64,000 bases of DNA. It comes from Longimicrobiales bacterium (lineage in GTDB: Bacteria > Gemmatimonadota > Gemmatimonadetes > Longimicrobiales > Gaopeijiaceae). Both the position numbers and the translations under genes were made by a program. Under the pieces are notes generated by a model. That model saw only the letters and a list, made by a program, of their open reading frames with translations. It made no database searches and was not told the DNA's origin. Shown piece after piece: positions 1-64,000 of this stretch (the first letter of the stretch is position 1; each line of letters opens with the position of its first letter). The stretch spans positions 736,001 through 800,000 of the forward strand of contig CAXXKM010000001.1 in assembly GCA_963664435.2 (NCBI GenBank), read 5' to 3'.

Positions 1-2
1 TG

Positions 3-161
3 AGGCGCAAGTTCGCCTCCGACCTCATGGACCAGCCGCTGAAGGTGCTCTGTGAACTCGGCGGATGGAAGGAGGCCCGGACGGTCCTCACCTGCTATCA
101 GCGGGCCGACGAGGGACAGCTTAGGAAAGCCCTGGCAGACCGCCGCAGGGTTCGCCCCTGA
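3..161 (+). CDS. Tyrosine recombinase/integrase, C-terminal end (gene starts before the window)
   Basis: Manual translation from nt 3: RRKFASDLMDQPLKVLCELGGWKEARTVLTCYQRADEGQLRKALADRRRVRP*. Matches the box II pattern (LRR..A / LGGW / catalytic Y). Confidence 0.75.
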   Translation, partial: RRKFASDLMDQPLKVLCELGGWKEARTVLTCYQRADEGQLRKALADRRRVRP

Positions 162-166
162 AATCC

Positions 167-194
167 CAATCAGCGGGAGTCAATCGGCGGGAAT
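167..194 (+). repeat. Tandem imperfect 14-bp repeat just after the integrase (possible arm-type site)
   Basis: caatcagcgggagt / caatcggcgggaat. Confidence 0.4.
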
Positions 195-362
195 ACGGTC
201 GGCAATCGCTGCTAAGTACAACCGCTACAATCGGATGCCTTCCCGCCGGTATTTGCTTACCGTACTTGTACATACGATACCAACCCGTTCGAGTACCGGA
301 CACTCGTGGCCTGACGCACACGAAGACATCTACTACACCGCGATCCATACCGAAAGCTGACA

Positions 363-890
363 TCACCCGTCACCTTCTTGGACAGGATAGAGGCGACGTG
401 CCCTTTCCAATTGGCCACGTGCAGCCCTGTGGCCAACCTCTTCTAGGAACATCTCCCAAGGCCCCTCCTCGCTTCCGATTTCATCCCGGTCAGGTGTTGA
501 GATACCGATCTCGTTGAGATGGTAGGCGAGGGCCCGGATTTCCTGGCGGTGGTGTGGGTTGCTGGCAAGCCGGGAGAGCCGGTAGAGGTCTTGGGTCATC
601 GCAGAAAAGGTTGCGACTTCCTTAGCCTTCTTCTGCCTAGCCGGTAGCCGTTCTCGCAACCCCCAAATGGTACCTGCCAACCAAACCGATCCTCCTGCCG
701 CTCCACCAAGGGCAATGACCGGCAACAGCGCCTCTATGACAGGCCACATAGCCTTCAGCACGGACATGGCTCCGGCGAAATCCACCAGCAAGCCGAAGAA
801 CGTAGCGACAACTGCGACCGGCAACCACAACTGGCGCCAGGCTTCACGTTTCGGTTCCATTCGGTACATGGTATCGTCCCGTCCGGCCAC
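363..890 (-). CDS. Hypothetical membrane protein (two N-terminal hydrophobic helices)
   Basis: 175-aa ORF with hydrophobic segments LWLPVAVVATFFGLLV and LLPVIALGGAAGGSVWLAG, then a soluble C-terminus. Confidence 0.6.
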   Translation of the reverse strand: MAGRDDTMYRMEPKREAWRQLWLPVAVVATFFGLLVDFAGAMSVLKAMWPVIEALLPVIALGGAAGGSVWLAGTIWGLRERLPARQKKAKEVATFSAMTQDLYRLSRLASNPHHRQEIRALAYHLNEIGISTPDRDEIGSEEGPWEMFLEEVGHRAARGQLERARRLYPVQEGDG

Positions 891-1148
891 GTGACACCCC
901 CGGTCAGGTCGGCCGGCGCCGCGTGCTGACGGTTACGACCTCGGCGACGTCCGATTCTGGAACGATCGGTGCCGGCGCGGTAGGGAGCGCTACGGAACCA
1001 CCTCCGGCGGTTCCAGTCCCCGTTTCTGCCGCTGCCCCTTTTGGCGCGGCGGCCGCCGCCTTTCCAGGTCTGTCCAGAGCCTATCCGCGGATCGGAACCA
1101 ACTCGTCCTCCAAAACCCTACCCGATTCCTCACCCAACAACCGTAGCG

Positions 1149-2567
1149 CTAGGGCTCAAATCTGGTTTCCTCGGCCTCCACCACTGGGAAGGGAAAGCGA
1201 TCTCCCGTCCCCAGGTGCTCGCAATACAGGCACTCTGCAGTACATCCGGAACTCACATCGCTGTCCATCATCCCGGTTGCAAAGTGATGGGTCTGGACTC
1301 CCGGATTACCAATCCCGACAGGTTGCACGACCATGCTCAGACTCTGGCATATCATCATCCCGCTCGCAGACAGCGCGAACCCGAACACGTTCTCATTTCT
1401 TCGCAGCAAATGGTCATCGGGAAGCCGCTCGATGTACGTCGGATCGTCAAGCAAACCTTGCCTCTCAAGCGTGACGTTCGCCGGGTCGAACTGGGCGAGG
1501 CATTCCAAACATGCCCTTCCCGGCATCGCGACGTGTGCGCCCCATTCGGCCCCTCGCATCGACCCGTCCGGCTTGACGCGGACGTGCACCCCTCCGTCTA
1601 CGACCGGAATGTGGTGCGCGAATGCTACCATGTTGAGCACTTGCCTCGGCCAGGGCCGATCCACACAACTGAACAGTACGTCGCAATCCAGCGCCGCCCT
1701 CAAGCCGCTCTCCCTGGTCACCGGCTTCCTTCTCCGTCTCACGTCGACATCGTCGGCGGTCGCATGCTTGGACAGGTGCTCGCCCGCCACGTCCACCTTG
1801 AACCGACCAATGTCGTCCACGCTGGCGTGAAGAAGCCGATCCAGGTTGTGCTCCTTCACCGTGTCGAAGTCAATCAGGCTGATGGTCTCGACACCCATTC
1901 GCGCCAGGCTCTCCGCGACGATCGCGCCCACGCTTCCGACCCCGACAACGCCGCAATGGAGCCGGGCGAGCGTGTGCTGCTTCTTCTCGCCCCAAGCCGA
2001 ATAGGTCCTCTTCAGCACTTCCTTGAACCTCGGCTTCGGTGCTAGCTCGTCCATGAACGTCACGTCGAAATCATCCCCGACTACGCGAACGCTGCCACAC
2101 CACCGGCGTTCGTACTTCCGCCGCCCAACCCGGGTCCAGAAACGCCCGCTCAACGCCCCATCAGTTCCCATGGTCAGGCCCACGAGCGGCAGGCCCGTCT
2201 CCCCGAGTATCGAAGGCGCCGTGCTTCGCTCCGTGTCCACGTCCTCCCCACTCATCCCCTGCCACCCCGGCGTGAAATGACTGTGTAGCAGTGCGATGCC
2301 GGCGTTCCTCGACATCGCAGCCTCCGCCACCCGGTCCAGATAATTCGGCAGAAAGCTCGCGCCTCCATGCAGGCGCCTTTCGTTCGCGACGGGAAGAACA
2401 ACCTCCGTCAATACTGCGGTCGTCCGCGTCTCGCCGGTGCTCGGCTTCCACAGGACGAAACAGAGGTCCTCCTGCCGCTGCCCCTTCTTGATATGTTGCA
2501 GAAGGTGTCTTCTTAATGCAGCGGCGACTTCGGACGTCATCACCACGCTGTAGTCGACCGAGCTCAT
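1149..2567 (-). CDS. JAB/JAMM-like domain fused to ThiF/E1-like adenylating enzyme (Bub/Bil-type)
   Basis: N-terminal E..HSH-x8-S-x2-D. E1 motifs GVGSVG, DFD, HNLDR, CVD, CLEC and C-terminal CxxxCxxC. ATG 2567 overlaps the upstream stop (ATGA); 472 aa. Confidence 0.88.
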   Translation of the reverse strand: MSSVDYSVVMTSEVAAALRRHLLQHIKKGQRQEDLCFVLWKPSTGETRTTAVLTEVVLPVANERRLHGGASFLPNYLDRVAEAAMSRNAGIALLHSHFTPGWQGMSGEDVDTERSTAPSILGETGLPLVGLTMGTDGALSGRFWTRVGRRKYERRWCGSVRVVGDDFDVTFMDELAPKPRFKEVLKRTYSAWGEKKQHTLARLHCGVVGVGSVGAIVAESLARMGVETISLIDFDTVKEHNLDRLLHASVDDIGRFKVDVAGEHLSKHATADDVDVRRRRKPVTRESGLRAALDCDVLFSCVDRPWPRQVLNMVAFAHHIPVVDGGVHVRVKPDGSMRGAEWGAHVAMPGRACLECLAQFDPANVTLERQGLLDDPTYIERLPDDHLLRRNENVFGFALSASGMMICQSLSMVVQPVGIGNPGVQTHHFATGMMDSDVSSGCTAECLYCEHLGTGDRFPFPVVEAEETRFEP

Positions 2568-2956
2568 TGGCTCTCCCAGAGTCCCCGGACGTGCTCCATG
2601 TACCGCATCGCGTTTCTTGCGCCCGACGCCCAGTTGGGATGAGGTCTGCTCCAATACTGCCAGCCGTCTCCGAAATGCTTGCTGTGCCGTGTGCTCGAGT
2701 GAATGTGGCCGTGAGGGTGTGGACCGTCCGAGCGGTTTGCGTGGATCAGCTTGTGAACATGTGGACCGGATGGCGGCGACAGTGGAAAATCAGACGGTAC
2801 GACGATCCCGATGTCCACCTTCAGCCCCTCGTACTTGCCGTCAGACACACGGTACCTTGGGATCATGACGTGCTCGTCGCCCAACTCCTCGACCTCCATT
2901 TCGGCTACCCGCAACTGCTGGGCGAAAAGGGCTCCTCCGACGAGTATCTGGTTCAT
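2564..2956 (-). CDS. Prokaryotic E2/UBC-fold protein with no cysteine
   Basis: 130 aa with VPSDFPLSPPSGPH and GWQYWSR motifs of prokaryotic E2-like proteins; lies between the Ubl and E1 genes. Confidence 0.8.
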   Translation of the reverse strand: MNQILVGGALFAQQLRVAEMEVEELGDEHVMIPRYRVSDGKYEGLKVDIGIVVPSDFPLSPPSGPHVHKLIHANRSDGPHPHGHIHSSTRHSKHFGDGWQYWSRPHPNWASGARNAMRYMEHVRGLWESQ

Positions 2957-2959
2957 CAG

Positions 2960-3571
2960 CTATCCGTCGAGTTGGGAAACGCCCTTTGGCCCGGTGTAGT
3001 GGCCAACAAACGCCGCTCCCTCGTACAGGAAGAGCAACTCCTCACCCTTCTCGTACCTGATCCTCTCGCCGTCCTTGATCTGGACCAGGTAGTTGCTGTC
3101 AGGATCGAGACCACCCAGGCGGAGAATGGCGTTCGCCGACATCGGGTTTTCTGGCGCTTCATGTGGCTCGTGGTCGACCGTAATGGCGATGGGTGGCTCC
3201 CAGACGATCTCCACGCCGTCGAGGCACTTCTTGACCAGTGCCATCGCCTCCGCTGCCGCCTTGGGCGGCTCGCCCCCACCGTCCAGTTTCAGGAGAAACT
3301 GGAACGAGGTCACCGTCACGGGTGTGAAGCGGACCGCCCAGCCTCCCCGCGCCTTCTCGAACACCCAGGCCGCCTCATCCGGCTGCACCTTGTTGTCCTC
3401 CAACACCGGCGCCCCCGGCCCATCGGACTTCAAGCTCTCCGCCACCGACATCACCTCGTCCGTGCTCACGCCCTCCTGGCTTCGCAGCAGCGGGCCCATC
3501 TCGCCCAGCAGTTCGACGCCCCAGCAACGCTCCCCGGCTTCCGACACTCTTCCTATCTTCAACAACGACAT
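2960..3571 (-). CDS. Ubiquitin-like (multiubiquitin-type beta-grasp) protein with an N-terminal extension
   Basis: Strong RBS ggaggagg. C-terminal ~75 aa ITVDHEP..ANAILRLGGLDPDSNYLVQI..F..TGPKGVSQLDG resemble bacterial multi-ubiquitin domains. First gene of the E2/E1 operon. Confidence 0.75.
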   Translation of the reverse strand: MSLLKIGRVSEAGERCWGVELLGEMGPLLRSQEGVSTDEVMSVAESLKSDGPGAPVLEDNKVQPDEAAWVFEKARGGWAVRFTPVTVTSFQFLLKLDGGGEPPKAAAEAMALVKKCLDGVEIVWEPPIAITVDHEPHEAPENPMSANAILRLGGLDPDSNYLVQIKDGERIRYEKGEELLFLYEGAAFVGHYTGPKGVSQLDG

Positions 3572-3697
3572 CAGTCACCTCCTCCGTTGGTCACGTTTGG
3601 CCCGAGGCTTAGCGCCCTCGGGGCCACATCAAGGCTCTCGCGGCACGCTCGGGCTTCCTTCCACCTCGTTGGCGTGTCGTTCCCCTCGGCCGCGCCT

Positions 3698-3775
3698 GCT
3701 AATGTCTATTAGCGTGCTTGTGATGTCAAGCGCCCACCGAGCATGCTTGATCTCCTCGAGGTTCGGAGCTAGACT
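3698..3775. promoter_or_regulatory. Divergent sigma70-like promoters with a palindromic operator
   Basis: Minus strand: TTGACA (3729-3724)-N17-GACATT, overlapped by palindrome gctaat-gtct-attagc (3698-3713). Plus strand: TTGATC (3747)-N17-TAGACT (3770). Confidence 0.6.
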
Positions 3776-3837
3776 GAAGCTTGGGAAGCGCAGTCGAGGA
3801 AGACGTGCTTGGTGCCCCTGTCTCGGAGGGATGCAGC

Positions 3838-4185
3838 GTGACGCCCACACTCGGACAGTATCTTGCTTCCATCCGTGCAGACCGGAAGATGACCCTGCGT
3901 GAAGTAGAGGAGGCCACCGACAAAGGAGTCTCGAACGCCTACCTCAGCCAAATCGAGAATGGCAAGATTCGTAAGCCCTCACCCAATATCCTTCATTCAC
4001 TGGCCGAGATCTACGCGATCAGCTTCGAGAATCTGATGGCCAAGGCTGGCTATCTCATGCCATCCTCACGCCGCTCGGACGCTGAGCGCCACGGTCGCGT
4101 GGCGACGTTCGCCGAGTACAACTTGACGGAGGAGGAGGAATCGGAGTTGCTACGATTCCTCCAATTCATCCGCAGCAAATCGTGA
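3838..4185 (+). CDS. XRE/HTH transcriptional regulator (CapH-like)
   Basis: LGQYLASIR..TLREVEE..SNAYLSQIENG..PS HTH_3 signature. GTG 3838 has RBS ggaggg; TTG 3781 is an alternative start. Confidence 0.9.
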   Translation: MTPTLGQYLASIRADRKMTLREVEEATDKGVSNAYLSQIENGKIRKPSPNILHSLAEIYAISFENLMAKAGYLMPSSRRSDAERHGRVATFAEYNLTEEEESELLRFLQFIRSKS

Positions 4186-4188
4186 CCC

Positions 4189-5238
4189 ATGATTCGACCT
4201 GACGACAGTAGGCTCGACCCGGCGGATCTCCGCGCGGTCGAGGAGCAGGCCCACCGCCTCCTCGACCGCGCAGATGCTTGGAGCGAATTCCCGATCCCCG
4301 TCAACGATATTCTCTCCGCTGCCAAGGTCCACGTTGCCCGGACCACCGCTTTCGACCCGGCCGCAATCGTCTCTTACGTCAAGGACACGGCGGTCGACAC
4401 GGGCACCCTCGTTAAATCCGCGATCAGTAAGGTGTTCGGCGTATACGATGCCGGCGCCGCCGTCATCCATGTCGACCACACCCTTGTGGCAGCCAAGCAG
4501 ACCTTCCTCAAGCTGCACGAGGTGGGGCACCACGACCTTCCCACTCACCGCAAGATGTTCCGGTTCTTCCAAGACTGCCGGAAAACCCTGGACCCGACCA
4601 TCGCCGATCAGTTCGAACGTGAAGCCAACAACTTCGCGCGGTTCCTCCTGTTCAAGGGCCGTACCTTCGCTGAACACGCCGCCGATTACCCCTTCGAAAT
4701 CAAGACACCAATCACACTCGCCAGGAGATTCGGCGCTTCGGTTTACGCCTCTTTTCGTGAGTATGCGCGTACCAACCCGAGGCCGTGCCTCGTTCTTGTT
4801 CTCAACCAACCTGAAACCACCGAGAGTACCGGCGTCCGCGCGACGGTTCGACGCATCGAACCCTCACCCTCCTTCCTCACCCGCTTCGGCCGGCCGTCGA
4901 TCGAGACCGTTACTCCCGACCATCCGCTTTGGCCCGTCGTTCCCCTTGGCCGCAGAATGACCCAGCCGATGTCGCTGCCGTTCGCCGACTGCAACGGGCT
5001 ACAACACGAATGCGTCGCCGAAGCGTTCGATACTACGTACAACATCCTGATCCTGCTCTATCCTCTGAGCGCACTCAACACCAAGCGTATTCTCGTGCCA
5101 GCCGCAATAGACTCCGCCGAGCGGACGAGCTCCGTATCCGTTCCGCGCCAAGGCGTCCACGCATCTGGATCTACGGAACCTCTGCAGACGGTGGAAGGAA
5201 GGGCCGGCGCTGTTAGCGAAGCGCCGAAACCGGCCTGA
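4189..5238 (+). CDS. ImmA/IrrE-family Zn metallopeptidase (CapP-like)
   Basis: FLKLHEVGH (HExxH) and EREANNFA..LLF motifs; starts 3 nt after the HTH gene. Confidence 0.88.
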   Translation: MIRPDDSRLDPADLRAVEEQAHRLLDRADAWSEFPIPVNDILSAAKVHVARTTAFDPAAIVSYVKDTAVDTGTLVKSAISKVFGVYDAGAAVIHVDHTLVAAKQTFLKLHEVGHHDLPTHRKMFRFFQDCRKTLDPTIADQFEREANNFARFLLFKGRTFAEHAADYPFEIKTPITLARRFGASVYASFREYARTNPRPCLVLVLNQPETTESTGVRATVRRIEPSPSFLTRFGRPSIETVTPDHPLWPVVPLGRRMTQPMSLPFADCNGLQHECVAEAFDTTYNILILLYPLSALNTKRILVPAAIDSAERTSSVSVPRQGVHASGSTEPLQTVEGRAGAVSEAPKPA

Positions 5239-5704
5239 AGCAAATGGAGCGCGATACTCTATGACCGAAGGGCTACGACAACGGACTGGGAAGATTGCGA
5301 TCGCTCTCTCAGGGGGTGGTCACCGTGCCTCGTTGTTTGGACTCGGCGTGTTAATCTATCTCACCGACGCAAGTCGGAACCGAGATGTCGTGTCTATTTC
5401 TTCGGTGTCAGGTGGATCACTTACGAATGCCTGCCTGGCCCAGAGCGGAGACTACTCCAACCTCACACCGGAAGAGCTGGAAAGTCGCATCGTCCGACCC
5501 TTAGCTCGACGAGTGGCGCACCTCGGTACACTCTGGGCGTCCTGGACTACATGGATCTACGTCGTCACGCTATTTGCTGGAATCGCGGCGTTGGTCGCGC
5601 TTTACTGGCTCCCGGTGGATCTCCTCTCGCGCACGATCTATTTCGTTCTCGGGCTTACCGGTTGGGGCCTCCTCGCCGCCTTTCGAGGCAAGATGTGCGC
5701 CCTA

Positions 5705-6838
5705 GTGTAGTGTCGCATAAGTGGCAGGGTTAACGCATGGAGAAGCCGCTATCTTCCATGCATGCCTGCTCTGCGAAGGATTCGATTGCGACCCGGGGAC
5801 CGCAAGGAGCTCGAGGGATGGGTTCGAGCCCGCACGACCCCGCAGCGGCGCGTGGAGCGCGCCCGGATCATACTGGGTTCGGCCGGAGGTTTGCCGGGCC
5901 GGACGCTGGCCCGCGAGATCGGCGTCTCGCTGCCGACCGTGCAAAGATGGCTGGACCGGTACGACGAAGAGGGGCTCGCGGGACTTGAGGATCGGTCCCG
6001 CCCCGGTCGGCCGCGAAGTACGATCACGCCCGAAGTCGAGGCCGAGGTCGTGCGCCGCACGCTCGAGGAGAAACCGCCGCGGGGGACGCACTGGAGCACC
6101 CGCCTGATGGCCGAGGGCATGGGGCTGCATCACAGCCAGGTGGGGCGGATCTGGAACGCCCACGGACTGAAGCCCCACAGGGTGCGCTACTTCAAGCTCT
6201 CCACCGATCCCCGCTTCGTCGAGAAGCTCCGCGACGTGGTGGGGCTCTACGTGGCGCCGCCGGAGCGGGCGATCGTCTTCTCCTTCGACGAGAAGAGCCA
6301 GATCCAGGCCCTGGACCGGACCCAGCCGGGGTTGCCGCTCAAGAAGGGACGGGCGGGCACCATGACGCACGACTACAAGCGCCACGGGACCACGACGCTG
6401 TTCGCGGCGCTGGACGTCGCCACCGGAGAGGTCATCCACCAGTGTCTGCCCCGTCACCGGCACCAGGAGTTCCTCCGCTTCCTGCGCACCGTCGAAAAAC
6501 AATGCGACCCGGAACTCGACCTGCACTTCATCCTCGACAACTACGCCACCCACAAGCATGCCCGAGTGAAGGACTGGCTGGACCGGCACCCCCGAGTCCA
6601 CTTCCACTTCGTGCCCACCTCGTCCTCGTGGCTCAATCTCGTCGAGCGCTTCTTCTCCGAACTCACGCAGCGCCAGCTCAAACGCCTCGCCGTCCACAGC
6701 GTCGGCCAGCTCGTCCACGCGATCACGTCCTACATCGACCACAGGAACCGCGCCCCGAAACCCTTCGTCTGGACCGCCACCGTTCGCGACATCCTGGCTA
6801 AGGTCAACCGTGCCAACACCGCTTTAGCGGCACAACAC
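5705..6838 (+). mobile_element. IS630-family insertion sequence
   Basis: Imperfect terminal IRs (gtgtagtgtcgcataag / gtgttgtgccgctaaag on the opposite strand), TA duplication at 5703-5704 and 6839-6840, CTAG target. Confidence 0.92.
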
Positions 6839-6841
6839 TAG
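5762..6841 (+). CDS. IS630-family transposase
   Basis: N-terminal HTH; DDE motifs FDEKS, ILDNYATH, LNLVERFF; 359 aa, intact. Confidence 0.95.
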   Translation: MPALRRIRLRPGDRKELEGWVRARTTPQRRVERARIILGSAGGLPGRTLAREIGVSLPTVQRWLDRYDEEGLAGLEDRSRPGRPRSTITPEVEAEVVRRTLEEKPPRGTHWSTRLMAEGMGLHHSQVGRIWNAHGLKPHRVRYFKLSTDPRFVEKLRDVVGLYVAPPERAIVFSFDEKSQIQALDRTQPGLPLKKGRAGTMTHDYKRHGTTTLFAALDVATGEVIHQCLPRHRHQEFLRFLRTVEKQCDPELDLHFILDNYATHKHARVKDWLDRHPRVHFHFVPTSSSWLNLVERFFSELTQRQLKRLAVHSVGQLVHAITSYIDHRNRAPKPFVWTATVRDILAKVNRANTALAAQH

Positions 6842-8176
6842 CCTTCCGGCGGACCCTCTACTCGGCGGGCAGACGCCCCAAGCTGCTTCGCGAAATCGAA
6901 CGCAAGAATGTGCAGCACATCATTTGTGCGACAGACGTGCGCGCAGGGCACCATGTGTATTTCTCGGGTGATTTCGTGTGCTCCTATCGGCTCGGATGGG
7001 GGTGTCCCGCTGATTTCCGCTTGGCCGATGCCGTACAGTCATCGGCAGCATTCCCCGGTGCGTTCCCACCACGTTGGATACCCACCAAGCAGCACAGCTT
7101 TGCGGACGGTGCTCGAAAGACTCCCCGGTACATGGTGTTGTCAGACGGCGGAGTCTACGACAACATGGCCGAACAGTGGCCCATCGGAGTACGTTCCCGC
7201 CAGAGACGGTGGCCGACGCAGTCCGGTGCGCTCAAGGCACCCAATTCGCTAGTAGTCGTCGATGCGTCCGGACCGATGCGATGGGCATCCGTCCGGCGAC
7301 TGCGCGTGCCGGCTATTGGGGAGATTTTCGCGTTGCTCCGCGTCATCGGTGTGCTTTACGATAAGACGACAACCACACGCCGGAGCACCTTGGTGGACCG
7401 GTTTGATCGCGCGGCACGAAAGGGACGAGGCCTCGAAGGGGCTCTTGTCATGATCAATCGTAGTCCGTATCGGACTGCGGACTACTTCAGCAAGCGAACC
7501 GAGACTTGGCCTGATCGGGCCAAGCGCGCGACCCGCGTACTCCAGGTGCTCGGCGACGAGAACCGTGAGAGGTGGGAAAACCTCGCTGACGAGAATCTCC
7601 GCGTGAAAACCACACTCTCGCGCCTTGGAGGCGAGGTGGCCGCCGGTCTTCTCTACCACGGATATGTGTCAGCAATGGCCAACTTGCACGTTATCCTTGG
7701 CTTCCCTCTGCTCCCGGTTCCGCCTGTTGACCGCTTTAGGCGGATGGTCGCTAGGTAAGTAGGCCAATGAGCGCGGCGGTCTTCTCGGATGTGCGCGCAT
7801 CAGTCAATCTAGGATTGCCCCGCGCCCAAGTGTCTTCAACACAAGCCAACCGAGATTCGCCCCACACGTCGGCCCGGCGCTGAGGCGCCAAGACATCCTT
7901 GTGTTTTGCCCCTTCGCTCCATGCGGGTTGGCGCAGATCGTCCGATTCTGGCTGCATGTTCACGCAGCCTATCTTCAGCGATCAACCTCATGCACTGGGG
8001 ACGAACGATCTGCCCTTCTTCCCGTTGTCCAACCAAATGTTGGCTGTCGGTGACCGGATCCCGCACGGGTGGTCGGCCTTGGAGAGGATCCCCAGTGCTC
8101 AGTGCAGCTAGCTAGGTCAGCGTTTTGGGCCGTGTGCGACCCCGCCAGGTACCTGGTCAAGGGGGAGTGCGGGAAG

Positions 8177-9013
8177 AGCCCTGCGGAGCGGGTGCGGATG
8201 ATCGATCGGGACGGACCGTTGAGTCTTTCGAGGCAGTGTGCGCTGCTGGGGGTGAGCCGGTCGTCGCAATACTACCGGCCGAAGGGGGAGAGCGCGGAGA
8301 ATCTGGCGCTGATGCGGCGCATGGACGAGCTGCACATGGCGTATCCGTTCTACGGCAGCCGGCAACTGATGCGGCATCTGCGCCGCGAGGGCGTCACCGC
8401 GGGCCGGCACCGGATCCGGCGGCTCATGCGCATGATGGGGATGGAGGCGACCTACCGGTGGCCGCGCACGAGCGTGGCGAGCCCGGAGCACCGGGTCTTT
8501 CCGTACCTGCTGCGCGGCCTGACGATCTCGCGGGCGGACCACGTGTGGTGCGCGGACATCACCTATGTCCCTGTGACGCAGGGCTTTTTCTATCTTGTGG
8601 CCGTGATGGACTGGGCGACCCGGCACGTGCTCGCGTGGCGGCTGTCGAACACGATGGACGCGTCGTTCTGCGTCGAAGCCCTGGACCACGCGCTGGGCTG
8701 GCGGGCTCCGGAGATCCTGAACACCGATCAAGGCGCCCAGTTCACCAGCGAGGCGTTTACGGACCGGGTGCTGGCGGCGGGCGTGACGTTCTCGATGGAC
8801 GGCCGGGGCCGCTTCCTCGACAACATCTTCATCGAACGGCTGTGGCGGTCGCTGAAGTACGAGGCGGTGTACTTCCACGAGCTGCGGGACGGCCTCGACG
8901 CCAAACGCATCATCGGCTCGTGGATCGACTTCTACAACGAGGTGCGCCCACACTCGTCGCTGGACGGACGGACGCCGGGCGAGGCTTATCGCGAGCGCGC
9001 GGAGGCGTGGTGA
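8177..9013 (+). mobile_element. IS3-family transposase OrfB (OrfA and left end missing)
   Basis: RQCALLGVSRSS.YY, FYGSR, WCADITY, NTDQGAQF, IERLWRSLKYE, YNEVRPHSSL. Confidence 0.85.
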
Positions 9014-9264
9014 GGACGATCCGGCGCAACGCCACCCAACCGACGCAACGACGCCTGCGAGCGTGGGAATTGCCGCACGCCGGTTCCCTCCGTCCACCCG
9101 TCGGCAGCGAGTCCCGACGGGAAGACGGAGGTTATGTTCAAACCGGGCTCGGGGGAAAGCGTCCAGACCGACCGGCTCGGGACCCCGCCGGTCCCCGGTC
9201 AGACGCGCTCGGCCCGGGCTCGAGCGAGATCACCGAGGGCTTTGGAGACCATCGGAATCCACCT

Positions 9265-9382
9265 TAAGCGGCAATCGAACGTCCCGCCGGGCTCGAAGTC
9301 CAGATGCAGGTCCAGGCCGCGCTTCGCCGCGTCGAACTCCGTCCGCTTCGCCCGCCACGGCCACCCCGAACAGCGAGGAGCC
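9265..9382 (-). mobile_element. ISL3-family remnant (terminal repeat plus short N-terminal transposase fragment)
   Basis: Minus strand ggctcctcgctgttcggggtgg resembles ISL3 ends, followed by PWRAKRTEFDAAKRGLDLHLDFEPGGTFDC. Confidence 0.55.
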
Positions 9383-9432
9383 AGTGTTATTCCCTTGGTC
9401 GAACGACTGCGGCGTTCTTCCAACCCTTCCAC

Positions 9433-11715
9433 CTATCTTGGGGTCAGCGCCAGCGGCCTGGTCCCCTGCTCGGCGAAGATGACCTCAATTCCCATGTCGG
9501 TTGCAATCACCATCAACGCGGGCGCTGAGTCCATCTCCATAACAGCGGCCAGCCAGTCGATCTGGCGAATATCGCGCAGACTGGGCTGACCGGTTGCGCC
9601 CGGAGGATGGGAATGCCATTCACCAACGTAGCGCACCTGTCCCGATGTTCGTCTGCGTATCCGGTCGATGTATTCTCCTACCCCCCGCACGCCTCGCTCG
9701 AAGCTTCCAATATTCTCGATACTATCATCAGGTGCCGCTGCCGCATGCACCAAGCAGATCGACCTCGAGAGAACATCAACTACTCCAAACAGCATGCCCC
9801 CAGTCTCAACCGGGAGTTTCTCTTCGCGCATCGCGAGTATCTGCCGTACAACACCGGCATCCGTCGTGATCTTCCAATCATTCTTCCCAAGGTAGCGAGC
9901 TACTTGATCGGGTGGAGCTGCATCGAGGGTCACCTCGCCGTTCGAAGCAAGCGTCCACACAGCGAGAACCGCTTCTGGTTGGTCTACCGCGTCACCCAGT
10001 TTCATGGCCACCAGCCCTGCCAACACTGACACGTTTGACTGCGGGAAGCGATTGCTGATCGCTCGACAACCACCTGTGTAGGCGAATGTTTCAACCGACC
10101 GGTCCAGATGACTCTTGAGGCTCCCAGTTTCCAACACAAGACGATAATACTGTGCCTCCAAGTCGCGTAATGTGAGGGCCCGGTCGGCGGGCTCCGCCAG
10201 CAACACGGCGGCTTCGCCTGACGGATTGAAGAACGTACTGATTCGGCGAGCTCGCCCATTATGATCCGAGATTCTGCGCGCGGCGCCAATAGACGCTGTC
10301 GCGTCAACAATCAGATCCGCTGCGGACATCGCCGACGAGATCGACCTGCCGGGCTCACCACCTGCAAATAGATCATTCGGGAGCGCGCACGCGATTGCCT
10401 CTCGCCCCGCGACCACAGCGTTGAGGTGGTCAGCAACGACATGTGCCTTGTGGTAGCCAATTCGATCATTGTGCCCGATATGGCGGGCGAGGTTGTGGGG
10501 CAGCATTCGGTCGGGATCGATCACCGTCCAAGAGAATCGGCCTTCTCGGGCCAAGCAGTCCGCAATCGCGGAACCCAACGCTCCCGCGCCGATCAAGACA
10601 GCGTGCCGCGAATCCGGCTCGTCCCGCCCAGCAAGGCGCGCAGCTAGGTCACGCTCAAACTCAAGATGCACCTCCGCACACTCGATGGCCAGCGGCTTCA
10701 AGGCCGAAGCGTCCGCAACCTTGGCACCGATGCGCTTGAAGTATCCGACTGTTCCATCCTGCTGTTGCCTATCGTCTTTCAGTGCAATACCGAGCACGAC
10801 ACCGATTTTCCCGACTGGCTGCTCGCTGACAAAGGCCCGCAAATCTGCACCGTCCTGTAGATCGCCGGGCGATGCACGCACCGGCATTTCAACCATTACG
10901 GCAAGAAGTGAGTTGAGTAGCCACCGCGCGCCCCCATCGGCGAGCAAGTTCGAAAGAAGGCGGTTCAGGTCATCAACAAGGACAATTCCGTTCTCTCCTA
11001 GTGTGGTCGACAGTTCATACAAGTTGACAGGCATATGTCTGAGTCGCCGATTCCCTTGCGCCGGCAATCTGTATGTCATGACACAGACTGGCAATCGTAG
11101 TCTGTCGGTGCCGTCGCAGTCCTGCAACCGCTTGACCCGCAGGATGGGGCTGTGCTCATGCTCCTGTTCGGTTATCAGGACCTCCGTGGTCTCTTCGTCC
11201 CATACGGACCGCTCGGTTACGAAGCTGAACTCACTGAGCGAGAACACCGGGTCGAGGGGTTGGCGAGTGTCGTGTAGCTTGCCGACCGATGCACGCTCGA
11301 ACCACGAAAGGACACGAGTGAGTAATTCAGCCGGCGTCCATCCCAAACTGGCTTCCGCCCACGGACGGTCATCAATACAGATGGCCGCGGGATGTCCCCG
11401 GGGAACAAGCATTTGATGCTCCGTTTCTGGAAAGTCGTCACGTAGCATCACCATCAACGGCATGCTCCCCCTCCGAAAGAGCACGCCAATCCGTTCGACG
11501 CGGCGTATTGGATGGACTGGTTCCTGTGGGGAGCCCGTGCAGATTTCAAGAATCACGAGTTCTCCGCCATCATTCCGGCGAAGCTCGACTACATCTGCTA
11601 CTCCATCGCCGTAGCGTTCCACAAACTTCACCACCGCCCCGGCATGCGGATTGCCGAGGCCATTCCAATCGGTGACCAACTCGGCATAGTTGGCCACCCA
11701 TCTCTCCGTCCTCAA
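9433..11715 (-). CDS. E2-E1(ThiF)-JAB triple fusion (Cap2/Cap3-like; 6A-MBL type)
   Basis: E2: DFP..H..AICID..W. E1: GAGALGS, PHNLARH, DATAS, GGC. JAB: ETGG..YVGEWHSHP..PSLRD. Start is TTG 11715 or GTG 11697. Confidence 0.9.
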   Translation of the reverse strand: MRTERWVANYAELVTDWNGLGNPHAGAVVKFVERYGDGVADVVELRRNDGGELVILEICTGSPQEPVHPIRRVERIGVLFRRGSMPLMVMLRDDFPETEHQMLVPRGHPAAICIDDRPWAEASLGWTPAELLTRVLSWFERASVGKLHDTRQPLDPVFSLSEFSFVTERSVWDEETTEVLITEQEHEHSPILRVKRLQDCDGTDRLRLPVCVMTYRLPAQGNRRLRHMPVNLYELSTTLGENGIVLVDDLNRLLSNLLADGGARWLLNSLLAVMVEMPVRASPGDLQDGADLRAFVSEQPVGKIGVVLGIALKDDRQQQDGTVGYFKRIGAKVADASALKPLAIECAEVHLEFERDLAARLAGRDEPDSRHAVLIGAGALGSAIADCLAREGRFSWTVIDPDRMLPHNLARHIGHNDRIGYHKAHVVADHLNAVVAGREAIACALPNDLFAGGEPGRSISSAMSAADLIVDATASIGAARRISDHNGRARRISTFFNPSGEAAVLLAEPADRALTLRDLEAQYYRLVLETGSLKSHLDRSVETFAYTGGCRAISNRFPQSNVSVLAGLVAMKLGDAVDQPEAVLAVWTLASNGEVTLDAAPPDQVARYLGKNDWKITTDAGVVRQILAMREEKLPVETGGMLFGVVDVLSRSICLVHAAAAPDDSIENIGSFERGVRGVGEYIDRIRRRTSGQVRYVGEWHSHPPGATGQPSLRDIRQIDWLAAVMEMDSAPALMVIATDMGIEVIFAEQGTRPLALTPR

Positions 11716-12845
11716 CAGCCGGCCCGCGGCGTCTCCGAGGCTACGGACGTGGTGACCATCGAAGCCCCAATAATCGCCGCGACACCTTGCGCCGTGATCT
11801 TGAAGCCGAAGGGCCGAGGCCTGGCCTCTGAGGGCTTCTCCATTGTCACGACGAAGTCGCCGTCAAGGGCCTCCGCTACGGATCGGTAGTAGTTGGCCGC
11901 CTGGCGGTGTGGCGGTTGCTTATCCTTATCGTCTTCAGTCCCCTTCTCGGGTATCTTCCAGCTCGTCGACACCATTACCCCTCGCTCGCGACCCTGGGTT
12001 TCGAAGAGCCACTCTACGTCCGGCGTAGCCTTGGTCTGGTCTTCGCCACGCTCGGAGCCCAAGGCCTTGTACGAGCAGTGATGGCAGATCTTCAGCAGAT
12101 CCCAGAGCAGCCGATCCTCATTGCCGTGGCTTTTTGTCAGTGAGACAATCGCTGAGATGGTATCGTGGTTGACATCCGACCCGAGTAACAGATAGGAGTC
12201 ACGCCCTCCCTCACGGAAGGTAACCTGCATGACAATTGACTCTTCGTTCCGGTCGATGACCGTGTTCTCGTCAGATCGCCACGCGAATGGACAATGAGCA
12301 AAGAACTCCGCCTGGGCCGACTCCTCCTTCTTATAACCAGGAACCAAGGAGCCGGCGGTGACGATCAAGTGCTTGTGTTTCTCGTAGTCCAACTCGTTAT
12401 CCTCCATCCACTTCTTCATCCGCTTTGGCCGGGAAAAGACTCGCACACCTTTCCCTTTCTTGAAGCGGTGCCGTGCCTCGGCCCGAATGAGCCTCGCATC
12501 GCCCTTGAGATTCTCTTCCAACACGGCTGCTGCAGGGACCCACAGTTCATCAATCTTGATCCGATCGTCACTCTGGTACTTCTTTGCGTGTTCAAGCCAG
12601 AAGAACTCGCCGAATCCCTTGCAATGATCGCTGTCGATGTGGGTGATGCACACTGCGTCGTAGTGGGTGCGGCCGGCCCTACGGAGGTCGAGCTTTAGTT
12701 CCTTCGGAAGATCGCACCGAAGATCTCCGTTGTCCTGTGAATTGCGTGTGTTAGCGTAGTCCACGAGTATTTTGCGGCCATCTGCCAGGTCGATACGCTG
12801 CGTATCGGCGTTTCCGAGCGGAAAGAAGTGGATTGCTGCTGTCAT
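11712..12845 (-). CDS. Metallo-beta-lactamase-fold (ComEC/Rec2-like) hydrolase/nuclease
   Basis: FFPLGNAD, THIDSDH, GSD, HHCS motifs; ATG 12845 (377 aa); C-terminus ETPRAGC. Confidence 0.85.
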   Translation of the reverse strand: MTAAIHFFPLGNADTQRIDLADGRKILVDYANTRNSQDNGDLRCDLPKELKLDLRRAGRTHYDAVCITHIDSDHCKGFGEFFWLEHAKKYQSDDRIKIDELWVPAAAVLEENLKGDARLIRAEARHRFKKGKGVRVFSRPKRMKKWMEDNELDYEKHKHLIVTAGSLVPGYKKEESAQAEFFAHCPFAWRSDENTVIDRNEESIVMQVTFREGGRDSYLLLGSDVNHDTISAIVSLTKSHGNEDRLLWDLLKICHHCSYKALGSERGEDQTKATPDVEWLFETQGRERGVMVSTSWKIPEKGTEDDKDKQPPHRQAANYYRSVAEALDGDFVVTMEKPSEARPRPFGFKITAQGVAAIIGASMVTTSVASETPRAGC

Positions 12846-13027
12846 TTCGTGCTCCTCGGGGTTCCCGATGAAAAGTGAGATTGATTGTGTTGACGATATG
12901 TCTCGCCGAGCATCGGTTCCTTTCGGTTGCTCAGCAAACAGCGATCTGTAACGGGACAATTGTCCGAGTCTTGTCGGATGTAGAACATGTCACCGCTACC
13001 GACGACTGGGGCATTCACGATGCTCAA
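12842..13027 (-). pseudogene. Degenerate N-terminal remnant of a different MBL-fold gene (61 aa)
   Basis: (M)SIVNAPVVGSGDMFYIRQDSDNC resembles the VGxGD start of ComEC-like MBLs. TTG overlaps the upstream stop and TGA overlaps the downstream ATG. Confidence 0.5.
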
Positions 13028-13746
13028 GTGCGGGTCTCCAAGTCGAGTGCGGCCTCCAGGAGGTATCGAGCGTAGCGGTCGGCGGTGATGCGCACGGTCG
13101 CCGAACGAACCCCGATCAGCCAACCGACAGCAACACAGGTGTTAAGAAGAGTAGTGACGAAGGGTACCGGTAGAATGACACCGTCGGTGTGCCATCCGCG
13201 AAGGAGGGACCATCCCGAAGCCACCAGCGCGAGGATGGTGATGGCAAGACCAACTGGTTTCAGGCCGAGCAGATTTCGCCGAAATCCGTACTCGATGTTG
13301 CCCTTGTAGACGAGATGGAAACGTTCAGAGTCCCGGGTCCGCCGACGGATATCATCAACAGCTGATCCGTAGAGTTCGAGTGCCCGCTCTCGGTCCGCCT
13401 TTTCCTCTTCGGACGTAGGGACCCGAAGCCCCAACGCCCGCAATTGGGCATGGATCCGCGCGCGAGTGGCAGGGTTGAATTGCTCGTTGTCGTGTCGCAG
13501 GAATCGCGTTGTGGGCGGACCGCCCCAGGATTCCCACAAAGCCGGCTCCAGCCGCTTTCCGAAGTCCGAGGCGACTTGGCTCATGAAATACGAGAGCGGC
13601 AGGAAGACGATGGCGGACGCCCCGGCGAGTGGCAGGTTCAGCCCTTCAGGGAGAGTCGCGGCGACCGCTAGCACGACCGGTGCGGCCGTAAGGTACACTG
13701 GTAAAACCCGTGCTCCCCAAGTGTAGCTATCGAGCGTGAAGTCCAC
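13024..13746 (-). CDS. Uncharacterised ~4-TM membrane protein
   Basis: 240 aa; two N-terminal and two C-terminal hydrophobic helices around a soluble loop (WGGPPTTRFLR..NIEYGFRRN). Confidence 0.8.
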   Translation of the reverse strand: MDFTLDSYTWGARVLPVYLTAAPVVLAVAATLPEGLNLPLAGASAIVFLPLSYFMSQVASDFGKRLEPALWESWGGPPTTRFLRHDNEQFNPATRARIHAQLRALGLRVPTSEEEKADRERALELYGSAVDDIRRRTRDSERFHLVYKGNIEYGFRRNLLGLKPVGLAITILALVASGWSLLRGWHTDGVILPVPFVTTLLNTCVAVGWLIGVRSATVRITADRYARYLLEAALDLETRT

Positions 13747-13748
13747 GT

Positions 13749-13967
13749 TTAATCGAGCCCCAGCCTGAGTCTTGCCCGTTCCGCTGCTGCTCTTTCTTGC
13801 ACCGCCCTGCCAACTACCGTTCGGTCCGATAGCCGGATCGGCGGCTTCGGCTGAGAGTATTCGGGTGGGCGCGGGGGCTGCCCCGGTGGATTCGCAGGTG
13901 GGTGCGGGGGCCTTGGAGGATGCTCGGGCGGCCTCGGGGACCTTGGAGTGTAGTCGGCCGATGACAT
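13749..13967 (-). CDS. Small proline-rich protein, first gene of the operon
   Basis: 72 aa with repeated PRPP motifs; RBS gaggag; stop lies 2 nt before the next start. Confidence 0.55.
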   Translation of the reverse strand: MSSADYTPRSPRPPEHPPRPPHPPANPPGQPPRPPEYSQPKPPIRLSDRTVVGRAVQERAAAERARLRLGLD

Positions 13968-14015
13968 GGCGAATCGCTCCTCGCTTTCGAGGGTCGGAGA
14001 ATTAGGGGGGCCAGT

Positions 14016-14068
14016 AGTTTACCCCATTGCTGAGGAGTGTCAAGGACCCCCACAACATCTTGGGGGTC
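14016..14068 (-). promoter_or_regulatory. sigma70-like promoter with an adjacent palindrome
   Basis: TTGACA (14043-14038)-N16-TAAACT (14021-14016); inverted repeat gaccccca-caacatct-tgggggtc at 14045-14068. Confidence 0.6.
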
Positions 14069-14544
14069 TACCTGCTGCTATCCCCTACGGATGGTTGTTT
14101 GGGACCCGCTGGAGATCTACGGTTTTCCGGCGCTGGTGTACCGTCGCCAGCCCCTCCACGTGGGCTGAGAAGATCGAGAGCGCCGTCACGCTGTTCCTCC
14201 CTCGACGACCCTTGAACGCGCTCTGGCCCCACCCCGGCGGTCAGACGCTGTTTGCTCCGCACCCGCCCGCCGATCCGGCGGCGGACCCAGGCATACAGCC
14301 TGCCACGTGTGTCACTGCTTCCCGATCCCCCGCCGTTTCTGGCTCTCCCGATAGGGCAGGCGCGCTCTCCCCCCAGTTGCCCGCACCCTTCACGCGTGCG
14401 GCACCGACAATGGGTCTTACGCTGGTCACCCATGATTAGGCCGGCCGAGGATTTCGTGAATCGTGTCCAGGATGACGCTGAGCGCCGCCATCTGTCCCCC
14501 TTTAAGTCGCTTTCGGCTGATTGCCCTCGGCCGAAAGGATGGCT

Positions 14545-15057
14545 TCAGGAGCGGCAGGTACATTGGTCACGAGGCCCGCCGCGCGACCGCCGCCCCTGGT
14601 CGCCCTTGGAGCGGCGGACGGTGACGCGGGCGGACCCGTCAAGACGGAACTCCACATCGGCCCATCTGAGCGTAGCGGCTTCGGAGCGCCGCGGCATGGC
14701 GTCCCGCATGGCCGATACGAGCGCGATGTCCGCCTGGCCGCGGCGGCGCGCGGCGCGCGCGCTCTCGGTCCTGCCGCGGGGATCCGTGCGCGGCAGCTGA
14801 GCCGTCGCACGGATCGCGGCCAAGCCTTCTTCCGTCAGGGTGGCGGCCTGCCTCGGGATGCGACCTTCCCACGCCGCCTCGCGGGTGAGTCCGCGGAGCA
14901 CCCGGCGCACTCCCTCGTTGTCGGCGGGGTTGGGCTGTCCGGCTTCGGTGGGATGGTAGCGGATCGCCGCCCGGTCCATGCGGAGCGATGCGAGCGACAG
15001 GCCGTAGTCCGCCCGCCAGGCCAGGTACGCCGCCACCGTTTCCGGGGCCACGGGCAT
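14545..15057 (-). pseudogene. Cre-like tyrosine recombinase fragment
   Basis: PVAPETVAAYLA..AAIRY.H..NPA..VRRVLRG, RRSE, VRRSKGDQ; C-terminal HxxR and Tyr absent. Confidence 0.75.
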
Positions 15058-15171
15058 GGTGCTTAAGCCTCCCGGTCGGCCCACGCTTGGAAACGGCTCC
15101 ACGCGGCGTCGCAGTTGCGGCGCAGGCTGGCGTTGTGGGAGGCCCGGGCTGCGTCGACGACCCGGCGCCAA

Positions 15172-15248
15172 GTTCCACCATTCGGGCCGGTTGATGGTGC
15201 GAAGATCCAGCGCGTGAACGAATCCGTCCTGGCGGAAGTGCAGTGACG
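15172..15248 (+). repeat. 77-bp direct repeat, copy 1 (copy 2 at 23834-23913)
   Basis: Differs from 23834-23913 by three substitutions and a 3-nt deletion. Confidence 0.9.
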
Positions 15249-15482
15249 GCGAGAGGCTGTCCGGTACCAGACGGTTTTCGGCGTTGGCTTCTGCGATCGT
15301 CGAAAGCGGCCGGGAGGTCGGCAGCCCCTCGGCGTTCCGCAACGAGAACGTCGAGCAGCTCGCGGGCCGACCCCTCGGCCAACTGGGGCCGGCGGTTCTC
15401 GGTCTGCACCGTGTGACTCATGTGCGCGGTCTGCCTCTGATAGCCGATTCTGCAGACACCGTCGGCGGAATCGCCCTGCTGA

Positions 15483-15945
15483 TCACTGCGCCAATGTCGA
15501 GCGCGCCAGCCCGGCCGCCCGCAGCGCCGCCGTCAGACCGTGTGCCTCCCGCGCTCCCGAGACGAGCGCCACCCTCGCCTTCGCGCTCAGCCGCTCCCGC
15601 CCAAGATATCTTGGAAGCGCGACCTCGACCTCCTTCTTGCCCAGCAGCTGCTCCAGATTCCGGATGCGACGCTCGTACTCGTTGACCGTCGTCTCATCCG
15701 CAAAGATCTCCGGAGCCCGCTCTACGAAACGCCGCTTCCAGGGCCCGACCGAATTCGGGTGCACCCCGTACGCCTTCGCCACCTGGCCGGGCGTTTTGTC
15801 GCCCGCCAGCACCTCCAGCACCACCTGCGCCTTCAGCTTTGGTGTGTACCTCCGCCTCGCCATGTCCACCTCCTTCGCGTCTGCCAGGTCCTACCCTGAA
15901 CAGCGTCGTTCCCGGAGGTCAACTCCACAATGCTGGGGTGTTTAA
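15483..15945 (-). mobile_element. IS3-family 5' remnant (OrfA plus start of OrfB)
   Basis: RRRYTPKLKAQVVLEVL..VAKAYGVHPN..WKRRF..LEQLLGKKEVE; breaks off after AGLARST. Confidence 0.75.
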
Positions 15946-16103
15946 GATTCGGGGGTCATATCCGTCGTCGTACGGGACGGACGCAATAGTATTGAGCAAG
16001 GACCCTGTTTAGAGGCCGCAGCTAGGATTGCCTCGCGTGTGATCATCACGTTTCACAGGATCCGGTTCCAGAGATCAATCTTGGATTCGGGGGTCGTACC
16101 AAA

Positions 16104-17219
16104 TCATCCACCCCGGATGAGCGGTGTCGGCTGGAAGATGTCTCCGCAATAGGCCGCGAGCGTGGCGTCTGCGACCTGATGTCCGTGAGCGAACAAGAGA
16201 TCGTACTCGCGTATCGTGCACCTCCGCAGAGTGGTGCCGAAGCGGGCTGCCTGTTGGACCTCCGAGTCGCGGAGAGAATCGTCACGGATGTGTTCCACCA
16301 TGGCGGGGCGGTTGGCATCGCGGTAGATACGCGCCTCGGTGTTGCCGAATCTCAGATACGCCCCGGCACCTGGATTCCGCTGGAGATGCGAGACGACCGC
16401 ACGGGCGCGGAGACCTCGAACCTGATCCGTCGCGATGTTGAGTAGGCGCCTCGGTGCGCGAAGCCTGCGTGTCTCGGACCCGAGCCAAGCAGATGCATCC
16501 GAGACGATCAGGAAGTCGAATCCATCCCTGAAATGGCCAGCCGGTTTGAACAGCGCTTCCACACCGAGATTGTCGTAGACACCACCGTCCCAGAGCCTGA
16601 GGGTGGGGAATTCAGGTGCGTGGGGTCGCGGCGTCTGCTGTCCGTCAAAGGCAAACCACTCGAACCGACTGGTATGGAGTTTCAGGGAACCCACCAGTCC
16701 GGGAACTGCGGACGAGGCGGCGACCGCCTGGGCGAGCGGTAGCTGTGGCGACCCGACGTAGCCAGCGACGTAGTCGCCCATGCGCTGCTTCATGAAACGC
16801 CAGTTCTTGCCGGTCTCGTAACATGTGGCATTGATGATCCACCTGGGATTGTTCGGCAAGTCGGACAACAGGCCGCCCAAAGACCAGCGGTCCTGAAGAG
16901 CTCCGGCCAACGCACCCGCGCGACCATGGCGAAGCACCCATGGACAGAAAAACATGTGTTGCAGACAGGCGCGGTCGAGCCCATGGGCGGTGAGTAGCCG
17001 ACGAGCCCTCGGGATGGTGTTTCGCAGAATGGCGTCGCTACCGGGCCAGGTCTTGTCGGAGCAGGCCCAGACCAGAGCTACCGCGAGGCTACCGCCCGAT
17101 ACGGTCGAGAGAAACGTGATGTTCTCGATCAGCGATTGCCGGGCGAGTCGCGCGAGCGCACCGAGATGGAAGATGGTTGCTCGGACGCCGCCGCCCGACA
17201 GTGCGAGGCCTATCCTCAT
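16104..17219 (-). CDS. Patatin-like phospholipase
   Basis: GLALSGGGVRA, TVSGGS, WDGGVYDN; ATGA overlap with the upstream MBL gene; ends IRGG. Confidence 0.9.
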   Translation of the reverse strand: MRIGLALSGGGVRATIFHLGALARLARQSLIENITFLSTVSGGSLAVALVWACSDKTWPGSDAILRNTIPRARRLLTAHGLDRACLQHMFFCPWVLRHGRAGALAGALQDRWSLGGLLSDLPNNPRWIINATCYETGKNWRFMKQRMGDYVAGYVGSPQLPLAQAVAASSAVPGLVGSLKLHTSRFEWFAFDGQQTPRPHAPEFPTLRLWDGGVYDNLGVEALFKPAGHFRDGFDFLIVSDASAWLGSETRRLRAPRRLLNIATDQVRGLRARAVVSHLQRNPGAGAYLRFGNTEARIYRDANRPAMVEHIRDDSLRDSEVQQAARFGTTLRRCTIREYDLLFAHGHQVADATLAAYCGDIFQPTPLIRGG

Positions 17220-18067
17220 CCGTCGTACTGCTCGATGCTGAAACCGCTAGAGGAAACGATGACCTGCACGCGTCCACCGCGTTTGGTGGTGTAGTACTTG
17301 ACAGTATTTCCCGAGGGAGACCGAACGCCGAGGGGATCGCTCCGAAAGGCTGGGTGTGTCTCGGAAGCCCCCCAAACGTCACTGATGAACGTGGCATGCG
17401 GCTGAACGGCGTCCATCATGCCCTTGCAGTAGCCGCTCCTGCGACCGTGATGCGGCGCAACAAGGAACCGGCATTCCGCATCTTCGATCAGGGCGAGGAA
17501 GCTCGATTCGTAGCGCCGCCAAAGCTCTTGCCACCCTGGGGGCTCGATGTCTCCCGGACAAACGAACAGCACGCCTCGGTAGAGCAACATGACAACAACG
17601 GACGTGTTGTTGCCTTCGATACTGGGGCCGTTCACGCGGGTTCCGTGGTCGAGTGAACCGACCGCGTATCGGACACCGCCATTGCGTTCGGGGTTGGTCG
17701 GGCTGCGGTGGCGGGGTACCGGGGAGGTGTACCGGCTGTGAAGATCGGCGAAGTCTTTCTGGTACTGGAAGGTGCGCTGTCCGAACATGTCAGTGGCCGG
17801 CAGCGACTTGTTGCGGTGCAACACTCGAGGGTCGCCGAAGGTTGCCCTGAACTGAGGCAGATCTTCGACGTGATCCTTGTCGGGATGGCTGATGACAAGG
17901 TAGTCGATCTCGGACACCCGGTACGCGCGCCCGACGTGTTCGCTCGGCGAAAACTCTGGCGTGCGGCCGAGATCGATCCAATGGTTGGATCCGTTGGGCG
18001 TCTTGATCCAGATGGACACCCCGTGTCCCACATCCCAAACGGTGAACATCAGTTGGTGGTCGGTCAT
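17216..18067 (-). CDS. Metallo-beta-lactamase-fold (ComEC/Rec2-like) hydrolase
   Basis: WDVGHG, SHPDKDH, NNTS, PGDIE, APHHGRRSG. Confidence 0.88.
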   Translation of the reverse strand: MTDHQLMFTVWDVGHGVSIWIKTPNGSNHWIDLGRTPEFSPSEHVGRAYRVSEIDYLVISHPDKDHVEDLPQFRATFGDPRVLHRNKSLPATDMFGQRTFQYQKDFADLHSRYTSPVPRHRSPTNPERNGGVRYAVGSLDHGTRVNGPSIEGNNTSVVVMLLYRGVLFVCPGDIEPPGWQELWRRYESSFLALIEDAECRFLVAPHHGRRSGYCKGMMDAVQPHATFISDVWGASETHPAFRSDPLGVRSPSGNTVKYYTTKRGGRVQVIVSSSGFSIEQYDG

Positions 18068-18192
18068 GTTTGAGCAGTCGTGTAGCGTGAAGGCAAGGAT
18101 CAGGTACGGACCGACAAGAAGATATGGCCGGCACGTTAGGGTTCAACCCGAGCGGCCCTTGAGCCCCGAACGCGGCACCGGTTGCCAGCGGG

Positions 18193-18500
18193 TGTACCGG
18201 TCCGGGTTTTCTGGACAAGTGGACGGCTTAAGACATCAGGCCGCCCTTCGGCCGAGCTTCTCGCGGGCGCGGGCCGGGGTCATGTACCCGTGGCGCTGGA
18301 GGAGCCAGCTGTTGTTGTAGCGCTCGATGAAAGCCCCGATCACTGCTCTGGCCTCCTCGAAGGTATCGAAGTGGTGCAGGTAGATGCACTCCTCCTTGAG
18401 CGTGCGGATGAAGCGCTCCGCGACGCCCGTTGCACTTCGGTTCGCCCATGTAGGCGGGCGTGGAGCGGATGCCGAGCCACTTGATCTCAGCTGCGATGTC
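18193..18500 (-). mobile_element. IS3-family 3' remnant (frameshifted OrfB C-terminus plus right end)
   Basis: PAYMGEPKCNG / VAERFIRTLKEE..YNN..HGYMTP with a +1 shift; right end ..tgtccagaaaacccggaccggtaCA. Confidence 0.75.
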
Positions 18501-18557
18501 GGCTCAGTTGCCCGCCGTCCCTCGGAGCCGACCCAGAGCGGCCAGAACCATCCGCAC

Positions 18558-18740
18558 CTAAAGCGGCACGGCGTCTTCCGACATCATGTCGCCGCGAAAT
18601 GCGCCGACGTGCACGTGAGGATGGAATGACGAGCCGTTGTTCCCGATGCGGGCGACCGGGTCGCCTGCCCGCACGGTGTCACCCTGGGATACCGTCACCT
18701 CGCGGACATGGACGTAAGCGACATGGACATCCGTCGGTTC
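18558..18740 (-). pseudogene. M23 peptidase fragment
   Basis: YVHV..V.QGD.V.AGD..ARIGNNGSSFHPHVH; N-terminus absent, ends next to the IS remnant. Confidence 0.65.
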
Positions 18741-18822
18741 GCCGTCGACCAGGTGCTGGAACCCGATGGCGCTCGAGCATCTCGAGCCCATGACGCCGCG
18801 GGGCGTGGTTTCCACGACACAG

Positions 18823-19332
18823 CTAGAAGGCCTTCCTCGCGTGCCTGATGCGCGCTCTGACCGCGGCGCTGTCCTTTTCCGCGGCGCGGTCGAAGAGAGC
18901 TGTGACCTCTGCCCGGATCGCGGGATCGCGGGCCGCCAGGACTCCCAGGCCGTTGTACGCCCACGCCCGCAGGAACGTTCGCTTCGACCTGATCAGCGCG
19001 AGCAGCTCTCGCTTCAGCACGCGCTCCCGTCCCGCCGGGATATCGATGTACTGTAGCGTCTGCAGCACATGCAGCGTGGCGTGGGGCGCGGCGGCACGGC
19101 CGAGCAGGTCCACCAGCTCCGCCGCCTGCTCCCCGCGCGGAACCGTCCCCCGTTCGGCCAGGTGCTTCAGCACCCAGGTCGCACCGACCTGCAGCTGCAT
19201 CTCGTCCGAGGCTGCGAGGTCGAGAAGGTGACCGAGCGGGACTTCGGGCGCATCCCGCACAGCCTCGGCGACCGCGCGAAACGGCGCCACGCGCTTCCCG
19301 TCGTAGCTGCGGAGTCTTGCCGCGATGTCCAT
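18823..19332 (-). CDS. Hypothetical alpha-helical (HEAT-like) protein
   Basis: 169 aa from ATG 19332; ATWVLK and FLRAWAY helical-repeat pattern. Confidence 0.65.
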   Translation of the reverse strand: MDIAARLRSYDGKRVAPFRAVAEAVRDAPEVPLGHLLDLAASDEMQLQVGATWVLKHLAERGTVPRGEQAAELVDLLGRAAAPHATLHVLQTLQYIDIPAGRERVLKRELLALIRSKRTFLRAWAYNGLGVLAARDPAIRAEVTALFDRAAEKDSAAVRARIRHARKAF

Positions 19333-19378
19333 GGTCGGCCTCCGGCCCATCGGTGCCCGCGCCCGCACCCGCAAGGCG

Positions 19379-20584
19379 TTATCCGGCGTCGCCGCGCTCC
19401 ACCAACTCGTACACGGCCACGCTTTGTTCATCGAATTCGCCGCGCTCAAGCAGGAGCACCCAGTCCAGGCCTGCGTCGAGGAGGTTCGAGCGAGCCGGGA
19501 TTGTGAGCCGCCGAACCCACATGCCATTCGGGTCCAGCAAGTGGAGTTCCTTCCTCGGCGCCCTCCACATGTGGGTCGTGACCCACACGCTGCCGTCCGG
19601 CAGCGCCAGGAGGCCGTCCGATTCGTAGGCGGGGAAGCGTTCCGGCAAGTCGTCCCGAATCCCGGGCCAGCGCTCGCGCTCGAAGCGCCGCCGCTCTGCA
19701 GGGGTGTCGTACCGAGTCAGATAGGTGCTCAGATACCGATCCATATGCTCGCCGGTGACCTCGAGGTCCGGCCCCGCCCACCGCGCGACACGCGTGATGC
19801 GGCCGGTCCAGTCGACGTGTACGAGTTCGTAGTCGTCGGCCGACCCGTACCACACGCCGGTGCCTGTGGCTGCGAAGGCCAGGCTCTTACCCCAGGTCAG
19901 CGGCCCGGAACCGCCGCCATAGGTGCGGCGCTCCGCTCCGGGGATCCCCTCGGCCAGGATGACCACGCCATCGTCCCCTTCCCAACTCACGGCCATCTCC
20001 CAGCGATAGATCTCACCCACGCCCGCCGGTCGGCTGTCCAACTCGCTCCCCGGCCACCCGACAAAGACCAGATCGCCGTTTGGCGAGCAGGCGGGACTGC
20101 CGTAGGGTTGCACTCCCGTCCCGGCAAGCGCCCGGGTGTCGACTACGTTCCCGTCCCGGTCTAGCTTCGTGATGCGGTCCAGACTCCAGTCGAAGACCGT
20201 GATCGCCGTTCCCGGACAGCCCCGTAGCAACCTGACTCCTCCGTACTCGCCCGGCCCCTCGCCTTGTCGTCCGCTCGTCCATACATGGCGACCACGGGCA
20301 TCGAACATCCGGATCTCGTAGGTCTGCTCGTCCGCCAGGACGATGCTGCCGTCCTCCAGCCGGACCCCACCTTCTATGGTGCTGAACAGGTATTCCGTCG
20401 GGCCTTCCAGCATGCCGACCCGCACCTGCGGCTCGTCCGCCAAGGTCAGGTCGGGCATTCCAGGGGTTGCGCTCTCGACTACCGTCTGAGCGGAGAGCGG
20501 GGCCGGCGGCCCCGCCAGGTGTGCAGCCAGGATCAGGGCAGGGTGGATGGCCCGGTTCAGCCACTGCCGGTTGCCATGAGTCAT
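19379..20584 (-). CDS. Secreted 6-bladed beta-propeller protein
   Basis: Signal peptide ending LSAQ; GRQGEGPGEY, DGSVWV, C-terminal VAVYEL. Confidence 0.8.
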   Translation of the reverse strand: MTHGNRQWLNRAIHPALILAAHLAGPPAPLSAQTVVESATPGMPDLTLADEPQVRVGMLEGPTEYLFSTIEGGVRLEDGSIVLADEQTYEIRMFDARGRHVWTSGRQGEGPGEYGGVRLLRGCPGTAITVFDWSLDRITKLDRDGNVVDTRALAGTGVQPYGSPACSPNGDLVFVGWPGSELDSRPAGVGEIYRWEMAVSWEGDDGVVILAEGIPGAERRTYGGGSGPLTWGKSLAFAATGTGVWYGSADDYELVHVDWTGRITRVARWAGPDLEVTGEHMDRYLSTYLTRYDTPAERRRFERERWPGIRDDLPERFPAYESDGLLALPDGSVWVTTHMWRAPRKELHLLDPNGMWVRRLTIPARSNLLDAGLDWVLLLERGEFDEQSVAVYELVERGDAG

Positions 20585-20749
20585 TTCGACACCTCCAATC
20601 CCATCCTCTCGCGTGCAACCGCCACTGCCGGGGAAACTTCGCGGTTGCGTCCCGTCGCGCCGTCGCGCCGCGAAGTACAAGGTAAACGTTCCGGTCTCTC
20701 CTGGCGTCCTCTTTCCAGGAAGCCGCACGGAAGAAAGGACTGAGAATGC

Positions 20750-21331
20750 ATGCTCTCCGACCGAGAGATCTTGGAGTTGGCCGAAAGGGCCAAGGCGGGA
20801 GAAAAAGAGGCGTTCGGAAAGCTGGCGGACGATCTCCGACCCCTTGTTTGCCGGTGGGCACTGGTCATGACCGCCGATCCCGACGACGCGGAAGACGTTG
20901 CGCAGTCCGTCGTGATCAAGATGCTCACGTCGATCACAAGCTTCAGCGGCCGCTCCAGAGTGACGAGCTGGCTCTACCGGATGACACGGAACGCCAGCCT
21001 GGATCACCTGCGAGGGAAGCGGCGGAACCAACGATTGGCCGAGAAGCTCGGGCAGTTGGCTCAGGCAGAGACACCCCGGCTCGAAGACCCGCTGGATGAA
21101 CTCGAGATGAAGAGAACACTGAGACTGATCCGGACGCTTCTGAGCAAGCTGCCCATGAGGCAACGAGAGGTCTTCGATCTGGTGGAGTTGCAGGGGCTGA
21201 AGCCGATCGAGGCGGCTGATCTGCTGGAGATGAACCCGAACACGCTGAGGGTACATCTGCTGCGCGCACGGCGCGCGATGCGCAGAGAGATGTTGTCCCA
21301 GGGCCACAGGTACGGAAACGTGGGGGAGTGA
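20750..21331 (+). CDS. ECF sigma-70 factor
   Basis: DAEDVAQ, SWLYRMTRN..LD, LPMRQREVF.L, LRVHLLRAR. Confidence 0.92.
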   Translation: MLSDREILELAERAKAGEKEAFGKLADDLRPLVCRWALVMTADPDDAEDVAQSVVIKMLTSITSFSGRSRVTSWLYRMTRNASLDHLRGKRRNQRLAEKLGQLAQAETPRLEDPLDELEMKRTLRLIRTLLSKLPMRQREVFDLVELQGLKPIEAADLLEMNPNTLRVHLLRARRAMRREMLSQGHRYGNVGE

Positions 21332-21780
21332 TGGATCATCGCAATGACCTGCCGGATGAGATCCTGGAGGGAGATCTCGACGCGCACGAGGGCATGGATG
21401 CCCCAGCGCGTCAGAGCGTCGAGCGGCTCGCCCGGGACGGACGGAATATGGACGCCGTCCTCAGAGCGATGGCGAACCGGTTGAGTGAAAGACCGCCGGC
21501 TGCGGAGAGGGGGCAAGCCGCACCGCTACGCCCTCGGCCCTCCTGGAGGATTCGGACCCTGGTGCCACTGACGGCCGCTGCCATCTTCGCTTCGCTGATC
21601 CTGATGCGGACCGACCGAACCGGAGAGAGAGACGAGTCCCTCGCTCTGCCAAGGGCTCCGCAGGCACGGAGCATGACGGCGGAGCTGAACGTGGAGGCCG
21701 ACAGGCCGTTCGCGGTCTTCCCCACGAGCGATCCCGACATTGCCGTAGTCTGGCTGTTCAACCCCAAGGAGAGTAACTGA
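21328..21780 (+). CDS. Putative single-TM anti-sigma factor
   Basis: Overlaps the sigma stop; one TM helix LVPLTAAAIFASLILM. Confidence 0.65.
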   Translation: MMDHRNDLPDEILEGDLDAHEGMDAPARQSVERLARDGRNMDAVLRAMANRLSERPPAAERGQAAPLRPRPSWRIRTLVPLTAAAIFASLILMRTDRTGERDESLALPRAPQARSMTAELNVEADRPFAVFPTSDPDIAVVWLFNPKESN

Positions 21781-22364
21781 TGACCAGGATTGTGAAGAAG
21801 AGTTTTCGGTGCGCGCTGATCGTTCCGCTGGCCCTGGGTCCGCTTGCGGGCGTCGCAAGTGCACAGGAGCGCCGGGATCAGGACATCCGGAACGTGCAAC
21901 TCGTCTTTGACCTGGTGCAGGCGGATGGCTTCACCGACGAGGATCCGGGCATCGCCGATGTCGTGGCCGAACTCCGGATGCTCTTCAACTTCCGGGGATA
22001 CCGGCTCCTGTCGACTTCGGTGCTCAACGTCGGCCTCGCACAGCAAGCCAACTCATCGGCCAGCGTTACCGGCAGCGGGTCCCAGAGGATTGTCCCAGGC
22101 GACTACAAAACGCCGCTGGCGATCAGCGCGGAGGTGAGTGCGCGCCGTTCCACGAGCGTTGTCCGCGCCAGGGTGATCCTCACCGACGTGACCTCGCGGG
22201 TGACAGGCAATGCGGGTTTGAGGGAACGACTGCCGCTTCTCGAAGCCTCGGTCACGATCCGTGATGGCCAGAGGGTCGTGTTGGGATCGGCTCGTCGCTC
22301 CGCCGAAGAGCCCGTGCTCATCCTCATCGTGACGCCCCGGATCGATCTGGCGACTCCAGAGTGA
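21780..22364 (+). CDS. Exported hypothetical protein
   Basis: Signal peptide ASA-Q; translationally coupled within the sigma operon. Confidence 0.7.
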   Translation: MTRIVKKSFRCALIVPLALGPLAGVASAQERRDQDIRNVQLVFDLVQADGFTDEDPGIADVVAELRMLFNFRGYRLLSTSVLNVGLAQQANSSASVTGSGSQRIVPGDYKTPLAISAEVSARRSTSVVRARVILTDVTSRVTGNAGLRERLPLLEASVTIRDGQRVVLGSARRSAEEPVLILIVTPRIDLATPE

Positions 22365-23608
22365 TCAGGCGTCGACACCGGTCATCGAGCACTTCGGTGG
22401 CCATCCTCATCCTGACACTTGCGGCCATCGCCGGCTGCGAGGACAGGTCCACGCCCACCCGCGGGGATCTGACCATTTCGATTGACACGGTTGGCAACAT
22501 CATCCGCGTAAGCAACACGGGCACCCCACTCGATTGGCGACTCGTCCCGGTCGCCTCCATTGGACCGAAATCGCTGGCTGAAACGGGGGCGGCCGAGGAG
22601 TTCGGCCGAGTCAACAGCGTCGCGGTGGGTCCGGATGGGACCCTGTTCGTAGCCGATGGTCTCAACCACGAGGTCCGAGTCTTCGGACTGGACGGAGTCC
22701 ATCAACGTACCTTTGGGCGCAACGGCGAGGGGCCGGGCGAGTTCCGCAGTCTGTATTCGCTCGCGTGGGTGGGAGATCGGCTCCTGACCCTGGATCCCAA
22801 CCTGGGTCGCATCGGGGAGTTCTCGGCCGAGGGCGAGTGGCTGGGACAGCAGCGGATCGAAGGGAGCGTGAGCGGACCCGTCGACCACATCCGGTTCCGG
22901 ACGGTAAGCGCTGACCGCGTCTATCGTCTTGGGTACATGCGGCATGCCACCGGAGTCACCTCCGTGCTCGTCGGTCACGACAGCCGCGGGGAGACGGGCG
23001 ACACGCTGTCGTGGCTCCAGCCGCCACCGGAGTCGACCGGCATCATCCTCTGCAGGCACGACCCGCTGATCACCTTCTTCGACATTCCCTTCGGCTCCCG
23101 GCTGGTGCAGTATCCCGGCGCGGACGGCGTGCACTATTCGGCGATGACGGATGCCTACCGGATCGCCGTCACCCGGAATGCTACGGATACCCTTCGCCTC
23201 ATCGAGCGCAGCCTGCGGGAGGAGCGCATCTCGGACGAGGAATGGACGGCCGGAATCAGGGACTTCGAGGAGTTTCTAGTCGAAAACCCAAACGCGTCCT
23301 GCGAGCCGCGGCGGCCGAGCCGACCCGCGCGCAAGCCCTTCATCGGGGACATCTTCCTCGCTCCCGATGGAACCCTGTGGGTGGAGGTGATTCGCTCGGC
23401 CGGCAACCGACTGGAGGTCTTCGATCCCGAGGGCCGGCTGCTGGGCAGCCTGCCCGCCCCGTCACGCAAGGAAGGCTCCGTACCCGCGTTTGGTGCGGGT
23501 CATCTGGTGACGGTCCGCCGGGACAGCCTGGACCTGGACCACGTGGACGTCTGGAGGATCGAGCGGGCGGGAGGCGGAACAGGCGGTGGCATTATCGACC
23601 GATTGTAA
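22361..23608 (+). CDS. 6-bladed beta-propeller lipoprotein
   Basis: Lipobox IAGC; FGRNGEGPGEF, DGTLWV. Confidence 0.82.
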   Translation: MIRRRHRSSSTSVAILILTLAAIAGCEDRSTPTRGDLTISIDTVGNIIRVSNTGTPLDWRLVPVASIGPKSLAETGAAEEFGRVNSVAVGPDGTLFVADGLNHEVRVFGLDGVHQRTFGRNGEGPGEFRSLYSLAWVGDRLLTLDPNLGRIGEFSAEGEWLGQQRIEGSVSGPVDHIRFRTVSADRVYRLGYMRHATGVTSVLVGHDSRGETGDTLSWLQPPPESTGIILCRHDPLITFFDIPFGSRLVQYPGADGVHYSAMTDAYRIAVTRNATDTLRLIERSLREERISDEEWTAGIRDFEEFLVENPNASCEPRRPSRPARKPFIGDIFLAPDGTLWVEVIRSAGNRLEVFDPEGRLLGSLPAPSRKEGSVPAFGAGHLVTVRRDSLDLDHVDVWRIERAGGGTGGGIIDRL

Positions 23609-23692
23609 TCAGTGCAGGAGATCCTCTGCCTGGATCGGTGTGGCCTCCGGCTTGGCCTCGGCGTATCCCATGATCCGCTGGGGCAGGCTCAT
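23609..23692 (-). pseudogene. N-terminal stub of a DUF6088/AbiEi-like antitoxin
   Basis: MSLPQRIMGYAEAKPEATPIQAEDLLH*; start overlaps a 14-bp direct repeat catagtatcatctc (23690, 23713). Confidence 0.5.
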
Positions 23693-23734
23693 AGTATCAT
23701 CTCACTCCCTGCCATAGTATCATCTCTCTCCTTG

Positions 23735-24475
23735 CTACCCCGGCAACCTCAACGACACGTGCAGATGGTCGGCCGTACCCACATGCCGGAGCGTGTGGAA
23801 GCCCATCGCCCGGAATGCCAGTTCGGCCGCCTGGTTCCGCCATTCGGGCCGGTTGATGGTGCGAAGATCCAGCGCGTGGACGAATCCGTCGTCCTGGCGG
23901 AAGTGCAGGGACGACTCGTTGGCGGGGAGCCCCGCGCGGGCGTAGAAGTCGGGCGTGCGGTCGGCATCGGTGATCACGGCGTCGGCGTCGGCCAGGACGA
24001 AGACCGATACGGCCATCCGCAACAGGGGATGAAGGCCCGAGTACTCGGCGCGCACCTCTTCGGACTTCACGTTGCCACCCGCGATGACCAGCAGCGAGTA
24101 GAGCACGAACGCGGCGGCGCCAAGAGCCGCGGCCCGCATCGCGAACTTCCTGAACCACTTCCCTGCCCCCAGGCGCCGACTTGCGGCCCACGCGTAGCAC
24201 GCCAGGAGCAGCGCGGTGGCGGCTGTCGAGACGGCCAGTGAGGGCCATGCTCCCAGCCCCCATTGCTGGTAGGCGAAGACGCCGCCGCGGACGAGGAGGA
24301 TGAACGGCAACACCGCAAGCAGGACGGCCGTTACACCCCACCGCACGACTCTGCCGAGGAAACGCCGTGGTGGCTTCCCGTCGCGCCGGTTCTCCGCTCT
24401 CGGTCCGGCCGCGGCCCCGTCCCCCGGCTCGGTCCCCGGACCGGCACCCGGATACTCGACTCTCAGACTGCTCAC
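23735..24475 (-). CDS. Hypothetical membrane protein
   Basis: Three TM helices; C-terminal SLH..HALDLRT..RHVGTADHLHVS (possible metal-binding motif). Confidence 0.75.
   Translation of the reverse strand: MSSLRVEYPGAGPGTEPGDGAAAGPRAENRRDGKPPRRFLGRVVRWGVTAVLLAVLPFILLVRGGVFAYQQWGLGAWPSLAVSTAATALLLACYAWAASRRLGAGKWFRKFAMRAAALGAAAFVLYSLLVIAGGNVKSEEVRAEYSGLHPLLRMAVSVFVLADADAVITDADRTPDFYARAGLPANESSLHFRQDDGFVHALDLRTINRPEWRNQAAELAFRAMGFHTLRHVGTADHLHVSLRLPG
23834..23913 (+). repeat. Direct repeat, copy 2 (80 bp, inside a CDS)
   Basis: Matches 15172-15248. Confidence 0.9.
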
Positions 24476-24508
24476 ATGTCCTCCGGTGCCCCTGCCCGTT
24501 CTCCGTGG

Positions 24509-25705
24509 CTACGGAGAGAGCTCGTACACCACGACATTCTCCACGTCCACTTCATCCCTGAGCACCCCCAGCACGAGCCCTCCGGTCACATCGAGGATTC
24601 GGAACCTGGGCGGGGTCTCAACCTGTCCCAGCCACGCCCCGTCCGGGGAAATGACGGTGTACGGCGACCCCTCTTCCGGGTAGGCCGGCCGGTAGGAGGG
24701 CAGCCACACGTTTCCGTCGGCGTCGGCGAAGGGGGAACCGAAGAGCGGCGTCGGCTGGCCGATCATGGCACGATACCGGGCCATGTCTGCCTGAACGATC
24801 TCCTCGAGGCGGGCTTCGGATACTCCGTAGTTCAGCCAGCCGATCATTCGGTTATAGGCTTCGACGGGCTCCAGGAGTTCATCGGTCAGCAGGGGGGGCT
24901 CGGGCTGCCAGCGCACGATCTGCTCTACCGTGCCGTCCGGCAGACGCCAGGTGATCTCGGGCCTGTCGGACCTCGTCTGGACGAACCGCCCCGCCGCGAC
25001 CGTGACGCTGCCGACGGGCCGGATGATCGGGTTCATCAGCCCCGACCGTTCTCGCGGCCAGTGGTCGTACGACGCGACCGTGTCGAGGGCGCCGGTTTCG
25101 ATGTCGAACAGGGTCATGTGCCCGGCGAGCCACTCCTCCTCTATGTCGAACCAGGAACCGTAGGGTGTCCGGTTCATCATCATCAGCGTACCGGATAAAC
25201 CGATTCCCGCCACACCCAGGCTGCTCGACCGGGGGAGGCTCGCGATGCGCGCGACCGAATCGCCGACGAAGAGCGTGAGGCGAGATTGACGACGGTCAGG
25301 CACAAGGACGCTGTCCTGGCCCAGGACGAACATGGAGTAGGGGTAGATGACTTCGCCCGGACCCTCTCCACGCCTGGCGAGCACCTCGTGTGTCGTGCCG
25401 TCCGGACTCAAGACGACCAGTTCGTTGTTCTCCCGATCGGCAACGACCGCGCTTCCATCCGGGAAGAACCGGCCAACGTTGATTCCCTGGAACTCGTAAT
25501 CGCCCGGGTTGGCTCCGTGGCGGAATACGGGCTCGTCCGAGAGGGCCAAGGGCGGCTCGACCTCGGGCACACCCGCATACTCGACGATCCGCACGCCGGC
25601 GCTGTCCTCGATCTGGACCTGGATGTCGGGTGCGCGACCGCCGTCTCCCCCGCAGGCGACGAGGGCTGCCGACAGCATCAGAGCGGAGTGGAGTCTGCTT
25701 CGCAT
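24509..25705 (-). CDS. 6-bladed beta-propeller lipoprotein
   Basis: Lipobox LVAC; RRGEGPGE, DGNVWL, VVVYEL. Confidence 0.8.
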   Translation of the reverse strand: MRSRLHSALMLSAALVACGGDGGRAPDIQVQIEDSAGVRIVEYAGVPEVEPPLALSDEPVFRHGANPGDYEFQGINVGRFFPDGSAVVADRENNELVVLSPDGTTHEVLARRGEGPGEVIYPYSMFVLGQDSVLVPDRRQSRLTLFVGDSVARIASLPRSSSLGVAGIGLSGTLMMMNRTPYGSWFDIEEEWLAGHMTLFDIETGALDTVASYDHWPRERSGLMNPIIRPVGSVTVAAGRFVQTRSDRPEITWRLPDGTVEQIVRWQPEPPLLTDELLEPVEAYNRMIGWLNYGVSEARLEEIVQADMARYRAMIGQPTPLFGSPFADADGNVWLPSYRPAYPEEGSPYTVISPDGAWLGQVETPPRFRILDVTGGLVLGVLRDEVDVENVVVYELSP

Positions 25706-25773
25706 GTCAGCGAACCTCGGCCGGCAGCTTCCGCATCACCACGCTCGGCACGTCGAACTCGTCCAGTTCGACG

Positions 25774-26232
25774 TCATCCTTCCAGAAGGGAGCCTGGCTC
25801 CTTGCCGGGGCGCAACGTGCGCCCTGCCTTGCGGGCGACCAGCAGACTGGCCACGCCTCCTCCCGCACCAAGGAGTGGCAGAACGCTGAACGGGACGATG
25901 GCGGCTCCGTTGGGCCAGTCTCCCCAACTGCCTCCCACAACGAGCCCTGCCAGCAGGAGGCCGCCCAGCACGCCCACCGATGCGACTCGTGAGTACGAAA
26001 GCTCGTCCATCGACCGGCCGCGGGCCGCGATCGCCAGAATGGCCGAGAAGCTCGTACCGATCGCGGCGCCCCAAACGCTACCCGCGATGATCATGAACCC
26101 CAGCTCATCCTCGCCGCCGGGGAAGAACACCGTACTCACCAGGGCGACCAGAGAGAAGAGCGCGGCGCCGATAGCGCCGAAGGTCAGCCCCATGCCGAGG
26201 ACACCACGGATTACCCTCTTCCAACGCGACAC
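25774..26232 (-). CDS. Hypothetical 4-TM membrane protein
   Basis: 152 aa with four hydrophobic segments. Confidence 0.7.
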   Translation of the reverse strand: MSRWKRVIRGVLGMGLTFGAIGAALFSLVALVSTVFFPGGEDELGFMIIAGSVWGAAIGTSFSAILAIAARGRSMDELSYSRVASVGVLGGLLLAGLVVGGSWGDWPNGAAIVPFSVLPLLGAGGGVASLLVARKAGRTLRPGKEPGSLLEG

Positions 26233-26399
26233 AGCGAGCCTCCCGCTTGCGGTGATTTGGTGCCATGGAGGATACCCGAGGTACGATCAGGCGTGCAAAC
26301 GGTTTCCGTCACTTCCTTGTGCCACACGATCGTGGAAGCCCGCACCGACGCAGTTCCGGGCCAGGGACGCCGCGAACTACTCCCTCGCCAACCCTCGCA

Positions 26400-28031
26400 C
26401 TACTCCCTCACCAACCGCGCATTGTGCACGAAATAGAACTGTCCCTCCGACATCAGCTCGAAATCGCGCACCTCGTCCGAGACCGCATAGAAGATCGGCT
26501 CGCTGAGCGTCGGCAGCATCAGCGCGTGCTCCATGATGATGCGCTGGGCTTCCTGGGCGAGTTCGCACCGGGCTTCCCGGTCCGGGATGGTTCTGAGCTG
26601 GCCCACGAGTCCGTCCAGTTCCTCGTCCACGAAGCCGGTCCACGCCCATCCCCCGACCACGTCGTGGGCCGAGTTCCAGAGCATGTCCATCAGCAGGGGA
26701 TCGGGGCTGCGCTGGCGCTCGTACATCAGGTCGAAGTCGCGGTTGTTGACCATCTCCAGCTGCACCGGGCCGGGCACGATCTCGATGGCCACGTCGATGC
26801 CGATCGCGCGCCACTGGGCCTGGATCGCCTCCCCCATCTCCTCGCGGTCGAGGATGGTCCAGCGCACGCGCAGCGGCGTACCGTCCTCCACGCCGGCAAT
26901 GCCGTATGCCTCGCGGATTCCGTCGCCGTCCCGATCCGCGTACCCGGCCTCCTCGAGCAGCCGCCGCGCGGTGTCGGGGTCGTGCGGGTAGAGGTCCGCG
27001 TTCCCCTCCCAGTAGCACGGATGGACCGTGTTCAGGGGGCCGTCGGATGGCAGATAGTGGCCGTCGTACAGCAGGTCGTTGATCGCGGGCTGATCGGTTG
27101 CGTACAGCACGGCCTGCCGGACGCGGAGGTCGCTGAAGGGCGGACGGCGCACATTCATGACCATCTGGAGCCCGGTTCCGGCCTGGTACCCGGTCAGCAG
27201 CGAGAAGCCCTCCGCATCGCGGTAATCATCGATGTAGGCGGTGGGCAGATTCATGGCGATATGGGCGTTGCCGGTGCGGACGATGTTGCCCAGCACCGCC
27301 TCCTCGCCGATGAAACGGATGGTGATGCGCTCGACCTTGGCCGGGCCCGCGTCGTTGCTGATCGAGTTCCAGCCGCCGTAGCCGTCCCAGCGCCGCACGG
27401 TCACGTGGTCGTTGGGCACCCACTCCTCCAGCAGGAACGGCCCCGCGCCCACCAGATGGCGGTCGAACTCCTCGATGCCCCACTGCTCCGCAGCCGCGGG
27501 AGACCAGATCGGGATCCTGCGGAAGGCGTCGAGGACCGTCACCCAGGGCGCCTCGTAGTGGAGCGTGACGGTGGTGTCGTCGACGACCTCCACGCGCTCG
27601 ACCGGCCCGACGTGGGCCGCCATCTCCCCGGAGCGCGTCGCCGGGTCGAGGATGCGCTCGACGTTGTACCTGACGGCCTCCGCGTTGAACGGGGTGCCGT
27701 CCTGGAACATGACGCCGCTCTTCAGCGTGAACGTCCACTCGTCCGCGACGTCGTTGGACGACCAGCTCGCGGCCAGCGCCGGATGGAACGCCCCGTCCGG
27801 CCCGAGAATCAGCAGCGGATCGGCGATCTTGTAGTCGATGAGCCACGCGGTCTGGTACGGCTCGATGTGGCCGTCGAGCGAGGCGGGCTCGCGGGAGGCG
27901 GTCCAGGCGATGATGAGTTCGTCGGGAGAGTCGGAGGGTCCGGAGTCCGTGCCACCGCAGGCGAGGGCAAATAGCGCGACGGCGGCGGTAGTGACCGTTC
28001 GCGATCGCCCTCTCGGGAACACTTCAATCAC
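26400..28031 (-). CDS. ABC transporter substrate-binding protein, family 5 (peptide/nickel), orphan
   Basis: Lipobox LAC; PALA.SW, WTFTLK.GV.FQDGTPFNAEAV, GAGPF, RVRQA. Confidence 0.9.
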   Translation of the reverse strand: MIEVFPRGRSRTVTTAAVALFALACGGTDSGPSDSPDELIIAWTASREPASLDGHIEPYQTAWLIDYKIADPLLILGPDGAFHPALAASWSSNDVADEWTFTLKSGVMFQDGTPFNAEAVRYNVERILDPATRSGEMAAHVGPVERVEVVDDTTVTLHYEAPWVTVLDAFRRIPIWSPAAAEQWGIEEFDRHLVGAGPFLLEEWVPNDHVTVRRWDGYGGWNSISNDAGPAKVERITIRFIGEEAVLGNIVRTGNAHIAMNLPTAYIDDYRDAEGFSLLTGYQAGTGLQMVMNVRRPPFSDLRVRQAVLYATDQPAINDLLYDGHYLPSDGPLNTVHPCYWEGNADLYPHDPDTARRLLEEAGYADRDGDGIREAYGIAGVEDGTPLRVRWTILDREEMGEAIQAQWRAIGIDVAIEIVPGPVQLEMVNNRDFDLMYERQRSPDPLLMDMLWNSAHDVVGGWAWTGFVDEELDGLVGQLRTIPDREARCELAQEAQRIIMEHALMLPTLSEPIFYAVSDEVRDFELMSEGQFYFVHNARLVRE

Positions 28032-28034
28032 GGT

Positions 28035-29741
28035 CTATGCGAAATCCGAGCGCCACAGGTGGACTGCTCGCTTTGCAAGTTGGCGTTGGCGTTCATCCAG
28101 AAATGACAGCGTCCACTCTTCGGGAGCGATCTCCGAAATCGCCCTGGTCATCTCGTACTGACTCTCGTCGTATGCGGCCAACTTGCGCTCGTAGCTTCCG
28201 TTGCCGACAGCCCGGTTGAGCTTGGCTTCGAGCAAAGTGAGGTTGCCGATCCGGTTGGCAGCACCTTGCTGAGTCGCTCTCGGAAACCCTTCCTCCCACT
28301 CGGAGTCCGGGTTTTCGGGGAGTATGTGCTCGATCGTCCCGGGATCGCGCTCCGAATCGCACGGCCTGCCGGAGGCGTCCTGCTCCAGTCGTGCCAGGAT
28401 GTGCTTGACCAGTCGCTTGCGAGGGCCCCGGGCCGGAATGGCCAGGTATGCAAAGGCGCTGGCCATTTGTCTGTCGTTTACGAAAATCGGTCGGAGTTCC
28501 TCGAAGAGCTCTCGCGGCCCTCTGGCCGTTCCGTCCACGACTGCCTTGCTCGCCCGATGGTATACGGGCTCCAATTCGTTGGTATTCAACCTGCTCACTA
28601 CCGTGTACCGGAATGCCACCACCGAAACAAGCTTCAACGTCCGTACAAAGTCAGGCCGCGACCATTTCTCCCAGACCACAAACAATAGCGGCATCATCTG
28701 GGTAACACGAAAGAGCTTGAGTTCCACAACGTAGGGCCGCGCATCCGGTGTCTCCACCCAGTATTCGTGGGATGGATCGAGTACAGCCGCGAACAACTCC
28801 GCGCGCCTTTCCAGAACTCTCAACAAGCTGAACACGTCACGGGCAGATTGGTACCGGTCGCGGACGATCTTGAACAGGCGACGACGGCGCACCTGAGGTT
28901 GCTCGCAAAGCAAGTGGTACCGAAGGAGATCGGGCACGCGCTTCTGATCGACGGTATCCGCTATGCGTTGCCATCCTCGCAGCATCGAGGGACGGTCCGC
29001 GTCCGATGCTTTCGCGAAAATGTAGTTCTTGAGGAGATCGGTCGTGGTCAACTCAAGCCCGCGCGCGTTGAGAGTCTCAAAGACGGTATAGGCGTTCAGA
29101 GCATCATCAACAGTGATCAGGATGAAGACCAAGTGCCGGGCGACCGTCTCGGACATCAAGCTGGCGAGCGCTCTCCCGTCGTTCTTGACGGCATCCAAAC
29201 TTCGAATCTGCTTGCCGAAGTACTGGAAGCAGCCCCAGAGCAGCTTGTTGGAAGGCCTCAAGCCGCGAGGGTTGCCAGGCTCTTCAAGCTGAACCAGGTA
29301 GTCCTGATAGAAGCCGTTGTCCGTCTCGTTCAGGTTGAGCCGGCTTGACTCAACGAGTGATGCCGGATCCTTCTCTCCAATGAAACGGTTGCGGAGCTCC
29401 CGGGCACGAGCCTGGTTCCCTTCTGCGTCTACCCCGGACGCAGCCAAATCGAGAAGGGCGTCGATCACCGCCAAGGCAAGTACGCTCAGGGTGGCGAGGC
29501 GCTGTTGCCCGTCTATGACGACGAATCTACGGTCCGACTGCGCCTCGACGACCAACGCGCCCATGTAGTGCCGGCTATCTTCCGGGGAAAGCATGTCGGC
29601 AATATCGTTCCACAGGTCTTCCCACTGCTCCTGGCGCCAGGAATAGTCGCGCTGGTAAGGAGGAACGAAGTACGCCCTTCCGTTACCGATCAACTCCTGG
29701 TAGTTGACGGTCCGTGTGTCCAACAGCGTGGTTCTGGCCAT
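28035..29741 (-). CDS. DUF262 + DUF1524 protein (GmrSD-like type IV restriction endonuclease)
   Basis: PYQRDYSW, DGQQR, FETLNARG; C-terminal TIEHILP..IGNLTLL..N. Confidence 0.9.
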   Translation of the reverse strand: MARTTLLDTRTVNYQELIGNGRAYFVPPYQRDYSWRQEQWEDLWNDIADMLSPEDSRHYMGALVVEAQSDRRFVVIDGQQRLATLSVLALAVIDALLDLAASGVDAEGNQARARELRNRFIGEKDPASLVESSRLNLNETDNGFYQDYLVQLEEPGNPRGLRPSNKLLWGCFQYFGKQIRSLDAVKNDGRALASLMSETVARHLVFILITVDDALNAYTVFETLNARGLELTTTDLLKNYIFAKASDADRPSMLRGWQRIADTVDQKRVPDLLRYHLLCEQPQVRRRRLFKIVRDRYQSARDVFSLLRVLERRAELFAAVLDPSHEYWVETPDARPYVVELKLFRVTQMMPLLFVVWEKWSRPDFVRTLKLVSVVAFRYTVVSRLNTNELEPVYHRASKAVVDGTARGPRELFEELRPIFVNDRQMASAFAYLAIPARGPRKRLVKHILARLEQDASGRPCDSERDPGTIEHILPENPDSEWEEGFPRATQQGAANRIGNLTLLEAKLNRAVGNGSYERKLAAYDESQYEMTRAISEIAPEEWTLSFLDERQRQLAKRAVHLWRSDFA

Positions 29742-29802
29742 CCAGGCTCCCCGATCGACGATCCCCTGCGTGCTCGGCTACTTGGCGAGAAAAGCTAACC
29801 CC

Positions 29803-31206
29803 TCAATACGGCAGGAAGTACAGCGCCACGGCGATGAAGGGAACCAGAAGGATCATCATCGTGATGGCGTAGCCGAACATGTCGCGGGCGCGCAGGCCCG
29901 TAATGGCGAGCAGCGGGAGTGCCCAGAACGGGTTGAACAGGTTCGTGTGCGCGTCGCCCACGGCATAGGCGGCGATGGTCTGGCCGTGCGGCACGCCGAG
30001 TTCCGCCCCTGCTTGCATCATGGGGCCCCCGACGATGGCCCATTCGCTCCCTGCCGAGGGCACGAAGACGTTCATGATGCCGCCCGTGATCCAGGTGACG
30101 ACCGGGAAGTTGTCCGGGGTGGACATGGAGAGCAGGCTCTCCGTCATCGTTTCCACGAGGCCGGTGCCGGTCATGATCCCGACGATCCCCGCATAGAACG
30201 GGAATTGCAGGATGATGCCGGCGCTTCCCTTCACCGCGTCGGTGAACTCGTCCTGGTATTGGGAAGGGCTGATGTAGAGGAGCATCCCGATCATCAGGAA
30301 GCCGAAGTTGAAGACGTTGAGGTCGAGGGCTCCCATTGGGTCCGTTATGAATTCCCGGCCCAGCATCACGACGCCCGTCAGGGCAATGATTCCGCCCAGA
30401 ATGCGGCTGTGGTTGATGCGGTCGGCGGGGCTTGCCTTGGCGACTGCCGGCGCGGGGGGATGGGTGTCTTCGGCGTCGGCTTCCTCGGGAAGGTAGCGCG
30501 CGATGCCTCGGCAGTTCTGGTCCGGCGGGGCGAGGAGATAGAGCATCAGGCACCCATAGGCCAGCGCGAGCCCCGTGAGCAGCAGCGGATAGGGATGGAA
30601 GACCCACTCGCTGGCCGGGATCACCCGGTCGACGATGCCCATCTGCATGAAGACGTTGTTGTCCGTCGCCTGCAGGAGGCCCGCGGAGCTGGACATGCCC
30701 CATCCCCAGGTCAGGCTCATGCCCATGTATCCCGCCACGGCGAGCAGCGGATAGTGGACGGCTGTTCCGCGACGATGGGCGACCTTTCCCATTTCGCGCG
30801 CGAGGATGGCGCCGAAGATGAGCCCGAGACCCCACGAGATCCATCCCGTGAGCATCGAACCAACGCCCACCAGCACCACCGCCTGGCGCCCGTTCCGGGG
30901 GAGCCGCACCAGCCAGAGAATGCCCCGCTTCACGACCGGGTGGTACGCAACCACGAACCCGGTCACCAGGATGATGACCATCTGCATGGCGAAGGTGAGC
31001 AGCACCCAGAAGCCGTCGTACCAGGCGAAGGCGATCTCGGCGGGGCTCGATCCCTCGGACAGCCAGGCCGTCACTGCGGCGACATAGGTGAGGATGATGG
31101 CGAACAGGAACGGGTTCGGCATCCATCGTTCGACGAAGTCGGCGACGACCTCACCGAACTTCTGTACGGGCGTAAGCCTGGGCTCTCCGGCGCTGGGCTG
31201 GGTCAA
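29803..31206 (-). CDS. Short-chain fatty acid transporter (AtoE / TIGR00366 family)
   Basis: PNPFLFAIILT, FAMQM, HYPLLA, ILQFPFYAGI, FVPS.G.EW, GDA.TNL..PFWALP. Confidence 0.9.
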   Translation of the reverse strand: MTQPSAGEPRLTPVQKFGEVVADFVERWMPNPFLFAIILTYVAAVTAWLSEGSSPAEIAFAWYDGFWVLLTFAMQMVIILVTGFVVAYHPVVKRGILWLVRLPRNGRQAVVLVGVGSMLTGWISWGLGLIFGAILAREMGKVAHRRGTAVHYPLLAVAGYMGMSLTWGWGMSSSAGLLQATDNNVFMQMGIVDRVIPASEWVFHPYPLLLTGLALAYGCLMLYLLAPPDQNCRGIARYLPEEADAEDTHPPAPAVAKASPADRINHSRILGGIIALTGVVMLGREFITDPMGALDLNVFNFGFLMIGMLLYISPSQYQDEFTDAVKGSAGIILQFPFYAGIVGIMTGTGLVETMTESLLSMSTPDNFPVVTWITGGIMNVFVPSAGSEWAIVGGPMMQAGAELGVPHGQTIAAYAVGDAHTNLFNPFWALPLLAITGLRARDMFGYAITMMILLVPFIAVALYFLPY

Positions 31207-31559
31207 GGCGCTTCCTCCCTCTGACGTCTTCGGAGTTCAACTCGCCCGCGGGTCCCGGCTGCGGGACGGCAACCCGGCAACATACGGAGCGGGCTGCTCC
31301 GGGAACAGTAAAGCGTGCGGGGCCTTGCCCTTGGCAGGAACAGAGACCGGCACGCGCCGAGGTAGACGTCCCGGCCGCCCATGCGGGGGCCGGGGCACTT
31401 GCCCGGAAACCCTTGCAGGACCACGATGGGAGGATTCCCCGCTTGCCATCTGAGCGCCCCGGAGTCTCGCCGATCCGGCCTCCTGGCCCCGCGGAGCATC
31501 CCGTCGCCCCAGAGTTCCGGCACCGCAGAGCATCCCATCGCCCCAGCCGAGGTGGTTCC

Positions 31560-32747
31560 ATGATCGTTCGCAAGAAGCTTCCGGATTTTCCTTCCCTGCC
31601 TGCTCGCGAAAGCGGGCGAGGCCGTCCTCCGGCGTTGGTGCTCGTGTTCGCGGTCCTGGTTGGCCTGACCGCGGCCTGCGCGGCGCCCGACGCCCCCGAC
31701 TCTGCAGGTGCTCCCGATTCCGCCGGGGGGATGGCGGCCGGGGTCCCGCAGTTCGAACCCGTGGAGGGGTGGTTCCAGCTGCCCGAGGGCTTCGAGTGGG
31801 GGCAGGTGATCGGTCTCTTCGCCGACGCCCGGGGACACATCTGGACCTCGAGCGGCAGCCAGATAGGGGAATGGGACACCGAGGGGAACCTGGTGCAGTC
31901 GTGGAGCGCGGCAGGGCCGGACGGCAACTGGAGCACCATCCATGGCCTCTTCGTGGACCACAACGACTTCGTGTGGACCAACGCGAGAGAGAGCCAGATG
32001 ACGCTCAAGTTCACGCGCGACGGGGAGCACGTGATGACGCTCGGGCGCTTCGATGAAACGGGGGGCAGCAACGACCCGACGCTCATGGGCCGGCCAGCCG
32101 AGATCTGGGTCGATCCCGAGGACAACGAGGTGTTCATCGCGGACGGATACGGCAATCGGCGCGTGATCGTGGTCGATGGCGAGAGCGGGGAGTACCTGCG
32201 GCACTGGGGCGCGTACGGGGAGCAGCCGGACGACGACTATGAATGGGATCCGATGTCGGGAGAGCCGTCCCGCCAGTTCCAGACCGCGCACGGGATCGCG
32301 GGGTCCCGGGACGGACTCATCTATCTCGCGGACCGGGCCAACAACCGGATCCAGGTCTTCCGGCAGGGCGGCGAATACGTGATGGAGAAGATCGTGCGTC
32401 CGCTGTGCCCGCCCGAGGGCGATCCGCTGCCGGACTGCGGGGGTTCAGCGGCCTTTTCCGTCGGTTTCTCGCCCGACGAGGCGCAGACCTGGCTCTACGT
32501 TGCCGACGGGGGGTCGCATGTGATTCTGGTCCTGCGCCGTTCGGACCTGGAGGTCGTGGATGAGTTCGGGGGTCCCGGGGTGGGTCCCGGAGGGCTCGGC
32601 CGCCCGCACAACCTGTCCATTGATCCCCAGGGGAACATGTTCGTGGCCGAAGCGGCCGGGCCCATGGTGGTCAACGCTGCCGGAGACAGTGTCCAGGCCG
32701 GGTTCAGGGCGCAGAAGTTCGCGGTGCGGGGGACGGAGGGGAGTTAG
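31560..32747 (+). CDS. NHL-repeat beta-propeller lipoprotein
   Basis: Lipobox TAAC; EVFIADGYGNRRV, HGI..DG.IY.ADR.NNRIQVF. Confidence 0.85.
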   Translation: MIVRKKLPDFPSLPARESGRGRPPALVLVFAVLVGLTAACAAPDAPDSAGAPDSAGGMAAGVPQFEPVEGWFQLPEGFEWGQVIGLFADARGHIWTSSGSQIGEWDTEGNLVQSWSAAGPDGNWSTIHGLFVDHNDFVWTNARESQMTLKFTRDGEHVMTLGRFDETGGSNDPTLMGRPAEIWVDPEDNEVFIADGYGNRRVIVVDGESGEYLRHWGAYGEQPDDDYEWDPMSGEPSRQFQTAHGIAGSRDGLIYLADRANNRIQVFRQGGEYVMEKIVRPLCPPEGDPLPDCGGSAAFSVGFSPDEAQTWLYVADGGSHVILVLRRSDLEVVDEFGGPGVGPGGLGRPHNLSIDPQGNMFVAEAAGPMVVNAAGDSVQAGFRAQKFAVRGTEGS

Positions 32748-32814
32748 GGCTAGGCGCTCGATAGAGATGACGGGATGGATGACTCGATAGGCGACTCAGT
32801 ACGGAGCGCTGTAG

Positions 32815-35691
32815 ATGATTGATGGAGGCATTCCGAGGCGCTCGGCGGCGGCGGGTCTTGCGTTCCTGGCCCTGGCCGGTCCCGTTGGGCTCGTGGCGCA
32901 ATCGACGGGTGGCTCGCCCGGGCTCGATCGGGTGCTCGCGTTCCCGGCGGCGGTGGCCGAAGAGCGGCTCGATCCCGACCGGGGCGCGATGGGAGCCTGG
33001 CAACGCATCCTCAAGCTCCGCACGACGGCGAGTCTGCTGCATGTGACCGCCCATCCCGACGATGAGAACTCCGGTATGCTCACGCTGGCAAGCCGCGGCT
33101 GGGGGGCGCGCACTGCTCTTCTGAGCCTGAACCGGGGGGAAGCCGGCGCCAATGCCATCGGTCCCGAGCTCTTTGACGGTCTGGGGCTGATCCGTACGCG
33201 CGAGTTGGTTCTGGCGGGCCGCTACTACGGTCTGGACGACCTCTATTTCACCACGGCCGTGGACTACGGCTACTCCAAGTCGGTGGAGGAGGCCTACCGG
33301 AGCTGGGACCGGGAGGCGGTCCTGGAGGACATGGTGCGGGTGATCCGGCTGAACCGGCCGCTGGTGGTGGTGGCCCGGTTCCACGGGTCGAGGCGGGACG
33401 GACACGGGCATCACCACGCGTCGGGATTGCTGACGCCGCAGGCGGTGGAGGCGGCCGCGGATCCGGGCCGGTTCCCGGACCAGATCGAGCAGGAGGGGCT
33501 TCGGCCGTGGCGGGTGCTGCGAACCTACCGCGGTGGAATTCGCGTGGATGAGTCCTTCCACGTGGAGGTGGACGCACGCGGAGAGAGTCCCTGGGTCGGT
33601 ACCAGCTTTCAGCGATGGGCCAGCCGGGGGCTCGGGCTCCAGCGCTCGCAGACGGCGGGACGGGTGCGCACGGGGGGCGGGCTCTATCGATATGAGTTGC
33701 GGGATGGGGGCGGGGGCGACGGGGGGGCGAGCCGGTACACGCGCGGGCGAGGCGATGAAGGGTTGCCCCCGAGCCAGGCCGAGGATTCCTTCTTTGCCGG
33801 TGTGGACACCTCGCTGAACGGGCTCCCCACCCTGCTCGGCGAGACGGCGAGCCCGGAGACCCGCGCGTTGCTGGCGCAGCTTCAGGGACTGGTCGATGAG
33901 CTCATCGCCGGGTTCGACTTCCGTGCCCCGGGGCAGTCCGTACCGAATCTGGTGCGGGGTCTCGGTCTGTTGCGCTCCGCGATTGAATCCTCGACGGCAG
34001 CGCCTGAGACACGGTTCCACCTGCGGCTGAAGGAACAGCAGTTCGAAGACGCCATCGCCGCCGCTGGGGGCCTTCGCGTGGAGGCGGGACTGCCGGGTGG
34101 AGCGGCAGGCGCGGTGGTGGTGCCCGGCCAGATCCTGGCGGCCGGAATCGCGGTCGAGGCGTCCGGAGCTGCAGGTGTTGGGGTCTCGGAAGCGCGGATC
34201 GTCGACCGGGCCGGGGCCGTGCTGGGCCGGACTTCCGGCTTTGCTCGCACGGGGAATGGTTTTGCGGCCGAGGCGGAGGTGCGCGTGCCCGAGGCGGACG
34301 TGCGCGTGCCCGAGACGGGCGCCGATGCGATGGCCGCCGCTCCCTACTTCGCGCGCGAAGGGCTCGCCCGGAACCACTACCAGGTGGCGGACTCGGCGGA
34401 CCTGCACCTTCCGTGGCGGCGACCCGCCCTGTCGGTTGCCGTCGACCTGGTTGTGGACGGGACGACCATGGTGTACACCGCCCCCCTCACCGCCCCCGTG
34501 CCCCGCCTGCCGTACGGGTCGGTGACGCGCCCGGTCGAGGTGCTGCCGGCCGTGTCGGTCGTGGTCGATCCGGCGGTGCGGGTGGTTCCGGTGGGCAGTA
34601 CGGGCGCGCCACCCGGCGACGCACGACCGGGCGGTCCCACCCCCACATCAGAGCGCCCCACCGCGCCGGTGAACGGACCACGGGACCGTCCCACCCCCAC
34701 ATCCGACCGCCCGGCCACCTCGGCGAACCGCCAGACCGCCCCCATCCCCATCCACGTGCGCGTTACCGCCAACACCGCCCCCCTCCCCGTCACGACCCGC
34801 CTGGAAGTCCCGGCCGGCTGGGCCGCCGCGCCCGCCACCGTGGCGCACGACTTCGCCCGCACGGGCGAGGTCGCCGAGGTGGCCTTCGAGGTCGCCCCGC
34901 CGGACGGGTGGGAGGGCGCCGCCACCATCGAGGCGGTGTCGCGGGCGGGCGGGCGCGAATACCGCACCGGCTACCAGACCATCGACCACCGCGACCTCCG
35001 GCTGGCGCGGCTGTGGCGCCCCGCCACCACGACCGTGCGGTCGGTACCCGTCGCCCGCCTGGACGGCGCGCGCGTGGGATACGTGATGGGGGTCGGCGAC
35101 GAGGTCCCCACCGCCATCGAGGCGCTGGGTGCACAGGTCGAAATGCTCGACGCGACCGCCCTCGCCGACCCCGCGTCGCTCACCGGACTCGACGCCATCG
35201 TGGTCGGCACCCGGGCGTACGCGGTGCGCGAGGACCTGCTGGAGCACAACCAGCGCCTGATCGAGTACGCGCGCGCCGGCGGCCACCTGGTGATCCTCTA
35301 CCAGACCCAGGAGTTCGTGCCCGGGGAGATGGCCCCCTACCCCGCCTCCCTCCCGCGCGGCGCGGAGGAGGTCTCCGAAGAGGACGCCGCAGTGCGCCTG
35401 CTGCAGCCGGCCCATCCGTTCATGACAACGCCCAACCGCATCACCGAAGCCGACTTCGACGGGTGGGTCGAGCAGCGCGGGTCCAAGTTCTTCACCGAGT
35501 GGGACGCCGCGTACACCCCGCTGGTGGAAACCCACGACCAGGGGCAGGCCCCGCAGGAAGGGATCTGGCTCACCGCCGAAATCGGCGGGGGCCACTACAC
35601 CTACCTGGCCCTCGCCCTGCACCGCCAGCTGCCCTACGGCGTGCCGGGCGCGTACCGCATCCTCTCCAACGTGCTCTCCCCGGGTCGCTGA
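32815..35691 (+). CDS. PIG-L/LmbE-family deacetylase with C-terminal glutamine-amidotransferase-like domain
   Basis: AHPDDE, RGEAG.N, HGHH; C-terminal GYVMG.GD, G.RAY, RQLP.GVPGAYR. Confidence 0.9.
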   Translation: MIDGGIPRRSAAAGLAFLALAGPVGLVAQSTGGSPGLDRVLAFPAAVAEERLDPDRGAMGAWQRILKLRTTASLLHVTAHPDDENSGMLTLASRGWGARTALLSLNRGEAGANAIGPELFDGLGLIRTRELVLAGRYYGLDDLYFTTAVDYGYSKSVEEAYRSWDREAVLEDMVRVIRLNRPLVVVARFHGSRRDGHGHHHASGLLTPQAVEAAADPGRFPDQIEQEGLRPWRVLRTYRGGIRVDESFHVEVDARGESPWVGTSFQRWASRGLGLQRSQTAGRVRTGGGLYRYELRDGGGGDGGASRYTRGRGDEGLPPSQAEDSFFAGVDTSLNGLPTLLGETASPETRALLAQLQGLVDELIAGFDFRAPGQSVPNLVRGLGLLRSAIESSTAAPETRFHLRLKEQQFEDAIAAAGGLRVEAGLPGGAAGAVVVPGQILAAGIAVEASGAAGVGVSEARIVDRAGAVLGRTSGFARTGNGFAAEAEVRVPEADVRVPETGADAMAAAPYFAREGLARNHYQVADSADLHLPWRRPALSVAVDLVVDGTTMVYTAPLTAPVPRLPYGSVTRPVEVLPAVSVVVDPAVRVVPVGSTGAPPGDARPGGPTPTSERPTAPVNGPRDRPTPTSDRPATSANRQTAPIPIHVRVTANTAPLPVTTRLEVPAGWAAAPATVAHDFARTGEVAEVAFEVAPPDGWEGAATIEAVSRAGGREYRTGYQTIDHRDLRLARLWRPATTTVRSVPVARLDGARVGYVMGVGDEVPTAIEALGAQVEMLDATALADPASLTGLDAIVVGTRAYAVREDLLEHNQRLIEYARAGGHLVILYQTQEFVPGEMAPYPASLPRGAEEVSEEDAAVRLLQPAHPFMTTPNRITEADFDGWVEQRGSKFFTEWDAAYTPLVETHDQGQAPQEGIWLTAEIGGGHYTYLALALHRQLPYGVPGAYRILSNVLSPGR

Positions 35692-35702
35692 ACCCCTGAC
35701 CC

Positions 35703-37505
35703 ATGGCCCTGACCTCCCTCGACTGGATCGTCGTCGCCATCTACGGCGCCGTGGTCCTCGCCATCGGCTTCGGCATGGCGCGGCGTGCGAGCGGCAGCGT
35801 GGAGAACTACTTCATCGCCGGACGGTCACTCCCCTGGTGGCTGGCGGGCACCTCCATCGCCGCGACCTGGTTCGCCAGCGACGCGCCCCTCGCCACCGCC
35901 GCCCTGGTGCGCCAGCAGGGCATCTTCGGGAACTGGCTGTGGTGGTACGAGGCGGCCGGCATTCTCATGCTGACCTTCTTCTACGCCCGTCTGTGGCGCC
36001 GCGCCGGGGTCATCACCGACGCCGAGGTGATCGAGATCCGCTACGGCGGCGCGCCCGCCCGCATCCTGCGCGCCTTCTCCGCCGTCTACCAGGGACTGAT
36101 CAGGAACGCCGTGGTGATGGGCTGGGTCATGCTGGCGATGGTGAAGTTCAGCAGCGTGCTCCTGGGATGGGACCCCGCGCTCACCCTGACCGTCTGCGTC
36201 GGGCTGGCGCTGGCCTATACCGTGGCGTCGGGGCTCTGGGGCGTCGTGGTCACCGACCTGATCCAGTTCATCGCCGGCATGCTCGGCGCGCTGACCCTCG
36301 CCGGCATCGTGCTGAACCGCTTCGGCGGCCCCGCCGCCATGGCGGAAGCCATCCGGAACGTCCCACAAGCCCCTCCCGGCGCCCTCGACCTGGTGCCGAC
36401 CGCAGCCAACGCCTCCTCGCTCGAGATGGTGTCGTTCCTCTGCCTGATCGGCATCCTCTGGCTGAGAAGCGGACAGGGCGACGGCTACGTGGCCCAGCGC
36501 CTGTTCGCGACCCGGGACGAGCGTCAGGCGGTGAAGGCGTCGCTCTGGTTCGCCTTCGCCGGAACGGTCCTCCTTACATGGCCGTGGATCGTGGTCGGTC
36601 TCGGATCGCTGCTGGTCTTCCCGCCCGCGGCCATGGACGCCGCGCTCGCCGCCGACCCCGAGCTCGCCTACCCCATGATGATCCGCGACCTCATGCCCGC
36701 CGGGCTCAGGGGACTGATGGTCGCGACCTTCCTGGCGGCCTTCATGAGCACCATGGACACGCACCTGTGCTGGGGCGCGTCGTACATGGTCAACGACGTC
36801 TACCGGCGCTTCATGCGCCCCGGCCGCTCCGAGCGCCACTACGTCGCGGCCTCACGGGTCGCGGTCGTGCTGCTGGCCGGGGTCGCGGCAGTGGTGGCCT
36901 GGCAGATGGACTCCATCCAGCGCGGCTGGATCTACATCATCGAGATCACCGCGGGCATTGCGCTGGTCTGGCTCCTCAGATGGTACTGGTGGAGGGTCAA
37001 CGCCTGGGCGGAGATCGCCGCCATGGCCGGCTCGGTCGTGCTGGCCAACACCCGGGTGCTGCTCGGGCTGATCGAGCCCGTCGTCCCCGGCGCCGTGCTC
37101 CAGGCCGTCGACGTCATGTACGCGCCCGGGATGGACCTCGTTCGCGGCGTGATCATCCTGATCGTCTGCACCGTTCTCTGGGTAACGGTCGCCCTGGCGA
37201 CGAAGCCCGAGTCCGACGAGGTGCTGGACGGCTTCTACCGCAGGGTGCACCCCGGCGGCTGGTGGGACCGGGTCGCGCGCCGCACCGGCGTCACCACGAA
37301 CGACCCGTCGGCGGGCCGCATGTGGATGGGCTTCCTGCTCGGGGCGCTCTTCGTCTACGCCAGCCTGCTCGGCGTCGGTTATCTTCTGACCGGGAAGGCC
37401 ATCGCGGGCACGCTTCTTGTTGTCGTCTCACTGGGCGCGGGTGCGCTGGCGGTTCGGAGCGCGCACGCCAACGCCGGAGAGACTCCCGCGGGCACCGCGT
37501 CCTGA
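35703..37505 (+). CDS. Sodium:solute symporter
   Basis: YFIAGRSLPWW, GVVVTD.IQ, YVAQR, AAFMST; many TM helices. Confidence 0.92.
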   Translation: MALTSLDWIVVAIYGAVVLAIGFGMARRASGSVENYFIAGRSLPWWLAGTSIAATWFASDAPLATAALVRQQGIFGNWLWWYEAAGILMLTFFYARLWRRAGVITDAEVIEIRYGGAPARILRAFSAVYQGLIRNAVVMGWVMLAMVKFSSVLLGWDPALTLTVCVGLALAYTVASGLWGVVVTDLIQFIAGMLGALTLAGIVLNRFGGPAAMAEAIRNVPQAPPGALDLVPTAANASSLEMVSFLCLIGILWLRSGQGDGYVAQRLFATRDERQAVKASLWFAFAGTVLLTWPWIVVGLGSLLVFPPAAMDAALAADPELAYPMMIRDLMPAGLRGLMVATFLAAFMSTMDTHLCWGASYMVNDVYRRFMRPGRSERHYVAASRVAVVLLAGVAAVVAWQMDSIQRGWIYIIEITAGIALVWLLRWYWWRVNAWAEIAAMAGSVVLANTRVLLGLIEPVVPGAVLQAVDVMYAPGMDLVRGVIILIVCTVLWVTVALATKPESDEVLDGFYRRVHPGGWWDRVARRTGVTTNDPSAGRMWMGFLLGALFVYASLLGVGYLLTGKAIAGTLLVVVSLGAGALAVRSAHANAGETPAGTAS

Positions 37506-37614
37506 CCGCGCACGCGTTATTCGGATCAGTGACCGCGGCGGAGAGTACCAGCGATCTCATCCGGGGAAGCCATCCCGATGACCGAGGAACGATCCCAGTG
37601 AAGGAAGCCATCCG

Positions 37615-39159
37615 ATGAAAGTCGTCCTGGTAGGCGCCGGAAGCCGCGAGTTCGGACCCGCCTCCATCCGCGACCTGCTGCTGAGCAATGCGCTCTGCGA
37701 GAGCGGGCTCGACATCGTCCTCATGGACCTCGACGCATCCGAGCTCCCCCGGATGAAGGCCTACGCGGAAGCCGTCGCCGAGCGCCTGGGCCGCTCGCCC
37801 CGGCTATCCGTCACGACCCGCCTCGCCGACGCGCTCCCGGGAGCCGACGCGGTCGTGATGGCCATCGAGCTCGACCGCTACTTCTACTGGGCCCAGGACT
37901 TCCACATCCCGCGCACCTTCGGCTTCCCCCAGATCTACGGCGAGAACGGCGGGCCCGGCGGGCTCTTCCACGCGCTCCGCAACATGGGCCCGTGCGTCGA
38001 CGTGGCGCGTGCGATGGAGGCGCACTGCCCGGACGCGTGGCTCCTCAACTACACCAACCCGCTCACCAAGCTGTGCGAGGCCCAGTCCCGGCTGACGGAC
38101 GTGCGCGTGGTGGGTCTCTGCCACGGGGTCTTTCACGGCATCGAGCAGATGGCCCGCATCCTCGGCGTCCCAACCGGACAGCTCGACGCCCGCGCCAGCG
38201 GCATCAACCACTTCACCTGGTTCGAGTCGGTGCGCGACCGCGAAACCGGCGAGGACCTCTATCCGCGCCTCAGGGAGCGCGAGCGCGAGGCCCACCTGCT
38301 GCACGACTGGGACGAGATCGCCCTCAGCCGCATCCTGTTCCGCGTCTTCGGCCGCTTTCCCAGCCCCGGCGCCAACCACATCGGCGAGTATCTGGGATGG
38401 GCGCAGGAGTTTCTCGGCAGCAGCGCGGTCCAGTTCTTCTACGATCCCGTCGAGGGCGCGCCCTGGGAGACCGGCGAGGTGCCGACCTGGATCTACAACC
38501 TCGCCGACCATCCCACCGACATGCCCGCGTTTCCGGGCGGCCCGGTGCCCCGCATGAAGCCGACCCGGGAGCAGAGGGCTGCCGCGGCCGAAGCGCGAGC
38601 GGCACGCGCGGGGGGAGATGCCGGAAACGCGGACGGCTCCGGGCGCACGGATGGAGGATCCGGGAACGGAATCGGCGCAGGATCGGGAGACGGAACCGGC
38701 GGCGGCTCCGGGGCCGACGCATCCCCGGGCAACGGACCGGCCTCGGTGGGCGGACTGGAGTTCCCCGGCCCCCTGACCCCCTCCGGCGAGCTGGCCGTCC
38801 CGCTGCTGGAGGGCATCCTGTGCGGTGTCGAGACCTATCTCGACGCGGTGAACGTCCCGAACCGGGGCCATGTCCCGGGCCTCCCCGACGGCTCTGTCGT
38901 CGAGGTGCCTGCGCGCGTGGACGCGAGCGGGCTCCATCCGCGGAAAATGGGACGGCTGCCCGAGGGGATCCTGTCGCTGCTGCGCACCCAGACCAGCATC
39001 CACCAGCTCCTCGTGGATGCCTTTGCGCGCGGATCCCGGCAGACCCTGCTCCAGGCGCTGATGCTCGATCCCACGACCCATTCCTACCGCGCCGCGGTCA
39101 ACCTCATCAACGAGATGTTCCGCGTGCAGGGGGATGTGCTGCCGGAGATGGGGTGGTAG
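37615..39159 (+). CDS. Glycoside hydrolase family 4 (NAD+-dependent, alpha-galactosidase-like)
   Basis: GAGS..FG, GE..GPGG, NYTNP, GLCHG, GINHF.W, VVEVP. Confidence 0.9.
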   Translation: MKVVLVGAGSREFGPASIRDLLLSNALCESGLDIVLMDLDASELPRMKAYAEAVAERLGRSPRLSVTTRLADALPGADAVVMAIELDRYFYWAQDFHIPRTFGFPQIYGENGGPGGLFHALRNMGPCVDVARAMEAHCPDAWLLNYTNPLTKLCEAQSRLTDVRVVGLCHGVFHGIEQMARILGVPTGQLDARASGINHFTWFESVRDRETGEDLYPRLREREREAHLLHDWDEIALSRILFRVFGRFPSPGANHIGEYLGWAQEFLGSSAVQFFYDPVEGAPWETGEVPTWIYNLADHPTDMPAFPGGPVPRMKPTREQRAAAAEARAARAGGDAGNADGSGRTDGGSGNGIGAGSGDGTGGGSGADASPGNGPASVGGLEFPGPLTPSGELAVPLLEGILCGVETYLDAVNVPNRGHVPGLPDGSVVEVPARVDASGLHPRKMGRLPEGILSLLRTQTSIHQLLVDAFARGSRQTLLQALMLDPTTHSYRAAVNLINEMFRVQGDVLPEMGW

Positions 39160-39234
39160 CGGGAAGCGCGTGATGAAGCGTCACTTCCGTTTGCCGGATC
39201 GAGCCGCGGACAATCCGGGCGGGCGCATGACGCC

Positions 39235-39474
39235 GTGACCAGGAGACGCCCCCCGTATCGGCGCAGCCTTCATCACGATGTCGCCGTGATCCGCACCTAC
39301 AGCTACCGCTACCAGGGCGAGGTGGCGCGCGCGATCCTCGATGCGGCGGGCATCCCCTGCGTGCTGCAGGTGGACGACTCGGGCGGTTCCGAGATCGGCA
39401 TGGCGTTCGCGAACCCGGCCCGGCTGCTGGTCAGGGTCGAGGACCTGGAGCGGGCGGAGGAGCTCCTGGAGTGA
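39235..39474 (+). CDS. DUF2007-like small protein
   Basis: AILDAAGIPC..DD..G..LLV..EDLERAEELL. Confidence 0.75.
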   Translation: MTRRRPPYRRSLHHDVAVIRTYSYRYQGEVARAILDAAGIPCVLQVDDSGGSEIGMAFANPARLLVRVEDLERAEELLE

Positions 39475-39537
39475 GAAGCGGGGCCTCGCGGGATCGAGGC
39501 CGCTTGGCGGGAGCGTCCCGTTCCTCGGCCGAGCCGC

Positions 39538-40260
39538 CTACCGCACCGGGCGGGCGTACCAGCCGCCCCAGACGGCCTTCCACCGCCGGAAGAGCGCGAT
39601 GAAGAGCGGATTGGTCCAGACGAGGGTCTTCCACACGGGCCACTCGTCGAAGCGGCGACTGGAAGGTCTCACGCGCGGCGCCCGAATCACGCGAACACTG
39701 CCCCGCGTCTTCCGCGCCAGCTTCCTCAGCTCCGCGTAGAAGTCGGTATCCTCGCCCATCCAGACATCCTCCGGATAGCCGCCCACCTCGTCGAACGCTG
39801 ACCTGCGGCAGAACTGGGTGGCCCCCTGTACCAGCGGGATCACCGAGGCCAGCACCCGCCACGCCCGCAGGTGCAGCCGGACAACCAGACGCCGCGGATG
39901 GTGTTCGGTGTCCACGCCGCCGCCGAGGCACTGCGGATCGCCCATGGTCTCGTGAATGACCCCGAGGAGGTCGCGCGGGATGTGAACGTCCGCGTCCACG
40001 AAGACCAGCACCTCGCCCGAAGCACGGCGCGCCCCCGTGTTGCGCGCGCGGCCGATGCTCCGGACGGGTTCGTGGACGACGGTGGCACCCCTGTCCCGCG
40101 CGATGGCGGCGGTAGCGTCGGTGCTGTCGTTGTCGACAACGATGGTCTCGACGCCCACGCCGGATCGCGCGCGGACGTGATCCGCGGCGGCTCGGATGGA
40201 GTCGAGGGTGGCCGGGAGCCATGCCTCTTCGTTGTGGGCGGGGACGATCACCGAAATCAT
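39538..40260 (-). CDS. Glycosyltransferase family 2
   Basis: ISVIVPAHNEE, VVDNDSTD, ARNTGA, FVDAD, GED. Confidence 0.92.
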   Translation of the reverse strand: MISVIVPAHNEEAWLPATLDSIRAAADHVRARSGVGVETIVVDNDSTDATAAIARDRGATVVHEPVRSIGRARNTGARRASGEVLVFVDADVHIPRDLLGVIHETMGDPQCLGGGVDTEHHPRRLVVRLHLRAWRVLASVIPLVQGATQFCRRSAFDEVGGYPEDVWMGEDTDFYAELRKLARKTRGSVRVIRAPRVRPSSRRFDEWPVWKTLVWTNPLFIALFRRWKAVWGGWYARPVR

Positions 40261-40302
40261 GACACTCTGCCGCTTCCGATCGGCGCGCAGGCCGGGGTCG
40301 GA

Positions 40303-41775
40303 TCAGCGAATCGGCACCCGGACCCAGATCTGATGGGTCAGCACGGTGACATCCTGGAGAGTCAGCGCGCCCCGGGGCGCGGCGATGAAATCCGGGGACG
40401 CCGGTGCCGCCGCCATCTCCTCCTGGGGGAAGAACTCATCGATGCCCGGGAAGCCGGTACCCGACGTGATGCGGGTGCTCGAGTGCAACTCGAAGTCGCG
40501 GGAGCGGAAGTGGACCCCGAACGAGGGCGTCCACTCCGTCCACGCCTCGTCCTGATCGCGCGAAGTGGCTTCGACATGGTCGTCCTGCTCCAGATGATAG
40601 GCGTAGGACCGAGCCTCCAGGCCCAGCTGGAAACCGAACCTGTCGTAACGCTGTGATAACCCGGACCGCAAGACGACGTTGGAGAACGTGAAGTGGTTCT
40701 CGATCGTCATGTCCCCGATTTCCAGGACGCCCCTGGGCGTTTCCATGCGACGATCGGCCTCCTGCCAGGTGTGGCTCCAGATGGGCTGGTAGGCGACGTC
40801 GATGCCGAAGGAGGTCGACTTCCGGTGGCGCCCGATGCCGAAGCCCATCTCGTAGGCCCAGGTCGTTCCCGGGTCGCGCGGGATGTTCTGGATCTCGTAG
40901 TTGGGGATCTTGGGATGCGACTTGTGGTTCGCGGTCAGGGTCGCGCCGATGCGCCATCCTTCCGCCCCCAGCTGCCGGTCCCACTCGAGGTGCCCGCCCA
41001 GCGTGCGGGTCTTGTCCTCGTTGAGCTCTTCCCGGAACTCGAACGTGGGTTCCCAGGTGACGGTGTCCCGGGCGACGACGTCGGAGTAGTGCACCTCGTG
41101 CTCCATGGAGACCCGGTTGTGGATGAACGTGAGGCCGATGCGGTCCCGCTCTCCGTCACGGAAGACGCCCGCGCGCAGGTCGGTGACGGCGCCCTGCTGG
41201 TCAATGCGGTCGGCTCCCGCGTAGAGCTGGTCCACGCCGGTCATCATGTTGAGACCCGCCCGGAAGACGGCGAGCCCGACCGACCAGTCCGAGTCGGCCA
41301 GCTTCCGGCCGATGGCCGCGCGCCCGTACAGGTTGCGCGCCGACCGCTCCGACAGCCGCCCGGGCCAGAAGCCGCCCCGCCGACTGCCGCTCAGCTGCTG
41401 GAGCGCCACCGATGCCCCTCCGAACCAGGCGCCGTCGCGCAGGAGACCCGTGAAGGGGAAAGTCTTCCCGCCGCCGCCCTCGTCGGACACTCCGTAGAAG
41501 GTCGGGGCTCCGATGATGACGGACTCCTGGATGAACATGCCCTTCGCGGGATTCGACCAGAGGTCGGCGATCGAATCGTCCACGGCGATAGTCGTGCCGG
41601 CCATCCCAAGCGTTTCCGACGGTACGGTGAGGAACTGGTCGCCGCTCGCGACCGGGACGGTGCGGATGGGGATGAGCTGGGCGCTGAGCGGGGAGAAGGA
41701 AAGAAGGGAGGCAATCAGGATTGCGATGGGCGCCGGGATGCGATTCCGGGGCTTGCTGGTCTTATTCCGAGACAT
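40303..41775 (-). CDS. Exported protein, probable outer-membrane beta-barrel
   Basis: Signal peptide LSA-Q; NPA motif and amphipathic beta pattern. Confidence 0.65.
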   Translation of the reverse strand: MSRNKTSKPRNRIPAPIAILIASLLSFSPLSAQLIPIRTVPVASGDQFLTVPSETLGMAGTTIAVDDSIADLWSNPAKGMFIQESVIIGAPTFYGVSDEGGGGKTFPFTGLLRDGAWFGGASVALQQLSGSRRGGFWPGRLSERSARNLYGRAAIGRKLADSDWSVGLAVFRAGLNMMTGVDQLYAGADRIDQQGAVTDLRAGVFRDGERDRIGLTFIHNRVSMEHEVHYSDVVARDTVTWEPTFEFREELNEDKTRTLGGHLEWDRQLGAEGWRIGATLTANHKSHPKIPNYEIQNIPRDPGTTWAYEMGFGIGRHRKSTSFGIDVAYQPIWSHTWQEADRRMETPRGVLEIGDMTIENHFTFSNVVLRSGLSQRYDRFGFQLGLEARSYAYHLEQDDHVEATSRDQDEAWTEWTPSFGVHFRSRDFELHSSTRITSGTGFPGIDEFFPQEEMAAAPASPDFIAAPRGALTLQDVTVLTHQIWVRVPIR

Positions 41776-41905
41776 TTTTCCGAACCACGTTCTTGATGAT
41801 GAGTCTGCCCTCAGGCAGGTGGCGACGTACATCCGAAGAGCGACCGGGAGGCCCGGTTTGTGACGGATGGCCGAAGGCCGGGCTTGAGGATGCAGGGGTG
41901 GGACG

Positions 41906-44283
41906 TCAGAACGTGACCGCGACCCCGATCACCGGCAGAAAGGGACGCTCCGCGAGCGGGGTCAGGGAATCCGCCCGCCAGGGTTGGAAGGCGTAGAAGA
42001 GGGCGTCGCGTCGTCGCAGGGCGTTGAGCACGCGCAGATAGGGGCGGACGCTCCAGTCATGGCCGCCCCACTGGGCGGTCAGCCGGGCGTGCAGTTCGAA
42101 GTCGAGGCGGAGGAAGTCGTCGTCCAGTCCCTCCAGAAGGGGCGAATCGGCGGCGACGGGACGCTGGGGCGGGGTTGCACCGGGGTCCGGCGGCGGTTCG
42201 GCGGGCGCGGCCGCCTCCTGGCCGAAACTCAGGGAGCGGAAGGGGATCGCCGTATACGGGAGGCCGGCGCCGTATGCAACGCGGAATTCCCCGCGCACCG
42301 GTCCCCAGAGTTCGCTCGACACTCCGGCGGTGAGCAGGTGGCGGCCGGCGAAGTCGCTGCTGTAGCCGGACAGGTCGCGGTCGGACCAGAACCAGGAGAG
42401 TCCGTATCCGAGCCAGATCACCTCTCTCTCGCCGGCGCTGCTCAGACGGAGGTCCACCCCGGAACTGCGGATCGATTCGCCTCCGCTGGATGCCGCCGCC
42501 AACCCCTCGTACCCCTTCCAGAAGCCGTGCAGCCCGAAGCGCACGCGCCCGGCCAGCAGCTGGTCCAGTGAGACCACAACGTGGTCGGCCCGGGCGACCG
42601 GGAGGAGCTGGGGCGCGGACAGGTCGGAGGACACGACCTCCTGGAGCGTGCGCTCGACCTCTACGTCCGGGGTGCGTGTGGGTTGGTGGTAGCGCCCGAC
42701 CGCCACGCTCAGGAGCGCGCGCGGGTCGAAGGCCCAGGCGAGACGGGCACGGGGCGCAAGGGCCAGGTCGCCATCCGGGAAGAGGTCGGCGCGCACGCCC
42801 GCGCGCAGCGTGACCTCCGGCGCGAGCAGTCGGACGGCGTCGACATGGAGGCCGGTGGTGGTGTGGGTGGCGTTGGTGCTGCTGCCCAGGCCAGCGGCTG
42901 GAGCGCGCGCGCCGTACTCCGCCTCGATGGAATTGTGGGACAGCCCGACGACCGTGCGCGCGGCGGGTCCGCCCCATTCCACTTCGGCGAGCAGACGGGC
43001 GCGCCGGTTGGCGGCGGTCGCAAGCAGCGGGCCGGCACGGGCACCGAGTCGGTACTCGCCGGCTGCAGCGGTAGCGAGGCGTCGTAGTCGCTGACGGCCG
43101 CCAGAGCACGTACGCGAGCGCTTCCGGTGGCGCCTTCGTAGCTGAGCGAGAGGGCGCGATTCGACCAGGTTGCGTCGTCGGGCGCGGCTTCGTAGTCGAG
43201 AAGCACCGCCTCGGAATTGCGGAAGGCGGTGATGCCCATGCGATGATCGTCGCGGGGTTCGTACTCCGCCGCGAGCAGCAGGTCCGAGTACCCGTAGGGA
43301 CGGTCGCCGCCCAGTGGTCCCGTTCCGACATCGTGTAGCCCGCGCGCCGAGGCGAGAAAGCCGCCCCGCGCGCCCAGCGGCCCCTCCACTGCGCCCGACG
43401 CGGTGAGCAGATCGATGGCCGCCGAGGCGCGCAGCCGGTCGCGGCGGGGTGAGCGGGTGCGAAGGTCGAGGATATGGGTCAGACCGCCGTCGTAGCGCGC
43501 CGGAGCTCCGCCCCGGTGGAGCGCGGCGGCCCCCAGCAGCGCCGGCTCGAATCCGGGCATCAGCCCGGCCACGTGAAACGGGGTGTAGACGGGCGCGCCG
43601 TCCAGCAGCACGAGCTTCATGTCGGCGGTGGAGCCCCTCAGGTAGAGCACGTCGGTGGCGCTGGCGGGATCGTTGCCGGGCAGCGCGCGCACCGCCGCGG
43701 CCAGCGCCGGATCCCCCACCCCGGGGGTCAGGTCGAGCGCCTGGATCTCCAGTTCCGGTATGGGCCGCGGTCGTCCGGGCTCGTCTTCGGTGGAACTCCC
43801 GCCTGGCAATCGGTCGGCCCGGACCTCGACCGGGTCGAGGCGCAGCGGCCGGCCGGTCAGCGCGAGGTCGACGCGCACGGCCGCGTCCGCTGCCAGGGTC
43901 ACTTCGACCGCGATCGCCTCGTACCCGGGATGGCGCACGCGAATGGTGACCACGCCGTGCCCGAGCCCGTCCAGGGAATAACGACCATCCTCGCCCGCCT
44001 GCACCCACCGGCGCCCCGCCGGCGTCTCGACCGCCAGCAGCGCGTGCGGGAGTACGCCGCTGCGCCCGCGGAAGACCCCGGTGACCCTTCCGTACACGGA
44101 AGCGCCCGCGGTGTCCGAGGCGCTCTGGGCGGGCACCCGCGCCAACCTGACCAACGAACCGGAGGATCCGGCGGCCGAGCCTGTCGGCAGGACGACTCCG
44201 GGCGGAAGTGCGGCAACGGCCGACGGAAGAATCCCGGTCGGCACCAACGCGCAGGCGAAGGCGACCCGCAACCATTGTTTCAT
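41906..44283 (-). pseudogene. TonB-dependent receptor with a single-base frameshift near 43030
   Basis: Carboxypeptidase-regulatory-like N-domain and plug (LPG, LRG, LDG.PVY.P.H, GG.PARY.GGL) in one frame; barrel and C-terminal F in another. Confidence 0.8.
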
Positions 44284-44300
44284 GCCGGGGCCCCTGCCGC

Positions 44301-45218
44301 TCAATCCGGCACCTGGAACGTCACCAGGCTTCCGCCGTCGGCGACCCCGGTCGGTCCGGCCACCTCCACCCCGGCCGCGTCCACTACGAGGTACACGTCC
44401 CCGTTCACAATCAGCGTGGCCGGCACCACCCCGTCCGGCAGCTCAACCGCGACCGCGCCCGCAACGATGCTGGCCCTCACTTCCCCGCCCCCGTAGGAGA
44501 ACTCGCTGCCGGTCGCGGCCAGCACGCCGACGGCCCGGTCGGCGACCCGGCGCACGTCGATGACGGTGCCGGGCACGACGTTCTCAAGCCGCACGACCAC
44601 CGGTCCGCTCAGCACCTCCATCCGCCCCCCGACCTGGCCCGGCAGTTCCGGTCCCGGGGAGGTCGGCGGGGCCGGCGGCGCACCCCCGGAGAAAACCCGC
44701 GGGATCCATCCGTTGAACGGACCGGGAAGCGCGGAGAGCGCCCCCGCGCCGATGAGCACCAGCAGGGCCGCCCGTCCCAGCCAGCGGATCGTCCAGACAG
44801 TCCCACGCCCTTGTGTTCCCCGGACCGCATCCGGTCGACCGCGCCCGATCGGCTCGACCCGGGCTCCGGTTCCCGCAGCCACATCCGAGCGCCCGCGACC
44901 CGCGGCATCCTCCACCGCGCCCGATCCCGCATCTGCATCCGGTCGCCCGCGCCCGATCGGTACCACCGCGGCCGGCTCCGCTCCTGCCGCGCCCTCCTCC
45001 CCACCCCGCTCCGCTCCCGATTCCCCTTCCACCCGCACGTCCATCCCGATCGGCACCGCCAGCGCCGCCAGCGCCTTCTCGACCGACTCCGCGCGTGACC
45101 GGGCATCCTCCAGGGTCCGCGCACACGCGGCGCACTCGTCCAGATGGGCCAGCACTTCGGCCGCGACCGGCTCCCGGTCGCGCACCGCGAGAATCATCTC
45201 TTCCGTCAGGTGGATCAT
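44301..45218 (-). CDS. Zinc-finger (ZAS) anti-sigma factor, single TM
   Basis: HLDECAAC (HxxxCxxC); TM helix; overlaps the sigma stop. Confidence 0.75.
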   Translation of the reverse strand: MIHLTEEMILAVRDREPVAAEVLAHLDECAACARTLEDARSRAESVEKALAALAVPIGMDVRVEGESGAERGGEEGAAGAEPAAVVPIGRGRPDADAGSGAVEDAAGRGRSDVAAGTGARVEPIGRGRPDAVRGTQGRGTVWTIRWLGRAALLVLIGAGALSALPGPFNGWIPRVFSGGAPPAPPTSPGPELPGQVGGRMEVLSGPVVVRLENVVPGTVIDVRRVADRAVGVLAATGSEFSYGGGEVRASIVAGAVAVELPDGVVPATLIVNGDVYLVVDAAGVEVAGPTGVADGGSLVTFQVPD

Positions 45219-45721
45219 CGTAACGCGTCCTCTTCAGACGGTCTCAGAAGTTCCAGAAAGCGGCGCTCGGCCCGGGCCAGCAGCGTGCCCACCGACCCGG
45301 GCGCAACACCGACCTCCCCGGCGATCTCGCGATAGCTGAACCCCGAGTATCGGAGCATCAGGATTTCCCGGCTTCGTCGAGGCATCCGTCCGAGCATTTC
45401 CCTCACTCGTTTCCGCTCTTGCTCGCGCTCCAGAGCGCGGTCGGTCTGCTCGGGCTCGGCCTCGTCCAGGGGATTGGAGGCCAGCAGCCGCTGGCGGTTC
45501 CGGGCCACTTTGTCGCCATCGAGTATCAGGTGCCTCGCGGTTGTGAACAGCCAGGCTGCGGGATCGGCGGGAGGCTCGTCGACGTTGCGTCGCCAAAGCC
45601 GCACCATCGCTTCCTGCACGATGTCCTCCGCCGTGTCCGGGTCTCCGCACCGGTACGTGCAGTAGCGCAGCAGCTTCGGCTTCAGTTGCTCGAAGATGTC
45701 GCGAAAGGCCTCTGGCTCCAC
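45215..45721 (-). CDS. ECF sigma-70 factor
   Basis: AEDIVQEA, AWLFTTAR, GFSYREIA, VGTLLARA. Confidence 0.92.
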   Translation of the reverse strand: MEPEAFRDIFEQLKPKLLRYCTYRCGDPDTAEDIVQEAMVRLWRRNVDEPPADPAAWLFTTARHLILDGDKVARNRQRLLASNPLDEAEPEQTDRALEREQERKRVREMLGRMPRRSREILMLRYSGFSYREIAGEVGVAPGSVGTLLARAERRFLELLRPSEEDALR

Positions 45722-46000
45722 CCGAGCCGCTCTCCTTTGTGGCGTCTTGTCGTCCGGGAAACGACCGGGAGACGGAAAATGTGACGGATCAGCCCGCCGC
45801 TTCGGCGGCGTCCGGCAATCGACGTGGCCATCCCTCCGCGTCCTACTACCAGCGCTCGCCCGCCACCGTGCCCCGAGCGGCTTGCGGAAAACCTCCGGAG
45901 TGTAGAGCGTTCAGGTCGGCTCCCGGGAAGCCTTTCGCGCGGGGGCGGCCGACGCGGAGGTCTGGCCAGGGATGGGTGAACGAGGACGACACGGGGAACA

Positions 46001-48316
46001 ATGACTTTCTCTCGCAGGCGCGTCGTCAGTTCCCCGCCCCGCAGCCTCGCGTTCGCGGCGACCCTCGTGGCCGCCGCGTGCCTGGCCCCCGCGGCACTCA
46101 ACGGCCAGGTGCCAGCGGCCGAGCCCGCCCCGGCCGCGGACGAGTCCCGCACCATCCCCATCGTCATCCCGCGCATCTCCGGGCCCATCGAGCTGGACGG
46201 CATCGTTGACGAACCCGCCTGGGACGAGGTTGAGCCGTTCCCCGTCACCGTGTTCAGCCCCACCTACGGGGCGCCGCCCACCGAAACGACCGAGGTGCGG
46301 GTCGCGCACGACGACGAATACCTCTACGTGTCGGGACGACTGTACGACTCCGAGCCGGAGGCGGTCCGCACCAACACCTTCTACCGCGACCGCTACAGCG
46401 GCGACGATGGCCTGGCCGTCATCATCGACAGCTACAACGACTATGAGACCGGGGTCTGGTTCGTGACCAATCCGGCCGCAAACCGCATCGACCGCACGGT
46501 CTTCAACGATGCCCAGGTTGTGCCGCGCGCGGGGATGCCGTCGAACTCCGACTGGAACTCGTACTGGGACGTCGTCACCACCCAGAGCGACGAGGGCTGG
46601 TTCGCCGAGTTTCGCATCCCCTTCTCCACCCTCGGCTTCCAGGTCGAGGGCGACGAAGTGACGATGGGCTTCATCTTCTACCGCATCATCGCCCGCAAGA
46701 ACGAACGCCACACCTTCCCCGACCTCGATCCCCGCTGGGGCGGGATCGCCTTCGCCAAGCCCTCGCAGGCGCAGCGCATCGTCCTGCGCGGCGTGCAGCA
46801 GTCCACTCCCGTGTACGTGACGCCTTACGCGCTCGGAGGCCTGACGCAGACGCCGCGGCTCGCGGACGGTCCCATGGGCCCGGAATCCATCTGGGAAACG
46901 GACCAGAACCAGTCTCGCGAGCTTGGGCTCGACATCAAGTACGCCCCGACATCGAACCTGGCGCTGAACGTCACCGTGAACACCGATTTCGCCCAGGTGG
47001 AGGCGGACAGCGCGCAGGTCAACCTCGAACGCTTCGCGCTGTTCGTCCCCGAGAAGCGCCAGTTCTTCCAGGAGCGCTCGGCGACCCTCGATTTCAACAC
47101 CGGCGGGCCCTTCAACCGCCTCTTCTACAGCCGGAGGATCGGCCTCGACGACGGGGACATCGTGAGGATCTTCGGGGGCGTGCGCGCCGTGGGACGCGCG
47201 GGCGGCACGGACTACGGGCTCCTCAACATGCAGACCGCCGCCCACGGCGAGCGCTCCTCGGAGAACATGGGCGTGCTGCGGGTGCGCCAGCAGGTGCTGA
47301 ACCCGTACTCGAACGTGGGCGCGATGGTCACCAGCCGGCTCGGCACCCCCGGACAGGACAACATCGCCTACGGGCTGGACACCTCGCTCCGGCTCACCGG
47401 GGACGAGTATTTCCAGTTGCAGTGGGCGCAGACTTTCGACGAGGCCACCCCGGACGTGGACGGGCTGGCGACGGGACTGATCAAGGGCCGCTGGGAGCGC
47501 CGGCGCGACGTGGGGTTCACCTACACCCTCGACGCCTCCCGGGTGGGGGCGGACTACAACCCCGGACTCGGGTTCCAGCGTCGCAAGGGCTTCAGCTTCG
47601 GCGGCGTTGAGGTGGCGTATGGCCAGTTCATGGACGATTCGTCGGCGATGCTCCGCTCGCGGGGCGTGAGGCTCACCACCCGGCAGTTCTTCCGCAACTC
47701 GGACCGGACCACCCAGACGACATTCCTGAACCCGAAGTTCGAGGCCGAGTTCAGGGGCGGCCAGCGTCTGGATGTGGGGCTGGAGTCGCAGTACGAGAGC
47801 ATCCGGGATGCATTCTCCATCTCGGACGTGGAAGTGCCGCCGGGCGACTACTGGTTCCACGAGCTGAAGGCCAACTTCAACTTCGCGCGCAGCGAGAGCT
47901 TCCGGGGCCGCTACAGCGTGTCAGCCGGGAGTTTCTACGACGGCAGCCGGCTGAGCCTGTCGGTCGGTCCGATCTGGAACCTGTCGCGTTATCTGGAACT
48001 CGGCGCGGCGTATTCCGTCAACCGGATCGACTTCTCGGAGCGCAACCAGGCCACGACGACGCATCTGGCGCACCTGAAGGTGGAGGTGGCGCTCAACACC
48101 CACTTCGCCGTGAGCGCCTACGCCCAGTACAACGGAGTGGACGACCTGACCAGCCTCAACTCGCGTATCCGCTATCACTTCCGGGAAGGCACGGACCTCT
48201 GGATCGTCTACAACGAGGGACTGCTCACGGAGCGCGACGCCAACTTCATCCCGCGGACACCGCTGTCGACCGGGCGGTCGTTCTCGTTGAAGTACTCGCA
48301 GACGTTTTCGTGGTGA
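46001..48316 (+). CDS. CBM9-like / DUF5916 outer-membrane protein
   Basis: IELDG..DE.AW, W.AE.RIPF..L, TVNTDFAQVE.D, EKRQFF.E, FYSRRIG. Confidence 0.88.
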   Translation: MTFSRRRVVSSPPRSLAFAATLVAAACLAPAALNGQVPAAEPAPAADESRTIPIVIPRISGPIELDGIVDEPAWDEVEPFPVTVFSPTYGAPPTETTEVRVAHDDEYLYVSGRLYDSEPEAVRTNTFYRDRYSGDDGLAVIIDSYNDYETGVWFVTNPAANRIDRTVFNDAQVVPRAGMPSNSDWNSYWDVVTTQSDEGWFAEFRIPFSTLGFQVEGDEVTMGFIFYRIIARKNERHTFPDLDPRWGGIAFAKPSQAQRIVLRGVQQSTPVYVTPYALGGLTQTPRLADGPMGPESIWETDQNQSRELGLDIKYAPTSNLALNVTVNTDFAQVEADSAQVNLERFALFVPEKRQFFQERSATLDFNTGGPFNRLFYSRRIGLDDGDIVRIFGGVRAVGRAGGTDYGLLNMQTAAHGERSSENMGVLRVRQQVLNPYSNVGAMVTSRLGTPGQDNIAYGLDTSLRLTGDEYFQLQWAQTFDEATPDVDGLATGLIKGRWERRRDVGFTYTLDASRVGADYNPGLGFQRRKGFSFGGVEVAYGQFMDDSSAMLRSRGVRLTTRQFFRNSDRTTQTTFLNPKFEAEFRGGQRLDVGLESQYESIRDAFSISDVEVPPGDYWFHELKANFNFARSESFRGRYSVSAGSFYDGSRLSLSVGPIWNLSRYLELGAAYSVNRIDFSERNQATTTHLAHLKVEVALNTHFAVSAYAQYNGVDDLTSLNSRIRYHFREGTDLWIVYNEGLLTERDANFIPRTPLSTGRSFSLKYSQTFSW

Positions 48317-48326
48317 GGGGGTGCGC

Positions 48327-51300
48327 TCAGCGACTCCGCTGCCCCAGCGCCCCCGCCAGAACCACCGCCGCATGCACGGCCTCCCGTCCGCTTCCGTGCG
48401 CGATCTGGCTCCGGCAGCTGGTGCCGTCGGCGATGACCAGGGCGTCTTCGGCGGCCGCGCGCACCGCGGGGAGCAGATCCAGCTCCGCCATCGTCATCGA
48501 CAGCTCGTAGTGCTCGGCTTCGTAGCCGAAGGAGCCGGCCATGCCGCAGCAGCCGGACTTGATGACGTTGGGCTCGAGCCCGGGAATCCAGTTGATCACG
48601 CGCGGCGTGGCATCGAAGACGCCGAAGGCCTTCTGATGGCAGTGTCCGTGGATGAAGGCGGAGTCCGCGGGCGGCGACTGAAGATCCAGCCGGGGGCGAA
48701 CCCGTTCCTCGTCGCGGACGAGGAGCTCTTCCAGCAGCAGAGCGCGTTCGGCCACGGTCGCTGATTCAGCCCCGGGCAGCATCGCCGGAATCTCGTCCCG
48801 CAAGGTGAGCAGGCACGAGGGTTCGAGCCCGACGATGGTAGCATCGCGAACGCGTGGCGCCGAGAGCGCGTCCAGCAACCGCCGCGCCTCCGTGCGGGCC
48901 TCTTCCACCAGTCCGGCGTTGAGGTAGGTGCGACCGCAGCACAGGGGACGGGAACCGGTACGCGGCCCGGAGCCATTCGGGGGCCTGGAGCCATGCCGCT
49001 TCCGGGCACCCGCCCGAAGCCCCGGACCGGCACCTGCCGCACGCCCGGCCGCCGCTCCCGCTACCTCCACCCTGTATCCCCCCGCCGCCAGCACCTTCAT
49101 TGCCGCGCGCGCGTTCTCCGGTTCGAAGTATCGGCTGAACGTGTCCACCAGCAGCAGCACATCGGGCTCGCCCCGGCGGGCCGGAGGATTCCGGAAGGGC
49201 CTATTCGACCACCTCGGCAGCTCCCGCTCGCGGGCGATGCCGGTGAGCCGCTCGCCCACGCCCCGCAGCAGTCGACTCCGTCCGCCGATGTTGATCAGAG
49301 GCGCCAACCGCGAGCCGCGAGCCGCCAGCCGCGGCAGGTGCGCAAGCGCGAGATCCCGCGCGCCGGCAGGATGCTTCTTCCTGTAGTGGTGCAGGAATTC
49401 GACCTTCATGCGCGCCATGTCCACACCCGCCGGGCATTCGCGCCGGCACGCCTTGCAGCCGACGCACAGGTCGAAGACCTCCTTCATCTCCGGTGAGCGC
49501 ATCGCGTCGGAGCCGAGCTGACCGGTCAACGCCAGCCGCAGGGCGTTCGCGCGCCCGCGCGTGACGTGCTTCTCGTCGCCGGTGACGCGGTAGGAGGGGC
49601 ACATGGTCCCCGGGTCGGCCTTCCGGCACGCGCCGTTGTTGTTGCACATCTCTGCGGCGCCGGCCAGCCCGCCCCACCGGCTCCAGTCGAGCGTGGTCTC
49701 GAAGGGCTTGTGCGCGTAGCCGGGCCGGTAGCGCATGAGGCTGCGGTCGTCCATGCGCGGGGGGTCGACGATCTTTCCGGGATTCATGAACCCGCGTGGG
49801 TCGAAGGCCTGTTTCACCTCCCCGAATGCCGCTGCGAGGCGCCGCCCCATCAGCCCCTCGATGAACTCCGAGCGCACCAGCCCGTCGCCGTGCTCCCCGG
49901 AGTGCGACCCGCCCAGGTCGAGCACGACCTCGTGCACCTCGGAGGCGATGGCGCGCATGCGGCCCACGTCGGGCGCCTGCTTGAGGTTGAGGGACGGGCG
50001 CACGTGCAGGCATCCCACCGACGCGTGCGCGTACCAGGTGCCGTCGGCCCCGTGCCGGTCGAACACTTCGTTGACCCGCGCCCCGAACTCCGCGAGGCGC
50101 GGCAGCGGCACGGCGCAGTCCTCCATGAAGGAGACCGGCTTCACGTCGCCGGGGGACGACATGACGATGCTCAGTCCGGCCTTGCGCACGCCCCAGACCC
50201 GGGCCTGGTCCGCGGCGGTGAGCGCGCGCCGCATGGGCCCGCGATGGCCCAGATCGCCCATCAGCTGCTCGAGCCGGTTCAGCCCCTCTTGCGCGGCGCC
50301 CTCCCCGAACGCCGAGAACTCCACGACCAGCACCGCCCCTGGGTTGCCGGGGAAGACCCGTTCCACCACGGGGCGGAAAGTGGGGTTGGCGCACGCCAGG
50401 CGGAGGACGTTGTCGTCCATCAGCTCGACGGCGGTCGGGTCGAGGGTGACGATGTGCTGCACGGCATCGAGCGCGCTCTCCAGGTCCGGGAAGCGGCAGA
50501 TGCCCAGCAGGCGGTGCGGAGGCAGGCGGGCCAGGTCGAGCTCGAGCGAGGTGAAGAAGGCGAGCGTCCCCTCGGAGCCCACCAGCAGCGGCGCCAGGTT
50601 CAGCCCGGGACGCTCCAGGCGATGCAGGTTGTAGCCGGCGACGTGCCGGAGCACCTTCGGCACCCGCCGCGCCAGTTCAGCCGCCTCGCGCGTGCGGATC
50701 TCCCACATGCGGCGGGCGAGCGCGTGGTGCGCGCCTCCGTTCGCACCGCTCGCACTCCCCCCATCTCCCAGCCACCCCTCCGGCACCTCCCCGAAGCGGT
50801 GCGCGGTCCCGTCCGCGAGGATCGCCTCGATGGCCCGCACCCGGTCGGCCATGATGCCGTATCGGATCGAACGCGCGCCCGAGCTGTTGTTCCCGGCCAT
50901 CCCGCCCAGGGTGGCCCGGCTGGCGGTCGCCACGTCCACCGGATAGAAGAGCCCGTGCGGCGCCAGCCGGCGGTTCAGGTCGTCGAGCACCACGCCGGGC
51001 TCGACCCGCACGGTCTTCGCGTTCACGTCCAAGCGGGAGATCCCGCCCAGGTGCTTGCTGGTGTCGACCACCAGCGCCCGCCCCACCGCCTGCCCGCCCT
51101 GGGACGTCCCCGCCCCCCGCGGAAGCACCGGCACCCCTTCCTGCACGGCGATCTCGATCGCGGTCTTCACGTCCTGCACGGTGCGCGGCACCACCACCCC
51201 CACGGGCTCGATCTGGTAGATGGAGGCGTCCGTGCTGTAGAGCCCGCGACTCACCGGGTCGAAGAGCACCTCACCCTCCAGCTCGCGCCGCAGCCGGGCC

Positions 51301-51341
51301 GCGAGGGAGAGATCGCCGATGCGCGGACGGCGCTCAGTCAT
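48327..51341 (-). CDS. FAD-linked oxidase with Fe-S and CCG domains (GlcD/GlcF-like fusion)
   Basis: RGAGTSQ.GQ, GSEGTL, SGEHGDG, CNNNG.C, C..CK.C..ECP, CCG, GCCGMAG; ATG 51341 preferred. Confidence 0.92.
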   Translation of the reverse strand: MTERRPRIGDLSLAARLRRELEGEVLFDPVSRGLYSTDASIYQIEPVGVVVPRTVQDVKTAIEIAVQEGVPVLPRGAGTSQGGQAVGRALVVDTSKHLGGISRLDVNAKTVRVEPGVVLDDLNRRLAPHGLFYPVDVATASRATLGGMAGNNSSGARSIRYGIMADRVRAIEAILADGTAHRFGEVPEGWLGDGGSASGANGGAHHALARRMWEIRTREAAELARRVPKVLRHVAGYNLHRLERPGLNLAPLLVGSEGTLAFFTSLELDLARLPPHRLLGICRFPDLESALDAVQHIVTLDPTAVELMDDNVLRLACANPTFRPVVERVFPGNPGAVLVVEFSAFGEGAAQEGLNRLEQLMGDLGHRGPMRRALTAADQARVWGVRKAGLSIVMSSPGDVKPVSFMEDCAVPLPRLAEFGARVNEVFDRHGADGTWYAHASVGCLHVRPSLNLKQAPDVGRMRAIASEVHEVVLDLGGSHSGEHGDGLVRSEFIEGLMGRRLAAAFGEVKQAFDPRGFMNPGKIVDPPRMDDRSLMRYRPGYAHKPFETTLDWSRWGGLAGAAEMCNNNGACRKADPGTMCPSYRVTGDEKHVTRGRANALRLALTGQLGSDAMRSPEMKEVFDLCVGCKACRRECPAGVDMARMKVEFLHHYRKKHPAGARDLALAHLPRLAARGSRLAPLINIGGRSRLLRGVGERLTGIARERELPRWSNRPFRNPPARRGEPDVLLLVDTFSRYFEPENARAAMKVLAAGGYRVEVAGAAAGRAAGAGPGLRAGARKRHGSRPPNGSGPRTGSRPLCCGRTYLNAGLVEEARTEARRLLDALSAPRVRDATIVGLEPSCLLTLRDEIPAMLPGAESATVAERALLLEELLVRDEERVRPRLDLQSPPADSAFIHGHCHQKAFGVFDATPRVINWIPGLEPNVIKSGCCGMAGSFGYEAEHYELSMTMAELDLLPAVRAAAEDALVIADGTSCRSQIAHGSGREAVHAAVVLAGALGQRSR

Positions 51342-51591
51342 GGGCGTCCCGGGCGCGCCGGGCGATGGCGCCGCCCGTCCGATGGCGGAAGTTGCCAACG
51401 GCAGATCTATCGGGCAGGCCGGCGGGCGCGTCGGTCACGTCGACGGCCATGGCCGGTCATGGGCCTGTCGGCGGCCGGGCCGCCCGCATCGGTGGTCAGG
51501 CATGGGCGCGCTTCATTAGCTTGCAGGGTTCGTCGCCGGGGGGTCGCCGCATTCTAATCCGTGGCCCTCTCCACGTCACCCGAGAGCGCGC

Positions 51592-52779
51592 ATGACCACA
51601 CGCAGCGGCCGGCACTTTCTCCAGCTTCCCGGCCCCACCAACGTACCCGAGCGCGTCCGGCGCGCCATGGACCGGGCGGTCATCGACCACCGCGGTCCGG
51701 AGTTCGCCGAGCTCACCCTCGCGGTCCTCGAAGACCTGAAACCCGTCTTCAAGACCGACGGCACCGTCTTCGTCTTCCCCTCGTCGGCCACCGGCGCATG
51801 GGAGGCGGCCCTGGTGAACACGCTCTCCCCGGGGGACGGCGTCCTGGCCTTCGACCGCGGCTTCTTCGCCGACAAGTGGGCGGAGGTGGCCGCGCGCCTC
51901 GGGCTCGACGTCGACCTGGTCCCCGGCGACTGGCGCGCCGGTGTCGAGCCGCAACTGGTCGAGGACAGGCTCCGCCGCGACACGAATGGCCGCATCCGCG
52001 CGGTGATGGTCGTGCACAACGAGACCTCCACCGGCGTGACCACCAACATCCCCGACATCCGCGCCGCCATCGACGCCGCCGGCCATCCGGCGCTCTTCAT
52101 GGTCGACACGGTATCCTCGCTCGCGTCCATCGACTTCCGCCACGACGAATGGGGCGTCGACGTGACCGTGACCGGTTCGCAGAAGGGGCTCATGCTCCCG
52201 CCCGGCCTCGGCTTCACCGCCGCCAGCGAGCGCGCACTCGCCGCGCGCCCGGCTGCCCGGCTGCCGCACTCCTACTTCAACTGGGATGACCACCTCGCGG
52301 CCAACGCCAGCGGCTTCTTCCCCTACACCCCCGCGACTACCCTGCTCTTCGGCCTGCGCGAGTCGCTCGCCATGCTCGCCGAGGAGGGGCTCGACCATGT
52401 GTTTTCGCGCCACCGGCGCTTCGCCGAGGCCACGCGAGCCGCGGTCGCCGCCTGGGACCTCGAGTGCTACAGCGTCAACCCGTGCGAGCACTCCAACTCG
52501 CTTACCGCCGTCACGCTCCCCGATGGCCACGACGCCAACGCCCTGCGCCAGGTCATCCTCAAGCACTTCGACATGAGCCTCGGCACCGGTCTCGGCAAGC
52601 TGGACGGGCGCATTTTCCGCATCGGTCACCTGGGAGACCTCAACGAGCTCACGCTCGCCGGCACGTTGGCGGGCGTGGAGATGGGACTGCGGCTTGCGGG
52701 AGTGCCCCACAGAAGCGGGGGCGTGAACGCCGCCCTCGACCCTCTCGCGATGACGAGCCAGCCTCCCGGGTCAGGATGA
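51592..52779 (+). CDS. Serine-glyoxylate aminotransferase-like, class V PLP enzyme
   Basis: PGPTNVP, HNETSTG, D.VSS, GSQKGLMLPPG, FRIGHLG. Confidence 0.92.
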   Translation: MTTRSGRHFLQLPGPTNVPERVRRAMDRAVIDHRGPEFAELTLAVLEDLKPVFKTDGTVFVFPSSATGAWEAALVNTLSPGDGVLAFDRGFFADKWAEVAARLGLDVDLVPGDWRAGVEPQLVEDRLRRDTNGRIRAVMVVHNETSTGVTTNIPDIRAAIDAAGHPALFMVDTVSSLASIDFRHDEWGVDVTVTGSQKGLMLPPGLGFTAASERALAARPAARLPHSYFNWDDHLAANASGFFPYTPATTLLFGLRESLAMLAEEGLDHVFSRHRRFAEATRAAVAAWDLECYSVNPCEHSNSLTAVTLPDGHDANALRQVILKHFDMSLGTGLGKLDGRIFRIGHLGDLNELTLAGTLAGVEMGLRLAGVPHRSGGVNAALDPLAMTSQPPGSG

Positions 52780-52780
52780 C

Positions 52781-52857
52781 TGATACTACGGCCCACTCAC
52801 CCATGATATCACTTGTATGGAATCATGATACTATGCCTGGCCCAAGAGTGATATCAC
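52781..52857. promoter_or_regulatory. AT-rich putative operator region upstream of dctP
   Basis: Palindromes tgatatca (52804-52811) and gtgatatcac (52848-52857); tgatacta occurs twice. Confidence 0.45.
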
Positions 52858-52870
52858 ACACCGGAGAGAG

Positions 52871-53860
52871 ATGATGTCCCGGAAGCACATTCTGGCGCCC
52901 GCGCTGATCGCCGTCGCCCTGTCCGCGTGCGCCCCCGGCGACGACACCGGCCCCGTGGAGATCCGCCTCGGACATGTGGGCGCCCCCGAGTCGCTCTACG
53001 ACATCGTCGCGAACGAATTCGCCGAGCGCGCCAACGAGCGCCTGGGCGAGGCCGGACGCGTCATCGTCTACGGCTCGAGCCAGCTCGGCGGCGACGACGT
53101 GCTGCTGCAGAAGCTCAGGCTGGGCACCGTGGAGATGTCGCTCCCCTCCACGGTAATGTCGTCGGTCATCGACGGCTTCGGTCTCTTCGAGATGCCGTAC
53201 CTGGTGCAGGACCGGGAACACATGAAGCGCATCGAGGAGGAAGTCTTCTGGGATCAGCTGGCGCCGCTTGCCGAAGCGGAGGGCTACCGCATCCTCGCGT
53301 TGTGGGAGAACGGCTTCCGCCACATCACCAACAACGCGCGCCCGATCCGTGGCCCGGAGGACCTCGCGGGCATCAAGCTGCGCACCCCGCGCGGGGTCTG
53401 GCGGGTCAAGCTCTTCCAGGCCTACGGCGCCAACCCGACGCCCATGCCGCTGGCCGAGGTCTTCGTCGCACTCCAGACCGGGGTGATGGACGGACAGGAG
53501 AATCCGCTCGCGCAGATCGCCTCGGCCAAGCTGCACGAGGTGCAATCGTATCTGTCGCTCACGGGGCACGTGTACACGCCCGCGTTCGTTACCGTGGGTG
53601 AAGCCCGCTGGCAGCGTCTGCCGGAGGGAGTGCGCGCCATCCTCGAGGAGACCGCGCGCGAGATGCAGGCGTTCGTGTACGAGACCGCGGCGCGCATGGA
53701 CGCGGAGCTGCTGGAGGAGCTGCGCGCCGCCGGCATCGAGGTGAACGAGGCCGACCGGGCGCGCTTCCGCGCCGCCAGCGACGCCATCTACGACGAGTTC
53801 GCGGAAGAAGTCGACGGGGGCGGAGAGCTGGTGCGACGGGTGGGGGAGTTGGCGGGCTAG
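52871..53860 (+). CDS. dctP: TRAP transporter substrate-binding protein (lipoprotein)
   Basis: Lipobox LSAC; SQLG, WENGFRH, GIKLR, ALQTGV.DGQENP. Confidence 0.92.
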   Translation: MMSRKHILAPALIAVALSACAPGDDTGPVEIRLGHVGAPESLYDIVANEFAERANERLGEAGRVIVYGSSQLGGDDVLLQKLRLGTVEMSLPSTVMSSVIDGFGLFEMPYLVQDREHMKRIEEEVFWDQLAPLAEAEGYRILALWENGFRHITNNARPIRGPEDLAGIKLRTPRGVWRVKLFQAYGANPTPMPLAEVFVALQTGVMDGQENPLAQIASAKLHEVQSYLSLTGHVYTPAFVTVGEARWQRLPEGVRAILEETAREMQAFVYETAARMDAELLEELRAAGIEVNEADRARFRAASDAIYDEFAEEVDGGGELVRRVGELAG

Positions 53861-53870
53861 CAGAGAGTCA

Positions 53871-53902
53871 TTATCATGTTTCATGAAATACTCTCATGAT
53901 AA
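53871..53902. promoter_or_regulatory. Inverted repeat over the antitoxin start (autoregulatory operator)
   Basis: ttatcatg (53871-53878) ... catgataa (53895-53902). Confidence 0.5.
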
Positions 53903-54209
53903 GCCGCGCAAGCGGCGCGTCGCCGAGCCTGTCCAGGTCTATCTGCGTCCGAGCGAAAAGGAGCGCCTCAAGCGACTGACGGCGGAACTGGACACCACCA
54001 AGTCCGATGTGCTGCGGCAAGGGCTGAAGGCCCTGGAGCTCCAGATCTCGGATCCGGAGCATCATCCGGTCCTGAGAATCATCGGGATGGTGTCTTTGCC
54101 CGATGACCCGGGGTTCGACATCGCGCGCGAGCACGACGAGTATCTCGCCGCCAAGGAGATCGCTTCCTGGTCAGATCATCCGCAGGAGCCGAAGCCGGAT
54201 TCCGAGTGA
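53883..54209 (+). CDS. vapB: Ribbon-helix-helix (CopG-like) antitoxin
   Basis: VQVYL..L..L..TKSDVLRQGL, D.AREHD.YL; overlaps the PIN gene. Confidence 0.75.
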   Translation: MKYSHDKPRKRRVAEPVQVYLRPSEKERLKRLTAELDTTKSDVLRQGLKALELQISDPEHHPVLRIIGMVSLPDDPGFDIAREHDEYLAAKEIASWSDHPQEPKPDSE

Positions 54210-54622
54210 AGGGCCTCTTCGTCGACACCAGCGCATGGTATCCTCTCGCCAACGACCGGCACCCCGATCATCGGGCCTTCGCCCGGAGTCTGCGCGCCGG
54301 GGTCCGGCGGGGCGCGAGAATCGTGACCACCAACATCGTGGTCGCCGAGGCTCACGCGTTGCTGATTCGTCGCGCCGGTCTCCACGCCGCATCCGCCTTT
54401 CTCAAAGCGGTTCGCGAAGCTCCGACCCAGGTCGAGTACATCACGCCGGAGCGCGAGGAGGCCGCGATCGGGAACTGGATCGAACGCTTCTCCGATCAGC
54501 CCTTCTCTCTCGCGGATGCCGCCAGCTTCGTGGTCATGGCCGAACTGGGCATCCGCGAGGCGCTGACCCTCGACCACCACTTCATGACGGCGGGCTTCAT
54601 CACGCTGCCGGCCCGCTGCTGA
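54206..54622 (+). CDS. vapC: PIN-domain toxin
   Basis: FVDTSAW, VVAE, SLADA.SF..M, LTLD.HF..AGF. Confidence 0.9.
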   Translation: MKGLFVDTSAWYPLANDRHPDHRAFARSLRAGVRRGARIVTTNIVVAEAHALLIRRAGLHAASAFLKAVREAPTQVEYITPEREEAAIGNWIERFSDQPFSLADAASFVVMAELGIREALTLDHHFMTAGFITLPARC

Positions 54623-54632
54623 GGCTCGCCGA

Positions 54633-55610
54633 GTGTCAGGGCCAGCGACCTCGACTTCGTTGAAGCAGCCTGCCCCGGCGCTCCTGGAGCGGTACGCGCA
54701 AGCGGTATGCCCGGAGCGCGTGCGCCGGGATGTCCCTCTGGCTCCGCTGACCACCTTCCGAATCGGCGGTGCGGCCGACCTGTACTACCGTGCACGGACA
54801 AGCGAGGAGTTGTCCCGCGCGGTGTGTGTCGCACGCGAGATGGGCGTTCCGAGCTTCTTGCTCGGTCGGGGGTCGAACATCCTTGTGGGAGACGGGGGGT
54901 TTCGGGGTGTCGTCATCCGGAGCGACATCGCCACGCTGGAGTTCCGGCCCGGCGGAAGGGTGGTGGCGGGGGCGGGTCTCGACGTCTTTCCGAACCTCAT
55001 CAATGCGACGGTGGCGCGCGGTCTCGGCGGGCTTCATCACTTCGTCGGAATCCCGAGTACGGTCGGGGGGGCGGTCAATGGGAACGTCCACTTCCTTGCG
55101 GCCCCGCCTGCCCGCGACCGCACCGTGTTCTTGGCGGAGGTCATGGAGGGCGCGACGGTCCTTACTCCCGGCGGCGAGGTAAGGTATGAGGGCAGTCAGT
55201 ACTTCCGATTCGGCTACAACTCCAGCGTCCTCCAGGAAACCGGCGACGTGGTCCTGGATGTATCGTTGAAGCTTGTCCCAACGCCGCGCCCGGAACTCAG
55301 GAGGGTGATACGGGAGAATCTCGCCTGGCGCAACGAGCGATTCCCGGCCCTGTGGCTCTACCCCAACGCCGGATCCATCTTCCAGTTGATCGACGGGATC
55401 AATGCGGGTCTGCTGATTGACGAGTGCGGACTGCGGGGGCATGTCCACGGGGCGGCGCAGATCTCCCACAGGCACGCCAACATGATCGTCAACCTCGGAG
55501 GCGCGACCTCGGCAGAGGTGATGACCCTGATCGAGATGTCCCGCGAGGCGGTGGCCCGCGAGACGGGATACGAGCTCGAGACCGAAATCGAGTTCGTAGG
55601 CGAGTTCTGA
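54633..55610 (+). CDS. murB: UDP-N-acetylenolpyruvoylglucosamine reductase (divergent)
   Basis: TTFRIGG.A, LG.GSN.LV.D.G, GIPSTVGGA, NAGSIF, HAN.IVN, LETEI. Confidence 0.85.
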   Translation: MSGPATSTSLKQPAPALLERYAQAVCPERVRRDVPLAPLTTFRIGGAADLYYRARTSEELSRAVCVAREMGVPSFLLGRGSNILVGDGGFRGVVIRSDIATLEFRPGGRVVAGAGLDVFPNLINATVARGLGGLHHFVGIPSTVGGAVNGNVHFLAAPPARDRTVFLAEVMEGATVLTPGGEVRYEGSQYFRFGYNSSVLQETGDVVLDVSLKLVPTPRPELRRVIRENLAWRNERFPALWLYPNAGSIFQLIDGINAGLLIDECGLRGHVHGAAQISHRHANMIVNLGGATSAEVMTLIEMSREAVARETGYELETEIEFVGEF

Positions 55611-55619
55611 CCCGGGCGA

Positions 55620-56633
55620 TCAATTCCCGCGCAGGAGCCTGACCACCTCGCTGACCGTCATGCCGCCCACATCGCGCGCGCCCCCCGCTTCCCGGGCGGA
55701 CCCGATCGCCTGCTCGAAACGGCGTCTCTCGCTGTCCGCAAGCTCGACGATCCCGACCCCGGCCTCCCGCGCGAGCTCCAGGGCCTCGGCATCGACACGC
55801 TCGAACGCCATGGCTCCAGCCACGGAGAGAGCGTCATCCGCGGCTTCGTCGATCCAGGCCCGCTCTTCGGGAGACAGGGCCTCGTACGTCTCCTGGTTCA
55901 GGAGCAGGACAAACGCCAATCCGGATATGGGAAGCCACGTGGTGATGTAGGCGGCCGCCTCGTGAAGTCGGAATGCGACGATTCCCGACGGCCCGATGGC
56001 AACCCCGTCGATGACACCGGTGGTCAGGCTCTGGTGCAGCTCCGTGGCCGGCTGCATGAGGGCGCTGGCGCCGAGCGCTTCGATGAACGGGATGTCGCTC
56101 CGCGAGGACACGCGGATCTTGAGCCCGCGGATGTCCTCGAGCGTCCGCACCGGTGTCTCGCGGGTGAGGAGCACGGGCGGCGTGCTCGACCAGATCGCCA
56201 GAACCCTGGCCCGGAATTCCGGTTCCAGAACCGGCCAGGCGCGCGCGATCGACTCGGTGCACCCCAGCGCGGTCTCGCAGACCCCCGGATAGCCGATGAG
56301 GTCCGTTTTCGGAAAGAGGTCGGGCGTGTAGGCGGGGACGACGAGCGCGATATCGGCCACGCCGTTCAGGAGCATCGAGTACTGGGCGGGGAGCGACGAG
56401 TTCAGGATGCCGCTGGGGTATTGCCTGACCGTCAGCCGGTCGCCCGAGAGGTCCGCCAGCCTTTCGGAGAACGGCGTGAACACGGCTTCGTTCAGAACGT
56501 GATCCGCCGGCAGGAAATGCGCGAGCGACAACTCCCTGCCTTCAGTCGTACCCCCGCATCCCAGCGCAATCGACAATCCGGCTGCGAGCAGTCCATCGGC
56601 TGCCGGGACGAGGCTCCGGCTCACCTTCGCCAC
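55620..56633 (-). CDS. dctP: TRAP transporter substrate-binding protein
   Basis: Lipobox ALGC; YPSG.L, GLKIR, L.TGVIDG. Confidence 0.85.
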   Translation of the reverse strand: MAKVSRSLVPAADGLLAAGLSIALGCGGTTEGRELSLAHFLPADHVLNEAVFTPFSERLADLSGDRLTVRQYPSGILNSSLPAQYSMLLNGVADIALVVPAYTPDLFPKTDLIGYPGVCETALGCTESIARAWPVLEPEFRARVLAIWSSTPPVLLTRETPVRTLEDIRGLKIRVSSRSDIPFIEALGASALMQPATELHQSLTTGVIDGVAIGPSGIVAFRLHEAAAYITTWLPISGLAFVLLLNQETYEALSPEERAWIDEAADDALSVAGAMAFERVDAEALELAREAGVGIVELADSERRRFEQAIGSAREAGGARDVGGMTVSEVVRLLRGN

Positions 56634-56737
56634 CTCAGGGCCCCCGCCGAGGCTGCGCTGCGTCCGGGACGCGGAGTGTAAGGATGTCCATGCCGCCAAA
56701 CTGGCGCCGGTGAGCCGGGGAACGCCAGATCATCCCC

Positions 56738-58032
56738 TCATCCGAACATGGCGTTGGGCAGAAGCGTGGCGAGACCGGGCAGCAGCGCGATCAGAATCAG
56801 CGTCGCGAGCATCGCAAGCCAGAACGGAACGATGCCCCGAAACATCGTCTGGACCGGCACGTCGGGAGCGACGCCCTTCACCACGAAGATATTGAGCCCG
56901 ACCGGAGGCGAGATCAGGCCCATCTCGAGCGTGATCACGATCATCACGCCGAACCAGATCATGTCGACGCCCAGGGACTCCAGAATCGGCTGAACCAGGG
57001 GCACGGTCAGCACGAGCATCGCGAAGCCGTCGAGAAAGGTGCCCAGCACGATGACATGGCCAGCACCAGCAGTACGACCTGTGCGCCCGAAAACCCCTGC
57101 TCGCTGACCCATTCGGAGGCGACAAAGGCGATCCCCGTGAATCCGAGAAAGACCTTGAACACGAACGCGCCGGACAGCACCAGGAAAGCGGTTCCTGTCG
57201 CCCGCAGCGTGGCGCTGACCACGTCGGTCACGGCGTTCCGGTCCACCGCACGCCGCGCAAACGCCGCGACCAGCGCCAGCAACGCGCCCACCGCAGCCGC
57301 TTCGACGGCGGAGAAGATGCCGGCGTAGATGCCGCCGATGGTCACCACGACGATGCCCAGGATCCACGTCGCTCGTCCCGTAGCTCTGAGACGATCCCGC
57401 CAGGGAACGGGTGCCGTCGCGTGGGGAGCCTTGTCCGGGTCGCGTCTCACGACGATCCAGACGGCGAGCACGAACAGAAGCGTGAGCAGTATCCCGGGGA
57501 ATACCCCGGCCATGAACAGGCGCCCGATGCTCTCTTCGGTGATAATGCCGTAGATGACCAGCCCCGCCGAGGGCGGGATCAGTATGCCGAGCGTTCCGCC
57601 GGCCGCGATGACGCCCGTCGCCAGCGAATCGTCGTACTTGTACCGTCGCATCTCGGGGAGCGACACGCGCCCCATGGTCAGAGCGGCGGCCAGCGACGAG
57701 CCCGACAGAGCCGAGAATCCGGCACACGCGACGATCGACGCGGACGCGAGGCTGCCCCGGACGCGGCCGAGCCAGCTGTGGGCCGCGCGATACAGGTCCT
57801 GACTCATCCCGGAGATCACCGCCAGGTTCCCCATCAGCATGAACAGGGGCAGGATGGTGAGGGAATACCGCGAGGCTACCGCGAACACCTCCCCCGCCAG
57901 CACCGGCACGACCGCGCCCGGGCGGATCGCGGCGACGCCCACGATCAGCATCGCGAGCCCCACGGGCACCCGGATCACGAGCAGCACCAGGAGGGCGAGA
58001 AATCCGAGCAGGGCGATGCTGCTTCCGTCCAT
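56738..58032 (-). pseudogene. dctM: TRAP large permease with a single-base frameshift near 57055
   Basis: LPLF.LMG, SGSS.A, GGTLGILIPPS, SIG.LF.AG; C-terminal EMGLISPPVGLN is in another frame. Confidence 0.85.
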
Positions 58033-58571
58033 CAGTCTGCGGGCTCGTTGGGATCATCGCCGTGCCAGGTTGCGAACCCCAGAAACAGCTGGGACGCGAG
58101 CAGCAGTGCGTAGGCGGCAAGCGACGCGCCGAGCGCGTAATAGAACGGAATGTGGGAGATCGAGACGCTGGGGGTCGCGGCCCCGCAGGCAGCACCGCAA
58201 CTGCCGTGCACGAACAGGGCGTACGCGGCCGTGCCGGTCACGGCCACGCTCAGCAGGCGGGCGACGGCGTCCGTGATTCTGGTCAGGCGCCGTCCCGCAA
58301 CGCGCGCGATCAGGTTGACGCAGACGTGCGCGCCTTCCTGGGCCCCATAGGCGATCGCCGCCGCCACCACGACCGCGAGCGACATCGTGACGAGGTCCTC
58401 GGCCCACAGCAGCGAGTTGTTCAGGACGTAGCGCCAGAAGACTTCGGCCACGGTGACTGCGAGCAGGATCACGAGCGCGATCCCGCCGACGACCGCGAAC
58501 GCACCTCCGACGCGGCCGCAGTACGCCTCGGCCTGCTCGAAGCGGTCGCGATGCTGTTCGAAGAAGGTCAT
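58032..58571 (-). CDS. dctQ: TRAP small permease
   Basis: V..RY..N..W.E, H..V; four TM helices. Confidence 0.85.
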   Translation of the reverse strand: MTFFEQHRDRFEQAEAYCGRVGGAFAVVGGIALVILLAVTVAEVFWRYVLNNSLLWAEDLVTMSLAVVVAAAIAYGAQEGAHVCVNLIARVAGRRLTRITDAVARLLSVAVTGTAAYALFVHGSCGAACGAATPSVSISHIPFYYALGASLAAYALLLASQLFLGFATWHGDDPNEPAD

Positions 58572-58587
58572 GGCCTGGCAGCTTCGC

Positions 58588-60543
58588 TCACCCGTCCACG
58601 GGTCGCGCGAAGGCCACGAGCGCCGCGTCCGCGCCGCCCCCCGTTGCGATGACCACGAACTGGCGTCCCGACCGCGTCCGGTAGGTCATCGGGTTCGCGC
58701 TGGTGGGATGTGGCGTCGCGCCACGCCAGAGTTCGGCGCCGGTCGCCTTGTCGAACGCGTACAGGTACGGGGCGCCGCCGCCGAGGAACACCAACCCCCC
58801 CCTGGTCACCATTGCCCCCGGGTTGCCGAGCGTGCCCAGCCGCTCCGGCAGATCGACGCCGCGAAGCAGCGGGTGGGTGCGGATCTCCTCGCTCCCTTCC
58901 CCGAAGGGCACCTTCCACGCGATCTCCCCCGCGTTGAGGTCGACCGCCACCAGGTGCGCCCAGGGCGGTTTGGTGAGCGGGATCGGGCCGAGTTCGCTCT
59001 CCGGGGTCGGTGCCGCGCCCGGTCCGCCGGCCTCCCGGAACATCACGAGGGTCGCGCCATAGGGGCAGTTGTTGCTGTATGGGACGTCGACGCGCGGGTC
59101 GTCGCCCGCATTCGTGCAGATCTGGTTTGGGTCGGCCCTCTCTGTGGTCCGCACGTACAGGAGCCCGGTTTCCGGATCGAACGCCGCTCCGCCCCAGTTC
59201 GCCCCGCCGATCGTGCCCGGCCGCTGGAGCGTTCCCTGGAGGCTCGGGGGCGTGAAGAGCGGGCCCAGCCGGAAGCGCTGCATCTCGGCCACCGCGAGCG
59301 CATGGATCTCAGGTGTCAGGTCGTTCGCGTCTTCGAGCGACACCCCCTGGCTGCCGAAGGGCGGCGGCCTGGTCGGAAACGGCTGCGTCGGATGCAGCAC
59401 CTCGCCCGGGACGTCCGTCGACGTGTCCACCGGACGCTCCTCGATCGGCCACACCGGCTCGCCGGTCACCCGATCGAACACGTAGGTGAAGCCATGCTTC
59501 GAGACCTGCGCCACCGCGTCGATCTCGCGCCCGTCCACCGTGATCGTCACCAGGTTCGGCGCCGCGCCGAGGTCGTAGTCCCACACGCCATGGTGCACGG
59601 CCTGGAAGTGCCACCGCCGCTCGCCCGTGCGCGCATCGAGACACAGCAGCGACTCGGCGAACAGATTCACCCCCTTCCGGCGCCCGCCCCAGTAGTCGCT
59701 GCTCGACGTGCTCGTCGGCACGTAGAGGAGGCCCCGCTCGGCATCGAGCGACATCGGCCCCCACACGTTGGCGTGGCCGGTGTAGCGCCAGGACTCGTCC
59801 TCCCAGGCGTCGGCGCCGAAAGCGTCGCTCGATTGCGGGACGGTGAAGAACACCCAGCGCCGCTCGCCCGTGCGGACGTCGAACGCCTGCACGGTTCCGG
59901 GCGGGTCGAACCGGCGCTGCACCCCGTCGGGCACCCGGCTCCCCACGATCACCAGGTCCTCGAACACCACCGGAGGCGAGGTCTGGTCGAACTCGTAGCG
60001 GCTGACTTCGCGGCCATGCCCCTCGGTCAGCACGACGCTCCCGCCCTGGCCGAAACCCGTGTCCAGCTCACCGTTCGCGGCGTCGATCGCGTACAGGCGG
60101 TCGCGGCTGTTGAGGAAGACGCGCGCGTCGTCCCCGTCGCTCCACCAGGCGACGCCCCGGTGCTTGAAACCCGTCGGCCCCGCACCGACCGGTCCGCCCT
60201 CGTACGCCCGCGGGTCGAACGTCCAGAGCTCCGCGCCCGACTCGGCATCGAGCGCCACCACGCGCGTGTACATGGTGGAGAGGTAGAGAACGCCGCCGAC
60301 CAGGATGGGGGTCGCCTGGAAGGGGCCCGGCCGCGTGCCGTACTCCTCGAGGGGCGCCTCGTTCGGCTCCCATTCCCAGGCGATCTCCAATTCAGCGACG
60401 TTGGCGGCCGTGATCGCCTCCGCCGCCGAGTACTTGGTGTGCGCCTGGTCGGAGCCGACAAAGCGCCAGCCTGCCCCGGCGTCCGGTTGCGGGGTGCACG
60501 CGGCGGCGGCCAGCAGAGCCGCGATGGCAACAACTCGTCTCAT
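58588..60543 (-). CDS. PQQ-dependent (glucose/quinate-type) dehydrogenase
   Basis: QATP, ALDA.SG..LW.F, RGVAWW, HH.VWDYD, GGANWGG, ANPMTY, QFVVIA.GG. Confidence 0.9.
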   Translation of the reverse strand: MRRVVAIAALLAAAACTPQPDAGAGWRFVGSDQAHTKYSAAEAITAANVAELEIAWEWEPNEAPLEEYGTRPGPFQATPILVGGVLYLSTMYTRVVALDAESGAELWTFDPRAYEGGPVGAGPTGFKHRGVAWWSDGDDARVFLNSRDRLYAIDAANGELDTGFGQGGSVVLTEGHGREVSRYEFDQTSPPVVFEDLVIVGSRVPDGVQRRFDPPGTVQAFDVRTGERRWVFFTVPQSSDAFGADAWEDESWRYTGHANVWGPMSLDAERGLLYVPTSTSSSDYWGGRRKGVNLFAESLLCLDARTGERRWHFQAVHHGVWDYDLGAAPNLVTITVDGREIDAVAQVSKHGFTYVFDRVTGEPVWPIEERPVDTSTDVPGEVLHPTQPFPTRPPPFGSQGVSLEDANDLTPEIHALAVAEMQRFRLGPLFTPPSLQGTLQRPGTIGGANWGGAAFDPETGLLYVRTTERADPNQICTNAGDDPRVDVPYSNNCPYGATLVMFREAGGPGAAPTPESELGPIPLTKPPWAHLVAVDLNAGEIAWKVPFGEGSEEIRTHPLLRGVDLPERLGTLGNPGAMVTRGGLVFLGGGAPYLYAFDKATGAELWRGATPHPTSANPMTYRTRSGRQFVVIATGGGADAALVAFARPVDG

Positions 60544-62795
60544 GAACCGGACTCCGATGGGGACCCGGACCCCGACTCCACGGCGTCATCCGGCGGGGAG
60601 CTGCCGGGCCCGGCCTCGAAGCGTCCCGCAAGCAGGTGTCGATACAGCTTGAGCGCGAGCCGCTCATCGAGCTCCTCCAGCCGGTGCCGGGCGACCGGCG
60701 TCAGCAACATCGTCTCGCAGGACTCGTCCGCGCTCACCGTGGGCGCCTTCTCATCGGTCGGGTGGACCGGCCAGATCGCATCGCCGGGGCCGTACTGCCG
60801 GACGCGCCTGCCCGCGGCATCATGGGCGGACGCCCGGCCGGAGGTCAGCAACTGCAGGCCCTCGCTCGACGCTCCCGGCCCCGCGAGGGCTTCCCCGGCG
60901 GCGTAGCGGCACGGCTCCAGCCAGATGCCCAGCTCGTTCATCAGGTCCTCGAAACGAATCTGGCGCTCCAGATGGCGCTCGAGGTCGTCGGCGGCGCGCT
61001 CGAACAGCGAGGCGCGCCGCTCGTCGACATCGCCGGCATGGGCCCTCCATGCCGCGATCACGGTCTCCTCGCAGTACTCCAGGGCACGGTCCGCATTCGG
61101 CTCGATCCGCACCGCGGCGAACTCCGAGGCCGGCAGGTTGCGCTCCAGACCGGTCCCGAGCTGTTCGGACGGCGCGCTCAGCACCACCTGCACCCCCGCC
61201 GCGTTCGCCGATCGCACGAACCTGGCAAGGACGCTCACCGCCGAGTAGTCGAAGCCCGAAACGTCCGCGAAATCCAGCACCAGGCAGGCCGGAACGGGAT
61301 CGCCGCCCAGCGATTCCTTGAGACGATCGGCCAGCGGATAAACACTTCCGAAGAAGACGTACCCGCGCAGCCGGTACCCGAGCACGCGCTCTCCTTCCTC
61401 GTGCAGGATGACGCGATCCGGGACGGAACGCGCCCGGGTGCTGCGGTGCTCGCGCGCGCTGAAGCGCGATTCGACCGGGTCCACGCGGCTCAGGCGCACG
61501 CTGAAGAACAGGAGCGTGGCCAGCATCCCGACGCCCACCCCCTCGAACAGCCCGAACGCGACGATGACCGCGCCGATGAGCACGAGGATGCCGTATTCGG
61601 ACCGCGGGAGCCGCTTCCGGGTCATCACGAGTCCCCGGTCCAGCATGCCGGCGCCGGCGAAGAACAGCATGCCTCCCACGAGCGGCACCGGGACCAGTTC
61701 CAGCATCCCGCCGCCCAGGAACATGGCGGCCGCGATGACGAGGGCGGTGACGACGCCGGTGAGACGCGTGGCGGCCCCGAACAGCTTGCTGCGGAGCGAC
61801 GCGGACACGATCATGCTCGCCGTCGTGCCGCCGCCGACACCCGCCACCACGTTGGCGAGCCCCGCCGCGCCGAACTCGCGGTCCCAGTCCAGGTCCTCGT
61901 TCGCGGCCATCTCCAGGCCGGCGAGGTTCATGATGACGACCACGAGGGCGACCAGCATCAGGGCAAGCAGGTTCGGGAGCTGGATGGCCATCGCCGCCCA
62001 GTCCACCTGCGCAAGATCCGTGGGCCCGAAGGCCGGCCACGGGCCGCCCTGCGAGGTGCTCGTCAGCAGCAGGCCCGCCTCCCTCGCCTCCTCGCCGGAG
62101 AGGCCCATGGCCGCGAGCACGAAATGGAACGCACCGACGCCCAGCACTACGCTGGCGGGAAGGATGAGCGGGTGGCCCCACCGCTTCAGCGCCACATAGA
62201 GGAGGATCCCGAACGCCGCCCCCGGAGTCCACTTCCAGAGTGCCGAGGGCTGCAGGAGCGCCGGGATCGCGCGCCAGTCCGGATCCACCCCCATCATGGA
62301 CATGGCGGCGAGGCACACGGCGACCCCGATTCCGGTGACGAAACCGCCCGCGACCGGGTAGGGGACGAAGCGCACGAGGTTGGCGAGCCCGTACCGCCCG
62401 ATCAGGAGAAAGCACACCCCGGTCGCGACCGCGCCGACCATGAGCGCCGCCACCGTGGTCGCGAACAGCGCCTCGCCCTCCGCCTGCATGGTGGCGCCGA
62501 TCAGCGCCATCACGATCACCAGCGCGGGAGACAGTCCCGATATCGCCCCGCGGAAGCCGCCGGCGAGCGCGACCACCAGGCAGGCCGCGAAGTTGCCGAA
62601 CAGGACCAGGCCCACGCCCTGGGAGGAATACGGAGCCAGCGCCCCGGAGAAGATGAGGCTCCCGAAGGCCACCTGGGAGGCCACCAGGCCCAGGCCCGCC
62701 GTGAAGCCGGCCGCCAGCGCTGGAACCGCCTTCGGCGACCGGATGTCCGCGTAGAACTCCGACGCGAGACTGCGGAGCGGGGATGATGCCGTCAC
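60540..62795 (-). CDS. SulP-family anion transporter with STAS and cNMP-binding domains
   Basis: RFVPYPV.GGF..G, L.GYVFFGS, LDF..VSG.D.S, C-terminal cNMP-like domain. Confidence 0.88.
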   Translation of the reverse strand: MTASSPLRSLASEFYADIRSPKAVPALAAGFTAGLGLVASQVAFGSLIFSGALAPYSSQGVGLVLFGNFAACLVVALAGGFRGAISGLSPALVIVMALIGATMQAEGEALFATTVAALMVGAVATGVCFLLIGRYGLANLVRFVPYPVAGGFVTGIGVAVCLAAMSMMGVDPDWRAIPALLQPSALWKWTPGAAFGILLYVALKRWGHPLILPASVVLGVGAFHFVLAAMGLSGEEAREAGLLLTSTSQGGPWPAFGPTDLAQVDWAAMAIQLPNLLALMLVALVVVIMNLAGLEMAANEDLDWDREFGAAGLANVVAGVGGGTTASMIVSASLRSKLFGAATRLTGVVTALVIAAAMFLGGGMLELVPVPLVGGMLFFAGAGMLDRGLVMTRKRLPRSEYGILVLIGAVIVAFGLFEGVGVGMLATLLFFSVRLSRVDPVESRFSAREHRSTRARSVPDRVILHEEGERVLGYRLRGYVFFGSVYPLADRLKESLGGDPVPACLVLDFADVSGFDYSAVSVLARFVRSANAAGVQVVLSAPSEQLGTGLERNLPASEFAAVRIEPNADRALEYCEETVIAAWRAHAGDVDERRASLFERAADDLERHLERQIRFEDLMNELGIWLEPCRYAAGEALAGPGASSEGLQLLTSGRASAHDAAGRRVRQYGPGDAIWPVHPTDEKAPTVSADESCETMLLTPVARHRLEELDERLALKLYRHLLAGRFEAGPGSSPPDDAVESGSGSPSESGS

Positions 62796-62975
62796 GGTTT
62801 CCTGCGAGAAGGCTCGCGGTTGCCAGAGTAGGAGGCTCGTGTCCGGGCAATCTACCCGCCGCCGTATATCGCGCCAACAAGACCGTCGTCTCGTGCCAGC
62901 AGAATGTCGTATCGGGCCGGCGAGACCGTCGTGCGACGCCGCTAGACCGTCGTATCGTGCCAGAGAGAACCTCTC

Positions 62976-63710
62976 CTACCGGCGCCGCTTCCGGACGGGC
63001 AGGGTCCGGGCAGTCCGGATATTGCCGGCGGATCGGTCATGCGGCTCCCGCACCGGCCGAAGTCCCGGGCGCGCCGCCAATCGCGGGATGCGGTCCGGAT
63101 CGACCTCGTCCGCCGCCCGGGCCAGCCGCGCGCGCACCGATCCGGGCACCCTGTGCAGATCGCCGTCTCCGAAGGAAGTAAGCGCCTTCAGCGCACCTGG
63201 CGGATCGAATCGGTCGCCGAATACGGCGGCGGCCGCTCCCAGCGCCCGTCCCAGGCTGATGCCGCCCGACCGGAGGAGGGCATCGATGTCGAGGTAGTCC
63301 GCCGCGCGGGAACAGGTCTGGACCGCCTGGACGGTGGCGGCCGCAAGGTCCACCAGGGAGGCGACCTCGATGCCGGGCGGTTCGGCGAGGTCCGGACCCC
63401 CCACACGGTTGCGCACCACGCCGCCCGAGAACGAGATGCGCACGATTCCGCCGCGATCGACGATGCACGTGAGCGTGTCCCTGCCCCGCCGGATGACCTC
63501 GGCGTCGCGCAGGTAGGGGACCTTGTCGAGGAGCCGAAGAGGGTCGAATGCCTCCGTCGACAGGAAGCTGAAGTCCTCCGGTCTGCGATGGGCCATCCGG
63601 AGCGCGAGCGCGGCTCCGCCATGGAGGACGAACCCGCGTGGCGTGGTCCCGAGCTCCCCAAGCAGGCGCTGTTGATGATGGGAGAGAGTTTCCAGGAGAG
63701 GGTGAAACAG
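62976..63710 (-). pseudogene. Degenerate AbiEii/AbiGii-family nucleotidyltransferase
   Basis: Open from CTG 63710 (after RBS aaggagg): FVLHGGAALALRMAHRRPEDFSF versus family GGT..HR.S.D.D; DYLDI. Confidence 0.7.
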
Positions 63711-63872
63711 GAGGTGCCTCCTTGTCTTCCTGTGCTACGTTCCGTTACGGGACTTGCCTGGCGGGGTCCGCATATCAGGGACAGCAGGTCTGGAGCATCC
63801 GTGGCGCGCTGCCGGGTCCCCGGACGACGTTGCGCGGTGGAGTTGGTCGGAATCCGGCAACACGGGAGAGTA

Positions 63873-64000
63873 ATGTCGAAGAGGGCGCATGCCGAGAACC
63901 GGGATTCCGGTCGTGCCGGGGAGGCGAGAGGATCGCGCTCCGCCGTGATCGCGTTTGTGGCCACGGCCTTGGTGCTGCACGGAATCTTCACGGTCGCCCT
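63873..64000 (+). CDS. Start of an exported or membrane protein (runs off the window)
   Basis: RBS ggagag; MSKRAHAENR..VIAFVATALVLHGIFTVA. Confidence 0.45.
   Translation, partial: MSKRAHAENRDSGRAGEARGSRSAVIAFVATALVLHGIFTVA

What the first reader, a model, noticed from the sequence alone, without database searches (positions are those of the whole stretch)
1149..7758. Stress-regulated bacterial ubiquitination-like locus wired to a membrane phospholipase
Seen: a coupled operon Ubl -> E2-fold -> JAB-E1 on the minus strand, divergent from HTH -> HExxH peptidase -> TM-patatin (3- and 22-nt gaps). Known: Bub/Bil-type operons conjugate Ubls, CapH/CapP pairs derepress defence genes after DNA damage, and patatins are cell-killing effectors in CBASS. 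Inference: one six-gene system in which Ubl conjugation and a membrane-anchored lipase are co-induced, with no cyclase. I do not know of a described Bub/Bil system with this effector.
Basis: partly seen in the sequence, partly recalled or inferred. Interest (0 to 1): 0.85.

Follow-up and report, generated by a model that had tools for sequence, protein, structure and literature searches.

The report
Bub operon beside unrelated broken lipase
A known kind of bacterial ubiquitin-like tagging operon with its DNA-damage switch sits next to a transposon-broken membrane lipase gene, but comparison with relatives shows the lipase belongs with a different neighbouring defence system, so the proposed six-gene unit is most likely a chance junction in a defence island.

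Summary
All six genes and the quoted gaps are real. The left five are a type I Bub (6e)-like operon (Ubl, cysteine-free E2, JAB-E1) with divergent capH-capP, a published layout. This branch lacks bubE (0 of 22 loci) and its Ubl probably matures to a Ser end. The patatin is not its partner: none of 21 other Bub loci of the phylum, 5 plasmid loci or 1 metagenome locus carries one, including three 89-92% identical relatives, and none of 80 loci of this patatin family carries Bub. The patatin instead travels with MBL-fold hydrolases (50 of 80; controls 0 of 36, 0 of 20, 214 of 5000). Six of its seven closest homologues are the overlapping third gene of 6A-MBL operons, and related patatins are fused to the 6A-MBL ligase. 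The window has a 6A-MBL system 1.7 kb away. The 22-nt gap arises from a lost capP stop at a module junction, and IS630 splits the lipase between its catalytic Ser and Asp. Verdict: mosaic island; a ligase-lipase link exists, but for 6A-MBL, not Bub.

The parts
1149..2567 (-). JAB peptidase-E1 fusion (BubCD-like), 472 aa; JAB E33/H95/H97/D109 and crossover-loop Y378; C-terminal tail about 35-40 aa shorter than in close relatives
   Evidence: (best PDB hit Citrobacter BubCD, profile E 1e-37)
2564..2956 (-). Cysteine-free E2 (BubB-like), 130 aa; invariant S103 and H66
   Evidence: (best fold match BubB 9eav_D, Z 9.8, rmsd 3.5, 116 aligned)
2960..3571 (-). Ubl, 203 aa: unassigned N-terminal ~125 aa plus one beta-grasp-like domain ending GVS-QLDG
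3716..3749 (.). Two conserved inverted-repeat elements in the shared promoter region; candidate CapH operator (inferred)
   Evidence: present in the window and both relatives aligned
3838..4185 (+). capH-like XRE HTH repressor (GTG start chosen from the RBS and relatives)
4189..5238 (+). capP-like HExxH peptidase; ancestral stop lost, 29-codon run-on across the module junction (about 5157-5187)
5261..5704 (+). Patatin, N-terminal piece (SGGGxRA loop, SxSGGS serine, hydrophobic segment)
5705..6838 (+). IS630 element (transposase 5762-6841), TA target duplication
6841..7758 (+). Patatin, C-terminal piece (DGG aspartate motif)
9433..11715 (-). 6A-MBL cap2_3 (E2-E1-JAB); outside the finding but the kind of system this patatin family accompanies
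   Evidence: NF058523, 603 bits, cut-off 320
11712..12845 (-). 6A-MBL MBL-fold enzyme, ends PRAG-C
   Evidence: (NF058524, 423 bits, cut-off 220)

Best explanation
The span is a junction of two modules in a defence island. Module 1 (about 1055-5157) is a bubE-less, split type I Bub operon under CapH/CapP. Inferred working: DNA damage activates CapP, which cleaves CapH bound at the inverted repeats; the operon is expressed; the JAB domain trims the Ubl's QLDG tail to expose the clade's conserved ...VS end; the E1 adenylates it and passes it via Tyr378 to Ser103 of the E2 as oxyesters, then to an unknown target. Module 2 (from about 5187) is a membrane-anchored patatin whose family partners are MBL-fold defence hydrolases, typically as third gene of a 6A-MBL operon, where it most likely acts as the membrane-damaging effector. 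Here it is detached from such an operon, faces a different 6A-MBL copy, and is inactivated by IS630. Shown: gene content, conserved residues, neighbourhood counts, junction, insertion. Inferred: all biochemistry, regulation and any anti-phage role.
For: Three relatives 89-92% identical in JAB-E1 have no patatin within 10 kb and no match to it genome-wide; DNA homology to the two that keep capHP stops at 5148-5157. L050, with an 87%-identical intact patatin, is homologous from 5187 on, carries a 97%-identical convergent 6A-MBL, has no capHP/Bub in the locus and only a 44%-identical JAB-E1 on another contig. PF01734 lies near none of 21 other Bub loci, nor is a patatin found in 5 plasmid loci and L133. 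MBL motif within 4 kb of 50 of 80 patatin loci against 0 of 36 distal zones, 0 of 20 Bub locus files, 214 of 5000 random windows. Six of the 7 closest patatins overlap the stop of a cap2_3 gene. Of 8 cap2_3 genes in 401 genomes, 6 are fused to a patatin, 1 has it next door, 1 is the window's. Bub chemistry: E33, H95, H97, D109, Y378 invariant in 22 of 22; S103 and H66 in 18 of 18; no Cys in the E2 or in E1 residues 357-393. Complex model of the Ubl domain with JAB-E1: 0.81 against best control 0.00 (mark reached by 116 of 157 solved and 2 of 215 mismatched pairs; runs agree in at least 96% of contacts, partner pLDDT at least 90), with V198 next to D109 in the JAB site; like complexes are solved, so this may be likeness.
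Against: The patatin lies on the capH-capP strand 22 nt after capP with no terminator-like site between, so co-transcription before the IS arrived is possible. One other Bub locus (L027) has a TIR gene behind capP, so that position can hold defence cargo. The window's cap2_3 is only 30-32% identical to the ones operonic with this patatin and is convergent, so the local partnership is not shown. 30 of 80 patatin loci show no MBL motif (18 of 54 with full 4-kb flanks). The context of the closest intact homologue P0018 (93% identical) could not be fetched. Only 80 of 218 patatin loci were returned, the 8 cap2_3 genomes are one family, and 3 of the Bub loci lie near contig ends.
Confidence: 0.8

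Rival explanations
1. Co-regulated cargo: the patatin was captured behind capP and was induced with the capH-capP transcript after DNA damage, as an independent lipase effector sharing the switch with Bub but not interacting with it, until IS630 broke it.
For: Same strand, 22-nt gap, no terminator-like site; TIR gene behind capP in L027; in L051 an HTH plus CapP-like pair faces an MBL-cap2_3-patatin operon.
Against: Seen once: of 10 loci with an HExxH gene beside the Bub operon (read by eye) only the window has a patatin; the 74 bp upstream of the patatin is shared with L050, where no capP precedes it; the close gap comes from a lost stop.
Confidence: 0.13
2. One reading: one six-gene system in which Ubl conjugation and the lipase act in one pathway.
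For: Physical adjacency in this genome, also in public contigs (one contig covers 900-5729 without differences); absence of bubE leaves room for another component.
Against: 0 of 27 other Bub-type loci with a patatin and 0 of 80 patatin loci with Bub; bubE is missing from all 22 loci of the clade regardless of patatin; the gene is broken here.
Confidence: 0.05
3. The patatin is an ordinary lipid-metabolism enzyme with no defence role, and its neighbours are incidental.
For: Many distant homologues have housekeeping genes on one side; no PADLOC model matches P0019.
Against: MBL linkage in at least five phylum-level groups by record title; the linked MBLs resemble defence MBLs (LmuA, Avs1a, PDC-M48B); overlap with and fusion to cap2_3.
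Confidence: 0.07

Closest known systems
Type I Bub operon (6e / DUF6527; Ye, Gong, Chambers, Corbett, PMC11601596; Iyer, Burroughs, Aravind 2006, PMC1779556)
   Same: Ubl, cysteine-free E2, JAB-E1 fusion in this order; crossover-loop Tyr and E2 Ser; CapH+CapP upstream (168 of 544 operons in the paper); separate Ubl and E2 genes occur in its Table S1 and in the 2006 description.
   Different: No bubE; E2 has Ser plus an upstream His (H66) rather than the S-x-H plus Asp set of BubAB fusions; Ubls of the clade end xTPV[SA], here VS-QLDG, not at a conserved Gly.
CapH/CapP regulators (Lau et al., 10.1101/2022.04.27.489752)
   Same: XRE HTH plus HExxH metallopeptidase, upstream of and opposite to the controlled operon.
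   Different: CapP here has a 29-residue run-on; operator and cleavage untested.
6A-MBL system (operon 6a of PMC1779556; NCBIfam NF058523, NF058524)
   Same: The window holds a copy at 9433-12845; the patatin's closest homologues are third genes of such operons.
   Different: Described as two genes without a lipase in the passages I read; here the patatin is convergent, separated by an IS3 remnant, and broken.
CBASS with CapV patatin effector
   Same: Patatin fold with Gly-rich loop, catalytic Ser and DGG Asp; defence-island setting.
   Different: No cyclase in the span; this patatin has an internal hydrophobic segment and no PADLOC match; activation by a nucleotide signal is not indicated.
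Bil type I/II (10.1101/2023.09.26.559546)
   Same: Separate Ubl and E2; JAB trims the Ubl tail; CapH/CapP in some operons.
   Different: Bil has a separate JAB and a cysteine-dependent IAD-AAD-CYS E1; only a weak BilD match here (E 2e-6).

Membership tests
Type I Bub | JAB-E1 fusion homologous to BubCD with intact JAB site | tested here: met
Type I Bub | E1 crossover loop without Cys, with invariant Tyr | tested here: met
   Y378 in 22 of 22; no Cys in 357-393; the profile alignment puts a BubCD Tyr at this column, though the loop aligns with a gap
Type I Bub | Cysteine-free UBC-fold E2 with invariant Ser | tested here: met
   correspondence of S103 to BubB S333 inferred from the aligned end points only
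Type I Bub | E2 His two residues after the Ser plus Asp (stated for BubAB fusions) | tested here: not met
   S+2 is Pro; the invariant His is H66
Type I Bub | Beta-grasp Ubl | tested here: met
   7 of 20 aligned domains hit Multi_ubiq, best E 6e-5, not the window's own; top PDB hits are bacterial Ubls at E 0.04-0.14; complex model
Type I Bub | Ubl exposing a conserved C-terminal Gly | tested here: inconclusive
   Window and 3 relatives end QLDG; 16 other aligned Ubls end in VS, VA or VV; model places V198 at the JAB site
Type I Bub | bubE (DUF6527), said to be in all Bub operons | tested here: not met
   No PF20137 in G000 (96% complete) and none beside any of 22 loci in 19 genomes
Type I Bub | Ubl conjugation through oxyesters | not testable with these tools
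   needs biochemistry
CapH/CapP | HTH and HExxH peptidase, divergent from the operon | tested here: met
CapH/CapP | ssDNA-activated cleavage of CapH and de-repression | not testable with these tools
   needs experiment
CBASS | CD-NTase cyclase | tested here: not met
   no cyclase among the ORFs scanned in 363-13746
Bil | Separate JAB and cysteine-dependent multidomain E1 | tested here: not met
6A-MBL with patatin (for this copy) | Patatin co-oriented directly after, or fused to, cap2_3 | tested here: not met
   convergent and 1.7 kb apart here and similarly in L050; met in 6 of 7 closest homologues

The most novel reading that the evidence does not exclude
This patatin family is a dedicated membrane effector of MBL-hydrolase defence modules, recruited as a separate third gene, as a fusion to the 6A-MBL E2-E1-JAB ligase, or paired with an MBL alone; and the adjacent bubE-less Bub branch conjugates a Ubl ending in Ser, which the JAB domain exposes here by removing a four-residue propeptide. 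Both would give testable handles on two systems whose outputs are unknown.
Probability: 0.5. Interest if true: 0.6.

Novelty: new variant of a known kind. Interest (0 to 1): 0.36.

Why it matters
As proposed (Bub with its own lipase effector) it would have supplied the missing output of Bub operons, for which no phage protection has been shown (PMC11601596, discussion). The comparison removes that claim. What remains useful: a common Bub branch without the supposedly universal bubE and with non-Gly Ubl ends, and a strong genomic link between this patatin family and MBL/6A-MBL systems that I did not find in print but that earlier reports of this scan had already noted.

Tried and rejected
In-frame TAG between Ubl and E2 as a broken BubAB fusion or read-through: rejected, the stop after QLDG is in 4 of 4 close loci. 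Fold of the whole Ubl: pLDDT 38, unusable; a recalled likeness of its N-terminal part to DUF1508/YegP found no Pfam support and stays untested. E2 profile against PDB sequences did not find BubB; Foldseek gave no match at E 0.001 or better, BubB at rank 28. Patatin profile: no PDB match; Atlas only says patatin. Viral contig scans with patatin and JAB-E1 alignments: nothing. Plasmid search with P0019: nothing. Metagenome scan with CapP: 1 locus only. No sigma-70 promoter match. Sequencing runs: no RNA holder listed; in 4 runs of contigs no joint skipping the IS630 was listed, which does not prove that no intact allele exists, and depth differences were not used. The frame check had an off-by-one error; one search replaces it. 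My MBL profiles were built partly from the loci scanned, so the count quoted is the motif count (motif recalled, not from a call); Pfam confirmed 5 of 7 such neighbours tested. The Ledvina preprint gave no real MBL passage. No tree was built.
Full report
Observation. Domain scans give ThiF plus weak Prok-JAB, Prok-E2_E, no family for the 203-aa ORF, HTH_3/capH, Peptidase_M78/capP and Patatin in two pieces. The patatin is interrupted by a 1134-bp IS630 with a TA duplication, one of 9 near-identical copies in the genome; the two pieces are in frame, total 453 codons and match intact homologues at 87-93%. The catalytic serine motif is in the first piece and the DGG motif in the second, so the gene is inactive as it stands (inference). 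An IS3 remnant and a 6A-MBL system above both NCBIfam cut-offs follow at 8069-12845. Close homologues come from Gemmatimonadota and Rhodothermales assemblies by their record titles.

The left module. The JAB-E1's best solved relative is Citrobacter BubCD and the E2 model's best fold match is BubB (Z 9.8, rmsd 3.5, 116 aligned). In 22 homologues from 19 of 401 genomes of the phylum the JAB residues E33, H95, H97, D109 and Tyr378 are invariant; in 18 E2s S103 and H66 are invariant, and the window's E2 has no cysteine. This is the oxyester chemistry described for Bub (PMC11601596, parts 1-4 of 7 read, and part 1 of 7 of Table S1; the supplementary PDF and the journal version were not seen). That paper finds CapH+CapP with 168 of 544 operons and lists operons with separate Ubl and E2 genes; PMC1779556 (section 14 read) described the stand-alone E2 between Ubl and JAB+E1 in 2006. 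So the five-gene layout is known. Two departures: no bubE in this genome or beside any of the 22 loci, although the paper says all Bub operons have it (its set was selected on DUF6527); and the Ubl ends. Sixteen of 20 aligned Ubls end in VS, VA or VV, and the window's four-member clade adds QLDG after VS. A complex model scored 0.81 against a best control of 0.00 (mark reached by 116 of 157 solved and 2 of 215 mismatched pairs; at least 96% contact agreement, partner pLDDT at least 90) and docks the tail in the JAB site with V198 touching D109. That fits trimming after S199, but like complexes are solved and this is a model. Two inverted-repeat elements at 3716-3749 are kept in both relatives aligned and are the likely CapH operator (inference from 10.1101/2022.04.27.489752, passages read).

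Is the patatin part of it? From the Bub side: three relatives at 89-92% identity have type I restriction genes, an OLD-family nuclease or an AAA/subtilase pair beyond the module, and no match to this patatin in their genomes. No Pfam patatin lies near any of the 21 other loci (positions compared); none is found in 5 of 10 plasmid hits opened or in the one metagenome locus. From the patatin side: of the best 80 of 218 GTDB loci none has a Bub JAB-E1, E2 or Ubl. DNA homology to the Bub relatives ends at 5148-5157 and homology to the patatin locus L050 begins at 5187; the capP stop of L025 is a sense codon here, which produces the 22-nt gap.

What the patatin does travel with. An MBL metal-binding motif lies within 4 kb in 50 of 80 loci (42 on the same strand; 36 of 54 with full flanks), against 0 of 36 distal zones of the same loci, 0 of 20 Bub locus files and 214 of 5000 random windows of this genome. 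The link spans at least five phylum-level groups by record title, though kin are not independent. Six of the 7 closest homologues start within the stop of a 6A-MBL cap2_3 gene; the seventh, L050, has it convergent on a 6A-MBL 97% identical to the window's, with no Bub in the locus. In the same 401 genomes, 8 have cap2_3 (7 over the cut-off, all one family): 6 carry a related patatin (25-32% identical to P0019) fused at the C-terminus, 1 has the separate gene (a duplicate of one of the six above), and 1 is this window (Pfam confirmed 4 of 4 fusions tested). A search with one fusion listed 120 of 1100 hits, all 120 with a patatin domain. The window has a second patatin-small MBL pair at 16104-18067. 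Against a local partnership: the window's cap2_3 is only 30-32% identical to the operonic ones, and 30 of 80 loci show no MBL motif.

Mechanism. Most likely (0.8) two modules meet here. Bub branch: damage, CapP cleaves CapH, operon on, JAB trims the Ubl, E1 Tyr then E2 Ser carry it to an unknown target; with no BubE, removal would fall to the JAB or not occur. Patatin: a membrane-anchored lipase that in intact relatives probably serves MBL-based defence as the killing arm, by analogy with CBASS CapV; how it is switched on is unknown, and here it is dead. All of this is inferred from sequence and published work on relatives. Co-induction as passive cargo of the capH-capP transcript (0.13) and the six-gene pathway (0.05) remain as rivals.

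Literature and novelty. 'Patatin' does not occur in the main text of PMC11601596, PMC1779556, the Bil and CapH/CapP preprints or PMC13373217. Searches listed no paper on a patatin with 6A-MBL or Bub; the passages read in PMC13276650, PMC12419801, PMC13069673, 10.64898/2025.12.08.692795 and 10.1101/2025.09.30.679545 do not describe it. The primary 6A-MBL paper (van den Berg 2024) and the journal versions of the Bub and Cap2 papers were not available, and their supplements may bear on this. 10.1101/2024.11.21.623966 was read in part 1 of 5. Earlier reports of this scan already note both the bubE-less Bub branch and 6A-MBL with patatin; they are unchecked notes, and my counts were made independently. 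Verdict: observation confirmed, central inference not supported; new variant of known kinds; interest 0.36.

Noticed in passing
window 16104-18067 (-): Second patatin (no match to the first beyond 24-39%) coupled to a small MBL that matches PADLOC PDC-M48B (E 1e-39); same pair in L050.
   Followed up: partly
window 9433-12845 (-): Complete 6A-MBL system; the MBL ends PRAG-C where four relatives end PRAG, suggesting JAB trimming of one residue.
   Followed up: partly
L136-L141: E2-E1-JAB-patatin single-chain fusions, usually after an MBL gene; large family.
   Followed up: partly
L050 15378-18877 and L052 3090-6590: Another conserved cluster next to 6A-MBL: small ORF, ThiF, JAB-containing protein and ComEC-like MBL.
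   Followed up: no
G000:C2:209765-211042 (L042): Second, 42%-identical bubE-less Bub-like operon in the same genome, Ubl ending APVA.
   Followed up: partly
L027 6487-7692: CAP12-type TIR gene directly behind capP of a Bub operon.
   Followed up: no
window 1149: JAB-E1 is 472 aa against 506-512 aa in three close relatives; a Trp-rich tail is lost.
   Followed up: partly
window 28035-29741 (-): Protein matching PADLOC HEC-06 (E 1e-199), a further defence gene.
   Followed up: no
window 13024-13746 (-) and 363-890 (-): Two unassigned hydrophobic ORFs; the first has distant homologues near patatin-MBL clusters in L053 and L054.
   Followed up: no
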